Under the pieces are notes generated by a model. It did not search any database and was not told the DNA's origin. It saw only the letters and a program-made list of their open reading frames with translations. The translations under genes and the position numbers were made by a program. A stretch of 58,098 bases of DNA. Source: Bdellovibrionales bacterium. GTDB lineage: Bacteria > Bdellovibrionota > Bdellovibrionia > Bdellovibrionales > UBA1609. The stretch spans positions 1 through 58,098 of the forward strand of contig JBOEFV010000036.1 of the NCBI GenBank assembly GCA_050633065.1, given 5' to 3'. Below, one piece after another: positions 1 through 58,098 of this stretch. Position 1 is the first letter of the stretch. Each line of letters begins with the position of its first letter.

Positions 1-948
1 AGACGACTTGGTGATCTTCCAGGAAACATGATGACTCCAACAATTCTTGCTGACAATGCAGCTTCTTTAAAAGCTTCAGGCCTTAAGGTTACTGTTTGGG
101 ATAAGAAAAAAATTGAAAAAGAAAATATGGGCTGCCTACTTGGTGTAAATGCAGGAAGTTCTGAAGAGCCTCGCTTCATCATTATGGAACACAAACATGC
201 AAAAGCTCCTAAAGGACAGCCCACTGTTCTTGTTGGAAAAGGCTTAACTTTTGATGCTGGCGGAATCTCCATTAAACCTTCTGGTGGAATGGATGAAATG
301 CGCTATGACATGTGTGGCGGCGCTGCAGTTATCGGCGCGATGAAATTAATTTCTGAAATGGACCTTCCTGTTCATGTGATTGGGCTTGTTCCTTCTACTG
401 AAAACCTTTTAGGTGCTTCAGCATGTAAACCTGGAGACATCTTAACTGCAATGAATGGAAAGACTGTTGAAGTTTTAAATACAGACGCTGAGGGAAGATT
501 AATTCTTGCAGATGCTCTTTGCTACGCAAGCACACTAAAGCCAAAGCAAGTTTTAAATACTGCCACTTTAACTGGAGCAATGGTTGTAGCCCTTGGAAAT
601 ATCCACACAGGATTTTACACAAGAGATGATGAGCTAGCTGAAAGCATCAACTCTTCAGCAAAAACATCAGGGGAAAGTTTATGGAGAATGCCTCTTAATG
701 ACCACCACACTAGTGATATGAAAGGGCGTTTTGCAGATCTTTCTAATATGTCATCAAGCAGAGGAGCTGGCTCAGCAACTGCGGCAGCATTTTTAGAACA
801 CTTTTGTGATAAAGGAATTCCTTTTGCTCACTTAGACTGTGCCGGAACAGCATGGAATAGTGGCGCAAGAAAATCATACAATGATCCAAAAGGAGCGACT
901 GGCGTTTTAGTTAGAACATTTTATGAGTTTGTTAAAGCTCACGCTTAA
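1..948 (+). CDS. pepA: Leucyl aminopeptidase (peptidase M17), C-terminal catalytic part; 5' end lies outside the window
   Basis: Frame 1 is open from nt 1 (RRLGDLPGNMMTP...). M17 blocks VGKGLTFDAGGISIKP and NTDAEGRLILADAL are present in the translation. Confidence 0.9.
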   Translation, partial: RRLGDLPGNMMTPTILADNAASLKASGLKVTVWDKKKIEKENMGCLLGVNAGSSEEPRFIIMEHKHAKAPKGQPTVLVGKGLTFDAGGISIKPSGGMDEMRYDMCGGAAVIGAMKLISEMDLPVHVIGLVPSTENLLGASACKPGDILTAMNGKTVEVLNTDAEGRLILADALCYASTLKPKQVLNTATLTGAMVVALGNIHTGFYTRDDELAESINSSAKTSGESLWRMPLNDHHTSDMKGRFADLSNMSSSRGAGSATAAAFLEHFCDKGIPFAHLDCAGTAWNSGARKSYNDPKGATGVLVRTFYEFVKAHA

Positions 949-1505
949 TTAGAAGCGCAAGAAAACGATAATTTTATTTCACCAAGAGATGGGCCAACCA
1001 TCTCTTGAGAGCCATCTCGGTAAGTCACTTCTAAAGCCGATAAAAAGAAACCCTCTACTTTATCAACAGGCACAAACAAGTTAGTAGCACGAACGGAAAA
1101 ACCATTCTCCGTTTCAAAACCTGTTCTTAATGACTCTGGTTCAGTATCACAAATAGACCTATCAAATATGACAACGTCTCCTCTGCCGCAATCACCCTTA
1201 ACAGATATAAATACAGCTTCACCACTTTCTTTATGGTTTTCAGCTTCAACTGTTGCCTTATAACTTAGAACGTTATCAATAACATCGCAGAAGGGCTCAC
1301 TCTCAACAGCTGTAATCAATGAAACTAGGCCTTTTTGGTCTTTAAAACCTGCGTGAGAAAAAGCTTCTTGTAGCTGTGTTTGCGGACTTGCTGGCCCACG
1401 ACTGTCTACCCCAGTAAAAAAACCTGGAATACTTGATTGAGATCCAAAATAGAACCCCGCTCCTGATAAAATTAAAAATATAAATAAATAAGTAAAACGT
1501 TTCAC
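945..1505 (-). CDS. Hypothetical secreted or membrane-anchored protein
   Basis: 186-aa ORF with an N-terminal hydrophobic segment (YLFIFLILSGAGFYF). No recognisable domain. Its stop overlaps the pepA stop in a TTAA tetranucleotide. Confidence 0.5.
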   Translation of the reverse strand: MKRFTYLFIFLILSGAGFYFGSQSSIPGFFTGVDSRGPASPQTQLQEAFSHAGFKDQKGLVSLITAVESEPFCDVIDNVLSYKATVEAENHKESGEAVFISVKGDCGRGDVVIFDRSICDTEPESLRTGFETENGFSVRATNLFVPVDKVEGFFLSALEVTYRDGSQEMVGPSLGEIKLSFSCASN

Positions 1506-1614
1506 AAAGAAATTCTCTCATAAACCTTTATTTACAGGAAAATTTCACGTGTAAAACTAGTATTAAGCAGGGACTTTTAAAAAGACCTAGTCATAAGTCT
1601 TGCCTCAAGAGCCC

Positions 1615-2748
1615 TTATTTTACCTGAAACATTTTAGGTATGAAAACCAAACCCCACACAAGCATTCCCAGTATCCATGTCAGCGCTGAGTAGTTTAAAT
1701 GCTCCACATATGAATCCGGAACAACTGAAACACTCGCCCTGGTGACGCCAGCAAGAAGTATACAAAAACCAACCACCCCTAATGGAAAAACTTTAGACTC
1801 TAGTGATAAACCCAGGTCTCCATGTGCGAGAGTTACACGTGTCGCCACCATCATTGTGATCAGGCCAAAACCCCCAATATATACTAGATGCAGTGTATTT
1901 AAAGAGGGGTATAAACAATAAGCCAATGTTCCTATTAAGACGGACCAGCACGACAACCAGAGCAAGAATGTATGGACTGTTTTTTTAGGAGGGAGGAATG
2001 GGAGCCTCCAGTACCTAAGAGCTATATACAAAACAACAAGAGCTCTCATAACTCTTCCTAATTCAGGACTCAAAAAAAACTCCGCAAAAAAAGACATTAC
2101 GAACAGCGCCACTCCAAGATAATTCTCCAAAGGAACCGCTTTTAAAAAACTCTCCTGGTTTTCATATCTGTTTCTTTGCGCTAAAACAATCTCAACCCAA
2201 CCTAAAATTCCCGGCACTAAACGTCCTCCAACACCTAAAATCAGGCCTAGCACCATGCCTTGAAAAAAAAGAGCTTTCCCAAAAAGAACCAGGCCCCCTT
2301 CAATAATTAAGAAAGTCCCCATGACCCCCATTAGCAATGCAGCCCCAACAAATATAAATGTATCTGGAGGACTACTTTTTCTTCTTAAAAATCTTCTTCC
2401 ACTGTAAAAAATCATAAAAAGTAAACTTCCCAAAACAGAGTCGTAAAAAATTTCACTGTTTGAAACTGTCCCACTCCAAATCAAGACACCTACGATAGAT
2501 GTTGAAAGAGACAGTTCAAAACCTGTTACATAATTCGTTTCTGTGAATCTTGGCACTGCAGTCATTAAAAACCCCATAATAAAGCAGACTAAAAAGCCAC
2601 CTATCATTAACTGTCCATGAGACTCCACAGGGTAGTAGTTAATTGCATTGTATTTAAATGCCACCCAGAAGAAGGCGCCTGCAATACTAAAAAGCCAGCC
2701 TACTAGAAAAAATAATCTAAACGGATCTTTTTTTAAAGCCTCAAGCAT
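1615..2748 (-). CDS. NnrS family polytopic membrane protein
   Basis: 377 aa with about 11-12 hydrophobic helices. DPFRLFFLVGW at the N-terminus and GFLMTAVPRFT match my recollection of NnrS-family signature blocks. Confidence 0.6.
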   Translation of the reverse strand: MLEALKKDPFRLFFLVGWLFSIAGAFFWVAFKYNAINYYPVESHGQLMIGGFLVCFIMGFLMTAVPRFTETNYVTGFELSLSTSIVGVLIWSGTVSNSEIFYDSVLGSLLFMIFYSGRRFLRRKSSPPDTFIFVGAALLMGVMGTFLIIEGGLVLFGKALFFQGMVLGLILGVGGRLVPGILGWVEIVLAQRNRYENQESFLKAVPLENYLGVALFVMSFFAEFFLSPELGRVMRALVVLYIALRYWRLPFLPPKKTVHTFLLWLSCWSVLIGTLAYCLYPSLNTLHLVYIGGFGLITMMVATRVTLAHGDLGLSLESKVFPLGVVGFCILLAGVTRASVSVVPDSYVEHLNYSALTWILGMLVWGLVFIPKMFQVK

Positions 2749-2813
2749 TTTACCTTCTTTCTTTTATAGAATGATATAAGTAAAACACTATAATTCCATG
2801 ACTTAAATCACGT

Positions 2814-4034
2814 TTACTGAGCTCTTTCTATCTCTAAGCTCAACGCCAAAGCCCCGAGTCTAGCTACAGTTCCGTAAACATTTTCCAGAATCTTGTTTTC
2901 TTTTTGAAATTCATAGTCTGAAAAACACATGCGTTTAAAAACTGCCCCTGGAGCATTTAAACTATCAAGGTCACCCTTTCTTTCATTTGTCCTTAAAAAC
3001 CCGCCCGCAAGCCCACAACCAAGCAGATAGATCACAGCCTCTGCAGGAGACTCATTCACCTTCAACGTTGTTGGTATGCCCTCTTGGATAATAACAGAGT
3101 TAAAGCGCCCACCACCTTTAGTGGCCTTCATCTTCTTTCTCGCTTTATAGTTCCAGCCTAAAACATCCTCAGGAGACTTCACCTCAACAACACCTAAACC
3201 ATAAGTTCCAAAAGAATTCTTTACGAAAAAATATGGAGCTTCTTCTACACCATGATCTTTATACTGCTTACTAAGTTTTTCTTTAAACCCTGCTATCTCA
3301 CCCGAAAGCTTGGCTAATGACCCTTTGTCCTCAATATCAAATTCATCATAGCTATAAGTCTCCACTCTTAAGTGAAAAGGGTCCATCCCTATAGCTTTTG
3401 AGAAGTCCTCAACTAACTCATTATAAATCTCAAAAAAAGTGTTTTTCCTTCTTTTGTGCCAACCCATTTTAAGCAGTGGCAACTGCGGTGTTTTAACATC
3501 CTTAATCCATGAATCAAAATCTGAAGAAAAATCATTATTACTCAGTATAAAATCTACCTTTGTTCCGTCTTCTAAAAAAGTTTCTCCATCTTTAACCTCT
3601 ACCCTATTAAGTTTAACCGGGGCCCCTGATGCTGATTCAACACTCTCAAGTTTTGTCTGACCATCAGGTAAAACGGCAAATGGCTTAAACCCCTCTGACT
3701 CAAATAGAGTTATTAAAGCCCTTACATTATCCCAGTAATATGGATTGTTTGTATGACTCTCACAGAAAATAGCTATGTTTTTAAAATTTAAGCTTTTAAG
3801 CTCTGTGCACCTTTTTAAAAGCTCACCCATAGCATCTCGATCATCTTGGCAAATGTTGTTAAATCCTGCTGGAAACAAATTTGCATCTACAGGAGCCAGC
3901 TTATTGTTTGATTCTCTAATATCAAAGCTGCAATAAAAAGGATAAGCCTTTGATTCAATATGTTTAGAGAACCAATCCTGGATCTCTGTTTCTTTCTCTA
4001 AAAATTTATAATGTAGACGTTCTTTTAAGTTCAT
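2814..4034 (-). CDS. gshA: Glutamate-cysteine ligase of the GshA (Acidithiobacillus ferrooxidans-type) family
   Basis: 406 aa. The N-terminal block PFYCSFDIRESNNKLAPVDANLFPAGFNN resembles the conserved start of the GshA Pfam family. Overlaps the upstream gene by 29 nt. Called from memory, not searched. Confidence 0.55.
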   Translation of the reverse strand: MNLKERLHYKFLEKETEIQDWFSKHIESKAYPFYCSFDIRESNNKLAPVDANLFPAGFNNICQDDRDAMGELLKRCTELKSLNFKNIAIFCESHTNNPYYWDNVRALITLFESEGFKPFAVLPDGQTKLESVESASGAPVKLNRVEVKDGETFLEDGTKVDFILSNNDFSSDFDSWIKDVKTPQLPLLKMGWHKRRKNTFFEIYNELVEDFSKAIGMDPFHLRVETYSYDEFDIEDKGSLAKLSGEIAGFKEKLSKQYKDHGVEEAPYFFVKNSFGTYGLGVVEVKSPEDVLGWNYKARKKMKATKGGGRFNSVIIQEGIPTTLKVNESPAEAVIYLLGCGLAGGFLRTNERKGDLDSLNAPGAVFKRMCFSDYEFQKENKILENVYGTVARLGALALSLEIERAQ

Positions 4035-4782
4035 CAGACTCTCCTACCAATAAGCTTGCGCCTATTACTGAAAATGGAAGTGTTAAAAGTATTAGGCCTG
4101 GAATAAAGCTAAACAGAAACAAAACTCCTGCATGCCCATTAATAGCCACAAACTCCTTACGAATAAATAACACTCTCTCCCCAAAGCTCAAACCATAAAG
4201 CTCTAAACCATAGTCAAAGCTGTCATAGGATAAAACTATCAGCGCAAAATATATAGGCATGAAGTTTAAAACCGGAATAAAAGACCCCACAAAACAAAGA
4301 ATCCCTACAAAAATCAAAGCAACAGCCTTAATAAGACCCGTTCTAAACATGCGAGCATTAAAAGCCAAACTCTTCCAGATTGTTTCATGCTGAACAATCC
4401 CTTTTTCTTTTAAAACTTTTTCAGCAAGCAGAGAGCAAATTGGAATATAAACTACTTGAAGTAGGATATAAAATGTTAAGAATGTTAAGAACCCTGTTAA
4501 TATCTTAAGGACAAGCTTACTGATCCATAAGAGTACAAAACCTCCCCAAAAATCAAACCAACCTTCATTTAAAAGAACCCCTGAAGCATAAGAAAAATAA
4601 ACCTTAAACAAGGAACCAAAACCCAAAGAAAGACTAAAGAGTGCTATAACTACCGGTATCAGAGCTAAAGCTAACAAACCCTTGTTTTTAAAAGCATGCT
4701 TCACACCAGAACCTAAAATCAAAGCGCCCCTCATAAAGGTTCGAGGCTTTTCCACAAACATAATTTCTTTAAAATTCGACAC
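4006..4782 (-). CDS. CysZ/EI24-family membrane protein
   Basis: 258 aa, 4-6 helices. Block order parallels E. coli CysZ: LIPVVIAL..., IPICSLLAEKVL versus APFNGLLAEQLE, then IPVLNF...YDSFDY... and FSFIPGLILLTLPFSVIGASLLV. Overlaps both neighbours. Confidence 0.5.
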   Translation of the reverse strand: MSNFKEIMFVEKPRTFMRGALILGSGVKHAFKNKGLLALALIPVVIALFSLSLGFGSLFKVYFSYASGVLLNEGWFDFWGGFVLLWISKLVLKILTGFLTFLTFYILLQVVYIPICSLLAEKVLKEKGIVQHETIWKSLAFNARMFRTGLIKAVALIFVGILCFVGSFIPVLNFMPIYFALIVLSYDSFDYGLELYGLSFGERVLFIRKEFVAINGHAGVLFLFSFIPGLILLTLPFSVIGASLLVGESDELKRTSTL

Positions 4783-5728
4783 TTGCCCCTACCTTTTGCA
4801 AATCTTCATACGTTAAAACTTCAAAATCAAAGCTTCCCACCTGATAAAAATCAAGCCCTCTGTTTTCTTCTTTGATCTCATTAGACTTTTTTTGAACAAA
4901 GCCTTTTTGGTCTTGATCATCTCTATACTTATTAAAAATACATTTTCTAACTTTAAGCCCTTGCCCCTGAATACTTTTAAGCGAAATTTTTAATCCTCCA
5001 AGAGACAGCTCATTGTAGTTACAGATGCAAACAATATCAGTATCATCATGGAGGATTCTTTTTGACTCCTCTAAAACTGCCAGCAGCTGAGGGCGAAGCT
5101 TTTCCACTGCCATAAAAAAGTTTGCAAGCTCTCCAACAAATGTCTTCCCAGTTAAATTAGATAAAATACCTAAACCTTTTTTCCTGGCCTTAAAAAATAT
5201 TTTGCTAAAAAGCCCCTCATCCTCACTGAATATAAACAGCTTCGCCAAAGAAGATGAGAATAAAGCCTGGAGCTCCCCCGCCCCACTTAAAAAAGAACCT
5301 GCGTTTTGCAAAGGAGGCGTATCCACTATTAGATAGTCTACGTCCTCACCATTGTTTTTATAAACTTCATATAAAGATGTGAACTCTTGTGAGACAGCTA
5401 GACCTGTAACAAGTTTTTGAAAAATCTTGTTCTCATAAATCTTTTCTATTTCAGCCGTGTTGCCCTTATAGACTTCTGATACAAAATCCTTCATTAAATC
5501 AGCTCGCCCGCTCACTGAAATGCTTAAGTTCTCAATTTCTTTTTCACTATCTTCAATACCCATGGAAAAGTAATCTCTAAGTCTTTTTGAAGGATCTATT
5601 GTAACAAGTTTAATTTTCTTATCTGGAAAAGTATTTGCAAGCTTGATCGCATAAATCGAAGAAAGTGTTGTCTTGCCAACACCCCCCGTTCCTAAAAAAA
5701 TCGTAGTTTTGTTTGAACTTAGCTCCAT
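4769..5728 (-). CDS. ArsA/GET3-family P-loop ATPase (second half-protein)
   Basis: 319 aa. Deviant Walker A GTGGVGKTT. A degenerate DTAPTGH-type block appears as VDTPPLQNAGSF. 10-nt overlap with the preceding ArsA-like gene. Confidence 0.7.
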   Translation of the reverse strand: MELSSNKTTIFLGTGGVGKTTLSSIYAIKLANTFPDKKIKLVTIDPSKRLRDYFSMGIEDSEKEIENLSISVSGRADLMKDFVSEVYKGNTAEIEKIYENKIFQKLVTGLAVSQEFTSLYEVYKNNGEDVDYLIVDTPPLQNAGSFLSGAGELQALFSSSLAKLFIFSEDEGLFSKIFFKARKKGLGILSNLTGKTFVGELANFFMAVEKLRPQLLAVLEESKRILHDDTDIVCICNYNELSLGGLKISLKSIQGQGLKVRKCIFNKYRDDQDQKGFVQKKSNEIKEENRGLDFYQVGSFDFEVLTYEDLQKVGASVEF

Positions 5729-6453
5729 TTAAACTCTTCCCAGTGTGAAGAAAGGCTTTTTGCGCTCTCATTCCACTTTCCAGTATTTAAATATGGGAAA
5801 GCTTTTGAAAGGTTATGGATTTTTGTAACCGCTCTTCCTTTTAATAGCTCTTTAATTTTAAGCTCTGTTTCAGCGCTCTCAGTTTTTGAAAAACTTGAGC
5901 CATCGCCAACTATGCCAATATAAACCTCATTATGAGTTTGAAGACAGTTTAAAATAGCTGCGCATTGCTTTTTCATTGGACCCACGCCAACAATTCCACC
6001 CAAACTTTCAGGAACACCCAACAAAGAAACAAAATGCCCTGAAGAAGGGGCATCAAAGATAATGTCATCAAAGTCTGTAGAGAAATTAATCTCTCTATAG
6101 TCTGATGTTAACTTACCAAGAACTGAAATCTCTTTTAGCCCAGGAGCCACATGAATAAGTTTCTCCATTAAGGGGATTTTCATAAAAAAATCAGAAGCTT
6201 TTTGAGACCTTAGAACCTTTCCGACATATTCCCTCAAACAGTCTCTTCCCGTCCAACTTGCCACAAAGAAATTCTCATCTAGCTTTAAAGGAGAAAAACC
6301 CACTTCTGTCTCAAAATACTCTGAATATTGAGCGAACTGTGAAAATTCTACAAGCAGAGCCTTTTGCCCCATAGCCGCTCTACTATAAGCAAAGCTTGTT
6401 GCAAGGTGTGTTTTGCCCACACCGCCCTTACCTGAAAAGAAATATAGTCCCAT
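5719..6453 (-). CDS. ArsA/GET3-family P-loop ATPase (first half-protein)
   Basis: 244 aa. Walker A GKGGVGKTH. ArsA signature-like FDAPSSGHFVSLLG, compared with DTAPTGHTLRLL. Confidence 0.7.
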   Translation of the reverse strand: MGLYFFSGKGGVGKTHLATSFAYSRAAMGQKALLVEFSQFAQYSEYFETEVGFSPLKLDENFFVASWTGRDCLREYVGKVLRSQKASDFFMKIPLMEKLIHVAPGLKEISVLGKLTSDYREINFSTDFDDIIFDAPSSGHFVSLLGVPESLGGIVGVGPMKKQCAAILNCLQTHNEVYIGIVGDGSSFSKTESAETELKIKELLKGRAVTKIHNLSKAFPYLNTGKWNESAKSLSSHWEEFKWS

Positions 6454-6571
6454 ACAGCTCCAAATTATCTTAATTTTACAAAAAAGAGAAATATAAGACT
6501 TTTTTGTGCTCTAAATGGTTGCACCCAAATGAGTTTTTTTCTATATCCCTTATATACATAAAGGAAGAGAT

Positions 6572-7864
6572 ATGAAGTCACAAATTATTGAAAATATTGG
6601 ATTAAAGCGCGTTATCAAAGTTGAACTTGATAAAACTGAGGTGTCTACGGCACTAGAAAAAGAATTCCAGAAAATCCAAAGAACTGTTGAACTTAAGGGC
6701 TTTAGAAAAGGCAAAGCTCCAATGGATCAAGTTAAAGCTATGTACAGCAGTAAAGTTTCTCAAACTGTTTTAGAAACTCTTGTAAACGAGAACTACTTTA
6801 ACGCTTTAGATGAGCACAAACTTACTCCAATCGCTATGCCAAAAATTGATGTTGATCAAAAAGAGGAAGAAGCTGGAGAAGGCGGATTTTCATTCACTGC
6901 AGAATTTGAAGTGAAGCCTGAGATCGAGCTAAAAGATCTTACAAAACTTTCTGTTACAAAAGGAAAAGTTGAAGTAACTGACGCTCAAGTTGATGAAGTT
7001 TTACAAAAAGCTGCTGAGTCAAAAGCTGAAGTGACTCCACTTGCGATTGATAGACCTGCACAAATGAAAGATTGGGTTAAGATTGATTTTGAAGGAATCC
7101 TATCTGCAACAAACACTCCTGTTGAAAATGGTTCTGCAAAAGACTTTTTACTTGAGCTTGGCGGAAAAAGCTTAATTGAAGGGTTTGAAGAAGGAATTGT
7201 AGGAATGAGCACTGGAGATACAAAAACTCTTTCTCTTAAGTTCCCTGAAGGTTACTTCCAAAATGAATTAGCTGGAGCACCTGTAGATTTTAAAGTTACT
7301 CTTAACTCTGTAAACACTAAAGAGTTTCCTGAGATGACTGATGAGTTTGCAAAAGAGGTTTCTGGTCTTGAATCAATGGAGGCTTTTAAAAAGCAGGTGA
7401 CTGCAGATCTTACTCTAAAACAAGAACAGTCTTTAGAGCAAAAATTATCTGACGATCTTTTAACTGCTTTAGAGAAGATGCATGAAATTGCAGTTCCCGA
7501 TAGCATCATTGCTCAGCAAGCTGAAAGCTTTAAAAACACAACTACACAAAGACTTATGCAACAAGGCATGGATGAGAAGAGTGTAGAAGAGTACCACAAA
7601 AAATGGGAAAGCGATTATAGAAACAATGCACTTAAAAGTGTTAAGGTTTCTTTCTTAGTAGAGGCTCTTGCAACTAAAGAAGGGCTTTACCCTAAAGAAG
7701 ACGACATAGAAGCTTACTACGCTGATCTTTCTGAAAAAACTGGAATCGACACTGATAAGATTAAATCTTACTACGGCGCTCCTGAAAAAGTTCGTGAGCT
7801 TGAATTCAAGATCATGGAAGAGAACGTTGTTAAGTTCCTAAAAGGAAAAGCTACAATTAACTAA
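6572..7864 (+). CDS. tig: Trigger factor
   Basis: 430 aa. N-terminal ribosome-binding signature GFRKGKAPMDQV, a central FKBP-like segment (DFEGILS...), and an AAGGAAGAG RBS upstream. Confidence 0.9.
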   Translation: MKSQIIENIGLKRVIKVELDKTEVSTALEKEFQKIQRTVELKGFRKGKAPMDQVKAMYSSKVSQTVLETLVNENYFNALDEHKLTPIAMPKIDVDQKEEEAGEGGFSFTAEFEVKPEIELKDLTKLSVTKGKVEVTDAQVDEVLQKAAESKAEVTPLAIDRPAQMKDWVKIDFEGILSATNTPVENGSAKDFLLELGGKSLIEGFEEGIVGMSTGDTKTLSLKFPEGYFQNELAGAPVDFKVTLNSVNTKEFPEMTDEFAKEVSGLESMEAFKKQVTADLTLKQEQSLEQKLSDDLLTALEKMHEIAVPDSIIAQQAESFKNTTTQRLMQQGMDEKSVEEYHKKWESDYRNNALKSVKVSFLVEALATKEGLYPKEDDIEAYYADLSEKTGIDTDKIKSYYGAPEKVRELEFKIMEENVVKFLKGKATIN

Positions 7865-7891
7865 GTTTTAGCGACTAAGTTAAAAATCACA

Positions 7892-7921
7892 AAAGGCACC
7901 TTTATAGGGTGTCTTTTTTTA
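7892..7921 (+). terminator. Rho-independent terminator of tig
   Basis: Stem AAGGCACC (7893-7900) pairs with GGTGTCTT (7909-7916) including one G-U pair. A run of T residues follows (7914-7920). Confidence 0.6.
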
Positions 7922-8125
7922 TACCCTTGAGAGGTAACGGGACTTACTTAATAGAGCTAGCTTCGAAATTTCTCTCGAAAGGTCTGGCGTATATCTTAAC
8001 TACCATGAAGTGTCGAATTCATTTACACCTAATCTGAAAAAAGACAGTGCCGGCTAGTTAGAGCTTTGTCCTTACCACCTTTAAAAGGTGTTAAGGCGGC
8101 TCAAGTCTTGCAAACTAGCTTCTAT

Positions 8126-9037
8126 ATGAGAGTTAATCGATTCACTTTTATAACCTTATCGCTCTTGCTAATGAGCAATACCTTGCATGCTTCCTGGTAT
8201 TACAGATGTGTTAATTTAAGCCCTGGAGATAGCCTTGATGTCTTTGACTCCAGAGAAAGATCACCAACAAAAGTTCCTCGTAATTATAGGGTACAAAGAG
8301 ACTCCACAAGGCACAGTCTATATAATATTTTTCTGAATATACAGTTTAATGCTAGATACCCAGTTAGCACCAATGAGATGGTAGAAAAAACAAATCGATG
8401 CTTCAGAGAGTCCGATGGTCTTTTAAAAAGTTCCGATGGTACAGAGTTAAGGCTTTTTTTAGATGCCAGTGCCCCATCCAATAGAGTCCGTGCTGTTAAT
8501 TATGAAGTAAGGCATAACTCAGAACAGTGGGGAGCAGATATTGATTGCCCTACGTTAATTCACGAGGCCATGCATTTACTTGGTTTAGTTGATGGGTATA
8601 AAGAGCAAGTAAGAGAGGGTTTAGAGTGTCGCCATATTGAACCTATGACATCTGTAATGAGTTCAACTACACTGCCGCTGAATCAACGCCTGGATATCTT
8701 CCAGTGTGATTATCCTAACGCTCAATCTATGCATGAAAAAATATTTAATGAGCATATATGTACTCGTCAACCCTCTAGAAGTTCTGTAATATGGGAGGGA
8801 AATAACTATTTATTAAACTCCTATAATAGCTCTGAGAAAAATAGAGAAAGATACAGTCAGCTTTTAACAAAATCATCGTTTACTCTCTCCCCAGCCCAAA
8901 CGAGACTTATTACAAAACCTTTCTGTGATGAGGAAAATCAAAAATACTTAACATGCTCTGAAAATGCATATCGAGGCTACAGCCAGGGCTGCATCCAGAC
9001 TCCGGAATTTTGCCTTGATGGCTCTTATTTAGATTAG
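8126..9037 (+). CDS. Secreted Cys-rich protein with an HExxHxxGxxD zinc-metalloprotease-like motif
   Basis: An ATG at 8126 gives a signal peptide (MRVNRFTFITLSLLLMSNTLHA). The motif is LIHEAMHLLGLVDGY. There are multiple Cys residues. The longer TTG-start version (8066) adds no signal sequence. Confidence 0.55.
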   Translation: MRVNRFTFITLSLLLMSNTLHASWYYRCVNLSPGDSLDVFDSRERSPTKVPRNYRVQRDSTRHSLYNIFLNIQFNARYPVSTNEMVEKTNRCFRESDGLLKSSDGTELRLFLDASAPSNRVRAVNYEVRHNSEQWGADIDCPTLIHEAMHLLGLVDGYKEQVREGLECRHIEPMTSVMSSTTLPLNQRLDIFQCDYPNAQSMHEKIFNEHICTRQPSRSSVIWEGNNYLLNSYNSSEKNRERYSQLLTKSSFTLSPAQTRLITKPFCDEENQKYLTCSENAYRGYSQGCIQTPEFCLDGSYLD

Positions 9038-9138
9038 ACACTAAACTGCTAAGATCTTAAATCTTTACAAGACTAAAGACAAATTTAATAACAACAAATA
9101 ATCGACCTCATTTTCTTAAAGAGAATTGCCATTACATC

Positions 9139-10116
9139 CTATCGTAAAGTGACACTAGCCATATCAACGACAGCCCTAAGCTTCTTCTTTTCCTGAAAGA
9201 AAAAGTATTCAGGCTCTTCAGTTCCTGTAAATTTACTTTTAAAAAAATGTAGCCCCTTAGGCTTATAAAAGATTGGCATTTTATAAAACACTTTAAACAT
9301 CTTTGCTATAAACGTTTTTTCTTCAATGTTTGCAAAAGGGTTAAGCCCTAGGTTCAGCTCTTCTATTTCTAGCTCTTGAAAATATCTGATCAAAGATGAA
9401 ATTAAAAAAGACAGCGCATGCTTATCTTTTTGAGGGTTATATATAAGGTCATCCACGTAAAAGCACTTTTTGCCAAGCTTCCAGTATGGAAGAAGACTAC
9501 AAAAAGCTAGTATTTCCCCAGCCTTTTCCACAATAAATATTTTTTCATAACTGTTACTCACACTAGAACTTAACGGAGAAGATAATAAAAATTTTAATTT
9601 CACTGGGAGTTTTCTTTTTTTCCATTCCTTAAAAAGCTTTTGAAGATTTTCTTTTCTCTTCCCACCAATCTCTTCTAGAGCTGTTAATGTATAATTTTGT
9701 TCTAAACCCTTTTTTAAAGCTCTTCTGACCTCACGGGCTTCTGAGGTTTTCAAATCAAACTCCCTAAGTTTAATACTAGTACTGGTGCCAATACTGGATT
9801 TTAAAAAACCTTCTTCATTCCACTCATTACCAACATAGTAACCACAGATGTTTTTTTGCTTCTTCTTTGAGAATTGTTTAAACCCCTCATAAATCTTGTG
9901 TTTGGCAGGGCCTGACTCACCAATAGCCTCCCCAGCAATAATATGATGTTTTCCTCTTACTTCAAAAGCTAGTAAAGCATGATCATTAGCAAAAAATCTT
10001 TTGTTTGTTTTCCAGTGCGTAAGAAAGCACGGAGGAGTGTTTAAGAACTTTCTTTGTTCAAACCACGAAAAAGCATCTTCAGGGTTTAACTCAACTGATT
10101 CCAAAACTCTCTCCAA
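9139..10116 (-). CDS. DUF2156 / LPG-synthase C-terminal-like protein (MprF-type aminoacyl-tRNA-dependent transferase domain, stand-alone)
   Basis: 325 aa with no TM segments. The block order fits the MprF C-terminal domain: ALLAFEVRGKHHIIAGEAIGE, IKLREFDLKTSEAREVRRALKKG, ILAFCSLLPYW...YVDDLIYNP, LNLGLNPFANI, KGLHFFKSKF. Confidence 0.7.
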   Translation of the reverse strand: MERVLESVELNPEDAFSWFEQRKFLNTPPCFLTHWKTNKRFFANDHALLAFEVRGKHHIIAGEAIGESGPAKHKIYEGFKQFSKKKQKNICGYYVGNEWNEEGFLKSSIGTSTSIKLREFDLKTSEAREVRRALKKGLEQNYTLTALEEIGGKRKENLQKLFKEWKKRKLPVKLKFLLSSPLSSSVSNSYEKIFIVEKAGEILAFCSLLPYWKLGKKCFYVDDLIYNPQKDKHALSFLISSLIRYFQELEIEELNLGLNPFANIEEKTFIAKMFKVFYKMPIFYKPKGLHFFKSKFTGTEEPEYFFFQEKKKLRAVVDMASVTLR

Positions 10117-10873
10117 ATAACTTATGAACCTCTTTGTCTTGGTATTGGTCTACGCTCTTTAAAAGCTCTTCTTTTGTATACCCTGACAAGATTGATAATA
10201 CCCTGCTTATTTCAGCTGATTCATCGTATTCAAACTGTATACGCCAAGTTCTATAACTTAATTGATATAAAGCTTTATCAAGCTGTACCACTCTCTTCTT
10301 TTTACCGTTTAAAGGATCTCTTTTGAGTTGATCAATTACAAACCCCTTTAAAGAGCTCACACCTTTAGACTCAAGCCATGTTACCTTTTCTAAAGCTTCT
10401 TTTGAAAACTCCACAGCCTTCAAACTTTCTTCTTCAATCCATGATTCATTCACTACATCAAATTGATCGCACACTGGAACATACGGCTTAATATCAAGAA
10501 TTGGGGTTTCATCTAAAAGATCATGCCCTTTAACCACAAGGTAATCAGAACCTATCTCTACAAGCTCAACACAGCTCATTCCGATTGGATTTGGTCTATA
10601 CGGAGATCTTGTAGCAAAGACCCCTTGCTTCTCTGTGGCCCTTGGGGTTTGAGTCACAGGCTTCCAATTATCATTCTTATGAAACTTGTATATCAGCCAT
10701 ATGCGTTTAAACCCATCAAGCCCTTTTAACCCCTGTTCTAGATTAAACCCTTTCTTAAGCTGAACTTTTCCTAAAACAACTCCATCATCTTCAACAGACT
10801 GCCTTGGGGCATCGTACTTATTTACATGAGCTCCTTTAAAAAATCCAATAGGCCCAAAATTAAAACTATCCAT
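10091..10873 (-). CDS. trmO: tRNA (t6A37-N6)-methyltransferase TrmO (TsaA/YaeB family)
   Basis: MDSFNFGPIGFFKGAHVNKYDAPRQ aligns with the E. coli YaeB N-terminus. RSPYRPNPIGMS and DETPILDIKPYVP blocks are present. A GTG at 10897 would add 8 codons. Start chosen by homology of the N-terminus. Confidence 0.85.
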   Translation of the reverse strand: MDSFNFGPIGFFKGAHVNKYDAPRQSVEDDGVVLGKVQLKKGFNLEQGLKGLDGFKRIWLIYKFHKNDNWKPVTQTPRATEKQGVFATRSPYRPNPIGMSCVELVEIGSDYLVVKGHDLLDETPILDIKPYVPVCDQFDVVNESWIEEESLKAVEFSKEALEKVTWLESKGVSSLKGFVIDQLKRDPLNGKKKRVVQLDKALYQLSYRTWRIQFEYDESAEISRVLSILSGYTKEELLKSVDQYQDKEVHKLFGESFGIS

Positions 10874-11600
10874 TCTGCCGGATCCACTCATACCCACAGG
10901 CTGTTAAGGCTGCGTTTACATTTAAAGAGTTCTTCACACCAAAAACTGGAAGCTTCACAATACCATCACATAAAGATAAATCTTTTTTAGAAAGCCCAAA
11001 TCTTTCATTTCCGAAAATAAGTGCTGTTTGCATTTCAAAATCTACATCAAAAATATTCTCAGCCTCAACAACCGTTTCAACACAGATCATTTTATAATTT
11101 ATTGATGATAAATATTCCCTCACCTCACCAAGATCTCTTAACTTCTTAAGGCTCACTCCCGCCCAAGCGCCCATAGAAATTTTCTTTACACGCTCATCAC
11201 TGTAGTCTGGTGTATATCCTGTAGCTATAAGCTCTCTAACTCCTAAAGCATCACAAGTGCGCACTATAGCTCCCATATTAAAAGGGGACCTAATGTTATC
11301 TAGCACTATAATTAAATCTTTTGCTTCTAAAGGCTTATCAACATCTTCAGTTTCAACAAGAATCTCTGAGTCGGTAATTTTATTGTTTAGTTCTCTTTCT
11401 ATTGGGATAACAAAGCACAAAAACTGTGTTAGTCCCATTCCCTGCTTCACTCGTCCTGCAAGACCTTGTAATTTAGGGTTTTCACTCTCTAATAAGCCTT
11501 TACAAAATAAAAACCTGTCTTCTTCTAACAGGCCCTTCTCACCCAGTTTTGCCTCAATTGAGCGGGCTAGTTTATAAAGGTCTTTAAGGTTTTTTTCCAT
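10866..11600 (-). CDS. SpoU/TrmH-family RNA 2'-O-methyltransferase
   Basis: 244 aa. SPOUT motifs LDNIRSPFNMGAIVRTCDALGV, LIFGNERFGLS and LPVFGVKNSLNVNAA. Confidence 0.8.
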   Translation of the reverse strand: MEKNLKDLYKLARSIEAKLGEKGLLEEDRFLFCKGLLESENPKLQGLAGRVKQGMGLTQFLCFVIPIERELNNKITDSEILVETEDVDKPLEAKDLIIVLDNIRSPFNMGAIVRTCDALGVRELIATGYTPDYSDERVKKISMGAWAGVSLKKLRDLGEVREYLSSINYKMICVETVVEAENIFDVDFEMQTALIFGNERFGLSKKDLSLCDGIVKLPVFGVKNSLNVNAALTACGYEWIRQNG

Positions 11601-11608
11601 GGAGCTTC

Positions 11609-13231
11609 TTAAGATAAGATCTTCTTAACCTCTTCTAAATCCAGACGTGTTGCTAAATGTTCGTATTTAGCAATTTGATGATTCTCTAATGTCTTATCTA
11701 AATCAGACCAGTCATATACTTCTTCATTGAAAAGAGCTGACACTTTCTTAGAATACTCAGGAATTACAGGGCTTAAATAAATAGCCATGTCTCTAAAAAC
11801 ATTAAGAATGCATGTCAAAACTGTCTTCGCTCTCTCAACATCTTCTTTAATACTTTTCCACGGCTGCTTTTCATCAAAGTACCTATTAGCTTCATCAGCA
11901 ATAGATCTTATCTCCTCCATAGCCCTAGCAAAATCTCTATTTTGATAATGTTTTGAGATCACTTCCGATTTAGCCTTTGAAAACTCAACAACTTTTTTGG
12001 CTTCATCATCTAATTCACCCATAAGGCCATCTAACTTCTTGCCAAGCATCTGACCACCACGAGATCCAAGATTGGTGATCTTACCTATTAAATCAGAATT
12101 CACTCTTTGTACAAAGTCTTCAAGGTTTAGATCTATATCATCTAAACCTGAATTTAATTTACACGCGTAATAGTAGCGTAAATAAAGAGGATCAATGTTT
12201 TCTAAATACTTTCTGGCTTTAATAAAAGTCCCTTTTGATTTACTCATCTTCTCACCATTTACTTTTAAAAAGCCATGCACAAAAACACCTGATGGTAACG
12301 TATAATCTGTGGCGCTAAGCATTGAGGGCCAAAAAAGAGAATGAAAGTATATAATATCTTTTCCGATAAAATGATAAATCTTAGCATCTGGATTTTTCCA
12401 GTAATCATCAAAATTCTTATTGTTTTTTTCACACCACTCTTTGGTTGCCGCTATATATCCCACGGGCGCATCCACCCAAACATAAAAGTACTTGTTGTCA
12501 TAACCAGGAATTTGAAAGCCAAAGTAGGGATCATCTCTAGAGATGTCCCAATCCCTTAACTCCCCCTCAAACCACTCCTTAAGCTTATTAGAAACTTCTT
12601 TTGATGTGTGTCCCGGGACCCATTCTTTCAAAAAACTTTGAAAATTTGAAAGCTTAACAAAAACATGATCACTGTCTTTTAAAACTGGTGTGTTTGAGCA
12701 GATTGAACATTTTGGCTCAATCACTTCACTAGTTCCATATGTGGCACCACAGTGATCACAGGAGTCCCCATACTGATCTTCTGACTTACACGATGGGCAG
12801 GTCCCTTTAACAAATCTGTCTGGTAAAAACATTTTGTCATGTTCACAGTACAACTGCTTAATCATTTTTGTTGTGATGTGCCCTTTTTCTTTTAAAGATA
12901 AATAAATTTCTGAAACAAGCTCTTTATTCTCAGGGCTGTTTGTTGATGAATAGTGGTCAAACTCTACACCAAAATCCGCAAAATCTTTTAAATGCTCATC
13001 TAAGCAGTTTGCTACAAGTTTCTCCGGTGTGATCCCCTGATCTCTTGCACTGATCATTATTGGTGTTCCATGAGTGTCGTCACCACAAATGTATATACAA
13101 TCTTCCCCTTTTGACTTCTGGTATCTCACCCAAAAGTCCGTTTGCAGATACTCCACCATATGTCCCAGGTGAAGAGAATTATTCGCATAGGGAAGCGCTG
13201 AGGTTACTATAACAGGGGCTTTTGAAGACAT
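11609..13231 (-). CDS. metG: Methionyl-tRNA synthetase (short form without C-terminal tRNA-binding appendix)
   Basis: 540 aa. HIGH-type ALPYANNSLHLGH, KMSKS motif, and Zn knuckles CPSCKS...CDHCG and CSICS. Confidence 0.95.
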   Translation of the reverse strand: MSSKAPVIVTSALPYANNSLHLGHMVEYLQTDFWVRYQKSKGEDCIYICGDDTHGTPIMISARDQGITPEKLVANCLDEHLKDFADFGVEFDHYSSTNSPENKELVSEIYLSLKEKGHITTKMIKQLYCEHDKMFLPDRFVKGTCPSCKSEDQYGDSCDHCGATYGTSEVIEPKCSICSNTPVLKDSDHVFVKLSNFQSFLKEWVPGHTSKEVSNKLKEWFEGELRDWDISRDDPYFGFQIPGYDNKYFYVWVDAPVGYIAATKEWCEKNNKNFDDYWKNPDAKIYHFIGKDIIYFHSLFWPSMLSATDYTLPSGVFVHGFLKVNGEKMSKSKGTFIKARKYLENIDPLYLRYYYACKLNSGLDDIDLNLEDFVQRVNSDLIGKITNLGSRGGQMLGKKLDGLMGELDDEAKKVVEFSKAKSEVISKHYQNRDFARAMEEIRSIADEANRYFDEKQPWKSIKEDVERAKTVLTCILNVFRDMAIYLSPVIPEYSKKVSALFNEEVYDWSDLDKTLENHQIAKYEHLATRLDLEEVKKILS

Positions 13232-13308
13232 TGCTGCTCTCCTTAGGTGTTTATCTTAATGGGGTAAAGGCTAATGCTTTTTTTTGATTTTTACTAGTCT
13301 ATATTAGG

Positions 13309-14103
13309 CTAATTCATTGGGCCTAATGAAAAAAGCTCCTCATCATGAACGCCCGAAGCTTCTACAAGGCTACTTTCAAATTTAGAAAAAGACCCTCTTT
13401 CTAAACCAAAATACTGGATAAGCTCAATAACCCACCTTGGAACTGATGTGAGAGTTTTAATCTCTAAAACCACACTGTCTGCAGGCATTCCTTTTAAAAA
13501 AGTCTTATAATCATAATTAGCGATATCGTAGTGCCCCGGAACCACATCAAATTTCTTAGATTTACAAAATTTTAAATCTCTATCAAAAGTAATTCGAACG
13601 TACTCATCAAATACTGAAAAGAACGCAAGCCTCCGGTACTGAGTAAAAATCTTAGGCCTTGCGTGAAGCTCTTCAGCCTTTCTGATAAAGTATTTTAAAT
13701 TTTTCTTATCCTCTGCATTAAGCCCCAAAGTTCCATCTGGCCTTTTAAAAACTTCATAAAGGTCTTTAACTTCAACACAGGCTCTAATTTTATCAATCAC
13801 CATTCCTGACTTTTTCTTAACTTCAAAAAAATACGGAGGGTTCTCACCGTCAGCATAAGCCCTGATTCTCAAAGTAAACCTTTTACTCATATCTGATCTT
13901 TTATGATCCAAAAGAAGAAAGTTTGGAGAGTCTAAGTAAAGAGTATTTACCGTGTAGTAACCATCCGGCGCCTTTGCTGAATGGTTGTCTTTTTGGCAGT
14001 AGATTTCAATGTACTCTTCAATCTTAGCCACCATACTCTTAGGAATAATGTACTTTAACTCATACCTTGCAATTTTATTCCTATCTAAGCCACCACTATC
14101 CAC
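13309..14103 (-). CDS. VTC-domain (polyphosphate polymerase-type tunnel domain) protein
   Basis: 264 aa. RYELKYIIP start and alternating basic beta-strand pattern (RIRAY, FFEVKKK, LEIK) typical of the VTC/CYTH-like tunnel fold. Confidence 0.7.
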   Translation of the reverse strand: MDSGGLDRNKIARYELKYIIPKSMVAKIEEYIEIYCQKDNHSAKAPDGYYTVNTLYLDSPNFLLLDHKRSDMSKRFTLRIRAYADGENPPYFFEVKKKSGMVIDKIRACVEVKDLYEVFKRPDGTLGLNAEDKKNLKYFIRKAEELHARPKIFTQYRRLAFFSVFDEYVRITFDRDLKFCKSKKFDVVPGHYDIANYDYKTFLKGMPADSVVLEIKTLTSVPRWVIELIQYFGLERGSFSKFESSLVEASGVHDEELFSLGPMN

Positions 14104-14109
14104 AATAGC

Positions 14110-15114
14110 TTACTCCAACCCGATAAATTCACTTTTCCCAGTTTTCACTGCTAGAAGCTTAATCCTGTTATATAAGAGAGCTCCTTCAGCTTTTAGTTCT
14201 AAAAGCTTATATGAGATCTTAACTGCGTCTAAATAGATTTTAATTTTTTCTTCTGCGCCTGTAGATGTTGATGAAATCATCCTTCTCACCTGAGAGCGTG
14301 ATAAAAATTTTGATTTAAGCTTGTTGTATAGCTTCTTTTTAAATTTAAGCTCATCAAAGGCCTGTTTAAGGCTCAGCTCACTCTGCGCCTTATTCTTTTT
14401 AATTTTGTATTGCTCAAGAGCCATCTTGTTTTTTGCCTCAACCCTTTGGCCTGTAAACCCTAAAGGCAAGCTAATTCCAAGGCGAGCCACTGTGTTGTTT
14501 TCACTTGAGTCCTGATAGCTCCCTCTAACTCCAAGCTCTAGAAACTTTATAATACCACTTTTTGAGTTTTGTTCGTCAGCCACCAAAGAAACCCCTGTAT
14601 TAGCTCTATCATTAACAGCCTTTAAAAGCTTTGCTTCATTAAGATCTTTTTTAAAAGCCACACCTAGTTGAATCTTCTTGTCTGATGAGGCTTTTGACTC
14701 TGCCTGAACCAAAACTTCATTTACATCTATGTCTATTGAGCTTCTTGCTGCCGACGGGTGTGATTTTAAATATTCATTATAAGCTGAGTAAGCGTTTACA
14801 AGATCTTTTTTCCAGTTTTTAGCAATTTCCACTTTAGAGTTTCTGTAAGATCCAAAAATTTTATTCTCTGCTGTTAGATATAAAATCTGCGCTCTTTCTT
14901 CTTCTTCACTCATATTCAAAAGCTTATTTGTGGCTCCGGACTTTAATGAACCCAATTGGAATCTAAGTGTGTTGTTAAACTCTTCATCATCAAAGTTATA
15001 CTGCGTCCTTAATTCAACATCTTGAATCAAATTACCTGCAACCGTCCCTTTAGAGGCTGCAAAAGCTCCAAAAGAAAAACTAATAAAAAGAAGAATATTA
15101 ATCGCTAAACTCAA
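14110..15114 (-). CDS. Secreted protein, possibly a short TolC/OEP-like outer-membrane factor
   Basis: 334 aa with a signal peptide (ILLFISFSFGAFAAS). Alternating coiled-coil and beta segments. The C-terminal block IYLDAVKISYKLLELKAEGALLYNRIKLL resembles the end of OEP repeats. Weak call. Confidence 0.35.
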   Translation of the reverse strand: MSLAINILLFISFSFGAFAASKGTVAGNLIQDVELRTQYNFDDEEFNNTLRFQLGSLKSGATNKLLNMSEEEERAQILYLTAENKIFGSYRNSKVEIAKNWKKDLVNAYSAYNEYLKSHPSAARSSIDIDVNEVLVQAESKASSDKKIQLGVAFKKDLNEAKLLKAVNDRANTGVSLVADEQNSKSGIIKFLELGVRGSYQDSSENNTVARLGISLPLGFTGQRVEAKNKMALEQYKIKKNKAQSELSLKQAFDELKFKKKLYNKLKSKFLSRSQVRRMISSTSTGAEEKIKIYLDAVKISYKLLELKAEGALLYNRIKLLAVKTGKSEFIGLE

Positions 15115-15946
15115 CTAAAACCCTCTCACCTGTTATAAAATTTGTTTCATCTGTTATTTTAACTAAAATCTCTTTTCCATATACTGTGTCGTAACCAGTT
15201 TTTTGAAATCTCGCCGGAAGCTCTCTCACCTCAGTTCCTATTTGAAAAACCTTACCTGCTCCGCCTCTAGCGCCACTAGATCTGTATATATCAACCTCTT
15301 GCCCCACACTCACTCTGGCCGCAGAGGTGTCATTTTCAAGAACATAAGATCTCACAATTGTAGCCTTTTTTTCTGTTACAAAAGCAACAGGGTTAAAGCT
15401 TGGCACTGTTTCACCCAAAACAAAGCTTAAGTTACCAACATAGCCATCAAATGGCGCTGCAACCTCAAGCTTATCAATTTGTTTTTCTACTATACTTTTA
15501 ATCTCCATAAGAGACTGTAGCTCTAACTCAAGCAAAGTTTTTTCTTTCTTTTTTTTGATGTGCCCTACAAGCTTGGCTAAATCTTTGACGTTGCTGTTGT
15601 AAAGTCTGTACTCTGAAAATTTTTGATAAAGCTCTTTATTTACCATTGCAAGATCATATGAAAGTTTTGAGCTTGAAAGCTGAAGTATCAAATCACCTTT
15701 TTTAACTTCCTGCCCTGATGAAGTTAAAATTTTCTCAACAATAACTGGGTGCTCAAACTGCACTCTGTACTGATAAGCCTGTGTAACACCCATGAAGCTG
15801 TAGCTATACTGCTTTGCAAATGAGTAATACAACAAAAGAGCAATACACAAGCACCAACAAGTCACAAGAAATGAGTTGTATCTTGCAAAAGAAATTAAGA
15901 ACGCCTCTTCTTTTTTAGTCTGTAATTTATTCTTGCCCCAGTTCAT
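15098..15946 (-). CDS. HlyD-family periplasmic adaptor (membrane fusion protein)
   Basis: 282 aa with a single N-terminal TM (FLVTCWCLCIALLLYY). Lipoyl-like halves VEKILTSSGQEVKKGDLILQL and VAAPFDGYVGNLSFVLGETV are separated by a coiled coil. Confidence 0.6.
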   Translation of the reverse strand: MNWGKNKLQTKKEEAFLISFARYNSFLVTCWCLCIALLLYYSFAKQYSYSFMGVTQAYQYRVQFEHPVIVEKILTSSGQEVKKGDLILQLSSSKLSYDLAMVNKELYQKFSEYRLYNSNVKDLAKLVGHIKKKKEKTLLELELQSLMEIKSIVEKQIDKLEVAAPFDGYVGNLSFVLGETVPSFNPVAFVTEKKATIVRSYVLENDTSAARVSVGQEVDIYRSSGARGGAGKVFQIGTEVRELPARFQKTGYDTVYGKEILVKITDETNFITGERVLVEFSD

Positions 15947-16662
15947 TACATCTCCACTTCTTGGTCTCTAACCAATATGGAAATTCCACTTACACCATCA
16001 ATTTCTTTTAACTCTGAAACCAGATCGTTCTTACCGTATGTTTTTTTGATTTTAACATGGTAAACATAGTTTAAAAGGTCTCCTTGAGATGCCTGCCTCA
16101 TCGCAACCAAAGAATATCTTTTGCAGATCTTCTCCAAACTCAAACTTACTGCACTTTTGTTATCTGATGAGCCCTGTAGTGAAAACTTTAAAACACCATC
16201 AAATCTTGCTGTTTGAGTGAAGGGAACTTTTGATAAAACTAGAATTGTTCCAACAAATGCACCCAGTCCGAGAAAAGACACCGCTATAGCGCCAACACCA
16301 CATGAAATCCCCAGTGCCAAACTAGCAAATAAGAAAAACATATCTCTAGGGTCTCTGATGTTTGATCTAAACCTAAGAATTGAGAATGCACCCATCATAC
16401 CAATACCACGAGCTAAGCTTCCATCAATTGCCATCATTGCAATTGCTGTAACAATCGGGCTTAATACCAAAGAGTGCACAAAGCTTTTTGAGAACGATAG
16501 CCCCTGGAATGTTCCAACATACAGCGCTGCTATGGACGAGCCCACAACAAAAGCCATTAAAAATCCCATAATAGATTCTACAGGGGTTCCTGTGAGTAAA
16601 TATGCTGCTCCACCTGTCATATAATAGACGCTCCTTATTACTAGATTGGAAGTTTCTACCAT
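15946..16662 (-). CDS. DUF4956-family membrane protein (usual partner of bacterial VTC-domain proteins)
   Basis: 238 aa with 4-5 helices followed by a soluble tail. Signature-like GAFSILRFRSNIRDPRDMFFLF. Stop and next start share TAATG. Confidence 0.7.
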   Translation of the reverse strand: MVETSNLVIRSVYYMTGGAAYLLTGTPVESIMGFLMAFVVGSSIAALYVGTFQGLSFSKSFVHSLVLSPIVTAIAMMAIDGSLARGIGMMGAFSILRFRSNIRDPRDMFFLFASLALGISCGVGAIAVSFLGLGAFVGTILVLSKVPFTQTARFDGVLKFSLQGSSDNKSAVSLSLEKICKRYSLVAMRQASQGDLLNYVYHVKIKKTYGKNDLVSELKEIDGVSGISILVRDQEVEM

Positions 16663-16755
16663 TGTTTGGCGAACTGTTCACCAAACGCCCGTTTAGTGAA
16701 CTTTTTTACATTATACTGACTACTTTTTTTTCAAAAGACCTACTTTTTGAACTTT

Positions 16756-17895
16756 TTATATACTGCCAAGCTTTTTAAAAGCCCATTGCAGGCCCTTATC
16801 CTTCTTTAAATTTTTAACTGGATAGATTTCTTCTTTTTCTTTTGGGTACTTAAAGTCTGGCTCTACTCCATTTTTATCAATCATTTTACCAGAAGCTGTA
16901 AAATATCTAGCAATTGTAAGCTTAATCCCCCCCTGATCCCTTGGAAGAGGTATAACTGATTGAACCGAGCCTTTACCATAAGTCTTTTTTCCTAAAACCT
17001 TTGCCCTTTTAAGGTCTTTTAAAGCGCTTGCTACAATTTCACTCGCACTTGCACTAGAGCCATCAACTAAAACATAAAGTGGCACTTTGGGGTAAAGAGT
17101 GTTGTCCTTTTTTGCTAAGTTCACTTCATCGTTTGGATTTCGTGATTTTGTAACCACTATAACGCCTTTACTCACAAAAAGATCAACCACATCAATAGCC
17201 TCACTCAAAAGCCCTCCAGGATTATTTCTAAGATCAATCAATAGCTTATTAAATTTTTCCTCTTTTAAAATTTTAAGCATTTCTTTTTTTGTATCCGTTG
17301 AAAAACTGGTTACTCTGATAGTGAGAAGTCCTTTATCATTTAAGACTTTTCTTACAGGATTTATTTTTATTTTTTTTCTTCTTACAAACGTCTCTACTAG
17401 TTTGTCTTCACCAGATCTCAAAATTGACAACTTTATTTTCCTGTTTCTTTTCTTGGTAAAAAGATCAGAAGCTTCAACAAAATCTAAGACATTAAGTTTA
17501 ACATTATTAACTTTGACAATTTGATCTCCAGGTAAAATTCCCGCATTCCATGCTGGCGAATCCTCAACAACACTCACAACAACAAGGTTTCTTTTCTTTA
17601 ATGTTAGCTCAAACCCAATACCATTAAAGCCCCCGTCAGTTTCATTTTTGAATTTCTTAAAGCTTTTTTTTGTCAAATACCCTGAGTATGGATCAAGCCG
17701 ACCCAGCAATCCTCTTACTGAAGCTGAAACCATTTTTTCTATATCAAGCTTTTCTACATAATGCTCTTCAACCAGGTTAAAAACTTGTGTGTATATTCTT
17801 AATTTATCATATCTTCCCTCTGAATACCCCAGAGAAACTCCAAAAATTAAGTAGCTAAACACCGCACCAAAAACAAAAGTCATAAAATATTTCAT
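16756..17895 (-). CDS. S41 carboxy-terminal processing peptidase with PDZ domain
   Basis: 379 aa with an N-terminal anchor. PDZ segment (VVEDSPAWNAGILPGDQIVKVN). Catalytic blocks VDGSSASASEIVASAL and KTYGKGSVQ. Confidence 0.85.
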   Translation of the reverse strand: MKYFMTFVFGAVFSYLIFGVSLGYSEGRYDKLRIYTQVFNLVEEHYVEKLDIEKMVSASVRGLLGRLDPYSGYLTKKSFKKFKNETDGGFNGIGFELTLKKRNLVVVSVVEDSPAWNAGILPGDQIVKVNNVKLNVLDFVEASDLFTKKRNRKIKLSILRSGEDKLVETFVRRKKIKINPVRKVLNDKGLLTIRVTSFSTDTKKEMLKILKEEKFNKLLIDLRNNPGGLLSEAIDVVDLFVSKGVIVVTKSRNPNDEVNLAKKDNTLYPKVPLYVLVDGSSASASEIVASALKDLKRAKVLGKKTYGKGSVQSVIPLPRDQGGIKLTIARYFTASGKMIDKNGVEPDFKYPKEKEEIYPVKNLKKDKGLQWAFKKLGSI

Positions 17896-17906
17896 ATCGT
17901 CTCTTT

Positions 17907-18140
17907 TTAAATTAATAGTTCTTTAAGTTCTTTAATCGCACCCTCATGGGCTTTTAAAACAGTCTCTTCATCAAAGTCTTCACCCTCTAAAACCGCTTTA
18001 ACTTTTTTCTTTAAAACAACCTGCCCACCTCTAAAAACCTGTGTCACTAGTACATTTTCTTCAGGAGCCCAGCTCTCAGTCTGTATATGATAGCGTTCTT
18101 GATTATGAACAATCTCAGAATTCTTACCTTTTACACCCAT
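17907..18140 (-). CDS. Hypothetical small protein (77 aa)
   Basis: ORF only. Lies 11 nt upstream of the S41 peptidase on the same strand. No recognisable motif. Confidence 0.4.
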   Translation of the reverse strand: MGVKGKNSEIVHNQERYHIQTESWAPEENVLVTQVFRGGQVVLKKKVKAVLEGEDFDEETVLKAHEGAIKELKELLI

Positions 18141-18212
18141 AAAGCCCCCTTCGTCTCATATTAGTACGCCAAACCACCTAATGACAATCTCACATTAAGC
18201 CGAAAATAAGTT

Positions 18213-19997
18213 ATGACTGGACCTTCTATTATAAGAGCTGTTTTAACAGTATTTAGCGTATTTTTATCGCTTGGCTGCGGCTCGGTAAAATACTCTTCTG
18301 TTGCCAGTGGCATTTTAAATAGAACTTGGACTGTTGACCAAGCAAGTCCAGATGAAAAAGCATATTGTGCTGATTCCATTTTTCATACCCCTAGTCATTT
18401 AATCTCAGGGCAGGCTTCTTTTGAATACCGCCCAATAAGTGTAGAACTAGGAGAAGAGGGTCTTCGTGATATCGCTGAAGACACTAGGCCCATAAGACAT
18501 GCTCAATATGATGTGACCGATGCCAGTGGAACAATCCTTCAATGTGGTGAAACCGATGGTGATGGCAATTTCTCTTTCTCAGTTCCGCAAAACAATAGAG
18601 CACTTTCCATTAATATCTATACCCGCTCTAATAACTCCTTTAACAGGGCCAGTGTTTTTATTGCCCCAGAGACTAACGAACTCCATAAGATTCAATATTT
18701 TTTTACTGCAAACAAAAGCGCATCAAATATTGAGATTGTAGCCGAAGGAGATGGCAGCCTCATTGGCGGAGCGTTTAATATTTTAGATCAAATTCACAAC
18801 TCTTTTGATTCTCTAGCTGTACACACTTCCCCCGGCGAAGGCATAAACCCTTTAGACATCCCCAAAGTTGATATCTACTGGGAAAAAGGCTTTAACCCTG
18901 GCGTTTATGTCGATGTTAACTCCGGGCTTTCATTTTTCTCAAAGCCTCAGATGAAGCTCTTTATTTTAGGAGGGTCAAATGGAGATGTCGACTATGCGGA
19001 CACAGATCATTTTGACAACTCCATTATTCTTCACGAATATTTTCATTTTCTTGAATCCGCAATTTCAATTTCACATAGCCCTGGCGGCACACATAGCGGA
19101 AACGAATTACTTGATCCTAGATTGGCATGGTCTGAAGGAGCAGCTCAATTCTACCAAGCCTTTGTTACAAACACCCCAACAGTCTTAGACACTCGAGGGA
19201 ATACTGATGGCTCAACCGGATTTTATTTAAAACTTTCTGTAGAAAATGAAACTACAGATCAACCTATTGAAGAAGGCGAGGGAGAGTTTAGAGAATTTGC
19301 TGTTGCAAGGCTTCTTTGGGACATACATGACATAGAAGATGCTGAAGAGGCACCTGAAAATTTTGATAATGTTAACGGCTTCTTTTCAAATTTCTGGAGA
19401 GCTTTTAGCGGCACAAGTTTAACTCCGAGCTTTAATCATGACAAAGCCTATTTTGCTTCTTCAAGTCTGTTGCTAGATGCGATCAATCAAGACAGTCCTA
19501 TTCAAGGAAATGCTGACTGGAATGAATTGCTCCTTCATAGCTTTATGACTCAACCTATACACACTCCAGTGAATTCTTTTCGTGCACAGTATGGGCAGAA
19601 TATTGTTCCTGGCACAACTGCAACTTTTAGCTTCACCGGGCCTTTTTTCTTAGAAGACCCATACCTTCCTAACAATCACCCCGTAGCCTCAATTGATTAC
19701 TACAGTTTACATGTTCCATCTGGAGTCACTCAATCCATTTCTGTAACATCCACAACTGTTGATGGTACTGGCGGAGCGGTTCAACTATATGTCTTTGATT
19801 CTAACTACACTAATCTGACTGAGTTCATTCATGGCCCTTTAGAGGAGGGAGTGCCCGTCAACCTCGATGGGGAGCCCGGTACAGGTACGGTTTACCTAAT
19901 CGCAGTCGTTGTTAGCGACCTTCCCATTAAAACTGTCAGCTCTGTTGAAGCAACATTGAATTATTCTTTTCCTGGATATAATATAGGAGGCTTTTAA
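18213..19997 (+). CDS. Lipoprotein, putative gluzincin-type zinc metalloprotease
   Basis: 594 aa. Lipobox FLSLGC. HExxH as ILHEYFHF, with WSEGAAQFY 29 residues later, which is the position and style of the third-ligand NEGxA block of MA(E) peptidases. Confidence 0.5.
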   Translation: MTGPSIIRAVLTVFSVFLSLGCGSVKYSSVASGILNRTWTVDQASPDEKAYCADSIFHTPSHLISGQASFEYRPISVELGEEGLRDIAEDTRPIRHAQYDVTDASGTILQCGETDGDGNFSFSVPQNNRALSINIYTRSNNSFNRASVFIAPETNELHKIQYFFTANKSASNIEIVAEGDGSLIGGAFNILDQIHNSFDSLAVHTSPGEGINPLDIPKVDIYWEKGFNPGVYVDVNSGLSFFSKPQMKLFILGGSNGDVDYADTDHFDNSIILHEYFHFLESAISISHSPGGTHSGNELLDPRLAWSEGAAQFYQAFVTNTPTVLDTRGNTDGSTGFYLKLSVENETTDQPIEEGEGEFREFAVARLLWDIHDIEDAEEAPENFDNVNGFFSNFWRAFSGTSLTPSFNHDKAYFASSSLLLDAINQDSPIQGNADWNELLLHSFMTQPIHTPVNSFRAQYGQNIVPGTTATFSFTGPFFLEDPYLPNNHPVASIDYYSLHVPSGVTQSISVTSTTVDGTGGAVQLYVFDSNYTNLTEFIHGPLEEGVPVNLDGEPGTGTVYLIAVVVSDLPIKTVSSVEATLNYSFPGYNIGGF

Positions 19998-20407
19998 TGC
20001 GTTATATATCTGTTTTATTAACATTACTTTTTTTAAATGCCTGCTCTTCTAAAAAACAAGCCGTCCATCACTCACATACCATGAAGCTCCAAAAAGAACT
20101 CTCTGTTCATTTTGTAGGACCAGACAAAGTTTCTTTTTTAATTAGTTCTTCAAAGCATAAAGACATGACTTTAAAAGTATTTGCTGTGATGGCAGATAAG
20201 GAAAAAACTTTACTAGTCTCAAAAGATATCGACCATTCTGCGGAGGCAACTTTCTCGCTCCCAGATGATATAGAGACATATACTTATATTGTTGCGCTTA
20301 TTGAAGGAAGCGATCTGAATGGAAATAAAATATCAAGTGTTGAGACCTATAAGGTTGGTGAACAAGAACAGATCAACCGGGCAAAAAAGGCAATTTCAAA
20401 TAATTAA
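19997..20407 (+). CDS. Small lipoprotein, unknown function
   Basis: 136 aa. Lipobox LFLNAC. Start shares TAATG with the upstream stop. Confidence 0.5.
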   Translation: MRYISVLLTLLFLNACSSKKQAVHHSHTMKLQKELSVHFVGPDKVSFLISSSKHKDMTLKVFAVMADKEKTLLVSKDIDHSAEATFSLPDDIETYTYIVALIEGSDLNGNKISSVETYKVGEQEQINRAKKAISNN

Positions 20408-22374
20408 AAAATAGATATAGAGTAAGGCTTTGCCATTACAACTCTATTTAAGAAAGTTTCTCTTCCTTTGATTGAAACAACTACAGATTTCAACCCTCTT
20501 GAAACTTCTGTAATGATGAACCCACCACCTACTCTACCGCTTTCTGTAGCATCACCATATTTATCAAAATAAAAGATTTGTGAACCAGAAGAAAGTGCTG
20601 TCGTTGTTTCCTTAACTACCTTGAAATCATTTTGATTGATAAAGCCCACAACAAAGCCCATTGCTCTATTCGCATTTGATCTTCTATTGTTTAAAAACTT
20701 ATCTAACCACTCTTGCTTAACAACTCTAAAATTTTTCTTTCTCGCTTTTGCAGACGTTAAATAAATATGTCCCGTATGCTCCTCTGACCGATCTATTCGT
20801 AGCGACAAAAGCTCCGGATTCGTTAAAGTTGATACCTGAACATACCCCTCTGTACTTACTTGATACCCATCTTCAATTCCCGTTTCATATAAAGAAAAAG
20901 TTTCACTCTTTCTACTTCTTGGAAAAATTTCGGCAGAGGCTACTAACCCTGGGTTTTCTTTTATATTAAGCTGTCCTTGTGAAATTCTTCCCTCTCTTAC
21001 AAGGTACCATTTTTGAGCAACAACCTTAGTTCCGCGAACCGCCTGCACTAAGTAGCCACCATCAGGAACGTTTATAAAAATGAAGCCTCCATTAGTTGTT
21101 GTTTTTGTAAGACTCGGATTTGCCGACCCGTTTGGATTAAAATATACAGGTTTTTGATACTCACTACTAAAGAGCCTCACTTTAATGTTTTGCTGAGCAA
21201 AACCTTTTTGGGTTACACTGCCAACAATTGCTGAGCGAACTTCAACATCTTCCCCAAAAGGATCAAGAGTTCTCGCAAATTTTGCAAACTCCTTTTTCTT
21301 TATTAAACGTGGATATAAAGGCTTCCCCGCAACTCCAAAGTTTAAATCAGACCAATAATTTTTAGATTTTGTCTCAACAATAAATGAAGAACCTTTTTCA
21401 AAGAGATCTTCATTGAAGTAGCCCTCTTCATCAACTTTTAAAGTGCCTTCTACCCCTTCAACTTCTTTCTCAGCCGCCATCACTTCTTTTTCAAAGCCCT
21501 TAACTGATTCAGATGAACTTAACACTCGCCCTGTCAAAAGCGTTTCAGATGGAAATATTGTAACTCTTAGGTTTTTTAAACTGGCTTCTTCTAAATTTTG
21601 CTCACCATATGCAAGCACATCACCTTTTTCAGACCTTAACTCAACAGAAAGTATTCCTTTAGTTGAACCAACCTCCATCTCAAAAGTATCTTGGTCCGCA
21701 TCTACAACACCACTTTCATAAATTTTTCCATCTAAGCTTCTATTTATATAATAGCTAAAATGCTCACCAAAGAAATTACCTTCTCCCTCAAGAGAGATTG
21801 AACCTTTAATTACATTTGATGAATAAGCTGCTACCGTAATAGCCTCAGAAGACACCATACCTGCTAAATTAACCACTTCTGTTGATTTCACAACTTTATC
21901 AGCTGGAAGTCTTTGTATGCTTACCCCACTAGGCAGCTCTATGATGTCAGCAGCTTCTGCCGAACTTAATCTTTCAATTTGCTTTGTTGTAATTATAGGC
22001 TCTCTTAAATTTTTAACAGGGCTGGTGTTTGATGAAAGCTGAATATTCTTTTTAACCAAAAACTTACTTGTGAAATGAGCAACCCCAATTCTTTCACCTT
22101 TTAGATTAATCTTTTCTAACTTTAAAGGCTTAGCTTTTAAAGAAACCTTTAAACCTTTTAGATTAATTTTCTTTTCCTCTTTTGGTTTTGGCTTGTTGTG
22201 ATCTAAAAACTCTTTGATCACAAAAGCATCTTCAATTGCTGAAAACGCAGGAGAGGTTCTGTCTGCAACAATTTTATCTTTTGATAAATAAAGCCTTTGG
22301 ATATTTGCAATTTGGCGTGGCGATACAGCTGTTAATAAAAATAATGAAGCTGCAACAAAAGGATATCCACGCAT
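20404..22374 (-). CDS. Large secreted protein, unknown function (one carboxypeptidase-regulatory-like beta-sandwich segment)
   Basis: 656 aa with an N-terminal signal-like segment (FVAASLFLLTAVS). The segment NGGFIFINVPDGGYLVQAV resembles CarboxypepD_reg-type repeats. No catalytic motif seen. Confidence 0.55.
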   Translation of the reverse strand: MRGYPFVAASLFLLTAVSPRQIANIQRLYLSKDKIVADRTSPAFSAIEDAFVIKEFLDHNKPKPKEEKKINLKGLKVSLKAKPLKLEKINLKGERIGVAHFTSKFLVKKNIQLSSNTSPVKNLREPIITTKQIERLSSAEAADIIELPSGVSIQRLPADKVVKSTEVVNLAGMVSSEAITVAAYSSNVIKGSISLEGEGNFFGEHFSYYINRSLDGKIYESGVVDADQDTFEMEVGSTKGILSVELRSEKGDVLAYGEQNLEEASLKNLRVTIFPSETLLTGRVLSSSESVKGFEKEVMAAEKEVEGVEGTLKVDEEGYFNEDLFEKGSSFIVETKSKNYWSDLNFGVAGKPLYPRLIKKKEFAKFARTLDPFGEDVEVRSAIVGSVTQKGFAQQNIKVRLFSSEYQKPVYFNPNGSANPSLTKTTTNGGFIFINVPDGGYLVQAVRGTKVVAQKWYLVREGRISQGQLNIKENPGLVASAEIFPRSRKSETFSLYETGIEDGYQVSTEGYVQVSTLTNPELLSLRIDRSEEHTGHIYLTSAKARKKNFRVVKQEWLDKFLNNRRSNANRAMGFVVGFINQNDFKVVKETTTALSSGSQIFYFDKYGDATESGRVGGGFIITEVSRGLKSVVVSIKGRETFLNRVVMAKPYSISIF

Positions 22375-22387
22375 GTGGATATTCTAA

Positions 22388-22849
22388 TTAATAAACCCTA
22401 AAGTCGTCAATGACGTTACCCACTTTCTTAGACTTCTGGAGATAGGCCTTTAGCCTAGCCAAAAATATTTTGGCTACCACATCGTCATAACCAACTACTC
22501 TAAAGTCTTTCTGCACAGAATTTGGGTTTGTCGCCTCTTCAATCTCAACCGTAATTTCAATAGTGTAAGGCCTACTCACTCCACGCACATCAATAATTGC
22601 ACGCCCTCTTTCCGTTTCAACAGAAGCAAGAACAAGCTTTGTACCATTTCTTACAAATGGATGACTCTCAAAGACCCTTCCATCTCTGGACACTGTTTTA
22701 AAATCAACAGGGAAAGCTTTCTTAATTCCCTTTTGAATAACTATAAGTGAGTAGTCAAGATCCATAAGCCTGCTAGTCACAGCACTTACACATGAAGTAA
22801 GACTAAGGCTTAAGAGTAGAGCTGATATTCTAATCATTTGACTAGTCAT
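22388..22849 (-). CDS. Lipoprotein, unknown function
   Basis: 153 aa. Lipobox LSLTSC. 4-nt overlap with the tal stop. Confidence 0.5.
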
Positions 22850-23490
22850 ACGTTTAAAGCTGCTCCATCTTTAATGAACTGCTCAAGTCCTGAATCTGTC
22901 AATGGGTGCTTAACCAACTGGTTAATTGTTTTAAAAGGAAGTGTTGCAATATCAGCTCCAATTAGTGCCGCATCAAGAATGTGCATTGGGTGACGAATAC
23001 TAGCTGCAAGAATTTCTGTATCATAACCGTAGTTATCAAAAATTTGTCTGATTTCACCAATCATTGCCATACCCGGAGTTCCTATATCATCAAGCCTTCC
23101 GATAAATGGAGACACCATCGTCGCCCCTGCTTTTGCTGCTAATAAAGCCTGCACCGGCTGAAAGCATAAAGTTACATTTGTTTGAATTCCTTTTTCAGAA
23201 AAATGCTTTGTTGCTTTTAGACCCTCTAAAGTTAAAGGGAGTTTGATCACAACATTTTTTGCAATTTTCGCTAGCTCTTCACCTTCTTTGATCATTCCTT
23301 CAGAATCAGTAGCTAAAACTTCAGCAGAAACAGGCCCTTTAACAAAGTCACATATTTCAGCAATCAAAGTTTTAAAATCTTTGCCTGATTTAGCAACCAA
23401 ACTTGGATTTGTTGTTACACCATCAACCCAACCATAAGTTGCTGCTTTTTTAATCTCTTCAACATCGCTTGTATCAATAAAAAATTTCAT
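22846..23490 (-). CDS. tal: Short transaldolase / fructose-6-phosphate aldolase family protein
   Basis: 214 aa. [15 protein letters not shown] start. Schiff-base lysine block [21 protein letters not shown] block. Confidence 0.9.
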
Positions 23491-23517
23491 TCTTTTCCTC
23501 TATATATAGTGTCTAAA

Positions 23518-24204
23518 TTAAAAACCTAAAAAGTCTTCAAATGTATAAGCCCCTGCCTTTTGTTCAGCAAGCCACTCCACCGCATTCAAAGCTCCTTCAG
23601 CAAATACTCCACGATTAAGAGCTTTGTGAGTTAACGTCACCCACTCTTGATCTGTTGCAATGTGGATATTATGAACCCCAAAAATGGACCCGGCTCTAAC
23701 TGCCTTTATCTCAACATCCTCTTTGCCTAAATAATTAACTATTTTGTCTTTGATTTTCACAGCTGTTCCACTTGGGGAATCAAGTTTCTTAGTGTGGTGA
23801 TAATCCTCTACCCAAATCTGTGCATCTCGACTCATCTTCTTAAAAGCCTCAACAGATCTGATCAGACCTGCAACACCTAAACTGTAGTTTCCTGAATGCA
23901 TAAATGGGAAGTCAGCTTTGCCATTATAATCAGCCAAACTAAACCCTGTCGTTCCACTCACCATTGGCTTCTTATTTTCTGAACACCACGCAAACACCTT
24001 TGAAAAAGACTCTGGAAGTGAAAAGTCAATAACAACATCAATTTCTTGAGGGTCCCACTGATTTAAATCTGTAGCCGTTAGATCATCACTTGCGCTGCCA
24101 GCAAAACCACGTATATAAGAAAAACGAGTGCCTTCTTTTAATATATGTTCTTTTATCGCTGTGCCCATACGGCCACTAGCTCCACAAATTGCAACTTTAA
24201 GCAT
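23518..24204 (-). CDS. dapB: 4-hydroxy-tetrahydrodipicolinate reductase (short form)
   Basis: 228 aa. NAD(P) fold VAICGASGRMG. Signature EDYHHTKKLDSPSGTA. Confidence 0.85.
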   Translation of the reverse strand: MLKVAICGASGRMGTAIKEHILKEGTRFSYIRGFAGSASDDLTATDLNQWDPQEIDVVIDFSLPESFSKVFAWCSENKKPMVSGTTGFSLADYNGKADFPFMHSGNYSLGVAGLIRSVEAFKKMSRDAQIWVEDYHHTKKLDSPSGTAVKIKDKIVNYLGKEDVEIKAVRAGSIFGVHNIHIATDQEWVTLTHKALNRGVFAEGALNAVEWLAEQKAGAYTFEDFLGF

Positions 24205-25067
24205 TATAAAACTCCTAAGCTTTTAAGTTCTGCATCAAGCTTTAACGCTAGACCCTCACTAACTCTCAAAAGAGGTAGTCTTAAGTCATCACCATCAATT
24301 ACACCCATTTGCCTTAAAACATACTTCGTAGGTGTTGGATTTGGCTCTGCAAATAAAAGATCACAAAGATTTGCGTACTTAGTAAAGTCATCATCACCCT
24401 TCATACATTTTTTAAACTCTACAGGTACAATATGAGAAAGAACTGATATAACACCATTTCCACCCTCTTTAATAAAATCACAAGTAGACCCATCATCTCC
24501 AGACATAAATATGAAATCATCAGAGATGTTTCCTGATGCCTTTAATTCTTTAAGCTTTGAGATATTTCCTGTGGCATCCTTAATCCCTACAATATTTTTA
24601 ACTTTTGAAAGTTCTGTAATTGTAGCCATGTCCATTTCAACAACAGATCTTCCTGGAATATCGTATAAAACAATGTCTTTACTTGTAGCAGCGGCAACGG
24701 CTTTAAAGTGTGCACACATTCCCGCCTGACTTGGCTTATTATAATAAGGAACCACTATTAAATAACCCGACGGCTCTAAATGCTCAAAGCCCTTAATCTT
24801 TTCAACAGTTCCTTTTGTAGAGTTTGTTCCAGCCCCTAAAATAAGTTGAAACCCTTCAGGGCTGTTTTCTTTAACCGTTTTAAAGATCGCCTCAACTTCG
24901 CTTACTGACAAGTTTGGGCTTTCCGCTGTCGTTCCTGAAACAACAAAACCTTCAACGCCTTGCTCAACTTGTTTCTTAACAAGCCTCGCTAATGACCCAA
25001 AATCAACTTCACCTTTATCATCAAACGGCGTAATTAGTGCCGTGATCATTCCACCTGTAACTTTCAT
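24204..25067 (-). CDS. dapA: 4-hydroxy-tetrahydrodipicolinate synthase
   Basis: 287 aa. GFVVSGTTAESPNLS, PYYNKPSQ, and the Schiff-base lysine block IVGIKDATGN. Confidence 0.9.
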   Translation of the reverse strand: MKVTGGMITALITPFDDKGEVDFGSLARLVKKQVEQGVEGFVVSGTTAESPNLSVSEVEAIFKTVKENSPEGFQLILGAGTNSTKGTVEKIKGFEHLEPSGYLIVVPYYNKPSQAGMCAHFKAVAAATSKDIVLYDIPGRSVVEMDMATITELSKVKNIVGIKDATGNISKLKELKASGNISDDFIFMSGDDGSTCDFIKEGGNGVISVLSHIVPVEFKKCMKGDDDFTKYANLCDLLFAEPNPTPTKYVLRQMGVIDGDDLRLPLLRVSEGLALKLDAELKSLGVL

Positions 25068-25243
25068 TATCTTTTCTCTTTCTTTTTAATTAAATCTTCT
25101 TTTTTTGATTCCACTGGAGCAGCTTTTCTAACTTCCGAAGGCCTGATAAAAGCCTCATCTTTTCTTGGCATAGGAGCACCTTTAACGCCACAGCCTGAAG
25201 CCACCAAACACACCAGTAAACTTAATATAAATACATGTTTCAT
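25067..25243 (-). CDS. Small LptM/YifL-like lipoprotein
   Basis: An ATG at 25243 gives MKHVFILSLLVCLVASGCGVKGAPMP. This resembles the E. coli YifL/LptM lipobox region LTGCGLKGPL. Its stop shares TAATG with the dapA start. Confidence 0.45.
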   Translation of the reverse strand: MKHVFILSLLVCLVASGCGVKGAPMPRKDEAFIRPSEVRKAAPVESKKEDLIKKKEKR

Positions 25244-25291
25244 AGATATATAGAAACATCCCAACCACCCTTGTGGTCAAGACTTTATGGT

Positions 25292-27559
25292 TTAGACACC
25301 CGTATCAGCAAAAGGCTCTATTAGGACTTTTCTAGGCTTACTCCCCTGAGCAGGCCCTACAACCCCTTGAGACTCCATATCTTCAATCAATCTTGCAGCT
25401 CTCGGATATCCAAGTCTAAATCTTCTTTGCAACAATGATGCACTCACTGTTTTTTGAGTAGATACAAAGTTAAGAATTTCATCATATCTATCATCTAACT
25501 GATCTTCTGAATCATGGCCCATTCCTGAACCTGACTCACCATCCTCACTTTCTTCAAATTCAGCTAAGTATTCCGGTTCTCCCTGATCTTTCCAGTGCTC
25601 AACAACACCAGAAATATCATCTTCTGGAGCCCATGAACCGTGTGCTCTTTCTGGCTTTGGTGTTCCAGGGGCCAAGAATAACATGTCTCCTCTTGCAAGA
25701 AGTCTTTCTCCACCGCCTTCATCTAAAATAATTCTAGAGTCTGTTTTAGAGGCCACTTTAAAACTAATTCTACCTGGAATATTTGTTTTAATTAAACCAG
25801 TTACAACATCTCGCCTTGGTGACTGCATCGCTAAGATTAAGTGTATTCCACAAGCTCTGGCCATTTGAGCGAGTCTTACAACAGCAGCCTCAACATTGCT
25901 CTTATCAACGGCCATTAAATCTCCAAACTCCTCCACAATAATTACAATGTATGGAAGCTTTTCAAAATAATATGTCTTTGTTTTTTTCTTTTTTTCTTCA
26001 AATTTTTCGTTTTCCTCTTCGCACTCTTGATACTCTTCGTCAGTAAGCTCTTCTACAATTTCATTAAAGCCCTCTAAGTTTCTTGCGCCAAACTGTGCCA
26101 TTGATCGATATCTTTTATCCATCTCTCTAATCGCCCAACGAAGAGAAGAGATTGCTTTTTTAGGATCTTTAATCACCGGTAGGATTAAATGCGGCAGGTC
26201 TTCAAAGGCTGCTAAATCCACTTGCTTTGGATCTACCATCACAAGTCTTAAATCTTCTGGTGAGTAACGCATAAGTAAGCTTGTTATTGTTGAAACTACA
26301 AAAACAGATTTTCCTGAACCTGTTGATCCTGCAACTAATAAGTGAGGCATTTTTCTTAAATCCACTACCATCGGATGGCCATCTGCTCTTTTTCCAAGGG
26401 CTATTGGAATCTTAACGTCCTCATCCCAAAAATCTTCTGTGCCTAAAATTTCTTTTAAATAAACCGTTCCTCTTGCAGCATTTGAAGATTCAATTCCTAC
26501 AACATCTCTTCCTGGAATTGGCGCGATAATACGAATTGATTCACTTGCTAAAGCTAATGATAAATCGTCAGCCAATTCTGTAATTTTAGAAATCTTAACA
26601 TTTACATTTGGTTTAAACTCAAAAAGTGTTACTGCAGGCCCTGTATGAATTCCTGTGATTTGCCCTTTAACATTAAACTGCTCTAACTTTGAAACAAGCA
26701 ACCTGGCTTTTTCTTGAATCTCTTCATCTTTAATATCTGAAACTTCATCTTCTGGAACATCTTCTAAAAGATCTAGCTCAGGAAGCTCCCAGTCTCCCTC
26801 TTCTGAATTTGACTGAACCTTAGGGAGCTTTGTGTCTATCTTATTAGAAGACCTTTCCACCTTTGGCATTTTAAAAAGAGGCATCCCCTCTTCTTCTTCA
26901 ACAGGTTCTAAAATACTGTCTTCAATTTCTAATTCATTTCTAAAAAGCTTTGGCCCTTTTTTTATAGGAACATCTTCTGTCTCTACACTTTCACTTTCTT
27001 CTTTACTAAAGCTAGGTCTCCATTTTAAAAGCTCTGAAAAAGAAAGCTCTGCTAATGTTTTTTCAGTAAAGACTAGCACGGTAAGAAAAGTTGTTATCGA
27101 AACAAAGATAAAAATTCCACCTTTACTTATAAACGGATAAAGCGCTTGAAAAACTCCTTTTCCTAAAGCTCCACCTGCAAAAATTAAATCATCGTATAAA
27201 TAAAACTTGCTAAAGAATCCAAGCGTTAAACAAATGCTAAACAGCCCAACAAAATAAAAAATGATTTTCTCAGAACTTGGTTTTACTTCACGAATTCCTG
27301 ACCAAAACATCCAAAAAAGAAACAGCACTATTCCCCAGGCTCCAAGCCCTAGAAACTGATACAAAAAATCTGATAGAAAGGACCCCAGTAAGCCACAAAT
27401 ATTATTCGTTGGTTCTGACCAGTTATACGAGTTTGAATGAAACGATAGATCACTTGGACTATAAGAAAATAGCGACAAGGCCGTAAGCCCACTTGCCGCC
27501 AGATAACCAACTGATAAAAAATCTGCTTTTATTTTATTTCTATATATATTTTCTTCCAC
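25292..27559 (-). CDS. ftsK: DNA translocase FtsK
   Basis: 755 aa. N-terminal TM helices, acidic linker, Walker A GSTGSGKSV, and C-terminal gamma winged helix SASLLQRRFRLGYPRAARLIEDME. Confidence 0.9.
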   Translation of the reverse strand: MEENIYRNKIKADFLSVGYLAASGLTALSLFSYSPSDLSFHSNSYNWSEPTNNICGLLGSFLSDFLYQFLGLGAWGIVLFLFWMFWSGIREVKPSSEKIIFYFVGLFSICLTLGFFSKFYLYDDLIFAGGALGKGVFQALYPFISKGGIFIFVSITTFLTVLVFTEKTLAELSFSELLKWRPSFSKEESESVETEDVPIKKGPKLFRNELEIEDSILEPVEEEEGMPLFKMPKVERSSNKIDTKLPKVQSNSEEGDWELPELDLLEDVPEDEVSDIKDEEIQEKARLLVSKLEQFNVKGQITGIHTGPAVTLFEFKPNVNVKISKITELADDLSLALASESIRIIAPIPGRDVVGIESSNAARGTVYLKEILGTEDFWDEDVKIPIALGKRADGHPMVVDLRKMPHLLVAGSTGSGKSVFVVSTITSLLMRYSPEDLRLVMVDPKQVDLAAFEDLPHLILPVIKDPKKAISSLRWAIREMDKRYRSMAQFGARNLEGFNEIVEELTDEEYQECEEENEKFEEKKKKTKTYYFEKLPYIVIIVEEFGDLMAVDKSNVEAAVVRLAQMARACGIHLILAMQSPRRDVVTGLIKTNIPGRISFKVASKTDSRIILDEGGGERLLARGDMLFLAPGTPKPERAHGSWAPEDDISGVVEHWKDQGEPEYLAEFEESEDGESGSGMGHDSEDQLDDRYDEILNFVSTQKTVSASLLQRRFRLGYPRAARLIEDMESQGVVGPAQGSKPRKVLIEPFADTGV

Positions 27560-27698
27560 GTCTAATTGTAGCCATTTCAGCCCTTTTTGTTAATAAAACC
27601 CCTATTTTCTGGCCCCAAAAGAGCATTTTTTATAGTGTTTAAGCCTATTTATAAGTTTTCGCTTCACTTCAGAGTAGCCATCCATTAGTTTGGCCCAA

Positions 27699-28340
27699 AT
27701 GATTAAAATAAACGAAATTTTTTACTCCATTCAGGGCGAATCAAGCCTTACAGGGCTGCCAACGATATTCATTCGCACTTCGGGCTGTCATTTAAGGTGT
27801 AATTATTGCGACACCACGTACGCATATCATGATGGAAAAAGGATAAGTGACGAGGAAATTTTTAAAAAAATTTCTGAATATCCCTGTAAAAGAGTCTGTT
27901 TAACTGGCGGAGAACCTCTGTTGCAAAAAAGCATCATATCACTGATGGGAAAACTTATTGCTGAAGGTTACAGCTGCTCAATCGAGACCTCTGGAGACCT
28001 GGACTGCGCTCCTGTTCCTCCTGAGGTGCTTAAAGTTATAGATATTAAGACGCCGGACTCTGGAGAGCCTGATGCTTTTTGCTTGAAAAACTTACATTTT
28101 GTGGGTGATAAGAACACAGAATTCAAGTTTGTGATCTGTTCTGAAGCAGATTTTGACTGGTCAATCGACTTTGCCGCAAAACATCACATGTTCCAAAATA
28201 GCAAAATACTCTTTAGTCCTTGTCATGAGCAAATTTCAACAGAATGGCTTGCCAAGAAAATTTTAGATTCTGGGCAAAAAATAAGGTTGCAAATTCAGCT
28301 CCATAAAGTAATTTGGCCCACAACAATAAAAGGCATATGA
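27699..28340 (+). CDS. queE: 7-carboxy-7-deazaguanine synthase (radical SAM)
   Basis: MIKINEIFYSIQGES start typical of QueE. Cluster motif GCHLRCNYCDT. The TTG at 27690 is an alternative start. Confidence 0.85.
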   Translation: MIKINEIFYSIQGESSLTGLPTIFIRTSGCHLRCNYCDTTYAYHDGKRISDEEIFKKISEYPCKRVCLTGGEPLLQKSIISLMGKLIAEGYSCSIETSGDLDCAPVPPEVLKVIDIKTPDSGEPDAFCLKNLHFVGDKNTEFKFVICSEADFDWSIDFAAKHHMFQNSKILFSPCHEQISTEWLAKKILDSGQKIRLQIQLHKVIWPTTIKGI

Positions 28341-28349
28341 GGAGAAACC

Positions 28350-28694
28350 GTGCAAACAACAAACGAAACATTTACTACTGGTCAGCAACAACAAACACAA
28401 CATCCAAACACTGGTGACATGCTAGTTGCAAACTTAACTCAGATCAGCCTTGAAGAGCTAGTTAAGAGCAAATTAGAAATCCTTTTCCGTCAGCAAAAAG
28501 AGACTAGAGTTGAACTTAATGGTCTTTATAGCCTAGTTATGGAGCAAGTTGAAAAGCCACTTATTGAGCTTTCTTTAAAAGCTTATAACGGCAACCAAGT
28601 AAGAACTGCTCAAATGTTAGGTATCAACAGAAACACTCTTAAAAAGAAAATCGACAACTACAACATCAAGCCACGTAGACTAAGACTTAACTAA
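28350..28694 (+). CDS. fis: Fis-type nucleoid-associated DNA-binding protein
   Basis: 114 aa. The C-terminal 60 aa parallel E. coli Fis: LYSLVMEQVEKPLIELSLKAYNGNQVRTAQMLGINRNTLKKKI versus [43 protein letters not shown]. GTG start with a GAGGAG RBS 5 nt upstream. Confidence 0.75.
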   Translation: MQTTNETFTTGQQQQTQHPNTGDMLVANLTQISLEELVKSKLEILFRQQKETRVELNGLYSLVMEQVEKPLIELSLKAYNGNQVRTAQMLGINRNTLKKKIDNYNIKPRRLRLN

Positions 28695-28722
28695 TTAACA
28701 ACTAAACGCTTCTAAGGAATTA

Positions 28723-30123
28723 ATGGAAAAAATACCTCCTCATAGCTTAGAAGCAGAACAAGCAGTTTTAGGTGGGCTTATGCTCTCACCTGAAGCTTGG
28801 GATGAAGTCGCTGACCTGATAGCAGACAGCGATTTTTTTAAACCCGCTCATAAAAAAATATTTTCAACTTTAAGAGACCTTACAAAAAAGGGACAATCTA
28901 CAGATCTTATTGTTGTTTCAAATCAATTAAAAACTACTAATGAAATTAACTCTGTTGGAGGGATTCCCTACCTAACAGAAATCATCGACAACACTCCTTC
29001 TATTACTCATATTCGCGAATATGCAAATATTGTAAAAGAAAAATCTTTAGTTCGTATGATGATTAAATCAACTTTAGACATTGCAGAAACTGGTTATACC
29101 GGCGCTTTTGAAGATGTTGAAACTTTCTTTGAAAAAGCGGAATCAGAGGTTTTTAAACTTTCAAATTTAAAAACTCCGGATTCAAATTTAATGGCGTCAT
29201 CTGACTTAGTAAAACTAAGTTTGAAAAGGCTTGAAGAACTTTACGCAAACCAAGGTGCTGTAACCGGTGTTCCTACTGGTTTTACAGAGCTTGATGAAAT
29301 GCTTTCTGGCTTACAACCTGGTGAACTTTCAATTCTTGCCGCCCGTCCATCAATGGGAAAAACAGCTCTTTCTTTAAATATTGCCTGCCACGCAGCTTTT
29401 GTTGAAAAAAAATCTGTTGCTTACTTCTCGGTGGAAATGCCCAAAGAAATTCTAATGATGAGAATCTTAGGTATTGAGTCTGGTGTGAATCTATCTCAAA
29501 TCAGAACTGGTCGATTAGATGAAAAAACTTGGCCTGCTATTATAAACACTGCAGCTAAAATTGCAGATTCTAACTTATATATCGATGACACCACTGGAAT
29601 CAGTCCTTTTGAAATCAGATCAAAAGCTAGAAAGCTTATGTCCAAAGGCGGACTTGATCTTATTATGATCGATTACCTTCAGTTAATGGGAATGAGGCAG
29701 AAATTCGACTCACGTGAGCGTGAGGTTGCCGAAATCTCAAAAGGCCTAAAGGCCTTAGCTAAAGAGTTAAAGATCCCTGTCCTGGCTCTAGCGCAGTTAA
29801 ATCGTGGTGTTGAAGGCCGTGCTGACAGAAGACCAATGCTTTCAGATCTTCGTGAATCTGGATCAATAGAGCAGGATGCCGATGTGATCATGATGATCTT
29901 TAGAGAAGATTATTATGAAAAAGAGAACCCTACAGGTGCTGCAGAAGTAATCGTAGGTAAACAAAGAAACGGGCCAACAGGTACAGTTCCCCTTCGCTGG
30001 GATCCACATACAGGTAGGTTCTTAAACAACTCAGCCTCTAACCTTGGCCCTGAACCTCCTATGCAGGCATATGAAGAAGAAGACTTAGACAGGGCTCCAA
30101 AGAACTGGGCTCCTGGGTCCTAG
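28723..30123 (+). CDS. dnaB: Replicative DNA helicase DnaB
   Basis: 466 aa. IPPHSLEAEQAVLGGLM start. Walker A ARPSMGKTAL. SGSIEQDADV block. Confidence 0.95.
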   Translation: MEKIPPHSLEAEQAVLGGLMLSPEAWDEVADLIADSDFFKPAHKKIFSTLRDLTKKGQSTDLIVVSNQLKTTNEINSVGGIPYLTEIIDNTPSITHIREYANIVKEKSLVRMMIKSTLDIAETGYTGAFEDVETFFEKAESEVFKLSNLKTPDSNLMASSDLVKLSLKRLEELYANQGAVTGVPTGFTELDEMLSGLQPGELSILAARPSMGKTALSLNIACHAAFVEKKSVAYFSVEMPKEILMMRILGIESGVNLSQIRTGRLDEKTWPAIINTAAKIADSNLYIDDTTGISPFEIRSKARKLMSKGGLDLIMIDYLQLMGMRQKFDSREREVAEISKGLKALAKELKIPVLALAQLNRGVEGRADRRPMLSDLRESGSIEQDADVIMMIFREDYYEKENPTGAAEVIVGKQRNGPTGTVPLRWDPHTGRFLNNSASNLGPEPPMQAYEEEDLDRAPKNWAPGS

Positions 30124-30191
30124 ACCATACAAGTCTAGGTTTATAATCTGCCATTTGACCAATATAAAGCTCATGCGATCTGATTGAGTTT

Positions 30192-30401
30192 ATGAGCGAA
30201 TCTAATACTTTTGAATCTAATACTACTGCAGCTGAGGGATACGACCTAATTGGGAAAGTCGCTCTAGAAACTAAACTTCCTGAAGATGAAATGATTAGGT
30301 TTTTAGTGGATATAATCAAACTGGATAACATCGATCCCAAAACCCTTAGCTTAGAACAGCTAAGGGAAGTAATCCTAAATTATTTAAACAAACTTAATTA
30401 G
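30192..30401 (+). CDS. Small acidic hypothetical protein (69 aa)
   Basis: ORF only. Its 3' end overlaps the rplI 3' end by 8 nt (convergent). No motif recognised. Confidence 0.35.
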   Translation: MSESNTFESNTTAAEGYDLIGKVALETKLPEDEMIRFLVDIIKLDNIDPKTLSLEQLREVILNYLNKLN

Positions 30402-30852
30402 TTTCTTTAACTTTTCTTTCAACAGCAACTGTAATTTCTGCTTCAAGATCTTTTCCTAAAACAACTTTAGCTTTGTGTTGCCCTAAAACCTTAATAACGT
30501 CTTCTAAAACAACGTCTCTTTTGTCTACTGCAAAGCCTGCTTCTTCAAGTTTTCTAGAGATGTCTAAAGCACCAATAGACCCGAATAACTGCTCATCTTC
30601 AGCCGCTTCAACTTGAAATTGAACCGTTTCACCTTGAATTTTTGCAAGAACTTCTTTTCTTCCTTCTACAGCCTTAGCTTGTTTAGCTTCAGCAACTAAT
30701 TGAAGATGCTTAAACTCTTTAACTCTTTTTTCTGTAGCTTCAGAAGCCATTCTTCTTGGGAATAAAAAATTTCTAGCAAAACCAGGTTTAACCTGAACCA
30801 TTTCACCAATTTTTCCTAAATTTTTAACGTCTTGATTTAATATAACTTTCAT
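30394..30852 (-). CDS. rplI: 50S ribosomal protein L9
   Basis: 152 aa. MKVILNQDVKNLGKIGEMVQVKPGFARNFLFP is the canonical L9 N-terminus. Confidence 0.9.
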   Translation of the reverse strand: MKVILNQDVKNLGKIGEMVQVKPGFARNFLFPRRMASEATEKRVKEFKHLQLVAEAKQAKAVEGRKEVLAKIQGETVQFQVEAAEDEQLFGSIGALDISRKLEEAGFAVDKRDVVLEDVIKVLGQHKAKVVLGKDLEAEITVAVERKVKETN

Positions 30853-30866
30853 CTCAAATACCTCTC

Positions 30867-31355
30867 TTAAGATCTCTCACGGTTATCTCTACCGCCATCT
30901 CTGTCACGACCTCTTCCTGGTCCTCTTTGTGTACGAGCAGCTCTCTTCTTCTGCATTCTAAGCTCAGCTTCTTGTTGTCTTTCAGTAGACTCTTTTAAGA
31001 TTTGCTTAAAGTTTTCAGCATGCTTTTCAACAGTTTGATTTTCATCAAGCTTTGAGTGCATGCATCTAAGAACTTTTTCATTAATCTTCATTGTTCTTTC
31101 AAGCTCAACGATCACGTCTGGTCCCGCAGTGAAATAGCTGTGGAAATATGTTCCTACCTGGTGCTTTTCAATGTGGTTTGCTAAAGGGCGCTTTCCCCAA
31201 GTCTCTACTGAGTGCATTGCACCAGAGAAGCTTTCTACTATTTCTTTGTTCTTTTGAAACAATGCTTTTTGCTCTTGTTCTGAAGCAGTTGGATCCATAA
31301 TGATAATACTCTCATATGGGCGCTTAACTTCGGATTTTTTAAACTCTAATGCCAT
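30867..31355 (-). CDS. rpsF: 30S ribosomal protein S6 with an Arg/Asp/Gly-rich C-terminal extension
   Basis: 162 aa. YESIIIMDP and GKRPLANHI blocks of S6. Tail RGPGRGRDRDGGRDNRERS. AAGGAG RBS upstream. Confidence 0.9.
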   Translation of the reverse strand: MALEFKKSEVKRPYESIIIMDPTASEQEQKALFQKNKEIVESFSGAMHSVETWGKRPLANHIEKHQVGTYFHSYFTAGPDVIVELERTMKINEKVLRCMHSKLDENQTVEKHAENFKQILKESTERQQEAELRMQKKRAARTQRGPGRGRDRDGGRDNRERS

Positions 31356-31460
31356 TTCGGTCTCCTTTTGGTCATTGGCCAGAACGCTTGTTCCAGCAAG
31401 AAGTTAATTAAGAGCCAAAAGAGTTAGCATATTGATATAGCCCAAACAAGGAAAACCTTC

Positions 31461-31495
31461 ATAAAAAGCAAATGTTTCAGTTCTTTATTTGAAAC
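31461..31495 (-). terminator. Rho-independent terminator after the pilin-like gene pair
   Basis: GTTTCA (31474-31479) pairs with TGAAAC (31490-31495). On the minus strand the hairpin is followed by AUUUGCUUUUUAU. It lies directly after the stop at 31496. Confidence 0.5.
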
Positions 31496-32437
31496 TTATG
31501 GAGCATTGTTTTTAACTGTGTGCTCGTCAGCACGCTCATTACACCAAATACATATGTATCTTGGTTTTTTGCCTGCTTTATACCCAACCAAGATTCTTTT
31601 GTACGGTGCTGAGCACTGGTTTTCGTTTGTTCCTGTAGGCTTTTTTTCTAAGCATCTGTTATGCGGCTCACAGCGGTTCTCAGGTGTTGAATTAAATGGG
31701 TTCCATATACGGCCCATTTCTTCACACCTAGCCGCCCCTGTGCTAGGCCCAAAGCAAGTTACGGCTTGGCCGTTAGATTTAAGCACCACATCTTTAGCAG
31801 CTCGCTGTACTGCCTGAAACCTTATCTCTAAAATAATATCTACCCCGTATGGGCTTAACTTGCCATCATCGGCTCTTCGCTCGTTAGTTACAAACTGTGA
31901 TTCTGCATTTGAACAACCTGGCTTTTCGCAGATCTTTGCATCAATAATTAAATAATATTTTCCTGCAAGACTTGTGGTATTTGATGTTGCAAACGTATGA
32001 GGGTCACCAACCCTCCAGCCACTAATATATTTTAACCTAATATCTGTTACTTCAATGTTGCCTTGTGCATTTTTCCAGCCTTTTGTAAGGTTGATTCCCA
32101 CCCCGTTATGGTCAAAACGCAAATTTTTAGGGGCCTTCGCCTTTTTGATTTGAGTCCCTGTCAATCTTGCAGGGAATGAGTTTCCTGACCCTCTAACAAT
32201 ACCTGTTCTTGGTTTATTACAAAAACCTTGGCCTTCAACAACCTGCTTTAAACTCTCTAAAATACTCCTGTATTCAAGTTTATGAGATGATTTTGCAGAG
32301 AACTTTTGGCTACTTAAAAGGTAGTTTTGCATGTTCACAATCATAAGAACAGACACTGCAGCCACAATCATCAATAAAATTAAGGCAGAGCCCTTTTGCT
32401 GCCGCCTTCTTTTTTCTTTATAAGCCAAGCTCATCAA
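31496..32437 (-). CDS. PilX-like / pseudopilin-like Cys-rich protein
   Basis: 313 aa. The N-terminus RQQKGSALILLMIVAAVSVLMIV resembles the PilX N-terminal helix. 10 Cys by my count, mostly in the C-terminal half. Confidence 0.5.
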   Translation of the reverse strand: MMSLAYKEKRRRQQKGSALILLMIVAAVSVLMIVNMQNYLLSSQKFSAKSSHKLEYRSILESLKQVVEGQGFCNKPRTGIVRGSGNSFPARLTGTQIKKAKAPKNLRFDHNGVGINLTKGWKNAQGNIEVTDIRLKYISGWRVGDPHTFATSNTTSLAGKYYLIIDAKICEKPGCSNAESQFVTNERRADDGKLSPYGVDIILEIRFQAVQRAAKDVVLKSNGQAVTCFGPSTGAARCEEMGRIWNPFNSTPENRCEPHNRCLEKKPTGTNENQCSAPYKRILVGYKAGKKPRYICIWCNERADEHTVKNNAP

Positions 32438-32442
32438 TAGAC

Positions 32443-33396
32443 CTAGTTACACTTCATACATGTGTAAAAATTCGCTGTTTGGTTATATGTGAATGTACAT
32501 TTTTTACCACATTCTAGTCCTGAGTATGCGTGCTTATCTACACCGGTATGAAATTTTGTCGAACCTGACGGACAACTTATATTTTTTGTAAAAAGATTCG
32601 TCACCCCTCCGTTAATAACCTTGGCAGGCTTGCTATTTTTAAACGTTGACCCTGCTGGGCTTAATGCTTTAATCGTTTTCCCACAATATACCCCATAAGT
32701 ATCATAGGCCAGCTGCGGAACCGACTTATCAGCAGTACACGTCCACTTAATATATGTTCCTTTGTTTTCACACATAGAGTCTGGCACACAGGCTTTTGTA
32801 CTGGCATTCCAAACCCCACTAATTGCCGTACAAGAGCTCTCCTCATCTGTTAAGTGGTTGCATGATTTGACTATTCCACCAATCGTTTTCACAGGAACCA
32901 TAAAGCGTCTTTCTGGAGAAGGCATCCAGGCTTTCCCTTTTGAGCCAGGGTCAAACCTACTTGTTTGTATAGCTACATCTACCATTTGCTCCAATGCAGC
33001 CGCACCTTCAAACATTGTTGCTACAGAATCAACTTTAGTATTGATAGTGGCTCTTATGCTATCAACGCGAACACTGTCAGATATCTTAGAACCATTTTTA
33101 ATTGTTCCTCCTCCGCCAACACCCTTAAAATTTGAAATAACGAGGTTTATACCTGATCCAATTTTTTTGTTAATTAAAGCGTCATCACAAAAGTCTTTAG
33201 TTCCTAAATACTTTGAGAGACTTGAAAGTGTATCATTCAGTTCAACTTTGTTTTCAATTTTCTTTTGTGAATTAGACATTTGTACAATGGCTGTACCCAC
33301 ACCTGCAGAAATTACACCCATAACAGAAATCGCAATAACGATCTCAATCAAAGACATTCCTCGACTATTTTTATACTCTCTTTTTGTATTTTTCAT
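32443..33396 (-). CDS. Large type IV pilin-like protein (prepilin-type N-terminal cleavage/methylation motif), Cys-rich
   Basis: 317 aa. Leader MKNTKREYKNSRG then MSLIEIVIAISVMGVISAG, with Glu at +5 after the predicted cleavage Gly. 12 Cys by my count. Confidence 0.7.
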   Translation of the reverse strand: MKNTKREYKNSRGMSLIEIVIAISVMGVISAGVGTAIVQMSNSQKKIENKVELNDTLSSLSKYLGTKDFCDDALINKKIGSGINLVISNFKGVGGGGTIKNGSKISDSVRVDSIRATINTKVDSVATMFEGAAALEQMVDVAIQTSRFDPGSKGKAWMPSPERRFMVPVKTIGGIVKSCNHLTDEESSCTAISGVWNASTKACVPDSMCENKGTYIKWTCTADKSVPQLAYDTYGVYCGKTIKALSPAGSTFKNSKPAKVINGGVTNLFTKNISCPSGSTKFHTGVDKHAYSGLECGKKCTFTYNQTANFYTCMKCN

Positions 33397-33455
33397 AATA
33401 TCAATTATAATTTAATTAAAAGGATTTTACTACAAATTAACACCCGGGAATCATT

Positions 33456-34184
33456 TTGAATCAAAAAACGCTCACTTATTCCATAACTATCGCAACACTT
33501 TTGTTGTTGCTCTTTGGCTATCTCAATTCGAAACAATCCTCTGACTTAACTACCGAAAACCCTGAACACCAGGATTCTAGCCAAGATGAAGTCTATGAGC
33601 CCCCCCAATTGATTGTAAACGAACGGCCCGCCCTTGCCCCAAGTGAACTTAAAACTACTCTTACTCCTGAAGAAGAGCTTGCATCTCTTGAAGAACTGCC
33701 TTTTCATAGTAGACAAAGGTCTAAAGAAAATATCAAAAAATTTTCTAAATTAGCATATCTAGACACTCCAAATTTAGAAGACTTTATGATGGAGGACTTC
33801 TCTCAAGATGAGGTGGCCGTTCTATCTGGTAAAAATGTTTCAGGAGAGGTTTTAACACTCTTGGCTTCCAAGCTCGAACTAAACCCTGAAAACTTAAATT
33901 TTTTACTTAAAAGCAATCCTGAACTTTTTCCTGCCCATAATCAAAATATTTTAGAAGGCGAATTCAAACCTGTACTTAATAACAAGGACCCTTTAAACGG
34001 AATGAAAGACATTACAGTTTTTACCAAAGAGGTTAATGGCTCTTTTTATGTCGCAGCCCATGCCCCGCGAGAAGACGGACAAGGAACTTACGGGTTTATA
34101 TTTGAAGGTGAAAAAAATAACATCGAGGCCAACTACGATTACTTAGAAAACTTTTTCTTGCAATTTAAAGCCCGCAAAGACTAA
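33456..34184 (+). CDS. N-terminally anchored or secreted hypothetical protein
   Basis: 242 aa. TTG start with no in-frame ATG before the hydrophobic segment ITIATLLLLLFGYL. First gene of a coupled operon. Confidence 0.45.
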   Translation: MNQKTLTYSITIATLLLLLFGYLNSKQSSDLTTENPEHQDSSQDEVYEPPQLIVNERPALAPSELKTTLTPEEELASLEELPFHSRQRSKENIKKFSKLAYLDTPNLEDFMMEDFSQDEVAVLSGKNVSGEVLTLLASKLELNPENLNFLLKSNPELFPAHNQNILEGEFKPVLNNKDPLNGMKDITVFTKEVNGSFYVAAHAPREDGQGTYGFIFEGEKNNIEANYDYLENFFLQFKARKD

Positions 34185-34834
34185 TGCTCAAGATCCTGCC
34201 TTTTACATTAGCCCTAATAAGTATTATATACGAGTTTGCTCTTGCACAGCTTATATCCACTTTTCATGGAAGTACTTTTACTGTTTATGCTATTTGTGTA
34301 GGGATCTTCACTTGTTCTCTCGGTTTTGGCTCACTTGCTTTTAATCATATCAAAAGTAAAGCTCCCTCCTCTCTACTACTCCTTGCCGAGACTCTCCTCT
34401 CTGTCTCTGCACTTCTTGCTCCGTTTATAATTGTTATTGGCACCGCTTTGCCCCTTCCACCATATCTCAAATACTTCTTTGTTTACTCAACAGTTTTTTT
34501 CACAGGTTTTCTCTCCGGCATAGAGTTGCCATGCCTTCTAGGACTAGATATAAAGAAAAAGGAAGCTATTCTTTTTTGGGATTACCTTGGAATGTTCATA
34601 GGCTCCTTACTCTTTGGCCTATACGCCCTTGAACTGTTTGGCCCAATAACTCTTTTATGGATACTTAGCTCCTTAAACTGTGTAGCCGCAATTTTCTTCT
34701 CCCATTCAAAGCATTGCCCAACAAAGTCTTTCTCCACACAAGCACTTCTCCTCTCTATCTTAATCTTAAATCAAGTATGTATCCTCAATGAATCAAAAAT
34801 CACTACTTGGTTTGGAGGGCTGTATGGTTTTTAG
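34184..34834 (+). CDS. Polytopic membrane protein paralogous to the membrane module of the next gene
   Basis: 216 aa with about 6 helices. It opens with SIIYEFALAQLIST, the same motif type as SLFYELIFAKTLT in the next ORF. Start shares TAATG with the upstream stop. Confidence 0.5.
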   Translation: MLKILPFTLALISIIYEFALAQLISTFHGSTFTVYAICVGIFTCSLGFGSLAFNHIKSKAPSSLLLLAETLLSVSALLAPFIIVIGTALPLPPYLKYFFVYSTVFFTGFLSGIELPCLLGLDIKKKEAILFWDYLGMFIGSLLFGLYALELFGPITLLWILSSLNCVAAIFFSHSKHCPTKSFSTQALLLSILILNQVCILNESKITTWFGGLYGF

Positions 34835-36371
34835 AGTTCTTGCACTATCCTTCATCTTAGCTTTTTGCAGTTTGTTCTATGAATTAATATTTGCAAAAAC
34901 CCTAACCCTTGCGACAAGTAATTTTATTTTGGCGCAAACTGCAGCGCTTGGCTTTTATTTCTTGGGCATTGGTGTTGGGTCATCTAAAAAAATCGACCCC
35001 TCAAAACCACTGTCCTTTTTACACACTGAGTATGTGCTCTCATTCTTGGGCTGCATCTCACCGGCATTAATTTACTTTATATATTTTATCTTTCACCTCT
35101 ACATGCCCAGTTCAACTCACATCATTATTTTACCAACTCTCCTCCTCATCCCATTTGTTGTTGGAATTTTTACCGGAAAAGAGTTCTTGCACCTGCTAAA
35201 CTTTGGTGAAAAACATGGTGTAAGCGCCAGCTTAGTTCTTGCCGCAACTTATTTTGGAAACCTTGTCGCAGGCTTTGCTTTTCCACTCTTTATCTACCAA
35301 AGTGCTGGAGTCGTCGGCTCTTCTTATTTTGCCGCAGCCCTCAATCTTATGGTCGCAATATTTCTCGCTATAGAAGTCAAAAAACATACTCAACTTTTTT
35401 TAGCAATTCCAATTACGCTTTGCTTTTTCTTCTGGGGCTCTAACGCAGCAAAGGTGCAAAACGGCATTTTAAACCTTAGTTATACTAAGGTTTACACTCC
35501 TGATTTTGGAACCTCGCACCTTAAAAACATCTACGTGTACGTAAAGTCTAAAATGCCCAGTGTTAGACAACACCGAACTAAATATCAAGACATTGACATC
35601 GTTCATAAAAGTAACGGTCACTACTCTTTATTTTTAAACAGAAAGCCTCAATTTAGCTCTGACAACTATAAAGGCTATCATGCGAGTCTGGCAGAGGGTT
35701 TCTTAAACTTACATCAAAACCCTTTAGGAAACACTTTAATTTTGGGCGGGGGTGACGGTATTCTTGCGCAGTACCTTATTGAACGCGGCGCTAAACGCAT
35801 CACTCTAATTGATCTAGATCCGGCTATAACCAACCTTGCAAGAACACACCCTCTTTTCAGGAGAATTAACAAAGATTCCTTCAACAATAAGATTGTCACC
35901 GTTATTAATGGTGATGCCTTCTCTTTTCTTCTAAAGACCTCTGAAAAATATGACTCTATCCTTATCGACTTTCCTCTTCCAACTTCTCTAGAGCTTTCAA
36001 AGTTGTATTCTCGAGAGTTTTACAGCCTTGTTAAAAGGAGCCTTAAGCCAAATGGCGGAGCTCTTTTTGACTCTCCCATAAATTTCAAGTTTGATTACGA
36101 CAAAACAAAATTTAAAAGCAAAAATCAAAAAATAATATCTGCAACACTGCACGCTGCTGGGATTAAAAATCACACAGGGTTTGGTCCACATGAAAATTTT
36201 GTCTACTTCAATAAAAAAGATGAAAAAAGGCACTTCCAGTACGATCTTTTGCCAGACAGTATTTCTGGAAGAGCGCTTGTTAACTTAATTGAAAATTCTA
36301 GCTTTTTAGAAGAGGCCCCTATAGAGAAAAAGTATATTAATTCAATATTCTCTCCAAAGAGGTTTCAATGA
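34824..36371 (+). CDS. Membrane-fused spermidine-synthase-like (aminopropyl/methyltransferase fold) protein
   Basis: About 7-8 helices, then a SpeE-like domain: TLILGGGDGILAQYLIERGAKRITLIDLDP, VINGDAFSFL, YDSILIDFPLP, LKPNGGALF. The ATG at 34824 is preceded by GGAGGG. The longest ORF starts at 34788. Confidence 0.7.
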   Translation: MVFRVLALSFILAFCSLFYELIFAKTLTLATSNFILAQTAALGFYFLGIGVGSSKKIDPSKPLSFLHTEYVLSFLGCISPALIYFIYFIFHLYMPSSTHIIILPTLLLIPFVVGIFTGKEFLHLLNFGEKHGVSASLVLAATYFGNLVAGFAFPLFIYQSAGVVGSSYFAAALNLMVAIFLAIEVKKHTQLFLAIPITLCFFFWGSNAAKVQNGILNLSYTKVYTPDFGTSHLKNIYVYVKSKMPSVRQHRTKYQDIDIVHKSNGHYSLFLNRKPQFSSDNYKGYHASLAEGFLNLHQNPLGNTLILGGGDGILAQYLIERGAKRITLIDLDPAITNLARTHPLFRRINKDSFNNKIVTVINGDAFSFLLKTSEKYDSILIDFPLPTSLELSKLYSREFYSLVKRSLKPNGGALFDSPINFKFDYDKTKFKSKNQKIISATLHAAGIKNHTGFGPHENFVYFNKKDEKRHFQYDLLPDSISGRALVNLIENSSFLEEAPIEKKYINSIFSPKRFQ

Positions 36372-37369
36372 AGCAAGATCGTTTGTGGCTTATTGATATT
36401 TATAGACTTCTTGCTTTAGTTCCAATCATAACCCTTCATATGTATGAAGTCCTCTTCTCCTCTAATCAAACATTAGCTAGCCACACAGGGCTTTTAAATT
36501 CTCTTTTTGAAGTTTTCGTTCGTTCTCTAGCTTTCTCTGGCTACATCATCGTCTTCATATTCTTTTTTTTACAAGGCTTTCAATCACGCCCCTTAAGCCT
36601 TAAAAAGCTACTGACTATTTTAGCAGGTCTTTTTACTCTTTCTTCTCTTATTGGACTAACCTGGTATGATCACTTTTTGATTGAGTGGGACATATATCAT
36701 TTCTTATTTCTCAGTTTTGCTCTACTTTATTTTTTAGGAAAACACTTAAAAGGCTCACTACTTGAACTCGCCGGGCTCTTCATTCTCTCCATTACTCCTT
36801 ATGAGTACATCTTCCCAATCTCCTCTGAGTCCTTACAAGTTATTTTTTATGGAAGCTGCTCTTTAAACGAAAGTATGTGGCCTATCTTCCCGTATATTTT
36901 CTTTGCTCTATTCGCTTTTAGCTTGGGCAAGTTTAGCAAAAGAGCTCCTACTCTATCTCTTTACAACACATACTTTTTACTGCTTTCAGGGCTACTCGCA
37001 ATCGCTTACACTTCCTTTGCCTATTTCTTTCATATAGCTCCCGGGCCTCAGTTTGGATGCTACACTCACAAGCTCCCCTCCTTCTACTGGATTATCTTTC
37101 TAACTGGACTCTCCTTAACTTTTTTGGCTTCTAGCTCATCCTCTCTAAGAGCATCTCCAAAGTGCCGCCTTATTAGTATTATTTCTTCTTTAAAATGGAA
37201 TACCCACTTTGGCCTATGCTATATTCTGCAGTGGTTTGTTCTCGCAACTATTTCTCTAAGCGAATCTCTCATTTTAGATGCTCCAACTTATTTTTATGTT
37301 TTCCCTATTATTGTTTTTCTCTGTGTTGAGTTTATAATGCAAGGAGTGAGTAAACTATGGCCTTCATAA
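36368..37369 (+). CDS. Polytopic membrane protein, possibly acyltransferase-3/DUF1624-like
   Basis: 333 aa with about 9-10 helices. The N-terminus DRLWLIDIYRLLALVPIITLHM resembles the R..D..R......H start of that superfamily. ATGA overlap with the upstream gene. Weak family call. Confidence 0.4.
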   Translation: MKQDRLWLIDIYRLLALVPIITLHMYEVLFSSNQTLASHTGLLNSLFEVFVRSLAFSGYIIVFIFFFLQGFQSRPLSLKKLLTILAGLFTLSSLIGLTWYDHFLIEWDIYHFLFLSFALLYFLGKHLKGSLLELAGLFILSITPYEYIFPISSESLQVIFYGSCSLNESMWPIFPYIFFALFAFSLGKFSKRAPTLSLYNTYFLLLSGLLAIAYTSFAYFFHIAPGPQFGCYTHKLPSFYWIIFLTGLSLTFLASSSSSLRASPKCRLISIISSLKWNTHFGLCYILQWFVLATISLSESLILDAPTYFYVFPIIVFLCVEFIMQGVSKLWPS

Positions 37370-38046
37370 AATTTATCTTTTTAACTGCATTTTCATGGGG
37401 CTTATCAGCTTTTAATTTCATCCCCCCAAATGATGCCTCTTTCAATACTGTTCTTTATCAAAAACAAATCGAGTGGGGTGTAAAAAAATATCTCCCCACC
37501 TTATCTAATAATTTGTCTTTTCAAGAGCACTTTAAAAAATTTATTACTGAAGAGAAAAACAACCTTTTCCTAACTTCTTCTAATCCAAGCGTTGTTATTC
37601 CAAAGTATTTTTTTAGATTCAAAGCCAAAGATAATTTACAGAGTAACTTTGAACTCGGCCTAATTACGTCGAGTGGAACTGGCAGTCTATGGAATGAGAA
37701 AGGGAGAGTAACTGAAATTTCTTTTTATACAAATCCAGTTCAGGCGCCAGAAACTTGCCCTTCTCATGCCTCAAAGAAATTTTTATATGCTGAATACAAT
37801 TCAAAAACATCTGTCTGCTCAAGTTTTTTTGTTGAAGATGTTGTTGGTCACCCTCTTTATTTATATAGCATCAAGGCAATACTTTCTGATGAAACAACTT
37901 ACTCTCTTCACTCCCCAAAAGTTTTCTACCCTGGAGTCATAACCGGCGGGAACACGTCAGTGTATACATCTTTAAGAAAGGCTTGGCGCCTGGTTTTTTC
38001 TAGAGTCCAAAATTTAGAGGATCATTCAATTGTCTATTTTCCATAA
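37357..38046 (+). CDS. Secreted hypothetical protein
   Basis: 229 aa. Signal-like FIFLTAFSWGLSAF. AAGGAG RBS. 13-nt overlap with the upstream gene. Confidence 0.45.
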   Translation: MAFIKFIFLTAFSWGLSAFNFIPPNDASFNTVLYQKQIEWGVKKYLPTLSNNLSFQEHFKKFITEEKNNLFLTSSNPSVVIPKYFFRFKAKDNLQSNFELGLITSSGTGSLWNEKGRVTEISFYTNPVQAPETCPSHASKKFLYAEYNSKTSVCSSFFVEDVVGHPLYLYSIKAILSDETTYSLHSPKVFYPGVITGGNTSVYTSLRKAWRLVFSRVQNLEDHSIVYFP

Positions 38047-38057
38047 GGAGCTTTACC

Positions 38058-38753
38058 ATGCTACAACTTATTGTTTTAAATGAGTCATTACAGGGGACAA
38101 CCAAAGGTCTTTTTGAAGGTTTTAAAATTGGCTCAACTGAAGACTCTGACTTGCAAATTGAGCAAAACTCTTTTGTGAATAATGATTTCATTGTTGAGTG
38201 TAATAGTTCTGGCGTATTCTCTTTATATTCTCTGAACAAAAAACCCCTTATTCTTTCCGGAGATCAAAATTTAGCCCGAATTGACCTTATACCAGGCCTT
38301 ATATTTTCAATTAATGAGGTCGGCTTTTCTATTCAAGAAGGAGAGGCACTTGCCTCTAGTGAAGAAGAGGCTACAAAGAAGGATTCCTTTCTTAGCCTTC
38401 TCAGCGAAGCTACTCAGCCCCCTAAGAGCTCAAGCTCTGCAGTTAGCCCACTAAAACAAAAGCTCTCTTTTAAGTTTGCAAGAGGCCTTTTGCTTAATAA
38501 AACGTGGGACATCCCATGGCACCCTATATCCTTTGGCTCAGAATCCAATTTTCTTTTTTTTGCTGATGACTCAATCCCCTCAAAACTTGATTTTTTAAAT
38601 ATTTCTGAAAAAGAGGGTGAAGTTTTTATCTCCTCAGAGATTCCTAATTTCGCCTCTCTTAACAGCTCAGTTTTAACCAGTGAGCCAAAATCTATCTCAG
38701 ATGGAGACTTGATTGAATTTGGACAAACAGCATTCTATATTGGGCTTAAATGA
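38058..38753 (+). CDS. Soluble hypothetical protein with degenerate FHA-like segments
   Basis: 231 aa. FKIGSTEDSDLQIEQNSFVNNDFIVE...LILSG and the C-terminal ISDGDLIEFGQTAFYI follow the FHA strand pattern but lack clear conserved Arg/Ser/His. AAGGAG RBS 8 nt upstream. Confidence 0.35.
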   Translation: MLQLIVLNESLQGTTKGLFEGFKIGSTEDSDLQIEQNSFVNNDFIVECNSSGVFSLYSLNKKPLILSGDQNLARIDLIPGLIFSINEVGFSIQEGEALASSEEEATKKDSFLSLLSEATQPPKSSSSAVSPLKQKLSFKFARGLLLNKTWDIPWHPISFGSESNFLFFADDSIPSKLDFLNISEKEGEVFISSEIPNFASLNSSVLTSEPKSISDGDLIEFGQTAFYIGLK

Positions 38754-39622
38754 CTATTCCTAAGCAAACTGGCCTTTTTAAAGCTTCTGATGAAACCAAG
38801 ATCTATTATGAGCTCTATGGTGAATCAGGGCCTGTAATCATTCTCTCTTACGGGATTGCTTGCCTTATGAATCACTGGCATCTCCAAGTTGAGGAGTTTG
38901 CAAAAGATCACCAGGTTCTAATGTATGACCTTAGAGGACACCACAAAAGTGAAATGGGTCCTGCTGACATTACTATTGAGCTTTTAGCAAAAGATACCGT
39001 TGAGCTACTAAGGTTTCTTTTTCCCAAAGACCCTAAAGCTCATTTTTGGGGACACAGCTTTGGAGCCCCCATTGCTTTTAGGTGCGCTTCTCTTTTTCCT
39101 GAAAATGTTGAATCTATTGTTCTTATTAATGGTTTTTATAAAAACCCATTCTCTCACATTCTCTCTGTAGAAGCCGGCTTAAAAATCATCGACAATCTAA
39201 CTGTTTTTGCTGAAAATGCCCCAGATCTGTCTAAATGGCTCTGGGCAAATTCCACAGATAATTTAATCTTTCATTATTTGGCTGGTGTTACAGGCGGCTT
39301 TAATCTAGAGCGCACAGCCTATAAAGATATTGAAATATACTCTAAAGGGCTTGCCGCCCTCTCTTTGCCAAACTTCTTTAATAACTTTAAGGCTCTTCTC
39401 CAATTTGATGGCTCTGGTTTTTTTGAGGACACTCTTTGCCCAGCACTAATTGTTCATGGTGAAAGAGATGGAATCGTCCCACTTGATCAAAATAAAATTC
39501 TTGCTGAGTGTCTTCCAAACGCAACTTTCCTTGAATTTGCTGAAGGAAGTCACTGCACGCAGTTAGATCTACCCATTGAACTCAACCAGGCGATCCGGAC
39601 TTTCTTAAAAAATAGGCTCTAA
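38750..39622 (+). CDS. Alpha/beta-fold hydrolase
   Basis: 290 aa. Nucleophile elbow WGHSFGAP. HGERDGIVP (acid) and EGSHCTQLD (His) blocks. ATGA overlap with the upstream gene. Confidence 0.75.
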   Translation: MTIPKQTGLFKASDETKIYYELYGESGPVIILSYGIACLMNHWHLQVEEFAKDHQVLMYDLRGHHKSEMGPADITIELLAKDTVELLRFLFPKDPKAHFWGHSFGAPIAFRCASLFPENVESIVLINGFYKNPFSHILSVEAGLKIIDNLTVFAENAPDLSKWLWANSTDNLIFHYLAGVTGGFNLERTAYKDIEIYSKGLAALSLPNFFNNFKALLQFDGSGFFEDTLCPALIVHGERDGIVPLDQNKILAECLPNATFLEFAEGSHCTQLDLPIELNQAIRTFLKNRL

Positions 39623-39647
39623 AAAGCCTAATTACTATTCTTTTTTA
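39613..39647 (+). terminator. Possible terminator of the seven-gene operon
   Basis: TAGGCT (39613-39618) pairs with AGCCTA (39625-39630) and encloses the stop codon. A T-run lies at 39641-39646, rather distant from the stem. Confidence 0.35.
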
Positions 39648-39737
39648 AGGTAATTTTATCTATATGTGGAAAACTTTGTGGATTTTAGGGAGTAATCCAC
39701 CATATATTGTTTAAGTGCTGCTAAAACTTCTAAATCT

Positions 39738-39776
39738 AGACCTATGGCTTAAAAGCCACAAGTCTAATCTTTTTTA
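39738..39776. terminator. Bidirectional hairpin terminator (sdhB on the minus strand, backup for the plus-strand operon)
   Basis: AGACCTATGGCTT (39738-39750) pairs with AAGCCACAAGTCT (39753-39765) with two wobble or mismatch positions. It is followed by TCTTTTTT on the plus strand and by a U-rich stretch on the minus strand. Confidence 0.45.
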
Positions 39777-40517
39777 AAGACTGGATTTTAATAAATCTTT
39801 ATTTAGTGTCGCAATATTATCTAATGGTATTTCTTTTGGACAAGCCGCTGAACATGACCCTGTGTTTGTACAAGCTCCAAAACCCTCTTCATCCATTTGA
39901 GCAACCATATTAGAAACTCTCGCTTTTTGCTCCACTTTACCTTGTGGTGTTTTTCCAAGGTGATTGGTTTTTGCTGCCACAAAAAGCATTGCTGAAGCAT
40001 TCTTACATGCTGCCACACAAGCTCCACAACCAATACAAGCCGCTGATGTAAATGCATCATCAGCATCTACTTTAGGTATAGGAAGAGCGTTTGCATCTTG
40101 AGCGTTTCCAGTGGCAACTGAAACATATCCGCCTGACGAAATAATTCTATCAAAAGCAGAACGATCAACCACTAAGTCTCTAACCACAGGAAAAGCTTTT
40201 GCTCTCCACGGCTCGATAAAGATTGTCTCGCCATCTTTAAAAGATCTCATATGAAGCTGACATGTCGTCGTTCCTCTTTGAGGACCGTGAGCATCACCAT
40301 TAATAACCATCGAACAAGCACCGCAAATTCCCTCACGGCAATCATGATCAAAAGCTACAGGCTCTTTACCTTGATGAATTAAGTCTTGGTTTACAACGTC
40401 TAGCATTTCTAGAAAAGACATCTCCGTAGAAATATCCTTAGCGTTATACTCTTCGAAGTGACCTTTGTCGTTTTTGTCTTTCTGTCTCCAGATTTTTAAC
40501 TTTAACTGTAAATTCAT
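39774..40517 (-). CDS. sdhB: Succinate dehydrogenase/fumarate reductase iron-sulfur subunit
   Basis: 247 aa. Three Cys clusters: [22 protein letters not shown] and [12 protein letters not shown]. Confidence 0.9.
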
Positions 40518-40529
40518 TTCATCATCCTT

Positions 40530-42455
40530 CTATTTATAACTTCTAGTTGCTAGTTTAACATTTTCAAACTCTAGGTGCTCTTTATGAAGGTCCCACTTCA
40601 TATCGATTCCTTCACCCGTAAACTCATAAGCTGAAGCGTGAGAAAATTCTTCATCATTTCTCTTCGCCTCGCCCTCTTCAGTTTGATACTCATCTCTAAA
40701 GTGACCACCACAGCTTTCTGCTCTGTCTAAAGCGTCTTGCGCCATCAACTGCCCAAGCTCTAAAAAGTCTGAAAGCCTTGTCGCTTTTTCAATCTCTTCA
40801 TTCTTATAGTTTGCTGCGCCTGGAATTTTCACATTGTTGTGGAACTCTTCTCTAAGCTTTGCAATTTCAGCAATCGCTTTTGTTAGACCCTCTTTTGTAC
40901 GAGACATCCCAACGTTCTCCCACATAATCATTCCAAGTTCTCTATGAATTTCATCCACAGTTTTTTCACCCTTAACGTTAAGAAGTCTATCCAACTCTTT
41001 CGTTACTTTTTCTTTAGACTCTTTAAAGGCCGCATGATTCTCATCAATGCCATCAGGGGAATGATTAGCTAAATAATTTCCTATTGTTGCGGGAATAACA
41101 AAGTATCCATCAGCAAGCCCTTGCATTAGTGCAGAAGCTCCAAGTCTATTTGCTCCGTGATCAGAAAAGTTTGCTTCTCCTAAAACATGTAAACCAGGAA
41201 TTGTACTTTGAAGATTATAATCAACCCAAAGACCACCCATAGTGTAGTGAACTGCTGGATAAATTCTCATTGGTGTTTCATATGGGTTTTCTCCTGTAAT
41301 TTTCTCATACATTTGAAAAAGGTTTCCATATTTTTCACTAATTGCATCTTTACCTAAACGGTTAATCGCATCTTTGAAATCAAGGTAAACAGCCATACCT
41401 GTTGCACCCACACCTTTACCTTCATCCACTCTATACTTTGCTTGTCTAGAAGAAACATCTCTTGGGGCAAGGTTACCAAAACTTGGGTAAACTCTCTCTA
41501 AGTAGTAATCTCTTTCATTCTCAGGGATTTCTGAAGGCTTTCTTTTATCTCCTAACTCCTTAGGAACCCAAACCCTTCCATCGTTTCTTAATGATTCTGA
41601 CATCAATGTAAGTTTTGACTGGTAGTCTCCTGAAACTGGAATACATGTCGGGTGAATCTGTGTGTAACAAGGGTTTGCAAAAGCGGCACCTTTTTTATGT
41701 GCTCTCCACGCTGCTGTACAGTTAGATTGCTTTGCGTTTGTTGAAAGGTAGAAAACATTTCCATATCCACCTGTGCAAAGTAAAACTGCATCAGCTGTGT
41801 GGCTCTCAATTTCTCCAGTAACAACGTTTCTTACTGTAATCCCACGTGCTTTTCCATCAACAGTTACAAGATCTAACATCTCTCTTCTTGTATAAAGTTT
41901 CACAGCGCCTTTATCCACTTGCTTCATCATTGATGAGTAAGCTCCAATTAATAACTGCTGTCCTGTTTGTCCTCTAGCATAAAAAGTTCTAGAAACCTGT
42001 GCTCCACCAAAAGATCTATTGATTAAAAGTCCACCGTAATCTCTTGCAAAAGGAACCCCTTGAGCAACAGCCTGATCAATAATATTTGCTGATACTTGTG
42101 AAAGCCTATAAACGTTTGCTTCTCTTGACCTAAAATCCCCACCTTTTACAGTGTCGTAAAAAAGCCTTTGAACAGAGTCACCATCATTTTGATAGTTCTT
42201 AGCAGCGTTAATTCCACCTTGAGCTGCAATAGAGTGTGCTCTTCTTGGAGAATCGTGCATGCAAAAACTATGAACGTCATAGCCAAGCTCTGATAGAGTT
42301 GACGCGGCAGAAGCTCCCGCTAAACCTGTTCCAACAATAATAACTTTAAACTTTCTTTTGTTTGCAGGGTTAACAAGTTTACTTGAAAACTTATGGTTGT
42401 CCCACTTGTCCTCGATCGGTCCCTCAGGAATTTTTGAATCTAATTTGATAGCCAA
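40530..42455 (-). CDS. sdhA: Succinate dehydrogenase/fumarate reductase flavoprotein subunit
   Basis: 641 aa. FAD fold [14 protein letters not shown]. Covalent-FAD His block [21 protein letters not shown] block. Confidence 0.95.
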
Positions 42456-42498
42456 TGTAATCTCCTCTTAAAAAGATTTTTAGTCGATGTTTTAAAAA

Positions 42499-43149
42499 TT
42501 AATGAATTAAGTAAATATAAAAAGGTGGAAGTAAGAACCCTACTGTCACTAAAGCTGCATAGGCCTTTCCTATACATTTAATCTTTGAATCATACTTTTC
42601 ACCGTTTAACCCTAAAGACTGAAAGCTTGAAGCAAGGCCATGACCTAAATGTGTCCCTAAAATCAAAAGAACTATTAAGTAAGCGCCTACATATAAAGGT
42701 TGAGCAAAAGACTCTTCCATTAATCTGAAAAGATCCCTCATTTCAACACCGTCATAGTTAGCTGGGTAATACGTTCCATACTTAAACGTAATCAAATGCC
42801 AAACTAAAAACGCTAAAATCACAATCCCTTGGAACTGCATAGTTCTAGAAGCAAAGCTTGCTTTATTCTTTGTTCCAGAAACTGCGTAAGTAGAACCCTT
42901 CGCTTTCTTGTTTTTAACTACTAAAATAAGCGCTATAACCAAGTGAGCCACGAACATGCCCATTAATACAGCTTCTGCAACGTATATTAGGGGGTTGCTG
43001 ATCAATGCATGAGCATATTTGTTGTAAGCCTCCGGGCCTACAAACATAAGCAGGTTTCCTGCCATATGTGTAAGCACAAATCCCGAAAGGCCTATACCTG
43101 CAAGACCGACCATCTGTTTTCTGCCAATAGTTGAACTAAAATAACTCAT
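42499..43149 (-). CDS. sdhC: Succinate dehydrogenase cytochrome b558-type membrane subunit
   Basis: 216 aa with five helices. His residues sit in helices (THMAGNL, FVAHLVI, LVWHLITF, GTHLGHGL), as expected for a dihaem single-subunit anchor. Position is upstream of sdhA. Confidence 0.75.
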   Translation of the reverse strand: MSYFSSTIGRKQMVGLAGIGLSGFVLTHMAGNLLMFVGPEAYNKYAHALISNPLIYVAEAVLMGMFVAHLVIALILVVKNKKAKGSTYAVSGTKNKASFASRTMQFQGIVILAFLVWHLITFKYGTYYPANYDGVEMRDLFRLMEESFAQPLYVGAYLIVLLILGTHLGHGLASSFQSLGLNGEKYDSKIKCIGKAYAALVTVGFLLPPFYIYLIH

Positions 43150-43336
43150 ACTGATTCCTCTAAAATATTAAGTTTTCTTTTAAGTCTTATATACCTTAAT
43201 GCGTTCGAATTGGCACCATACTAAGTGATTTGAAAACCATCATCATTATTAAACTCCAAGAACCAACCAAATGTCCTAACTTCTTGATATTTCCCGATTT
43301 AATGACTACAAAACAGAATTATAAAGGGGATAATTT

Positions 43337-44110
43337 ATGGCTATTTTTGTATGCATAAAGCAGGTTCCAGACACTGAAACCAAAATTCAAATCAAAGATG
43401 ACAATTCGGGCATCAAAACAGACTCTGTAAAGTGGGTAGTGAATCCATATGATGAGTTTGCTGTTGAAGAGGCTCTAAAACTCAAAACCTCAACAGGAGC
43501 AGATAAAATATACGCTATTACACTTGGCCCTCAAAAAAGAGCTCAAGATTCACTAAGAATTGCTTTGGCAATGGGTTGTGATGAAGGTGTTATTGTAGAT
43601 TATGAAGGTCCTTTGGACTCTTTAGCTTCTGCTAAAGCAATTAAAGCAGCGATTTTAAAAACTGCTGAACCAAGCTTAATCCTTACTGGTAAATCTTCAA
43701 TTGATGACAACTCACAAGCTTTCACTCAACAACTTGCTGCACTTTTTGAAGCTCCTCATGCAACAGCCGTTACAAAGATTACAGCTGATGCTTCAACTAT
43801 TGAAATTGAGCGTGAGATCGAAGGCGGCGCTAAAGAAGTTTACTCAATGACAGGACTTTCTGTTATTGGAGCAAACAAAGGCTTAAACACTCCAAGGTAT
43901 CCAAGTCTTCCCGGAATTATGAAAGCAAAGAAAAAGCCTGTTCATGTTTATTCAACTGAAGACCTCTCTGTTGATACAAACTCAACTGTCGTATTTACAG
44001 ACTATCAAATGCCTGCACCTCAACCTCCAACAAAAATCTTGTCTGGAGAAATTAGTGCTCAGGTAGACGAACTTGTAAACTTACTTAAAAACGAATCTAA
44101 GGTTCTATAA
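43337..44110 (+). CDS. etfB: Electron transfer flavoprotein beta subunit
   Basis: 257 aa. [12 protein letters not shown] start, [15 protein letters not shown]. Confidence 0.9.
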
Positions 44111-44120
44111 AGGGGATAAT

Positions 44121-45074
44121 ATGGCTAAAGCACTCGTATTTTTAGAAAATTCAAACGGTACAATTAAAAAATCTTCTTTTGAACTAAGTCAGTGGTGTAA
44201 AGCTAACGGCGTAGATTTTGAAGCTCTTGTAGTTGGAAACGTAAGTGATGAAATGAAATCACAATGTGAATCAATGGGAATTTCAAAGGTCGTTTCAATG
44301 GGGACAGATTCAACTTATAACCCGCTTTCTTGGAGCAAAGGTTTATCAAGCCTTATTCAAGCAAACGGCTATTCTTTTGTTCTTGGCTCTTCCACTGTTC
44401 TTGCAACAGATCTTTTTTCAAGAACTTCTGTTTACTCAAACGGTGACTACTCTTCTGATTGCACAGAGCTTTCATTAAATGGAGAAAGTTTATCTCCAAG
44501 AAAGCCTCTTTATGCTGGTAAGTGTTCTTGTGCAATTGAGTTTAAAGGCTCAGGCCCTAAATTTGTTTTAATGCGCGCTAATCAACTTCCTTCAGCTACA
44601 GAAGAAAACACTTCTACAACTGTAACAACAGCCGACCTTCCTGAAAGCTCTGCTAACTTCACTGTTAAACCTGCAATTGCTGGCAGCAGTAATAAAGTTG
44701 ATCTAACAGAAGCAAACATTGTTGTTTCTGGTGGGCGTGGAATGAAAGAAGCTTCAAACTTCAAACTTTTAGATGATCTTGCTGATGTACTAGGTGCGAC
44801 TGTTGGTGCATCTCGTGCAGTGACAGATGATGGATGGGTTCCTCATTCTATGCAGGTTGGTCAGACAGGAAAAACTGTTGCTCCTTCTTTATATATCGCT
44901 TGCGGTATTTCAGGCGCGGTTCAACATTTAGCTGGTATGAGTGGAAGTAAAGTTATTGTTGCAATTAATAACGATGCTGACGCTCCCATTTTTAAGAAGG
45001 CTACTTACGGAATCGTTGGAGATCTTTTTGAAGTGTTACCTCAACTAACTGAGAAGTTTAAAAGCGTTTTATAA
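44121..45074 (+). CDS. etfA: Electron transfer flavoprotein alpha subunit
   Basis: 317 aa. VVSGGRGM, and the FAD block [17 protein letters not shown]. Confidence 0.9.
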
Positions 45075-45092
45075 AATAAAAAGGTTAAATTT

Positions 45093-45755
45093 ATGGAACT
45101 TAAAAAAGCAGATAAATTTAACCCTATTTTAATTTGGTTTCTCACTTCTATTTATAAAGTTTACCTTCTTACTCTACGAAAGAAGGTCATCTTCACTCCA
45201 GAGTGCGAAGAATACATCAAGACTGGAAAGCCTGTCCTTCTTGCCTTCTGGCATCAAGATGTAAACACTCTTTTATACATCACTTGGAAATACAAAACTC
45301 TTTCTATCATTTCAGACAGTAAAGATGGGCAGCTAGTAGCTCAGGTTATGGAACAACTTGGCTCTGTTGCCGCAAGGGGCTCCTCAAGAACAAACCCAGT
45401 TAAAGCTCTAAAAGGATTTATTCGTTTAATGAAGACTGGAAAATACTGGGCATCAGTTGCCGTTGACGGTCCAAAAGGACCTGCTAAAAAAGCAAAGTCT
45501 GGAGTTATTGAAAGTGCTCGTATTTTTTCTTGTCCAATTTTTAGTGTAAACACGGCTTATAGTTCAAAGTGGATTCTTAAAAAAAGCTGGGATCAAACAA
45601 TTATAGCAAAACCTTTTTCAAAAGTGGTTTTTCACTTTGGTCTAGCTCTCCCTACCGTTGAGAGAGACATGGACCCTAAAAGTCCTGAACTTTTGGCGAG
45701 ATTAGATGAAAACATGTCTAGTAATCAAAAACTAACACTAGGTTACTTAAAATAA
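45093..45755 (+). CDS. DUF374 (lysophospholipid acyltransferase-like) protein
   Basis: 220 aa. LAFWHQDV and AVDGPKGPAKKAKSGVIESARIFSCPIF blocks typical of DUF374. Confidence 0.7.
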   Translation: MELKKADKFNPILIWFLTSIYKVYLLTLRKKVIFTPECEEYIKTGKPVLLAFWHQDVNTLLYITWKYKTLSIISDSKDGQLVAQVMEQLGSVAARGSSRTNPVKALKGFIRLMKTGKYWASVAVDGPKGPAKKAKSGVIESARIFSCPIFSVNTAYSSKWILKKSWDQTIIAKPFSKVVFHFGLALPTVERDMDPKSPELLARLDENMSSNQKLTLGYLK

Positions 45756-45795
45756 TAATTATAAAATAAAGCCTCAATCATCTGGAGGAAACACA

Positions 45796-46605
45796 ATGAT
45801 CAAACTACTTTTAGTATTTATTTGTTCAGTTCTTAGCTTTTCTGCATCAGCACAAACTGTTGCAAAAGTTGGCTCTGCTAACATCTCAAAAGCTGAATTT
45901 GAAAAAAGCTATCAGCAGACTTTAAACAATTCACGCTCTTTAACAAGGCCTCCAACACGTCAAGAACACCTTGAAGATATGGTCCGCTTCAAATTAGGTT
46001 TACAAGAGGCTGCAAAATCAAAAGTAAAATCAAACCCTCTTGTGAAAAAGTCTTTAGAACTTGCTCTTTATAAAGGGCTTCTTGAAGTTAACCTTTCAAA
46101 GCAAGTTGATAAAATTAAAGTTTCTGAGAGTGAAATGAAGTCTTACTACTCTAAAAACCCTCACATGAGGTCTTCACATATTTTTATTCGCCTACCTAAG
46201 AACCCAACAAAAACTCAAATTGCCGAAGCAAGCTCTCGAGCTAATAAAATCTATGCAGATGTTATTAAGGGGCAGAAAAAATGGTCTGTATATGTAAGAA
46301 CATATTCTGATGATGATGCCACTAAAGTTAATTCAGGGGACCTTGGGTATCACAGCTCAAGCTCTTTATACCCTGACTACTATACTGCTTTAAAGCCCTT
46401 AAAAGTTGGCGGCATTGCAAAGCCTTTTAAAGGCCTATTAGGATTTCATATTGTTAAGAAAACAGGCCAACTTTCATATGAAAGAGCTGACAAAAACGCT
46501 ACTAAAATTGCTGTTTTCAATCAAAAAAGATTTAAAATCCTTGATGGCTACTTCAACAGCCTAAAGAAAAAATATAAAGTATCTTATAATAAGGATGCAC
46601 TTTAA
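45796..46605 (+). CDS. Periplasmic parvulin-type peptidyl-prolyl isomerase (PpiC domain)
   Basis: 269 aa with a signal peptide. Parvulin blocks MRSSHIFIRL and SGDLGYHSS...GLLGFHIVKK. Confidence 0.75.
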   Translation: MIKLLLVFICSVLSFSASAQTVAKVGSANISKAEFEKSYQQTLNNSRSLTRPPTRQEHLEDMVRFKLGLQEAAKSKVKSNPLVKKSLELALYKGLLEVNLSKQVDKIKVSESEMKSYYSKNPHMRSSHIFIRLPKNPTKTQIAEASSRANKIYADVIKGQKKWSVYVRTYSDDDATKVNSGDLGYHSSSSLYPDYYTALKPLKVGGIAKPFKGLLGFHIVKKTGQLSYERADKNATKIAVFNQKRFKILDGYFNSLKKKYKVSYNKDAL

Positions 46606-46629
46606 AAGAGTATCTTATAAAGTAAGTGT

Positions 46630-47499
46630 ATGAAGCACTTACTTTACCCTTTCATCTTATTTTTCCTATCTTGCAGTCCTAATCAAAAAGAAGATTCTTA
46701 CATCGTTAAGTACGGGCCTAAAGAGGTTCACAGCGCTGAATTTATAAACACTTTAATGATTTTAGGATTCACGAAACACGGAAAAGCTTTTTACTCTAAG
46801 GTCTATGATTCTTCTTTTTTTGAACAAATGAGAACCGAAACTCTAGAACACATTATAAACAAAATGTTCTACAGCTCCTTGTCCCAAAAATATAAAATTA
46901 AAATCACTGATGCTGAATTAGAGGCTTGGATCAAAGAGCGCACTCCTGACTTAGCAAAAGAGGATCTCTTATACACACTAAAAGCTAATAACTTCACCTA
47001 TAGCGACTGGAAGGGGCTTTTTCGTGATCAACTGATTCAAAGTCGTATTATTCAACAGCTAAATGAAGTTACTCCAACTCCTCCCTCCAAAGTGAAAAAG
47101 TCTAACGATGATGCCTTATACCTCGCCATCATTTCTTTTGAGGATCAGCTTGAAGCTAAAGAGCAGCACAAAAAAATCGCTCGAAATAAAGTTAATTTTG
47201 ATGATGTTTTAAAGAGAGAAAACCAGACACGTCTTTATTCATGGGTTCGCACAAAAGATTTGCCTTTTTATGATAAAATTAAGTACCTCCCCTTAAGAAA
47301 ATCATCAAAACCCATAGAAACCTCTTGGGGCTACGCTCTGGTGAGAATTCAAAAACGTGGCAAATTCCCTCTCCCCAATAAGGATGTCGCAGAGGGTCAG
47401 ACCTCTTCATCTATTAAGCCTCTTTTAGAGGAGTTTAAAAAAAGCCCTAAACTGCATATCAATACCGAACTTCTATACAGCTTGAAAATCAAAAAATAG
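46630..47499 (+). CDS. SurA/PpiD-like lipoprotein with a degenerate parvulin domain
   Basis: 289 aa. Lipobox FFLSC. A SurA-N-like helical region. A parvulin-like tail (ALYLAIISF ... TSWGYALVRIQKR) lacks the conserved His. Confidence 0.45.
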   Translation: MKHLLYPFILFFLSCSPNQKEDSYIVKYGPKEVHSAEFINTLMILGFTKHGKAFYSKVYDSSFFEQMRTETLEHIINKMFYSSLSQKYKIKITDAELEAWIKERTPDLAKEDLLYTLKANNFTYSDWKGLFRDQLIQSRIIQQLNEVTPTPPSKVKKSNDDALYLAIISFEDQLEAKEQHKKIARNKVNFDDVLKRENQTRLYSWVRTKDLPFYDKIKYLPLRKSSKPIETSWGYALVRIQKRGKFPLPNKDVAEGQTSSSIKPLLEEFKKSPKLHINTELLYSLKIKK

Positions 47500-47527
47500 A
47501 GTTTTATACCTTTATTGAGGTGTTTTT

Positions 47528-48457
47528 ATGCAATTAAAACTTCAAATATTTGTTCTTCTTTTTTCTTTAAGCTCTGTAGCTCAAGCGAAAGTTGTTGAAA
47601 GTGTTCTCGCTGTTGTTGAAGGACAAATGATACTCAAATCGGATGTAAGGTCTTTTCAAAAAAGACTAAAACGTAAAAATCTAGTGAACGAAAATTTAAT
47701 CTCTTTTCTAGATCTCAAAACAAATTCTAAGTCTGAAAAAGAAATTTTAAATTATTTAATAGCAAAAAAAATCATTACAGTTTTTGCCAAAAAAGATCTT
47801 AATATTTCAACGTTAGATGATCTTATTTCTAAAGAACTTTCTGGCCTTGCACAACAAAACCAAATTTCAGTAAAACAGCTTAAAAAAGAAATCACCTCAA
47901 GAGGAATTAACTTTAGTGAGTATAAAAAATTTATAGGCGAGTCTTCTCTTATCCGTTCAGCTCTTGAAAAGAATGTTGTTTCACAAGTTAGACCAACTGA
48001 AGAAGACTTTGTCAGTTACTTAAAGCAAAACGGAGTTTCTGGTATTGTTCCAAGTTATTCTTACAATCTGGATCAACTCTTCATTCCCAAAAGTACACCT
48101 AAAGCACTTGAGTTAGCGAAAAGCATTACTAAAGAGAATTTTAAAGACCTTTTCTCATCAGCAAAAGAAAACAAAATGGAAAGCCTACACTTAGGATCTT
48201 TAAAAAGTGCTGATCTTTCAAAAGCTCACTCAAAAGCTGTTTCTTCTACTCAACAAAATCACGTAAGTTCTATTTTAACTGAATCAAAAGGCTACCGAGT
48301 ATTTTATATGAACTCTAAGCGTGGAAACTTTAATATTCCAAACACTGCAAAGGTACGTTCTCTACAAAAGCAGTACTATGATACAAAAATTAAAACTCAG
48401 TTTGAATCTTGGCTTAGTGAGATTAAACCTCAGTTTTTTGTTCGTATAAATGACTAA
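47528..48457 (+). CDS. SurA-like periplasmic chaperone (degenerate parvulin domain)
   Basis: 309 aa with a signal peptide. SurA N-terminal block VVESVLAVVEGQMILKSDV. Degenerate PPIase tail ESKGYRVFYMNSKR. Position is immediately upstream of pdxA, as in E. coli. Confidence 0.55.
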   Translation: MQLKLQIFVLLFSLSSVAQAKVVESVLAVVEGQMILKSDVRSFQKRLKRKNLVNENLISFLDLKTNSKSEKEILNYLIAKKIITVFAKKDLNISTLDDLISKELSGLAQQNQISVKQLKKEITSRGINFSEYKKFIGESSLIRSALEKNVVSQVRPTEEDFVSYLKQNGVSGIVPSYSYNLDQLFIPKSTPKALELAKSITKENFKDLFSSAKENKMESLHLGSLKSADLSKAHSKAVSSTQQNHVSSILTESKGYRVFYMNSKRGNFNIPNTAKVRSLQKQYYDTKIKTQFESWLSEIKPQFFVRIND

Positions 48458-49358
48458 AACTTATTTAATAACTCCAGGGGAATTAAACAGCGTTGGCCTT
48501 GAGGTTACACTTAAAGCTCTTTCCTCTGTAGAGATTAAAGACTCTTATATTTTTTATACTCAAGAAAATCAGCTTCAGGAGCACGTTCAAGGCCTTACTC
48601 TAAACATTAACCCTGTTGAAATACCCGAAGTCCAGATTGGCCTTAAACCTGGTATTTACTATATAGAGTCAAAGAAAGAACCTGTTGATTGGTTTAAAGA
48701 AGCTTGTGTTTTTTGTGCACATCACTTTAAAGAAGCCGCTTTGATCACTGGCCCTTTAATAAAATCTTCTTTTAAAGACTCAAAAATACTTGGACACACT
48801 GAGTACTTAAGGTCTTTGTATAAAAACTCAAATCTTTTTATGACTTTTTTTGGAAAAACCTATAACTGCCTTCTTTTAAATGACCATATTCCTTTAAGTG
48901 AGGTTTCATCTTCCCTTTCTACAGAGAAAATAGACGATGCTTTAAAGCTTCTCACTCCTTTCTCAAACGTAAAGAAGAATGCACTACTAGGGCTTAACCC
49001 TCATGCAGGTGAAGATGGTCTATTAGGAGATGAAGAACTTAAAATTCATAACTCTGTCTGCTCTGCTAATGACTTTCTTGATGGCCCTTTATCCCCTGAC
49101 GGCTTTTTCTCTAAAGAAATTTATGAAAAATATAATTTTATAATTGCCAATTATCACGATCAAGGCTTAATCCCTTTTAAACTTATAAATGGTTTTAATG
49201 CCTCTCAAGCTACTTTAGGCCTTCCTTTCGTGCGCACCAGTGTTGATCACGGAACCAGCGAGACCCTTTATATGAAATTTAAAGCCAACCCAGATTCTAT
49301 GATTCACGCAATCAAATTAGCTCAAGACCTTTTATCAAAAAAATCTATGGAGAAATGA
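48450..49358 (+). CDS. pdxA: 4-hydroxythreonine-4-phosphate dehydrogenase
   Basis: 302 aa. GHTEYL, LNPHAGEDGLLGDEE, YHDQGLIPFK and VRTSVDHGT blocks. Confidence 0.85.
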   Translation: MTKTYLITPGELNSVGLEVTLKALSSVEIKDSYIFYTQENQLQEHVQGLTLNINPVEIPEVQIGLKPGIYYIESKKEPVDWFKEACVFCAHHFKEAALITGPLIKSSFKDSKILGHTEYLRSLYKNSNLFMTFFGKTYNCLLLNDHIPLSEVSSSLSTEKIDDALKLLTPFSNVKKNALLGLNPHAGEDGLLGDEELKIHNSVCSANDFLDGPLSPDGFFSKEIYEKYNFIIANYHDQGLIPFKLINGFNASQATLGLPFVRTSVDHGTSETLYMKFKANPDSMIHAIKLAQDLLSKKSMEK

Positions 49359-49359
49359 T

Positions 49360-50730
49360 ATGACTAAATCAAACTGTAAATATAATAGCGAAATTTTTAG
49401 AGAATATGATATTAGAGGAAAATACCAAACAGATTTTGATGAAAGCTTTGCTTACGCTCTTGGAAAAGGTTTTGTTCAATTCTGTAAAGACCAAACTAAA
49501 ACCTCTGACATTAAATTAGCTTTGGGCCGTGATGCCCGACATTCAAGTCTTCCTCTTTTAAATGCTATGGCAAAAGGTATGAGTGACGCTGGAGCTGATG
49601 TTTTGGACCTGGGTTTAATCACCTCTCCGGTATGCTATTTCTCTTGTTACCAAGTAGATGGCCTAACAGGATCTATTATGATTACAGGAAGCCATAACCC
49701 ACCTGAGTACAATGGTTTTAAAATCTCTTTACGTGAGGGCACTCTAACCTCTGATAAAATTAAGTCTCTTGAAAAATATGTTCTTGGTATTGATGAGTCT
49801 GCATTAGGTGGCTCTATTCAAACATATGACATTATAACTCCCTATATTGCTCGCATATCAGAAGAGTTTAACTTAAAAGATATTCCTTTTGTTGTGGACT
49901 GTGGAAATGGAGCAGCAGGCTCTGTAGCTAGAAAAGTCTATGAAGCAGCGGGCCTTTCTCCTGAAATTCTTTTTGAAAAGCCTGATGGAGATTTTCCAAA
50001 CCATCACCCTGATCCAACCCTAGAAGAAAATTTAGTAGATCTTAAGAAAGCAGTTTTAGAGTCTAAATCTGCTTTTGGTGTAGGGTATGATGGAGATGCT
50101 GACAGGATCGTTATTGTAACAGAGACCGGAAAAACTGTTTACGCTGATGAGCTTATGTCCATTTATGCAAAATCTGTTCTTGCTGACCATCCAGGGGCTG
50201 AAATTGTTGCAGACGTTAAATGTTCTCAAGAGTATTTTAAGCTTTTAGAAAAATGGGGTGCTAAGCCTATTATGTGGATGACTGGGCACTCCCTTATTAA
50301 ACAAAAAGTAAAAGAGTTAAAGTCTCCTTTTGGAGGAGAGTTTAGTGGACATATCTTTTTTGCCGATCGTTTTTATGGTTTTGATGATGCTCTTTATTGT
50401 AGTCTTCGACTTGTTGAAATTTTAGAAAAAAGTGGGGCTACAGTCTCTGACTTACTTTCAGAGTTTCCCACAACTTTTTCCACTGCTGAGCTTCGCATTG
50501 AAGTTGGTGAAAAAGAAAAGTATGAGCTTGTTGAAAAATACCGTAATGCCATTAAAGACAAGTGTGTGTCTCTAAATGAGATTGACGGTGTTCGTGCTCA
50601 TTTTGAAGATGGCTGGGCCTTGGTTCGTGTTTCAAATACACAGCCTTCTGTAACTTTGCGATTTGAAGCACAGTCTGAACAGAATTTAAACGAAATTAAG
50701 AATCAAGCCTTTTCAATATTAGGCCTTTAG
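49360..50730 (+). CDS. Phosphomannomutase/phosphoglucomutase
   Basis: 456 aa. Phosphoserine loop TGSHNPPEYNGFK. Metal loop GYDGDADR. GEFSGH block. Confidence 0.85.
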   Translation: MTKSNCKYNSEIFREYDIRGKYQTDFDESFAYALGKGFVQFCKDQTKTSDIKLALGRDARHSSLPLLNAMAKGMSDAGADVLDLGLITSPVCYFSCYQVDGLTGSIMITGSHNPPEYNGFKISLREGTLTSDKIKSLEKYVLGIDESALGGSIQTYDIITPYIARISEEFNLKDIPFVVDCGNGAAGSVARKVYEAAGLSPEILFEKPDGDFPNHHPDPTLEENLVDLKKAVLESKSAFGVGYDGDADRIVIVTETGKTVYADELMSIYAKSVLADHPGAEIVADVKCSQEYFKLLEKWGAKPIMWMTGHSLIKQKVKELKSPFGGEFSGHIFFADRFYGFDDALYCSLRLVEILEKSGATVSDLLSEFPTTFSTAELRIEVGEKEKYELVEKYRNAIKDKCVSLNEIDGVRAHFEDGWALVRVSNTQPSVTLRFEAQSEQNLNEIKNQAFSILGL

Positions 50731-50805
50731 TTCTTATTTCTTTTTTTAAAGGTTAATCCGTCTCTTTAGATACTTTTCTGCAGGTCTTTCTCCCGAAAAG
50801 CCTGT

Positions 50806-52335
50806 GTGCCTTATTTTATCAGTATTTTAGCCTTTTTCATGTTTTCAACAGCCTATGCTTCTTGTTTAGAAGAAAACATAATCAAAAACGAATTTTTAGT
50901 GGTTACTTCTAAAGATGTCTCCACAAACTTTTCCACAAAAACTGGATTTGATGTTTCTTCTATTAAAAGAATATCAAGTTCAAAAAGAAATCTCACAGCT
51001 TCAAAGGCTGGAGCCCAAAATTCTTTTAATACATATTTAGTCTCTGCAAACTCTTTGTCTGAAGTTCAAGAAAGATTTCCAAACTCAAGGGTTCAATCAA
51101 ATTGCAAGGTTCAATTCTTTCAAAGTTCTATAGGGTCAGATCCTTTATCAAGCTTTCAAAACTGGTATTTTAACAGCTTAAACCAAAGCCCTTCACTGTC
51201 ACTCACACCATTAAGAGAGGTCGTTGTCGCAGTTTCTGACACAGGTGTTGATACTGATCACATCGATCTTCAAGGAAATCTTTGGACAAATTTAGCTGAG
51301 TTAAATGGTTCTCCTGGCGTTGATGATGATCAAAACGGTTATATAGATGATGTCCACGGTTATGACTTTGGTGATAACGATTCAAATCCAAAACCCAGCT
51401 TCAGTGACTCTGCAATAGACTATGACCATGGAACTCATGTTGCTGGCCTTATTGCAGCACGATCATTTAACAATGAAGGTGCTTCTGGTGTTTCTTTAAA
51501 CTCTGTTAAAGTCATGGCTTTAAAAGGATTTAAATCTAATGCCCCAGCTACAATTTCAGATCTTTTAGAAACAATTTATTATGCAGTTGATAATGGTGCA
51601 GATGTTATTAACGCAAGCTGGGGAACTGAGAAACTTCCAGAAGCAGCAGAGATTGCAGCTGTAAATTATGCCATTCAAAACGGAGTTATCATTGTTGCAG
51701 CAGCCGGAAATGACCGCATCCCTGCTTCATGGCTTGTTCCTGCAGGAATTAAAAACGTTGTCACTGTTGCCTCTGTTAACTCTTCAAACGAGCTATCTAC
51801 CTTTTCAAACTATGGCGACTCTGTTGATTTTATTTCTCCAGGAGGGGATGGGAGTGAGCGTTCATCTGAATCCTTATTAAATCTTGGTCTTGGTTCAAAT
51901 TACATTGAACTTCGAGGAACTAGCATGGCAGCCCCTTTAGTTGCAGGCCTTATTGGAGCCTTGATGTCACAAAGCACTTCTATAACCTCTTTTCAGGCTG
52001 TTCATATTTTAAAAGAGTCGGGAAATAAATTCACTTTAAAACCTTATTTGCAATCAAATAACTCTAAAGAGTATCTAAAGCCAAATTTTTTAAATGCCCT
52101 TACATATTTAAGTGGAAATCAAAACATTCCAGATATTCAACCTGAGCTTGAAGATGTGAGCAGTTACTCTAGAGACCTTGCAAGTACTTCTGGTAGCAGT
52201 GGAGGTTGTTCAAATTCTCTATCTGGTCAATCTTATGAGGGGAATTCTTCTTTTGAAGGCGGTATGCCTTTAATTAGTATTTTCTTTTTCTTAATGCCCA
52301 TCTTAACTCTTTTAGGCATAAAAAAAGGGCTCTAA
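50806..52335 (+). CDS. Secreted subtilisin-family (S8) serine protease with a C-terminal hydrophobic tail
   Basis: 509 aa. GTG start with a signal peptide. Catalytic triad blocks VAVSDTGVD, HGTHVAG and GTSMAAP. Tail EGGMPLISIFFFLMPILTLLGIKKGL. Confidence 0.85.
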   Translation: MPYFISILAFFMFSTAYASCLEENIIKNEFLVVTSKDVSTNFSTKTGFDVSSIKRISSSKRNLTASKAGAQNSFNTYLVSANSLSEVQERFPNSRVQSNCKVQFFQSSIGSDPLSSFQNWYFNSLNQSPSLSLTPLREVVVAVSDTGVDTDHIDLQGNLWTNLAELNGSPGVDDDQNGYIDDVHGYDFGDNDSNPKPSFSDSAIDYDHGTHVAGLIAARSFNNEGASGVSLNSVKVMALKGFKSNAPATISDLLETIYYAVDNGADVINASWGTEKLPEAAEIAAVNYAIQNGVIIVAAAGNDRIPASWLVPAGIKNVVTVASVNSSNELSTFSNYGDSVDFISPGGDGSERSSESLLNLGLGSNYIELRGTSMAAPLVAGLIGALMSQSTSITSFQAVHILKESGNKFTLKPYLQSNNSKEYLKPNFLNALTYLSGNQNIPDIQPELEDVSSYSRDLASTSGSSGGCSNSLSGQSYEGNSSFEGGMPLISIFFFLMPILTLLGIKKGL

Positions 52336-52345
52336 AAGAACCCTT
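52320..52345 (-). terminator. Rho-independent terminator of atpE (overlaps the protease 3' end)
   Basis: Minus strand reads AAGGGUUCU-UUU-AGAGCCCUU followed by UUUUUUU. On the plus strand this is the hairpin at 52325-52345 and the A-run at 52320-52326. Confidence 0.65.
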
Positions 52346-52370
52346 CTTACTTCATTCTGGTAAATGAATA

Positions 52371-52682
52371 TTAACCAAGTAGGTTAAACGCAATTACTAG
52401 CATGTAGATTACAAGTGATTCGATAAGAACCAAACCGATAATCATTGGAACAAACATTTTTTCTTGAGCTGTAGGGTTTCTTGCGATTCCTTCCATTGCT
52501 GCTGCACAAATTTTACCTTGTGAAAGTGCTCCACCAACAACAGCTAAACTTAAACCAAATCCTGCTGCTATTGCTCCGTAACCAGCTCCACCAGTTGTAG
52601 CTGCTGCAGTTTCTGCAAAAGCTAGTGCGCTTGGTAAAATCACTGCTGAAATAATTCCTAATGCTCTTAACATTCCTCTCAT
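52371..52682 (-). CDS. atpE: F0F1 ATP synthase subunit c with an N-terminal signal-like extension
   Basis: 103 aa. Hairpin motifs GALSQGKICAAAMEGIARNP and the carboxylate helix MIIGLVLIESLVIYMLV. Confidence 0.85.
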   Translation of the reverse strand: MRGMLRALGIISAVILPSALAFAETAAATTGGAGYGAIAAGFGLSLAVVGGALSQGKICAAAMEGIARNPTAQEKMFVPMIIGLVLIESLVIYMLVIAFNLLG

Positions 52683-52729
52683 CGTTGTTCTCCTTTTATA
52701 TTTATTATTTAATTAATTGTTAATATTGT

Positions 52730-53419
52730 TTAATGATCGTGGGACATGGACATAGACACATAAATCATAGAAAGCATTGTAAATACAAACGCCTGCATGA
52801 AACATACGAAAAATCCTAAAGAATAAAAAATCACTGCTCCCGGTACTGGAAGCAATTCAGTAAAAATACCAAGAACCATATGGTCACCCATCATGTTACC
52901 TTGTAGTCTCAGCCCTAAACTCACAGGACGAGCAATATGTGATATGATTTCAATTGGCAGCATCAATGGAGCCATTAAAAGAACAGGTCCTAAGAAATGC
53001 TTCAGGTAAGCAACACCGTGCTCAATAAATCCAAAGATATTATAAACAAGAAAACTGAAAATTCCTACAGCAACACCCGTATTGATGTTCTCTGTTGCAG
53101 GAGTCATTCCTGGCATCAAACCAACTAAATTATTAAAAAATAGAAAAAAGAAAAGTGAAGCAAATAAAGGCGCCATTTTTCTTCCGTTGTCGCCCATCAC
53201 GGTTGCCCCAAGGCCTCTTATGAATTCAATCATTTGTTCAAAGATTCCTCTTACAGAAACCTTTCCAGCAGGTATAACAGCTGTTTCACCGCTTCCTAGT
53301 GCAATACGACCTACAAGGCTAAAAACAATTATGGTCGCCGTGGCAGCAACTGCTGTAGCTACATGAGAATTGTCATGAGTGATTCCTGGTAATAACTCTG
53401 TCCAATTAAAATTTGCCAT
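52730..53419 (-). CDS. atpB: F0F1 ATP synthase subunit a
   Basis: 229 aa. Essential-Arg helix ISHIARPVSLGLRLQGNMMGDH. Confidence 0.85.
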   Translation of the reverse strand: MANFNWTELLPGITHDNSHVATAVAATATIIVFSLVGRIALGSGETAVIPAGKVSVRGIFEQMIEFIRGLGATVMGDNGRKMAPLFASLFFFLFFNNLVGLMPGMTPATENINTGVAVGIFSFLVYNIFGFIEHGVAYLKHFLGPVLLMAPLMLPIEIISHIARPVSLGLRLQGNMMGDHMVLGIFTELLPVPGAVIFYSLGFFVCFMQAFVFTMLSMIYVSMSMSHDH

Positions 53420-53693
53420 CGTCTATTCTTTCACTACCTTTAGCTAAAAATCTGTAACAGTAGAATCCTATCATTACAGTCATACTCATCAAAAAACCTA
53501 TAAAGAGTTTTATGCCGCTTAATCTATATTTGTATATAGAAATGTAAAGCACAAACATCATTAATAACTCACTTAGTACAATAATGGCGACGGAAAAGGC
53601 AACCTGTTTTTTGCTAAGAAGCACTGAAACTAAGGCTCTTTTCGCAACAAAAAGAAGTAGAAAGATTACTATTCCTGCAAACAAATCAAGCAT
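53406..53693 (-). CDS. Small membrane protein in the AtpI/AtpZ position
   Basis: 95 aa with 3 hydrophobic helices. 14-nt overlap with the atpB start. Assignment is by position only. Confidence 0.4.
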   Translation of the reverse strand: MLDLFAGIVIFLLLFVAKRALVSVLLSKKQVAFSVAIIVLSELLMMFVLYISIYKYRLSGIKLFIGFLMSMTVMIGFYCYRFLAKGSERIDDGKF

Positions 53694-54494
53694 TTATCTT
53701 CTCAGCCTTCCTTTTCCGCCTGGCTGCTGAGCCATTCGCTTAGTAAGCTCCTCAATTCTCCAGCTTAATAGAGGGTCTTTCCCCTCATCTTCAGCTGAAT
53801 AGAGCTTAAGCTGGGCAATAGCCTCTTTATATTTCTTCTGCCCTTCTAGAGTTAAAGCGAGCTGCGTCCTAATCTTCCATTTTTTAGATAGATTCGGATA
53901 TCTATTAAGTAGCCTTGTATACTCTTTTTCTGCAAGCTCTGCCTTCTTAAAGTCTGTATAAGTTCTGGCTTTTAAAACCTGAATTCTAAATCTTTCCGAT
54001 GGTGAAAGGTCTTTTCTATTTAAAAACCCGTTGGTTTCAATCAAAGCCTGCTCATAGTTCTTATTGTTAATATGAGCAATTAAAACTGATTTAAAGTATT
54101 GCTCTCTTTCTTCTTCATTTAAAAGGTCTACCTTCACCTTCTCTAAAAAGTTTAGAGCTCCTACATTGTCCTTGTAATTTTGGATTAAGAGCTTTGCAAT
54201 AATCAGAATTGTTTTATTCTTCTCACTTTCACTCTCTAAATAAATAAGTTTTTTTTGAAGGATCGCTTTATAGTAGTCCGCCTTTTTGACCTTCTCTTTT
54301 ACAATATTTTCTATTGTAGAAATGTATTTAAGCTTCTCTTTAGGATTCATCTCATCATTTAAAGCCTTATCTAAGATCTTTAACGCTTTTTGAGGTTCCT
54401 TCTTTGATAATTTGTTCGCTGAATTTATTATCCGACTGCTCTTATCAGAGCAGCCTATTGTTAAAAAACATAAGAGAAGAAGAGATTTTTTCAA
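53694..54494 (-). CDS. TPR-like repeat lipoprotein
   Basis: 266 aa. Lipobox FLTIGC. Repeated about 34-aa helical units (..YEQALIETNGFL.., ..AEKEYTRLLNRYP.., ..YKEAIAQLKLY..). Confidence 0.55.
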   Translation of the reverse strand: MKKSLLLLCFLTIGCSDKSSRIINSANKLSKKEPQKALKILDKALNDEMNPKEKLKYISTIENIVKEKVKKADYYKAILQKKLIYLESESEKNKTILIIAKLLIQNYKDNVGALNFLEKVKVDLLNEEEREQYFKSVLIAHINNKNYEQALIETNGFLNRKDLSPSERFRIQVLKARTYTDFKKAELAEKEYTRLLNRYPNLSKKWKIRTQLALTLEGQKKYKEAIAQLKLYSAEDEGKDPLLSWRIEELTKRMAQQPGGKGRLRR

Positions 54495-54503
54495 AACTTC
54501 CTC

Positions 54504-56996
54504 TTATTTTTCTTCTTCAGTCGACTCAACTTCTTCTTCAGGTAAAATTGTCATTCCTGTCACTGTTTCACCAGAGTTCAAGTTAATGATTTTTAACCCT
54601 TGAGTTGAACGCCCGTAAATTGAAATATCAGAAGCTTTAACTCTAATAGCCTGACCTTTGTTAGTTGTAATAATAACCTGATCCGTATTTTGAACCATTG
54701 CCGCTTTTACAACTTTTCCAACTTTGTCAGTGATTTTTTGTGTGATAAGTCCAACTCCGCCCCTAGACTGTGTTCTATAATCTTCAAGAGATGTTCTCTT
54801 ACCAAAACCATTATCTGTGATGATCAACATGTTTAAGTCTTTACTGTCTGCTGATGCAATTGCTGCTCCAACAACCTCATCACCTTCAGAAAGGTTGATC
54901 CCTTTAACACCGCGAGCTGTTCTACCCATTGATCTAATTTGTTTTTCATCAAACCTAATAGACATTCCGTTTCTTGTAATTAAGAAAACATCGTCTTCAC
55001 CTGTTGTAAGCCTAACGTTTACTAAAGAATCTTCTTCATCCGTATTTGCTGCAATCAAACCGCTTGTTCTAGGTTTTGAGAAGTTATCAAGATTTGTTCT
55101 TTTAACGATACCATTTTTCGTAACAAATAAAACTTCACCTTCTTGATTTTTAAAGTCGGTGATTGCCATGATTGTTGTAACTTGCTCTTCACCTGAAAGC
55201 TGCACAACATTCTTAATAGACTTACCCTTACTTGTTCTAGAACCCTTTGGAAGAGCATGAACACGCGACCAATAAACTTTCCCTTTATCTGAAAACACTA
55301 ATAATGTTGAAAGTGTTCCGGTATGCACAATGTCTCTGATGAAATCCTCTTCAACACTTGCAGCACCTTTAACGCCTTTTCCACCACGCTTTTGAACCCT
55401 GTACTCATCAATATCAATACGCTTAATTTTATCTGAAGCTGTTAACGTTACTAAGACTTCTTCATTTGAAACTAGGTCTTCAAATTCAAAATCATCTTGA
55501 GCATCTTCAATTTCAGTTCTTCTCTTATTGCCAAATTTTTCTTTAATAAAAGTAAGCTCTTCAGAAATTATGTTTAAAACTTCTTGAATGTCTGAAAGAA
55601 CTTTCTTTAACCATTCAATTGTTTTCTTAACTTCAGCAAGCTCTTTTTCAATCTTATCTTTTTCTAAGCCTGTTAGTCTTTGAAGTCTCATGTCTAAGAT
55701 TGCTTGTGCCTGTCTCTTAGAGAATGAGAATGTTGTCATTAACCCCATTAAAGCATCACTTGCTTCTTGAGATCCTCTAATGATTTTAATCACTTCATCA
55801 ATATGATCTAAAGCTTTACTTAAACCAAATAAGATATGCTCTCTATCTTCCGCTTTCTTTAAGTCAAAAAGACAACGTCTGATAACAACATCTTTTCTAT
55901 GCTCAATAAATGAAGCAAGAACTTCTCTAATGTTGAATAGATGTGGTTTGTTTTTTCCATCAAGAGCTAAAAGATTTATACCAAAATTTGTTTGAAGCTG
56001 AGTCATTTTAAACAGTTGATTTAAAAGAACCTGTCCATTTGTATCTCGCTTAGTTTTAATAACTACTCTGATACCTTCTCTACTTGATTCATCTTTAATA
56101 TCTGAAATGCCTTCAATTCTTTTATCACGAACAAGTTGAGCAATGCTTTCAATAAGCTTTGCCTTATTAACTTGATAAGGAAGCTCTGTAACAATGATTT
56201 CAGATCTGTTCTTTTTAGTGTCTTCAACAATCTCTGTTACGGCTTTAATTTTGATACTGCCCTTACCTGTACGGTAAGCACTCATAATCCCTGCACGCCC
56301 TGTGATCATTGCTCCTGTTGGAAAGTCTGGGCCTGGAATAAGTTTTATCAAATCATCAATGCTTGCTTCAGGATTTTCAATAAGGTGTAAACAACCATCA
56401 CAAACCTCTACTAAGTTATGTGGAGGAATGTTTGTTGCCATACCAACTGCAATACCAGAGCTTCCGTTTACTAAAAGGTTTGGAAATTTTGCAGGAAGAA
56501 TTAATGGAATCTGTAATGAATCATCATAGTTTGGCCCAAAATCAACAGTCTCTTTACCAATATCTTCTAACAAAGCTTCAGCAAGCCTTGTCATTCTCAC
56601 CTCTGTATACCTCTGGGCTGCTGGGCTATCACCATCAATTGAACCAAAGTTTCCTTGTCCATCCACTAAAGGTTCTCTTAAAGAAAACTCCTGAGCCATA
56701 CGAACCATTGAATCATATACAGCTGTATCACCATGTGGGTGATATTTACCAATTACATCACCCACCACACGAGCAGATTTTTTATATGGTTTATCATGAT
56801 AGTTACTAAGGTCGTTCATTGCGTAAAGAATTCTTCTATGAACAGGTTTTAAACCGTCTCTTACGTCTGGTAGAGCTCTACCAACAATTACACTCATTGA
56901 GTATTGAAGGTATGCCTCGCGCATCTCCTCGTTAATATCAATTTGTGATACACCTTTTTCTGTATTGATGTTGTTTGTGCCTTCGTTGTTTTCCAT
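54504..56996 (-). CDS. gyrA: DNA gyrase subunit A
   Basis: 830 aa. [27 protein letters not shown], active-site Tyr block [10 protein letters not shown], and C-terminal beta-pinwheel repeats. Confidence 0.95.
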
Positions 56997-56997
56997 A

Positions 56998-58098
56998 TTA
57001 AACGTCCAATTCTCCGACTAATAGTGCATTTTCTGTGATAAATTTCTTTCTTGGTTCAACGCTTTCACCCATAAGTGTACTGAATGTTTCATCAGCTTCC
57101 ATAGCGTCATTGATGCTCACCTGAAGAAGTCTTCTGTTCTCAGGATTAAGTGTAGTTTCCCAAAGTTGTTCTGGGTTCATCTCACCAAGACCCTTATAGC
57201 GCTGAATAGTCAGCCCCTTTTTAGAATACTCCATCACTGAATCATAAAGCTCAAACATGTTCTCTAAAATAAAGTCATCTTTTTCACCTTGAAGCTTATT
57301 TGGGAAAGAAATAAAAGAATGAACCTCATCCCAAATCTCTTTTAACGTTAACCAGTCTTTTGATTCAAAAAACAACTTCCCTAAAGACTGAGTCTTCTTA
57401 ATTCCAAAAGCATTGATGTGGAAATTAACTTTATCCTCAGAGTAATCCACATCTTCTAAGAAACCTTTTGAGTTTTTGTTCGCTTTCCACTCAGCTTCAA
57501 CAAAGTCTTTAATCTTACTTGTGTCTTCAAGGTTACTTATAAGATTGGGATTCTTTAAAAAGTTAATCAAAATATTTTCATTAGCTTTTTCGTTTAACTT
57601 TTTTTTGATTTGAGTGAAGCTTCTTATTTTGAATAATAAATCTTTTAAACCATCACTTCCTAAAGTTTTTAAAGTCTTCTCAAAACTTAGATTGTTTACA
57701 GCCGTATCAAGTAAGAATTCAAAAAGATGGTTTTCATCTTTAATGTAACTTTCTTTCTTTCCTCTTTTAATTTTATATAGTGGCGGTTGAGCAATATAAA
57801 TATACCCTCTTTTAACCACTTCAAGCATTTGTCTATAAAAAAATGTTAAAATTAATGTTCTAATATGTGATCCATCCACGTCGGCATCGGTCATAATTAT
57901 AACTTTATGATATCTAATTTTATTAGCATCAACTGAGTCTTTTCCTATCCCTGTTCCAAGTGCTGAGATCATCATTTTAATCTCGTCATTTCCAAGCATC
58001 TTATCAAAACGGGCTTTCTCAACGTTTAAGATCTTACCTTTTAAGGGGAGTACTGCTTGGTACTTTCTATCTCTTGCTTGTTTTGCTGAACCACCCGC
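56998..58098 (-). CDS. gyrB: DNA gyrase subunit B, C-terminal part; 5' end lies outside the window
   Basis: The frame stays open to nt 58098 ([29 protein letters not shown], the TOPRIM region). [14 protein letters not shown] and [15 protein letters not shown] blocks are present. Confidence 0.95.

Follow-up and report, generated by a model that had tools for sequence, protein, structure and literature searches.

A conserved four-gene cassette of Bdellovibrionales linking a VTC domain and DUF4956 to a HlyD-type adaptor and a TolC-like protein: a candidate route for polyphosphate out of the cell

Introduction

Bacterial polyphosphate is taught as a product of PPK1 and PPK2 that is kept in the cytoplasm, and VTC is regarded as a eukaryotic enzyme. 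In the yeast VTC complex (Vtc4/Vtc3/Vtc1; PDB 7ytj and 8i6v), which carries a PF09359 catalytic domain, synthesis is coupled to translocation via a channel lined with basic rings, and the polymer is delivered to the vacuole lumen. The residues of Vtc4 that bind triphosphate and Mn have been listed (bioRxiv 10.1101/2023.01.27.525886), and the Lys K458 sets active Vtc4 apart from the inactive Vtc2/3, which lack it. Bacterial VTC domains are found with DUF4956 proteins (4TM plus ACT, MgtC-like) in the VTC/DUF4956/CotH clusters of Gram-positive bacteria and Bacteroidota, for example downstream of the Streptococcus intermedius pel operon and in NELoc-1 of Clostridium perfringens. No demonstrated activity for any bacterial VTC-domain or DUF4956 protein, and no published polyphosphate-synthesis assay of a bacterial VTC member, was found in the literature searched.

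In synthase-dependent secretion, as of cellulose (Bcs), alginate, Pel and PNAG, inner-membrane polymerisation drives the chain through the envelope with no separate pump, by means of glycosyltransferases, TPR scaffolds and beta-barrel porins. AcrAB-TolC, MacAB-TolC, EmrAB-TolC and HlyBD-TolC pair a TM-anchored HlyD-type adaptor, built of lipoyl, hairpin and beta-barrel parts, with a TolC-type outer-membrane factor; known systems of this kind rely on an energised transporter, which is of the ABC, RND or MFS type (PMC8277102). Here we describe a locus that combines a VTC-domain protein and a DUF4956 protein with such an adaptor and a TolC-like protein. No paper describing this four-gene cassette was found in the literature.

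Results

The window, the whole stretch of 58,098 nt that was analysed, comes from an uncultured Bdellovibrionales bacterium and carries the cassette on its minus strand at 13309-16662 (Table 1). Re-reading of the junctions bore out the coupling of the four minus-strand ORFs claimed in an earlier note: the stop codon of DUF4956 and the start codon of the adaptor gene overlap (GGAGATGTAATG, TAATG at 15944-15948), 17 nt are shared by the adaptor gene and the 334-aa ORF, and a gap of 6 nt separates the latter from the VTC gene. A purine-rich Shine-Dalgarno-like stretch is present at all four starts. For DUF4956, the true start is more likely the ATG at 16620, giving 224 aa, than the start at 16662, because AAGGAG lies 8 nt upstream of it and the homologues are 224 aa long. 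The products are predicted to be soluble (VTC), polytopic (DUF4956), anchored by one TM helix (adaptor) and exported with a signal peptide (outer-membrane factor), locations which fit a chain from the cytoplasm to the outer membrane. An ORF and HMM scan of the window neighbourhood found no ABC, RND or MFS pump gene, as the note had stated, and no adjacent inner-membrane transporter of these types or of the PET type is present there for the adaptor or conserved across related loci, unlike the situation in tripartite efflux and type I secretion.

Table 1. Genes of the cassette in the window
Feature	Position	Strand	Start and basis of assignment
DUF4956 gene	15946-16662	minus	PF16316 match
Adaptor gene	15098-15946	minus	HlyD-type HMM match
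334-aa ORF, TolC-like	14110-15114	minus	TTG start; structure model and position
VTC gene	13309-14103	minus	GTG start; PF09359 match

The VTC product is a stand-alone domain of 264 aa that matches PF09359 over profile positions 2-230 of 235 (132.7 bits, cut-off 23, E 2e-38), in agreement with its earlier naming. Hydropathy analysis revealed no TM segment and no signal peptide, and the protein is predicted to be cytoplasmic, a triphosphate-tunnel domain like that of catalytic Vtc4. Its best PDB sequence matches are Vtc4 and not CYTH hydrolases, and the bacterial VTC profile in turn matches yeast Vtc4 with E 7e-21. Alignment placed K17, R79, R81, K96 and Y156 with Vtc4 K200, R264, R266, K281 and Y359, and R158, E214, S240 and K241 with R361, E426, S457 and K458. 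All nine triphosphate/Mn-binding residues are thus kept, at invariant or conserved alignment columns, and with every tunnel and catalytic residue of Vtc4 present the catalytic site is intact. The Thr198 position of Vtc4 is occupied in bacterial VTC domains by an invariant Glu (E15). This residue recalls ExExK, the motif of hydrolytic CYTH/TTM enzymes, so that a different chemistry is possible.

The DUF4956 protein scored 45.4 bits with PF16316 (cut-off 30.6), consistent with the membrane protein named earlier, and stayed below the cut-offs of the MgtC family (PF02308, 15.7 vs 31.4; NF007431, 21.1 vs 214). Its AF2 model (pLDDT 80.7) consists of helices over residues 13-131 followed by a beta-alpha-beta-beta-alpha-beta domain at 142-217, and suggests a resemblance to MgtC in overall build alone, namely a membrane domain and then a C-terminal ACT-like domain. 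Foldseek matched the membrane domain to no known transporter fold and returned at most weak ACT/ferredoxin-like matches for the C-terminal domain. By hydropathy the protein has three strong TM segments; two further helices are amphipathic and bear an RFR motif that is invariant and Asp residues that are nearly so.

These features bear on whether the cargo is polyphosphate at all. DUF4956 might serve ion or phosphate homeostasis in the manner of MgtC and the VTC domain might act as a triphosphatase or sensor, in which case the envelope-spanning duct would move cations, small anions (phosphate, pyrophosphate) or another product. The weak MgtC similarity, the C-terminal ACT-like domain, which is typically ligand-sensing, and the extra invariant Glu all lean this way, and TTM enzymes include hydrolases (PMC9582702). 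We nevertheless regard such a system as unlikely, since every polymerisation residue of Vtc4 is kept down to the equivalent of K458, the closest PDB sequences are those of Vtc4 rather than of CYTH hydrolases, MgtC itself is no known transporter, and small ions pass through porins, for which a duct of TolC size would be needless.

The adaptor, a protein of 282 aa, has a short basic cytoplasmic tail and a single TM helix at 26-44 (hydropathy), followed by split lipoyl halves, a short alpha-hairpin and a beta-barrel, and is too short for a membrane-proximal domain. Tested by HMM as the adaptor that the earlier note had proposed, it scored 25.8 bits with HlyD_3, above the cut-off of 22.2, and 28.4 and 47.6 bits (E 1e-12) with HlyD_D23 and TIGR01730, each below its own cut-off; Biotin_lipoyl matches fall at 70-98. 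Its close family comprises 7 members, 68-90% identical, plus one weak distant match, and relatives carry PF25973 (BSH_CzcB). These matches identify the protein as a periplasmic adaptor, or membrane fusion protein, of the HlyD type.

The 334-aa protein matched no Pfam or NCBIfam family at E 0.1, OEP (PF02321) thus included, and has only about 8 relatives among 5.8 billion proteins (7 among 1.84 billion representatives). A signal peptide (AFA/AS) is followed by a beta-hairpin with long antiparallel helices, a unit that occurs twice. The AF2 model, built on an 8-sequence alignment (pLDDT 80.3, pTM 0.70), has its strands at residues 30-54 and 189-214, and its helices span 60-118, 221-269 and 287-321. 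When this model was searched against the PDB with Foldseek, the top 44 matches were all outer-membrane factors (E down to 2e-8, probability 1.0, TM 0.41-0.57), including TolC, ST50, SilC, CusC, MtrE and OprM. By hhalign (95%, E 3.8e-8) the protein is a homologue of those encoded at this position in the other Bdellovibrionota loci. In seven loci of the Planctomycetota-Verrucomicrobiota-Chlamydiota (PVC) group, the gene 3' of the adaptor encodes an OEP protein (PF02321, 39-88 bits); profile-profile comparison of the 334-aa family with these OEP-type partners gave no significant match. Based on its structure model and positional equivalence, the protein is most readily read as a very diverged, shortened TolC-like outer-membrane factor; the fold and the position bear out the earlier assignment, which lacks an HMM match. 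Bulk charge gave no pointer to an anion duct.

The four parts occur together in 45 of the 55 related loci collected through the DUF4956 subfamily, an arrangement far beyond chance. The taxa concerned are Bdellovibrionota, Kiritimatiellota, Lentisphaerota, Verrucomicrobiota and one Sphaerotilus-labelled MAG, with nearly all four-part loci (at least 45) from two bacterial lineages, Bdellovibrionota and PVC; the arrangement is clearly not confined to the window genome. A single Planctomycetota-labelled locus has no adjacent outer-membrane gene. Cultured Pontiella isolates, e.g. P. sulfatireligans F21, also have the cassette, and in Pontiella loci the four-gene core is joined by a giant LTD+CotH protein. 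Three gene orders were observed, VTC-DUF4956-adaptor-OMF (where OMF is the outer-membrane factor), DUF4956-adaptor-OMF-VTC and adaptor-OMF-VTC-DUF4956. The note had described the adaptor and TolC-like genes as inserted between DUF4956 and VTC, which applies to some Bdellovibrionota but not to most loci, where the first of these orders prevails. DUF4956 and adaptor genes lie close together in most loci, and the starts of the outer-membrane factor genes usually overlap the adaptor genes by 4-22 nt. Flanking genes differ between loci (e.g. L004/L005 versus the window). Between VTC, DUF4956 and the adaptor, pairwise distances are correlated with r of 0.97-0.99. The adaptor-linked DUF4956 proteins form one supported clade (99/90), with CotH-only DUF4956 proteins outside it. 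At the syntenic S41-metG site of a congener the whole cassette is missing and a decayed 3' VTC remnant is left, the congener having lost the cassette as one unit.

This conservation bears directly on whether the adaptor and the TolC-like protein belong with their neighbours. They could instead serve an ABC, RND or MFS pump encoded elsewhere, the adjacency to VTC and DUF4956 being due to co-regulation or chance; adaptor/outer-membrane pairs are modular, the adaptor-DUF4956 contact is one that we infer, and the genome encodes four other canonical OEP outer-membrane factors, presumably with pumps. Against this, the four genes have been kept together over at least two distant lineages, in three orders and with unrelated flanks, the adaptor-linked DUF4956 proteins make up a single clade, the DUF4956 and adaptor genes share a TAATG junction in the window and stay close in most loci, and the congener lost the whole cassette together. 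The window-type adaptor and outer-membrane families have about 8 members, and the four contexts examined are all in the cassette. Service to a distant pump is accordingly very unlikely in our judgement.

A further alternative is that polyphosphate reaches the periplasm or envelope only, for instance as a cation store or buffer, and that the adaptor and TolC-like protein stabilise or regulate the system instead of building an uninterrupted duct to the outside. Many diderm VTC/DUF4956 loci, CotH-type loci among them, have no adaptor or outer-membrane factor, and even within the adaptor-linked clade one locus (L084) has VTC and DUF4956 alone and another (L087) has VTC, DUF4956 and the adaptor with no adjacent outer-membrane factor; the window protein is also short (334 aa vs about 430). 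Each protomer, however, has four strands and long helices (50-59 residues), the standard architecture of an exit duct, and an outer-membrane gene follows the adaptor gene in about 45 loci, which makes a destination in the periplasm or envelope only quite unlikely.

Neither PPK1 nor PPK2 was found in the window genome (small, 97%-complete), leaving VTC as the sole candidate polyphosphate synthase found there. Two Ppx/GppA genes are present, and no CotH was found in this genome.

Discussion

The four parts of the cassette are recognisable and strongly conserved as a unit, and this conserved co-occurrence suggests an undescribed machine that would make a phosphate polymer and push it out of the cell. 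The earlier reading of the locus as a trans-envelope conduit for the VTC product is thereby partly supported. We propose, at roughly an even chance of being right, that the products of the four genes form a single assembly across the envelope, which exports polyphosphate over both membranes by polymerisation. The cytoplasmic VTC-type enzyme would take the gamma-phosphate of ATP and extend an inorganic polyphosphate chain, the bacterial domain acting as a polymerase. This chain would enter a DUF4956 oligomer serving as the inner-membrane conduit, whose invariant Arg-rich motif may stand in for the rings of positive charge that line the yeast VTC channel. Physically assembled with it, the TM-anchored HlyD-type adaptor would bind DUF4956 and link it to a trimeric, miniaturised and extremely diverged TolC-like channel, giving the polymer one path from the inner membrane via the periplasm through the outer membrane and out of the cell. 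The driving force would be polymerisation itself, a principle known from the polymerase-translocase of yeast VTC and from the synthase-dependent secretion of exopolymers, and this would explain the absence of an ABC, RND or MFS pump.

Like eukaryotic VTC, the cassette has a PF09359 catalytic domain with all triphosphate/Mn ligands, and the gene for this enzyme is linked to one for a small polytopic membrane protein; by analogy, synthesis-coupled translocation via a basic pore could carry over. Unlike eukaryotic VTC, it has neither SPX nor a DUF202-type three-helix TM domain (PF02656) in any of its four products (Pfam), the partner in the membrane, DUF4956, is MgtC-like and unrelated, and the VTC product is proposed to leave a diderm cell via the adaptor and TolC-like duct rather than to enter a vacuole. 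With the tripartite systems it shares a TM-anchored HlyD-type adaptor encoded beside a TolC-fold gene, although the cassette's version falls about 100 residues short of TolC in length and was missed by the OEP HMM. The VTC and DUF4956 pair is the same as in the CotH clusters, which also occur in Bdellovibrionota relatives, whereas the window cassette adds the adaptor and outer-membrane factor, has no CotH, and contains a DUF4956 protein of a separate clade defined by adaptor linkage. The likeness to synthase-dependent secretion lies in the working principle only, since the proteins are unrelated and the cassette is proposed to pass an inorganic polymer through an adaptor/TolC duct.

More tentatively, and with less than an even chance in our view, the cassette may be a dedicated inorganic-polymer secretion system and a fourth class of adaptor/TolC machine, in which a VTC polymerase on a DUF4956 channel would replace the ABC, RND or MFS pump as a polymerisation-driven inner-membrane engine and the sole polyphosphate synthase would make its product for the outside.

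The cassette provides a concrete and compact four-gene candidate route for polyphosphate to the bacterial surface or medium. The window version also indicates that outer-membrane factors can diverge past HMM detection and that surveys based on PF02321 miss such proteins. If the proposal is true, the adaptor/TolC paradigm would gain a new type of inner-membrane partner, and DUF4956 and bacterial VTC domains would receive their first functions. On the more tentative reading, polyphosphate on the exterior could chelate divalent cations and, for example, weaken the outer membrane of prey or competitors; for relatives that carry CotH, Pontiella for one, it could act outside the cell as the phosphoryl donor of secreted CotH kinases.

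Results

An ORF listing and a reading of the junctions confirmed the earlier note's description of four consecutive, coupled minus-strand ORFs, encoding in order a DUF4956 protein, a HlyD-type adaptor, a 334-aa protein and a VTC-domain protein (Table). GGAGATGTAATG is common to the DUF4956 stop and the adaptor start, placing TAATG at 15944-15948, the adaptor and 334-aa ORFs overlap by 17 nt, and a 6-base gap separates the stop of the 334-aa ORF from the VTC start. Upstream of each of the four starts lies a purine-rich stretch resembling a Shine-Dalgarno sequence. Because AAGGAG lies 8 nt upstream of ATG 16620 and close homologues of the DUF4956 protein are all 224 aa long, we consider this ATG more probably the true start of the gene than the listed 16662. 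Promoter and terminator scanning of the locus returned site numbers fewer than, or no greater than, those in shuffled sequence, leaving the operon ends undefined.

Table. Coordinates of the cassette and of features in related contigs and loci (C, contigs of the window genome; L, related loci).
Feature	Location	Strand	Remarks
DUF4956 ORF	15946-16662	minus	238 aa as listed
Adaptor ORF	15098-15946	minus	282 aa
334-aa ORF	14110-15114	minus	TTG start
VTC ORF	13309-14103	minus	264 aa, GTG start
S41/CtpA peptidase	16756-17895		cassette flank
metG	11609-13231		cassette flank
Ppx/GppA	C80:2748-3575
Ppx/GppA	C4:21651-22091
S41-metG spacer of congener G003	L106:8575-8956		382 nt
Window segment aligned with this spacer	13232-13560
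Long adaptor, Pseudobdellovibrionaceae	L044:7605-9428
Long adaptor, Pseudobdellovibrionaceae	L065:7551-9338
Cluster with metallophosphoesterase	L027:4079-7793
Cluster with metallophosphoesterase	L041:9766-13239
V-D locus, Lentisphaerota	L084:6057-7621		untruncated
V-D-M locus, Planctomycetota	L087:2852-5842
Giant lamin-tail/CotH protein	L054:1216-6111		Pontiella sulfatireligans F21; overlaps VTC start
Giant lamin-tail/CotH protein	L061:9974-13882

The VTC protein matches PF09359 (Pfam, E 2e-38) and carries neither a TM segment nor a signal peptide, and is therefore predicted to be cytoplasmic. In an alignment of 20 bacterial VTC proteins (A4), adaptor-linked and CotH-linked members both included, R13, E15, K17, D58, R79, R81, Y83, E94, K96, K105, Y156, R158, D174, E214, K216 and K241 are invariant. 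Searched against the PDB, a bacterial VTC profile matched yeast Vtc4 (E 7e-21), and the alignment equates K17, R79, R81, K96, Y156, R158, E214, S240 and K241 of the window protein with K200, R264, R266, K281, Y359, R361, E426, S457 and K458 of Vtc4. The Vtc4 tunnel residues are thus present, the mapped ones being exactly the triphosphate/Mn2+ ligands whose mutation reduces yeast polyphosphate, among them K458, the residue substituted in the inactive Vtc2 and Vtc3 (bioRxiv 10.1101/2023.01.27.525886).

At the position of Thr198 in yeast Vtc4, all 20 bacterial proteins have an invariant Glu (E15, in the beta-1 motif R-x-E-x-K). An ExExK motif is typical of hydrolytic TTM/CYTH enzymes, and since E15 recalls it, polymerase chemistry of bacterial VTC domains is likely but not certain; E15 may reflect a metal arrangement or chemistry different from that of Vtc4, and the cargo or chemistry of the system may likewise differ from polyphosphate. 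On the side of polyphosphate, no candidate polyphosphate synthase other than the VTC protein emerged from the window genome. PPK1, PPK2 and CotH all went undetected in the 97%-complete assembly; as this is a draft MAG, their absence is soft evidence. Two Ppx/GppA genes are present (Table).

The DUF4956 protein scored 45.4 bits against PF16316 (cut-off 30.6), and its similarity to MgtC is weak. Its AlphaFold model (44 homologues in the input, pLDDT 80.7) has five helices in residues 13-131, three strongly hydrophobic and two amphipathic, followed by a beta-alpha-beta-beta-alpha-beta domain. Foldseek returned weak ACT/ferredoxin-like matches for this C-terminal domain and no PDB match for the membrane part. 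The invariant RFR motif and the nearly invariant Asp residues of the family sit in the two amphipathic helices.

The 282-aa protein proved to be a HlyD-type adaptor with a single TM helix (26-44) and lipoyl half-motifs, as had been claimed; HlyD_3 scored above its cut-off and TIGR01730 (RND_mfp, E 1e-12) below its own. Judged from the domain boundaries, the protein would have no room for a membrane-proximal domain. Adaptors in some Pseudobdellovibrionaceae cassettes (L044, L065, L080 and L081) are ~580-620 aa long, twice the 282 aa of the window's, and Pfam matches nothing in their additional C-terminal region.

The proposal that the 334-aa protein is an outer-membrane factor (OMF) held in part, being borne out by a signal peptide and a TolC-type fold in the model but by no Pfam or NCBIfam match. 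Searches of Pfam, NCBIfam and sets of 5.8 and 1.84 billion sequences returned its own tiny family alone, with 8 proteins in 5.8 billion and, by full HMMER profile, 7 among 1.84 billion representatives. In the AlphaFold model (pLDDT 80.3, pTM 0.70) a unit of a beta-hairpin followed by long helices occurs twice, and the top 44 Foldseek matches in the PDB are all TolC-family OMFs (E down to 2e-8, probability 1.0, TM 0.41-0.57). Profile-profile comparison, the sole comparison type linking them, identified the protein as homologous to its counterparts in the related loci L026 and L027 (95%, E 3.8e-8); single-sequence hhalign against these was not significant, nor were the comparisons run against the OEP type (PF02321 outer-membrane factor family) of the Planctomycetota-Verrucomicrobiota-Chlamydiota (PVC) group. 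As the modelled fold is of TolC type and the genome encodes four ordinary OEP-type OMFs besides, we assign the 334-aa protein as a fifth, dedicated and highly diverged OMF on the strength of the model. Neither the overall pI nor the net charge of the OMF was informative about an anion duct, because the window type and the genome's four ordinary OMFs are all basic and the PVC partners are acidic.

Among 61 genomes (the 60 nearest and the window's own), 15 including the window's own encode a VTC domain, and only two, the window's own and one congener, encode the 334-aa family. The same cassette of four genes houses three relatives of the 334-aa protein, with the window's flanks in two cases and other flanks in one; in L004/L005 the neighbours of the cassette are unrelated genes (CBS-domain and DnaJ). 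L026 and L027 comprise DUF4956, adaptor, a secreted coiled-coil protein (391-396 aa) and VTC, the order being permuted in one, and the remaining VTC/DUF4956 loci of the 61 genomes lack an adaptor and carry CotH, beta-helix proteins or both. In L027 and L041, the nearest Bdellovibrionota type other than the window's, three extra genes either separate the VTC gene from the DUF4956-adaptor-OMF genes or lie next to them; they encode a calcineurin-like metallophosphoesterase (identified by Pfam in L041 and putative for the 392-aa counterpart in L027), a ~220-aa secreted protein and a secreted protein of 509 aa without a Pfam match.

A survey of species representatives seeded by the DUF4956 alignment gave 55 loci, centred on and covering one DUF4956 subfamily of the wider range of VTC systems. 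By record titles and tree labels, the hosts belong to Bdellovibrionota, Kiritimatiellota (many of them Pontiella, including the isolate P. sulfatireligans F21), Lentisphaerota and Verrucomicrobiota, with one MAG each of Planctomycetota and of Sphaerotilus-labelled and Pseudomonadota-labelled origin. With V, D, M and O denoting VTC, DUF4956, adaptor and OMF, the gene maps scored 46 loci as holding all four parts, ordered V-D-M-O in 36 (including one whose DUF4956 is split), D-M-O-V in eight and M-O-V-D in two. L087 was a false positive among the V-D-M-O loci, since the gene after its adaptor encodes an aspartokinase-like amino-acid kinase and no OMF gene is adjacent, so that 45 of the 55 loci are complete and the arrangement is, as the earlier note required, not confined to the window genome. 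Most incomplete loci are truncated at the end of a contig or contain decayed ORFs.

Otherwise, the gene after the adaptor in these maps always encodes a signal-peptide protein of ~330-750 aa, often overlapping the adaptor gene by 18-22 nt. This protein is a bona fide OEP in the seven PVC-type loci tested (39-88 bits); that of Pontiella is marginal (21.4 bits, cut-off 22) and enters the OEP group by iteration. In the DUF4956 tree, adaptor-linked proteins form one clade (99/90), with CotH-only proteins outside. Of the rows in this clade, 53 are linked and four unlinked, the latter being two from truncated contigs, one long branch and L084, which has V-D only; L087 also falls within it. The distance matrices of the VTC, DUF4956 and adaptor proteins are strongly correlated (r 0.97-0.99), which is compatible with co-inheritance but carries little weight, as shared species history would also yield it. 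In Kiritimatiellota, a giant secreted protein of 1302-1631 aa, which combines a CotH kinase domain with four lamin-tail domains, adjoins the four-gene core.

VTC is absent from three of the four other species of the window's genus. In G003, a congener, metG directly follows the S41 peptidase gene, and the spacer between them contains an alignable ~260-nt remnant of the VTC 3' end with in-frame stops. The persistence of this remnant indicates that the four-gene cassette was ancestral in G003 and was lost by block deletion.

Discussion

By their predicted locations the four products line up across the envelope from the cytoplasm to the outer membrane, with VTC soluble, DUF4956 polytopic in the membrane, the adaptor anchored by its TM helix and the TolC-fold protein secreted. 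The tunnel of yeast Vtc4 lies above a channel with Lys/Arg rings, and synthesis there is coupled to translocation. By analogy, VTC would dock onto a DUF4956 oligomer, whose Arg-rich motif, between the two amphipathic helices, would by the positive-inside rule probably face the cytoplasm, and the growing chain would be pushed via DUF4956 into the adaptor/OMF duct. Polyphosphate may instead be delivered to the periplasm only; the adaptor and the TolC-type fold of its partner fit passage across both membranes.

According to a Chem Rev review (PMC8277102), tripartite systems use ABC, RND or MFS transporters, whereas, as the earlier note stated, the ORF listing and an HMM scan of the neighbourhood reveal no such gene near the window cassette. 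The adaptor/OMF pair may serve a distant pump; the flanks of the related loci vary widely, and their gene maps contain no conserved pump gene. In the export reading, the missing pump is accounted for by the proposal that polymerisation itself would supply the energy.

Our literature searches found no link of VTC or DUF4956 with an adaptor, HlyD/MFP or TolC, and no bacterial polyphosphate exporter or extracellular polyphosphate export route. In reviews, polyphosphate synthesis is assigned to VTC in eukaryotes and to PPK in prokaryotes. Downstream of the pel operon of Streptococcus intermedius, a 2024 preprint describes CotH together with one VTC-like gene and one MgtC-like gene of the 4TM+ACT type; it leaves the function of these post-pel genes open and suggests that polyphosphate stays cytoplasmic.

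The Bdellovibrionales form is marked by a shortened OMF that HMMs fail to detect, by the D-M-O-V order, by missing CotH and PPK genes and by a block-deletion remnant in a congener. As predicted from its genes, the cassette would combine an adaptor/TolC envelope machine with a VTC polymerase-translocase, and a conduit for polyphosphate export, consistent with the refutation checks run, is the best available prediction of its function.

Follow-up and report, generated by a model that had tools for sequence, protein, structure and literature searches.

A pilin-associated gene cassette with a putative two-part aminopropyltransferase-like membrane enzyme in a Bdellovibrionales bacterium

Organization of the locus

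The window, i.e., the whole 58,098-nt stretch of DNA analyzed, originates from a Bdellovibrionales bacterium (GCA_050633065.1 JBOEFV010000036.1:1-58098); related loci are designated below by L and family members by P with a number. ORF calling found seven genes on the plus strand, namely, g1 (33456-34184), g2 (34184-34834), g3 (34788/34824-36371), g4 (36368-37369), g5 (37357-38046), g6 (38058-38753), and g7 (38750-39622). The initial annotation had described the same ORFs and six junctions, and reading of the sequence found all of them exactly as given: TAATG at 34182-34186 (g1/g2), GGAGGG followed by an ATG at 34824 with an 11-nt overlap and a 515-aa product (g2/g3), ATGA at 36368 (g3/g4) and at 38750 (g6/g7), a 13-nt overlap at 37357-37369 (g4/g5), and AAGGAG with an 11-nt gap ahead of 38058 (g5/g6). 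Short gene overlaps are common in compact genomes. The junction geometry is nearly unchanged in loci L001 and L003 despite protein identities of 37-86%.

Hairpin terminators had been noted only after position 39622. The clearest one is indeed located there, at 39737-39775 of the plus strand, where a hairpin followed by U6 (MFE -11.3 kcal/mol, z -3.64) was equalled in stability by 0 of 200 shuffled sequences; it is the most convincing candidate for a terminator after g7. A weak hairpin (z -1.4) is found at 39613-39630, and an equally stable one lies inside g3 (35894-35916). The numbers of terminator-like and promoter-like elements in the region show no excess over the shuffled expectation.

Upstream of g1, a divergent intergenic region of 59 bp (33397-33455) leads to two genes on the minus strand. 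The region is overlapped by a single promoter-like match on the plus strand (33370-33399), and g1 has a conserved TTG/ATG start context. The nearer minus-strand gene, pilA-like (32443-33396), encodes a 317-aa prepilin-type protein with the leader G/MSLIE. It scores 26.1 bits against PF07963 (cut-off 21.2) and 21.4 bits against TIGR02532 (cut-off 16.3) and has the class III leader, Gly at -1, Glu at +5, and hydrophobic helix of type IV pilins and pseudopilins. In the alignment of the family, G13, E18, 12 Cys residues, and the SCGKKC loop are all invariant. The family is rare, with 9 clusters among 5.8 billion proteins.

The second gene, pilB-like (31496-32437, minus strand), encodes a 313-aa Cys-rich exported protein in which seven Cys residues are invariant and the C-terminus carries C.WCN. 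Its orthologues adjoin the pilA-like gene in L001, L003, L004, L007, L008, L011, L019, and L091. The leader, KGS/ALILLM, lacks Glu5; since searches of Pfam and NCBIfam gave no match and detected no prepilin N-terminal domain, its resemblance to GspK/PilX was judged by eye only. Neither the cluster nor the annotated part of its flanks yielded a gene for a peptidase, ATPase, platform protein, or secretin.

On the plus strand, g1 encodes a 242-aa protein with an N-terminal anchor and no match in Pfam, NCBIfam, or PDB profile searches. Its orthologues (L001, L003, L004, L006, L007, L008, L011, L019, and L091) are invariably located directly upstream of g2. The 229-aa product of g5 has an apparent signal peptide and no family match in Pfam or NCBIfam and no profile match in PDB. 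This gene evolves fast: orthologues are recognizable only in L001-L006, the g4/g5 order is swapped in L004-L006, and unrelated-looking ORFs of about 200-270 aa occupy its place in L008, L011, and L019.

The last two genes are clade-specific add-ons restricted to close relatives. Orthologues of g6, which encodes a 231-aa soluble protein and lies inside the divergent block described below, occur only in L001, L003, and L004. FHA-like segments had been proposed for this protein and were not substantiated: Pfam gave no match at E<=0.1, and a profile of 4 orthologues retrieved nothing meaningful from PDB. The 290-aa product of g7 was correctly recognized as an alpha/beta-fold hydrolase, with 77 bits against PF00561 (cut-off 25.8) and a GHSFG nucleophile elbow; it is below the cut-offs of all specific NCBIfam equivalog models. 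Its orthologues occur in the same three loci only, each time after g6.

The membrane-fused SpeE-fold protein and its partner

The central protein, g3 (34824-36371, plus strand, 515 aa), combines seven membrane helices with an aminopropyltransferase (SpeE) fold. The SpeE domain and motifs noticed at the outset were confirmed by PF01564 (60.2 bits, gathering cut-off 22.9, E 2.6e-16, residues 296-423 of the 527-aa form), and LILGGGDG, IDLDP, NGDAF, and IDFPLP were all found. The match with NF002956, the model of membrane-fused SpeE, covers model positions 19-417 of 522 with 226.8 bits and misses the cut-off of 472. The SpeE equivalog TIGR00417 gives 63.7 bits (cut-off 249.55), and no aminopropyltransferase equivalog model comes close to its cut-off with g3.

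According to the AlphaFold2 model (pLDDT 94.4), helices at residues 2-30, 34-54, 62-93, 96-130, 135-185, and 188-206 precede the SpeE fold, i.e., a polytopic N-terminal module and the SpeE domain are predicted in one chain. Foldseek retrieved SpeE structures only (among them 1uir, 3anx, and 6bq2). Soluble SpeE (TIGR00417; 1uir, 3o4f, 1inl) has the fold of the catalytic domain in common with g3 (Foldseek E values as low as 4e-12), along with the donor-site residues, whereas g3 is membrane-embedded and has lost several residues conserved in the wider family.

The closest architectural relatives are members of NF002956 / PRK03612, e.g., Mycobacterium tuberculosis Rv2601 SpeE, which also have a polytopic N-terminal domain and the SpeE fold and have conserved polar membrane-helix residues and dcSAM-binding motifs in common with g3. 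A literature search found no published biochemical characterization of this canonical membrane-fused family. In contrast to it, g3 reaches less than the family cut-off, lacks the DE pair and a conserved Gln, has no Glu in YHE and no second Asp in DLPDP, and has a separate paralogous subunit, g2, in a pilin-linked cluster, while about 65 canonical members stand alone.

Column counts were made across 108 family members. In dcSAM-dependent aminopropyltransferases, the acidic residue of GxG(D/E)G excludes the SAM carboxylate, and further acidic residues bind the ribose, adenine, and aminopropyl group. In g3, the donor-site residues Q255, Q276, Y285, H286, GGGDG, D330/D332, D364, and D382 are kept; the Asp of GGGDG (D311) is D in 106 members and E in the other 2, and D330, D332, D364, and D382 show little or no variation. 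Judging from this conservation, the dcSAM donor site of g3 is intact.

Four positions with acidic or polar conservation are changed in g3 (DE→NY, YHE→YHA, DLPDP→DFPLP, and Q→D). The consensus residues D (76/108), E (91/108), E (97/108), D (83/108), and Q have given way to N281, Y282, A287, L385, and D416, respectively. From SpeE structures, we take the DE before YHE, the Glu of YHE, and the second Asp of DxxDP to be diamine-binding positions. The divergence of the substrate blocks seen earlier corresponds to remodelling of conserved acceptor-side positions next to an intact donor site. Loss of the second Asp of DxPDP is associated with pilin-like neighbours: a prepilin-motif ORF lies within 8 kb in 9/17 loci that lost it versus 1/70 that kept it (Fisher p 4e-7, for loci that are not phylogenetically independent).

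The g2 gene (34184-34834, plus strand) encodes a 216-aa free-standing version of the membrane module of g3. It matches positions 24-232 of NF002956 (E 1.9e-17), which bears out the proposal that the two membrane modules are paralogous, and it has the same set of polar residues as g3, namely, YE in helix 1, GxExP after helix 4, DY in helix 5, and N in helix 6. Separate g2 partner genes were seen only beside g3 genes that had lost the second Asp of DxPDP, and two independent natural g2-g3 fusions were found (P0008 and L019 9359-11590). Based on these sequence data, g2 is presumably the partner subunit of g3, the two modules working together.

Several relatives connect the enzyme with the supply of its putative donor. 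In L013, L014, L034, L077, and L068, a SAM-decarboxylase gene is found next to g2 and g3 or between them, another is near the pilB-like gene in L011, and P0018 is a decarboxylase-membrane-SpeE fusion. The 58-kb window itself contains no SAM-decarboxylase ORF. The initial annotation had suggested amine or alkyl transfer; the alkyl option can be restricted further, to transfer of the aminopropyl group of dcSAM, because GGGDG is kept and SAM decarboxylases are adjacent or fused in relatives.

A precedent at the level of architecture is the fungal NHMT (AN4663), in which a seven-helix membrane domain is followed by a SpeE-like domain with seven beta-strands; its activity depends on the membrane part. 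With SAM as donor, the enzyme methylates the N-terminus of secreted proteins once the signal peptide has been cleaved off (PMC10349129). By analogy with NHMT and the C-terminal domain of METTL13, the SpeE-like domain could be a SAM-dependent methyltransferase acting on the pilin-like proteins and substituting for prepilin peptidase as the methylating enzyme. In prepilin-type proteins, cleavage is normally followed by N-methylation, which fits such a role, as does the action of NHMT on processed secreted proteins. This alternative is nevertheless very improbable: related enzymes have dedicated SAM-decarboxylase genes or fusions, and the Asp retained in g3 and nearly all members differs from the non-acidic GxGxG of NHMT, where the D/E of GxG(D/E)G has become Ile (PMC10349129).

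Charge statistics over the 108 family members predict an N-terminus inside and seven helices, which together would place the catalytic domain outside the cytoplasm. No supply of dcSAM is known on that side. Either the membrane module conducts the donor across the membrane, or helix 7 does not span it.

Synteny and cassette-like divergence

The initial annotation treated the unit as seven genes centred on the enzyme. This delimitation was revised, as the divergent pilin-like pair (31496-33396, minus strand) proved to be the most faithful partner of g1-g2-g3, present together with these genes in all relatives for which enough context was available; most of them also had a detected g4. The genes pilB, pilA, g1, g2, g3, and g4 co-occur in three different gene orders, and, as had been anticipated for the plus-strand genes, they stay syntenic in relatives and are not scattered. 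The divergent order is found in the window, L001, L003, L004, L006, L008, L011, and L019 (with g2-g3 fused in the last). In L007, all genes share a strand and the pilins separate g3 from g4, and an inversion in L004 with a breakpoint between g5 and g6 puts g6-g7 behind the pilin genes. In a reciprocal test with two newly found pilA-like members, the one in L091 adjoins g1-g2-g3 matched by HMM, and the P0141 contig has the pilA-like member beside genes alike in size and orientation only. Outside Bdellovibrionota, g2-decarboxylase-g3 clusters without a pilin-like neighbour occur (L013, L014, and L034), so the chemistry of the enzyme is not intrinsically pilin-specific.

Comparison with L001 revealed a divergent allelic block of nine genes with sharp edges (31450-39650) in genomes that are near-identical elsewhere. 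Proteins encoded by the flanks are 90-100% identical between these relatives, versus 56-86% for the nine-gene block. DNA identity is 89-94% in the adjacent flanks, 57-76% from pilB to g6, and 77-83% in g7. The dS values are 0.27-0.50 in 6/7 flanking genes (1.26 in SdhC) and range from 1.4 to saturation inside the block, several times the level of most flanking genes. For the six block genes with estimable dS, dN/dS is 0.05-0.16, pointing to purifying selection in these six; g2 and g3 were left out of this estimate, their dS being saturated. By their block-wide divergence, sharp edges, and high dS, the nine genes behave as one exchangeable cassette. The functional unit is best read as a fast-diverging nine-gene cassette with a core of pilA-like, pilB-like, and g1-g2-g3, usually with g4.

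A membrane-bound synthase of an unusual free polyamine, with synthesis coupled to export and the pilin neighbourhood reflecting co-regulation only, is an improbable explanation of these data. The fold and donor site are those of an aminopropyltransferase, SAM decarboxylases adjacent or fused in relatives recall polyamine operons, the conserved acidic residues of the membrane helices would suit a cationic cargo, and 83/108 members of the wider family keep the consensus Asp/Glu, with about 65 canonical members occurring alone in genomes. However, the clade of the window has lost four residues with acidic or polar conservation in the family (DE, the E of YHE, the second Asp, and the Gln) and scores far below all aminopropyltransferase equivalog cut-offs. 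In addition, g3 has a dedicated g2 partner, g1 and the pilin-like pair always accompany them, and the allelic divergence of the block resembles that of surface loci. The original view that this is not ordinary polyamine synthesis beside unrelated genes is supported.

Least probable is that g2 and g3 form an inert scaffold of a pilus-like assembly platform, the SpeE fold being structural only. The diverged acceptor side and the constant presence of g2/g3 proteins with the pilin-like genes agree with it, and a cluster containing no ATPase, platform, or secretin gene makes an unusual assembly factor imaginable. Against a scaffold, the donor-binding residues and catalytic Asp are invariant or nearly so across about 30% identity, relatives are linked to SAM decarboxylase, and dN/dS is low in those cluster genes where it is computable (not in g2 and g3).

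Acylation by g4 and the probable acceptor

The g4 gene (36368-37369, plus strand) encodes a 333-aa polytopic protein assigned to the HGSNAT / acyltransferase-3 clan of transmembrane acyltransferases. In a search with the family profile, which yielded 255 representatives, P0183 (29.6 bits) and P0209 (25.2 bits) passed the PF07786 cut-off (22 bits). The g4 protein itself is below every Pfam threshold without a PF07786 match, and 1/6 orthologues matches at E 0.0019. With its structure model (pLDDT 76), Foldseek singled out 8xik, the acyltransferase GWT1, with a probability of 0.98 and a TM-score of 0.44 over 337 columns, all other matches having probabilities <=0.08. Residues D10, H24, E27, and E321 are invariant, H24 of the first helix being present in 15 sequences; the polytopic fold with an invariant first-helix His is common to g4 and HGSNAT, GWT1, and OafA/OatA. 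Unlike those enzymes, g4 scores below Pfam thresholds and has no SGNH or other acceptor-side domain. Through the two family members and the GWT1 fold match, g4 is most probably an HGSNAT-type transmembrane acyltransferase. Such enzymes use cytoplasmic acyl-CoA to acylate an acceptor across the membrane.

The acceptor could be a lipid, glycan, or protein. Aminopropylation by g2/g3 and acylation by g4 of a lipid head group (e.g., phosphatidylethanolamine) or a lipid-linked glycan, with the pilins taking part in the same process without being substrates, is possible but rather unlikely. The joining of the catalytic domain to a conserved polytopic module that has acidic residues buried in it would suit such a substrate, as would the hydrophobic or aromatic nature of the changed residues on the acceptor side. 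Members of the acyltransferase-3 / HGSNAT / GWT1 clan, to which g4 is linked by fold and family, act on glycans and glycolipids. In L014, a UbiA prenyltransferase gene adjoins the g2-decarboxylase-g3 cluster, and the pilin-free clusters agree with this alternative too. However, Pfam and NCBIfam searches revealed no lipid or glycan biosynthesis genes in the cluster of the window, and two g4 relatives fused to an M28 aminopeptidase domain point to peptide amines. The rare pilA-like family is strictly tied to g1-g2-g3 wherever context is available, which makes pilins as bystanders hard to explain.

The linkage with pilins makes a protein the leading candidate for the acceptor. TfpO/PilO, TfpW, and PptA are polytopic inner-membrane enzymes encoded beside the pilin that they decorate, in loci that vary between strains. 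The cassette resembles these loci in having a putative modifying enzyme beside a pilin gene and in its variability; in contrast to g2/g3, those enzymes transfer glycans or phospho-forms and have unrelated folds. Aminopropyl or SpeE-type modification of pilins was not found in the searchable literature, nor was a description of pilin-like proteins paired with a two-part membrane aminopropyltransferase-like enzyme.

The explanation that we tentatively place first, while giving it somewhat less than even chances, is a pilin-associated envelope-modification module in which aminopropylation by g2/g3 and acylation by g4 act most likely on the pilin-like proteins. The seven plus-strand genes would be the larger of the two arms of an envelope cassette of nine genes. 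A heteromeric membrane enzyme, built from two paralogous seven-helix modules of which one has a SpeE-fold domain, would transfer an aminopropyl group from dcSAM to an amine; this is probably not a classical diamine, because acidic or polar conserved residues are now hydrophobic or aromatic. Whichever of g3 and g4 may act first, g4 would acylate the acceptor on the far side of the membrane from cytoplasmic acyl-CoA. Candidate acceptor sites are the two adjacent, invariant Lys residues of the CGKKC loop in the pilA-like protein or a new N-terminus, and the outcome would be a pilus or pseudopilus subunit carrying a chemical decoration.

Organization and Extent of the Gene Cluster

All seven plus-strand ORFs proposed in the initial annotation (g1–g7, 33456–39622) were recovered with the same boundaries, and each of the six proposed junctions reads as described in the window sequence. 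On the plus strand, these are TAATG at 34182–34186 (g1/g2); GGAGGG followed by the ATG at 34824, which overlaps g2 by 11 nt and opens the 515-aa g3 (g2/g3); ATGA at 36368 (g3/g4); a 13-nt overlap at 37357–37369 (g4/g5); AAGGAG with an 11-nt gap ahead of 38058 (g5/g6); and ATGA at 38750 (g6/g7). Overlaps of stop and start codons are common in bacteria. The related loci L001 and L003 have near-identical junction geometry despite protein identity of only 37–86%. The best plus-strand terminator, a hairpin with U6, is located at 39737–39775 (z −3.6), and a weak hairpin at 39613–39630. The proposal that terminators appear only after 39622 is roughly right but does not hold strictly, because a hairpin followed by a U-rich run lies inside g3 (35894–35916, plus strand; −9.9 kcal/mol, z −3.6). 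It is as stable as the hairpin at 39737–39775, is placed in the coding sequence of the NGDAF motif and may either act as an internal attenuator or have arisen by chance. Elsewhere in the window, a 69-aa ORF (30192–30401, plus strand) was found between dnaB and rplI, with an 8-nt overlap with the rplI stop; it shows 97% identity in L001, and its position is kept in L003, L004 and L006.

The extent of the unit was defined using orthologue-built HMMs searched against all six-frame ORFs of 90 loci. Two minus-strand genes located just upstream of g1, pilB-like (31496–32437) and pilA-like (32443–33396), accompany g1-g2-g3-g4 in eight loci (L001, L003, L004, L006, L007, L008, L011 and L019) and partly in L021. 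They are divergent in most loci; in L007 they share the strand of the other genes and sit between g3 and g4, and in L004–L006 the g4/g5 order is swapped. The pilA-like protein has a prepilin leader (G|MSLIE), matches PF07963 and TIGR02532 above both cut-offs and contains 12 Cys and an SCGKKC loop that are all invariant. In the pilB-like protein, seven Cys are invariant, and the leader, which lacks Glu5, resembles those of GspK/PilX by eye only. Only 9 clusters among 5.8 billion proteins make up the pilA-like family, and both of the new members looked up in a reciprocal search lay beside the cluster. Such a neighbourhood was confirmed by HMM in L091; on the contig of P0141 it was judged by gene size and orientation only.

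Genes g6 and g7 were found by HMM only in L001, L003 and L004 among the 90 loci. In L004, they are located behind the pilB-like gene on the opposite strand, consistent with a single inversion whose breakpoint falls exactly in the g5/g6 gap.

Comparison with L001 separates the cluster from its flanks. Proteins of the flanking genes are 90–100% identical (94–100% except SdhC, 90%), and their DNA identity is ~83–97%, or 89–94% adjoining the block. DNA identity falls abruptly to 57–76% over 31,500–38,700, is 77–83% over g7 and is back at ~92% in sdhB. Values of dS are 0.27–0.50 in six of the seven flanking genes (sdhC, 1.26) and range from 1.4 to saturated in all nine cluster genes; dN/dS is 0.05–0.16 in the six cluster genes with estimable dS, g1, g2 and g3 being saturated. 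The sharp identity drop, high dS and low dN/dS indicate that the nine genes, g6 and g7 included, are probably one old, functional allele exchanged as a unit. Unit-wise exchange of this type is shown by surface-structure loci such as pilin and O-antigen islands. Identity to L001 drops once more, though less deeply, at 42600–43200 in sdhC (42499–43149, minus strand), to 83–85% DNA.

The Proposed g2/g3 Enzyme and Its Donor and Acceptor Sites

The g3 protein matches PF01564 (E 2.6e-16), and its best match is NF002956, the membrane-fused aminopropyltransferase model, yet with 226.8 bits against a cut-off of 472. The AlphaFold2 model of g3, made with 108 homologues, has very high confidence (pLDDT 94.4, pTM 0.89) and places a SpeE (spermidine synthase) fold after a helical membrane domain. 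A Foldseek search with this model returned soluble aminopropyltransferases only, and the membrane part had no Foldseek match. The initial annotation was correct in regarding the membrane modules of g2 and g3 as paralogous: g2 corresponds to positions 24–232 of the same NF002956 model (E 1.9e-17). Both modules share a polar set comprising Tyr-Glu in helix 1, Glu in helix 3, GxExP after helix 4, Asp/Thr-Tyr in helix 5 and Asn in helix 6.

Residue counts were taken from an alignment of 108 family members. The donor side of g3 is invariant or nearly so (Q255, Q276, Y285, H286, D330, D332, D364, D382 and P384). The view that the protein is a pseudoenzyme scaffold is the least probable of those considered. 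The Asp of the GGGDG motif is present in 106 of the 108 members and is kept in g3, which argues for decarboxylated SAM (dcSAM) rather than SAM as the probable donor. The closest mechanistic precedent, fungal NHMT, has the same architecture as g3 but a different donor: it carries Ile at the GGGDG Asp position and methylates (PMC10349129). That g3 is likewise a methyltransferase is very unlikely.

The diverged substrate blocks noted earlier in the SpeE-like domain were confirmed by the residue counts, which also extended them. The window clade departs from the family at four sites where most members have an acidic or polar residue: N and Y at 281–282 (consensus D, 76/108, and E, 91/108), A at 287 (E, 97/108), L at 385 (D, 83/108; DLPDP becomes DFPLP) and D at 416 (Q, 76/108). 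In soluble SpeE, the altered positions contact the amine acceptor.

Gene neighbourhoods provide independent support for dcSAM as the donor. SAM-decarboxylase genes (PF02675, E 1e-32 to 1e-38) are located between or beside g2 and g3 in L013, L014, L034 and L077, and a decarboxylase ORF was detected in L068 with an HMM made from neighbouring genes of related loci. The Bdellovibrionales cluster L011 has a SAM-decarboxylase gene near the pilB-like gene, and P0018 is a decarboxylase-membrane-SpeE fusion. In the 58-kb window, the same HMM detected no SAM-decarboxylase ORF, even at E ≤ 10. Outside Bdellovibrionota, the gene order is g2, SAM decarboxylase, g3 (L014, 2719–9166; L034, 383–5112; L013, 8823–11875); L014 additionally contains a UbiA prenyltransferase and a second g3. 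An ORF of ~700 aa in L034 and L077 has an N-terminus resembling, by eye, fused MFS/SpeE proteins and had no Pfam match.

Among the 90 loci, wherever a g2 partner is encoded separately, the g3 protein beside it has lost the second Asp of the DLPDP motif; canonical membrane SpeE genes that retain this Asp, ~65 in number (Bacillus, Streptomyces, Sphingomonas and others), stand alone. Natural g2-g3 fusions have arisen independently in P0008 (738 aa) and in the L019 ORF at 9359–11590 (744 aa), and it is probable from these arrangements that g2 and g3 work together. In L021 (6487–13344; Bdellovibrionales MAG OZ250145, 1.33-Mb chromosome), one g2 is followed by four tandem g3 paralogues, with a g4-like gene and two pilA-like genes upstream of the array; this is an enzyme expansion in a very small genome. 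In the distant relative L009 (9754–11476), MotA/ExbB and two ExbD genes follow g2-g3, and a sulfatase-family gene and a weak prepilin-like gene precede them.

A prepilin-motif ORF lies within 8 kb in 9 of the 17 loci in which the second Asp is lost and in 1 of the 70 that keep it; the association has p 4e-7, calculated on loci that are not phylogenetically independent. Against a pilin substrate stand the pilin-less g2-decarboxylase-g3 clusters of Nitrospiraceae, Omnitrophota and Anaerolineae, which indicate that the enzyme type predates the pilin association. In a rather unlikely alternative, the acceptor would be a lipid or glycan, and the pilins would work alongside the enzyme. In L077 (489–2411; unclassified bacterium), the gene directly upstream of g2 encodes a 641-aa protein that matches PilX_N weakly (E 0.0057), and the pilin-like link may thus extend past Bdellovibrionota.

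The g4 Protein and Remaining Products

The polytopic g4 protein has invariant Asp10, His24 and Glu27 in helix 1 and invariant Glu321 near the C-terminus. Its alignment gave no meaningful match in a profile search against PDB sequences. One orthologue matches HGSNAT_cat weakly, and the lone standout fold match of the g4 model (pLDDT 76) is the acyltransferase GWT1 (probability 0.98). A profile search against 1.84 billion representatives returned a compact family (n = 255), two members of which pass the PF07786 cut-off. By transitive homology, we place g4, as a putative member, in the HGSNAT/acyltransferase-3 clan.

The g4 relatives P0209 and P0225 carry a Peptidase_M28 (aminopeptidase) domain C-terminal to their g4-type, HGSNAT-like membrane domain, a possible sign that peptide amino groups are targets of the family. 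Two other relatives, P0228 and P0267, combine a g4-type domain with an extra membrane anchor and a cysteine-rich domain. The anchor looks, by eye, like the pilB-like leader. An hhalign comparison aligned the leader segments with a probability of only ~1%, and we do not claim these C-terminal extensions as pilB-like domains.

The g7 protein is an alpha/beta hydrolase of generic type. Searches of Pfam, NCBIfam and PDB profiles gave no match for g1, g5 and g6 (the PDB search used orthologue alignments), leaving the earlier "FHA-like" label of g6 unsupported.

Membrane Topology and Possible Function

According to K+R counts per loop in the 108 family members (alignment A4), mean values alternate cleanly between successive loops: 2.0 at the N-terminus, then 0.01 (loop 1–2), 2.6 (2–3), 0.22 (3–4), 2.6 (4–5), 0.17 (5–6) and 2.5 (6–7). 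The N-terminal SAM-decarboxylase domain of P0018 likewise puts the N-terminus in the cytoplasm. With a cytoplasmic N-terminus and seven helices, the SpeE domain would face the periplasm, and we predict this outward orientation for the entire membrane-fused family. A single pass of the model helix 135–185, which would leave the SpeE domain cytoplasmic, was rejected, since the K+R pattern (108 sequences) and the linker of the P0008 fusion require two passes.

The predicted orientation conflicts with the cytoplasmic location of dcSAM, and we know of no periplasmic availability of this donor. Either the acidic membrane modules carry it across, or helix 7 is not membrane-spanning. The g4 clan relatives HGSNAT and GWT1 use cytoplasmic acyl-CoA for a far-side acceptor. 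Fungal NHMT acts on secreted proteins (PMC10349129), and by analogy a far-side arrangement is conceivable for g3. Synthesis of an unusual free polyamine coupled to its export is an improbable explanation.

The general idea of a module dedicated to the envelope rather than to housekeeping polyamine synthesis is supported, with the unit redefined and the chemistry narrowed. The best reading, which we hold only tentatively, is a pilin-associated modification cassette: g2/g3 would be a heteromeric membrane aminopropyltransferase, g4 an HGSNAT-type acyltransferase, and the co-inherited pilin-like proteins the acceptors of both. Its nearest genomic parallel is the encoding of pilin-modifying enzymes next to pilin genes. 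A bolder version, which we consider doubtful, is a periplasm-facing protein aminopropyltransferase with a dcSAM conduit, yielding a polyamine-decorated pilus. The dcSAM made at the cytoplasmic face would be moved over the inner membrane by the paired acidic modules, the outward SpeE domain would aminopropylate lysines or N-termini of both co-encoded pilin-like proteins, and g4 would N-acetylate the product.

Full-text literature searches turned up neither a paper tying SpeE-like enzymes to pilins nor a functional study of the membrane-fused SpeE family, Rv2601 appearing in passing mentions only. Hundreds of these proteins are annotated as "polyamine aminopropyltransferase" with no published function found. 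The cluster gives them a defined, testable context: a two-subunit enzyme with the donor site intact and the acceptor site rebuilt, strictly linked to a rare pilin-like pair and usually also to an HGSNAT-type acyltransferase, and swapped between strains in cassette-like fashion, as at surface-structure loci. The predicted outward catalytic domain poses the concrete question of the dcSAM route to the active site. Should the acceptors prove to be the pilin-like proteins, both the pilin modification and the SpeE reaction class would be new. If the donor is also conducted through the membrane to an outward active site, a donor-conducting membrane aminopropyltransferase and, in bacteria, enzymatic aminopropylation of proteins would each be described for the first time, and a function would be suggested for the large membrane-fused SpeE family.
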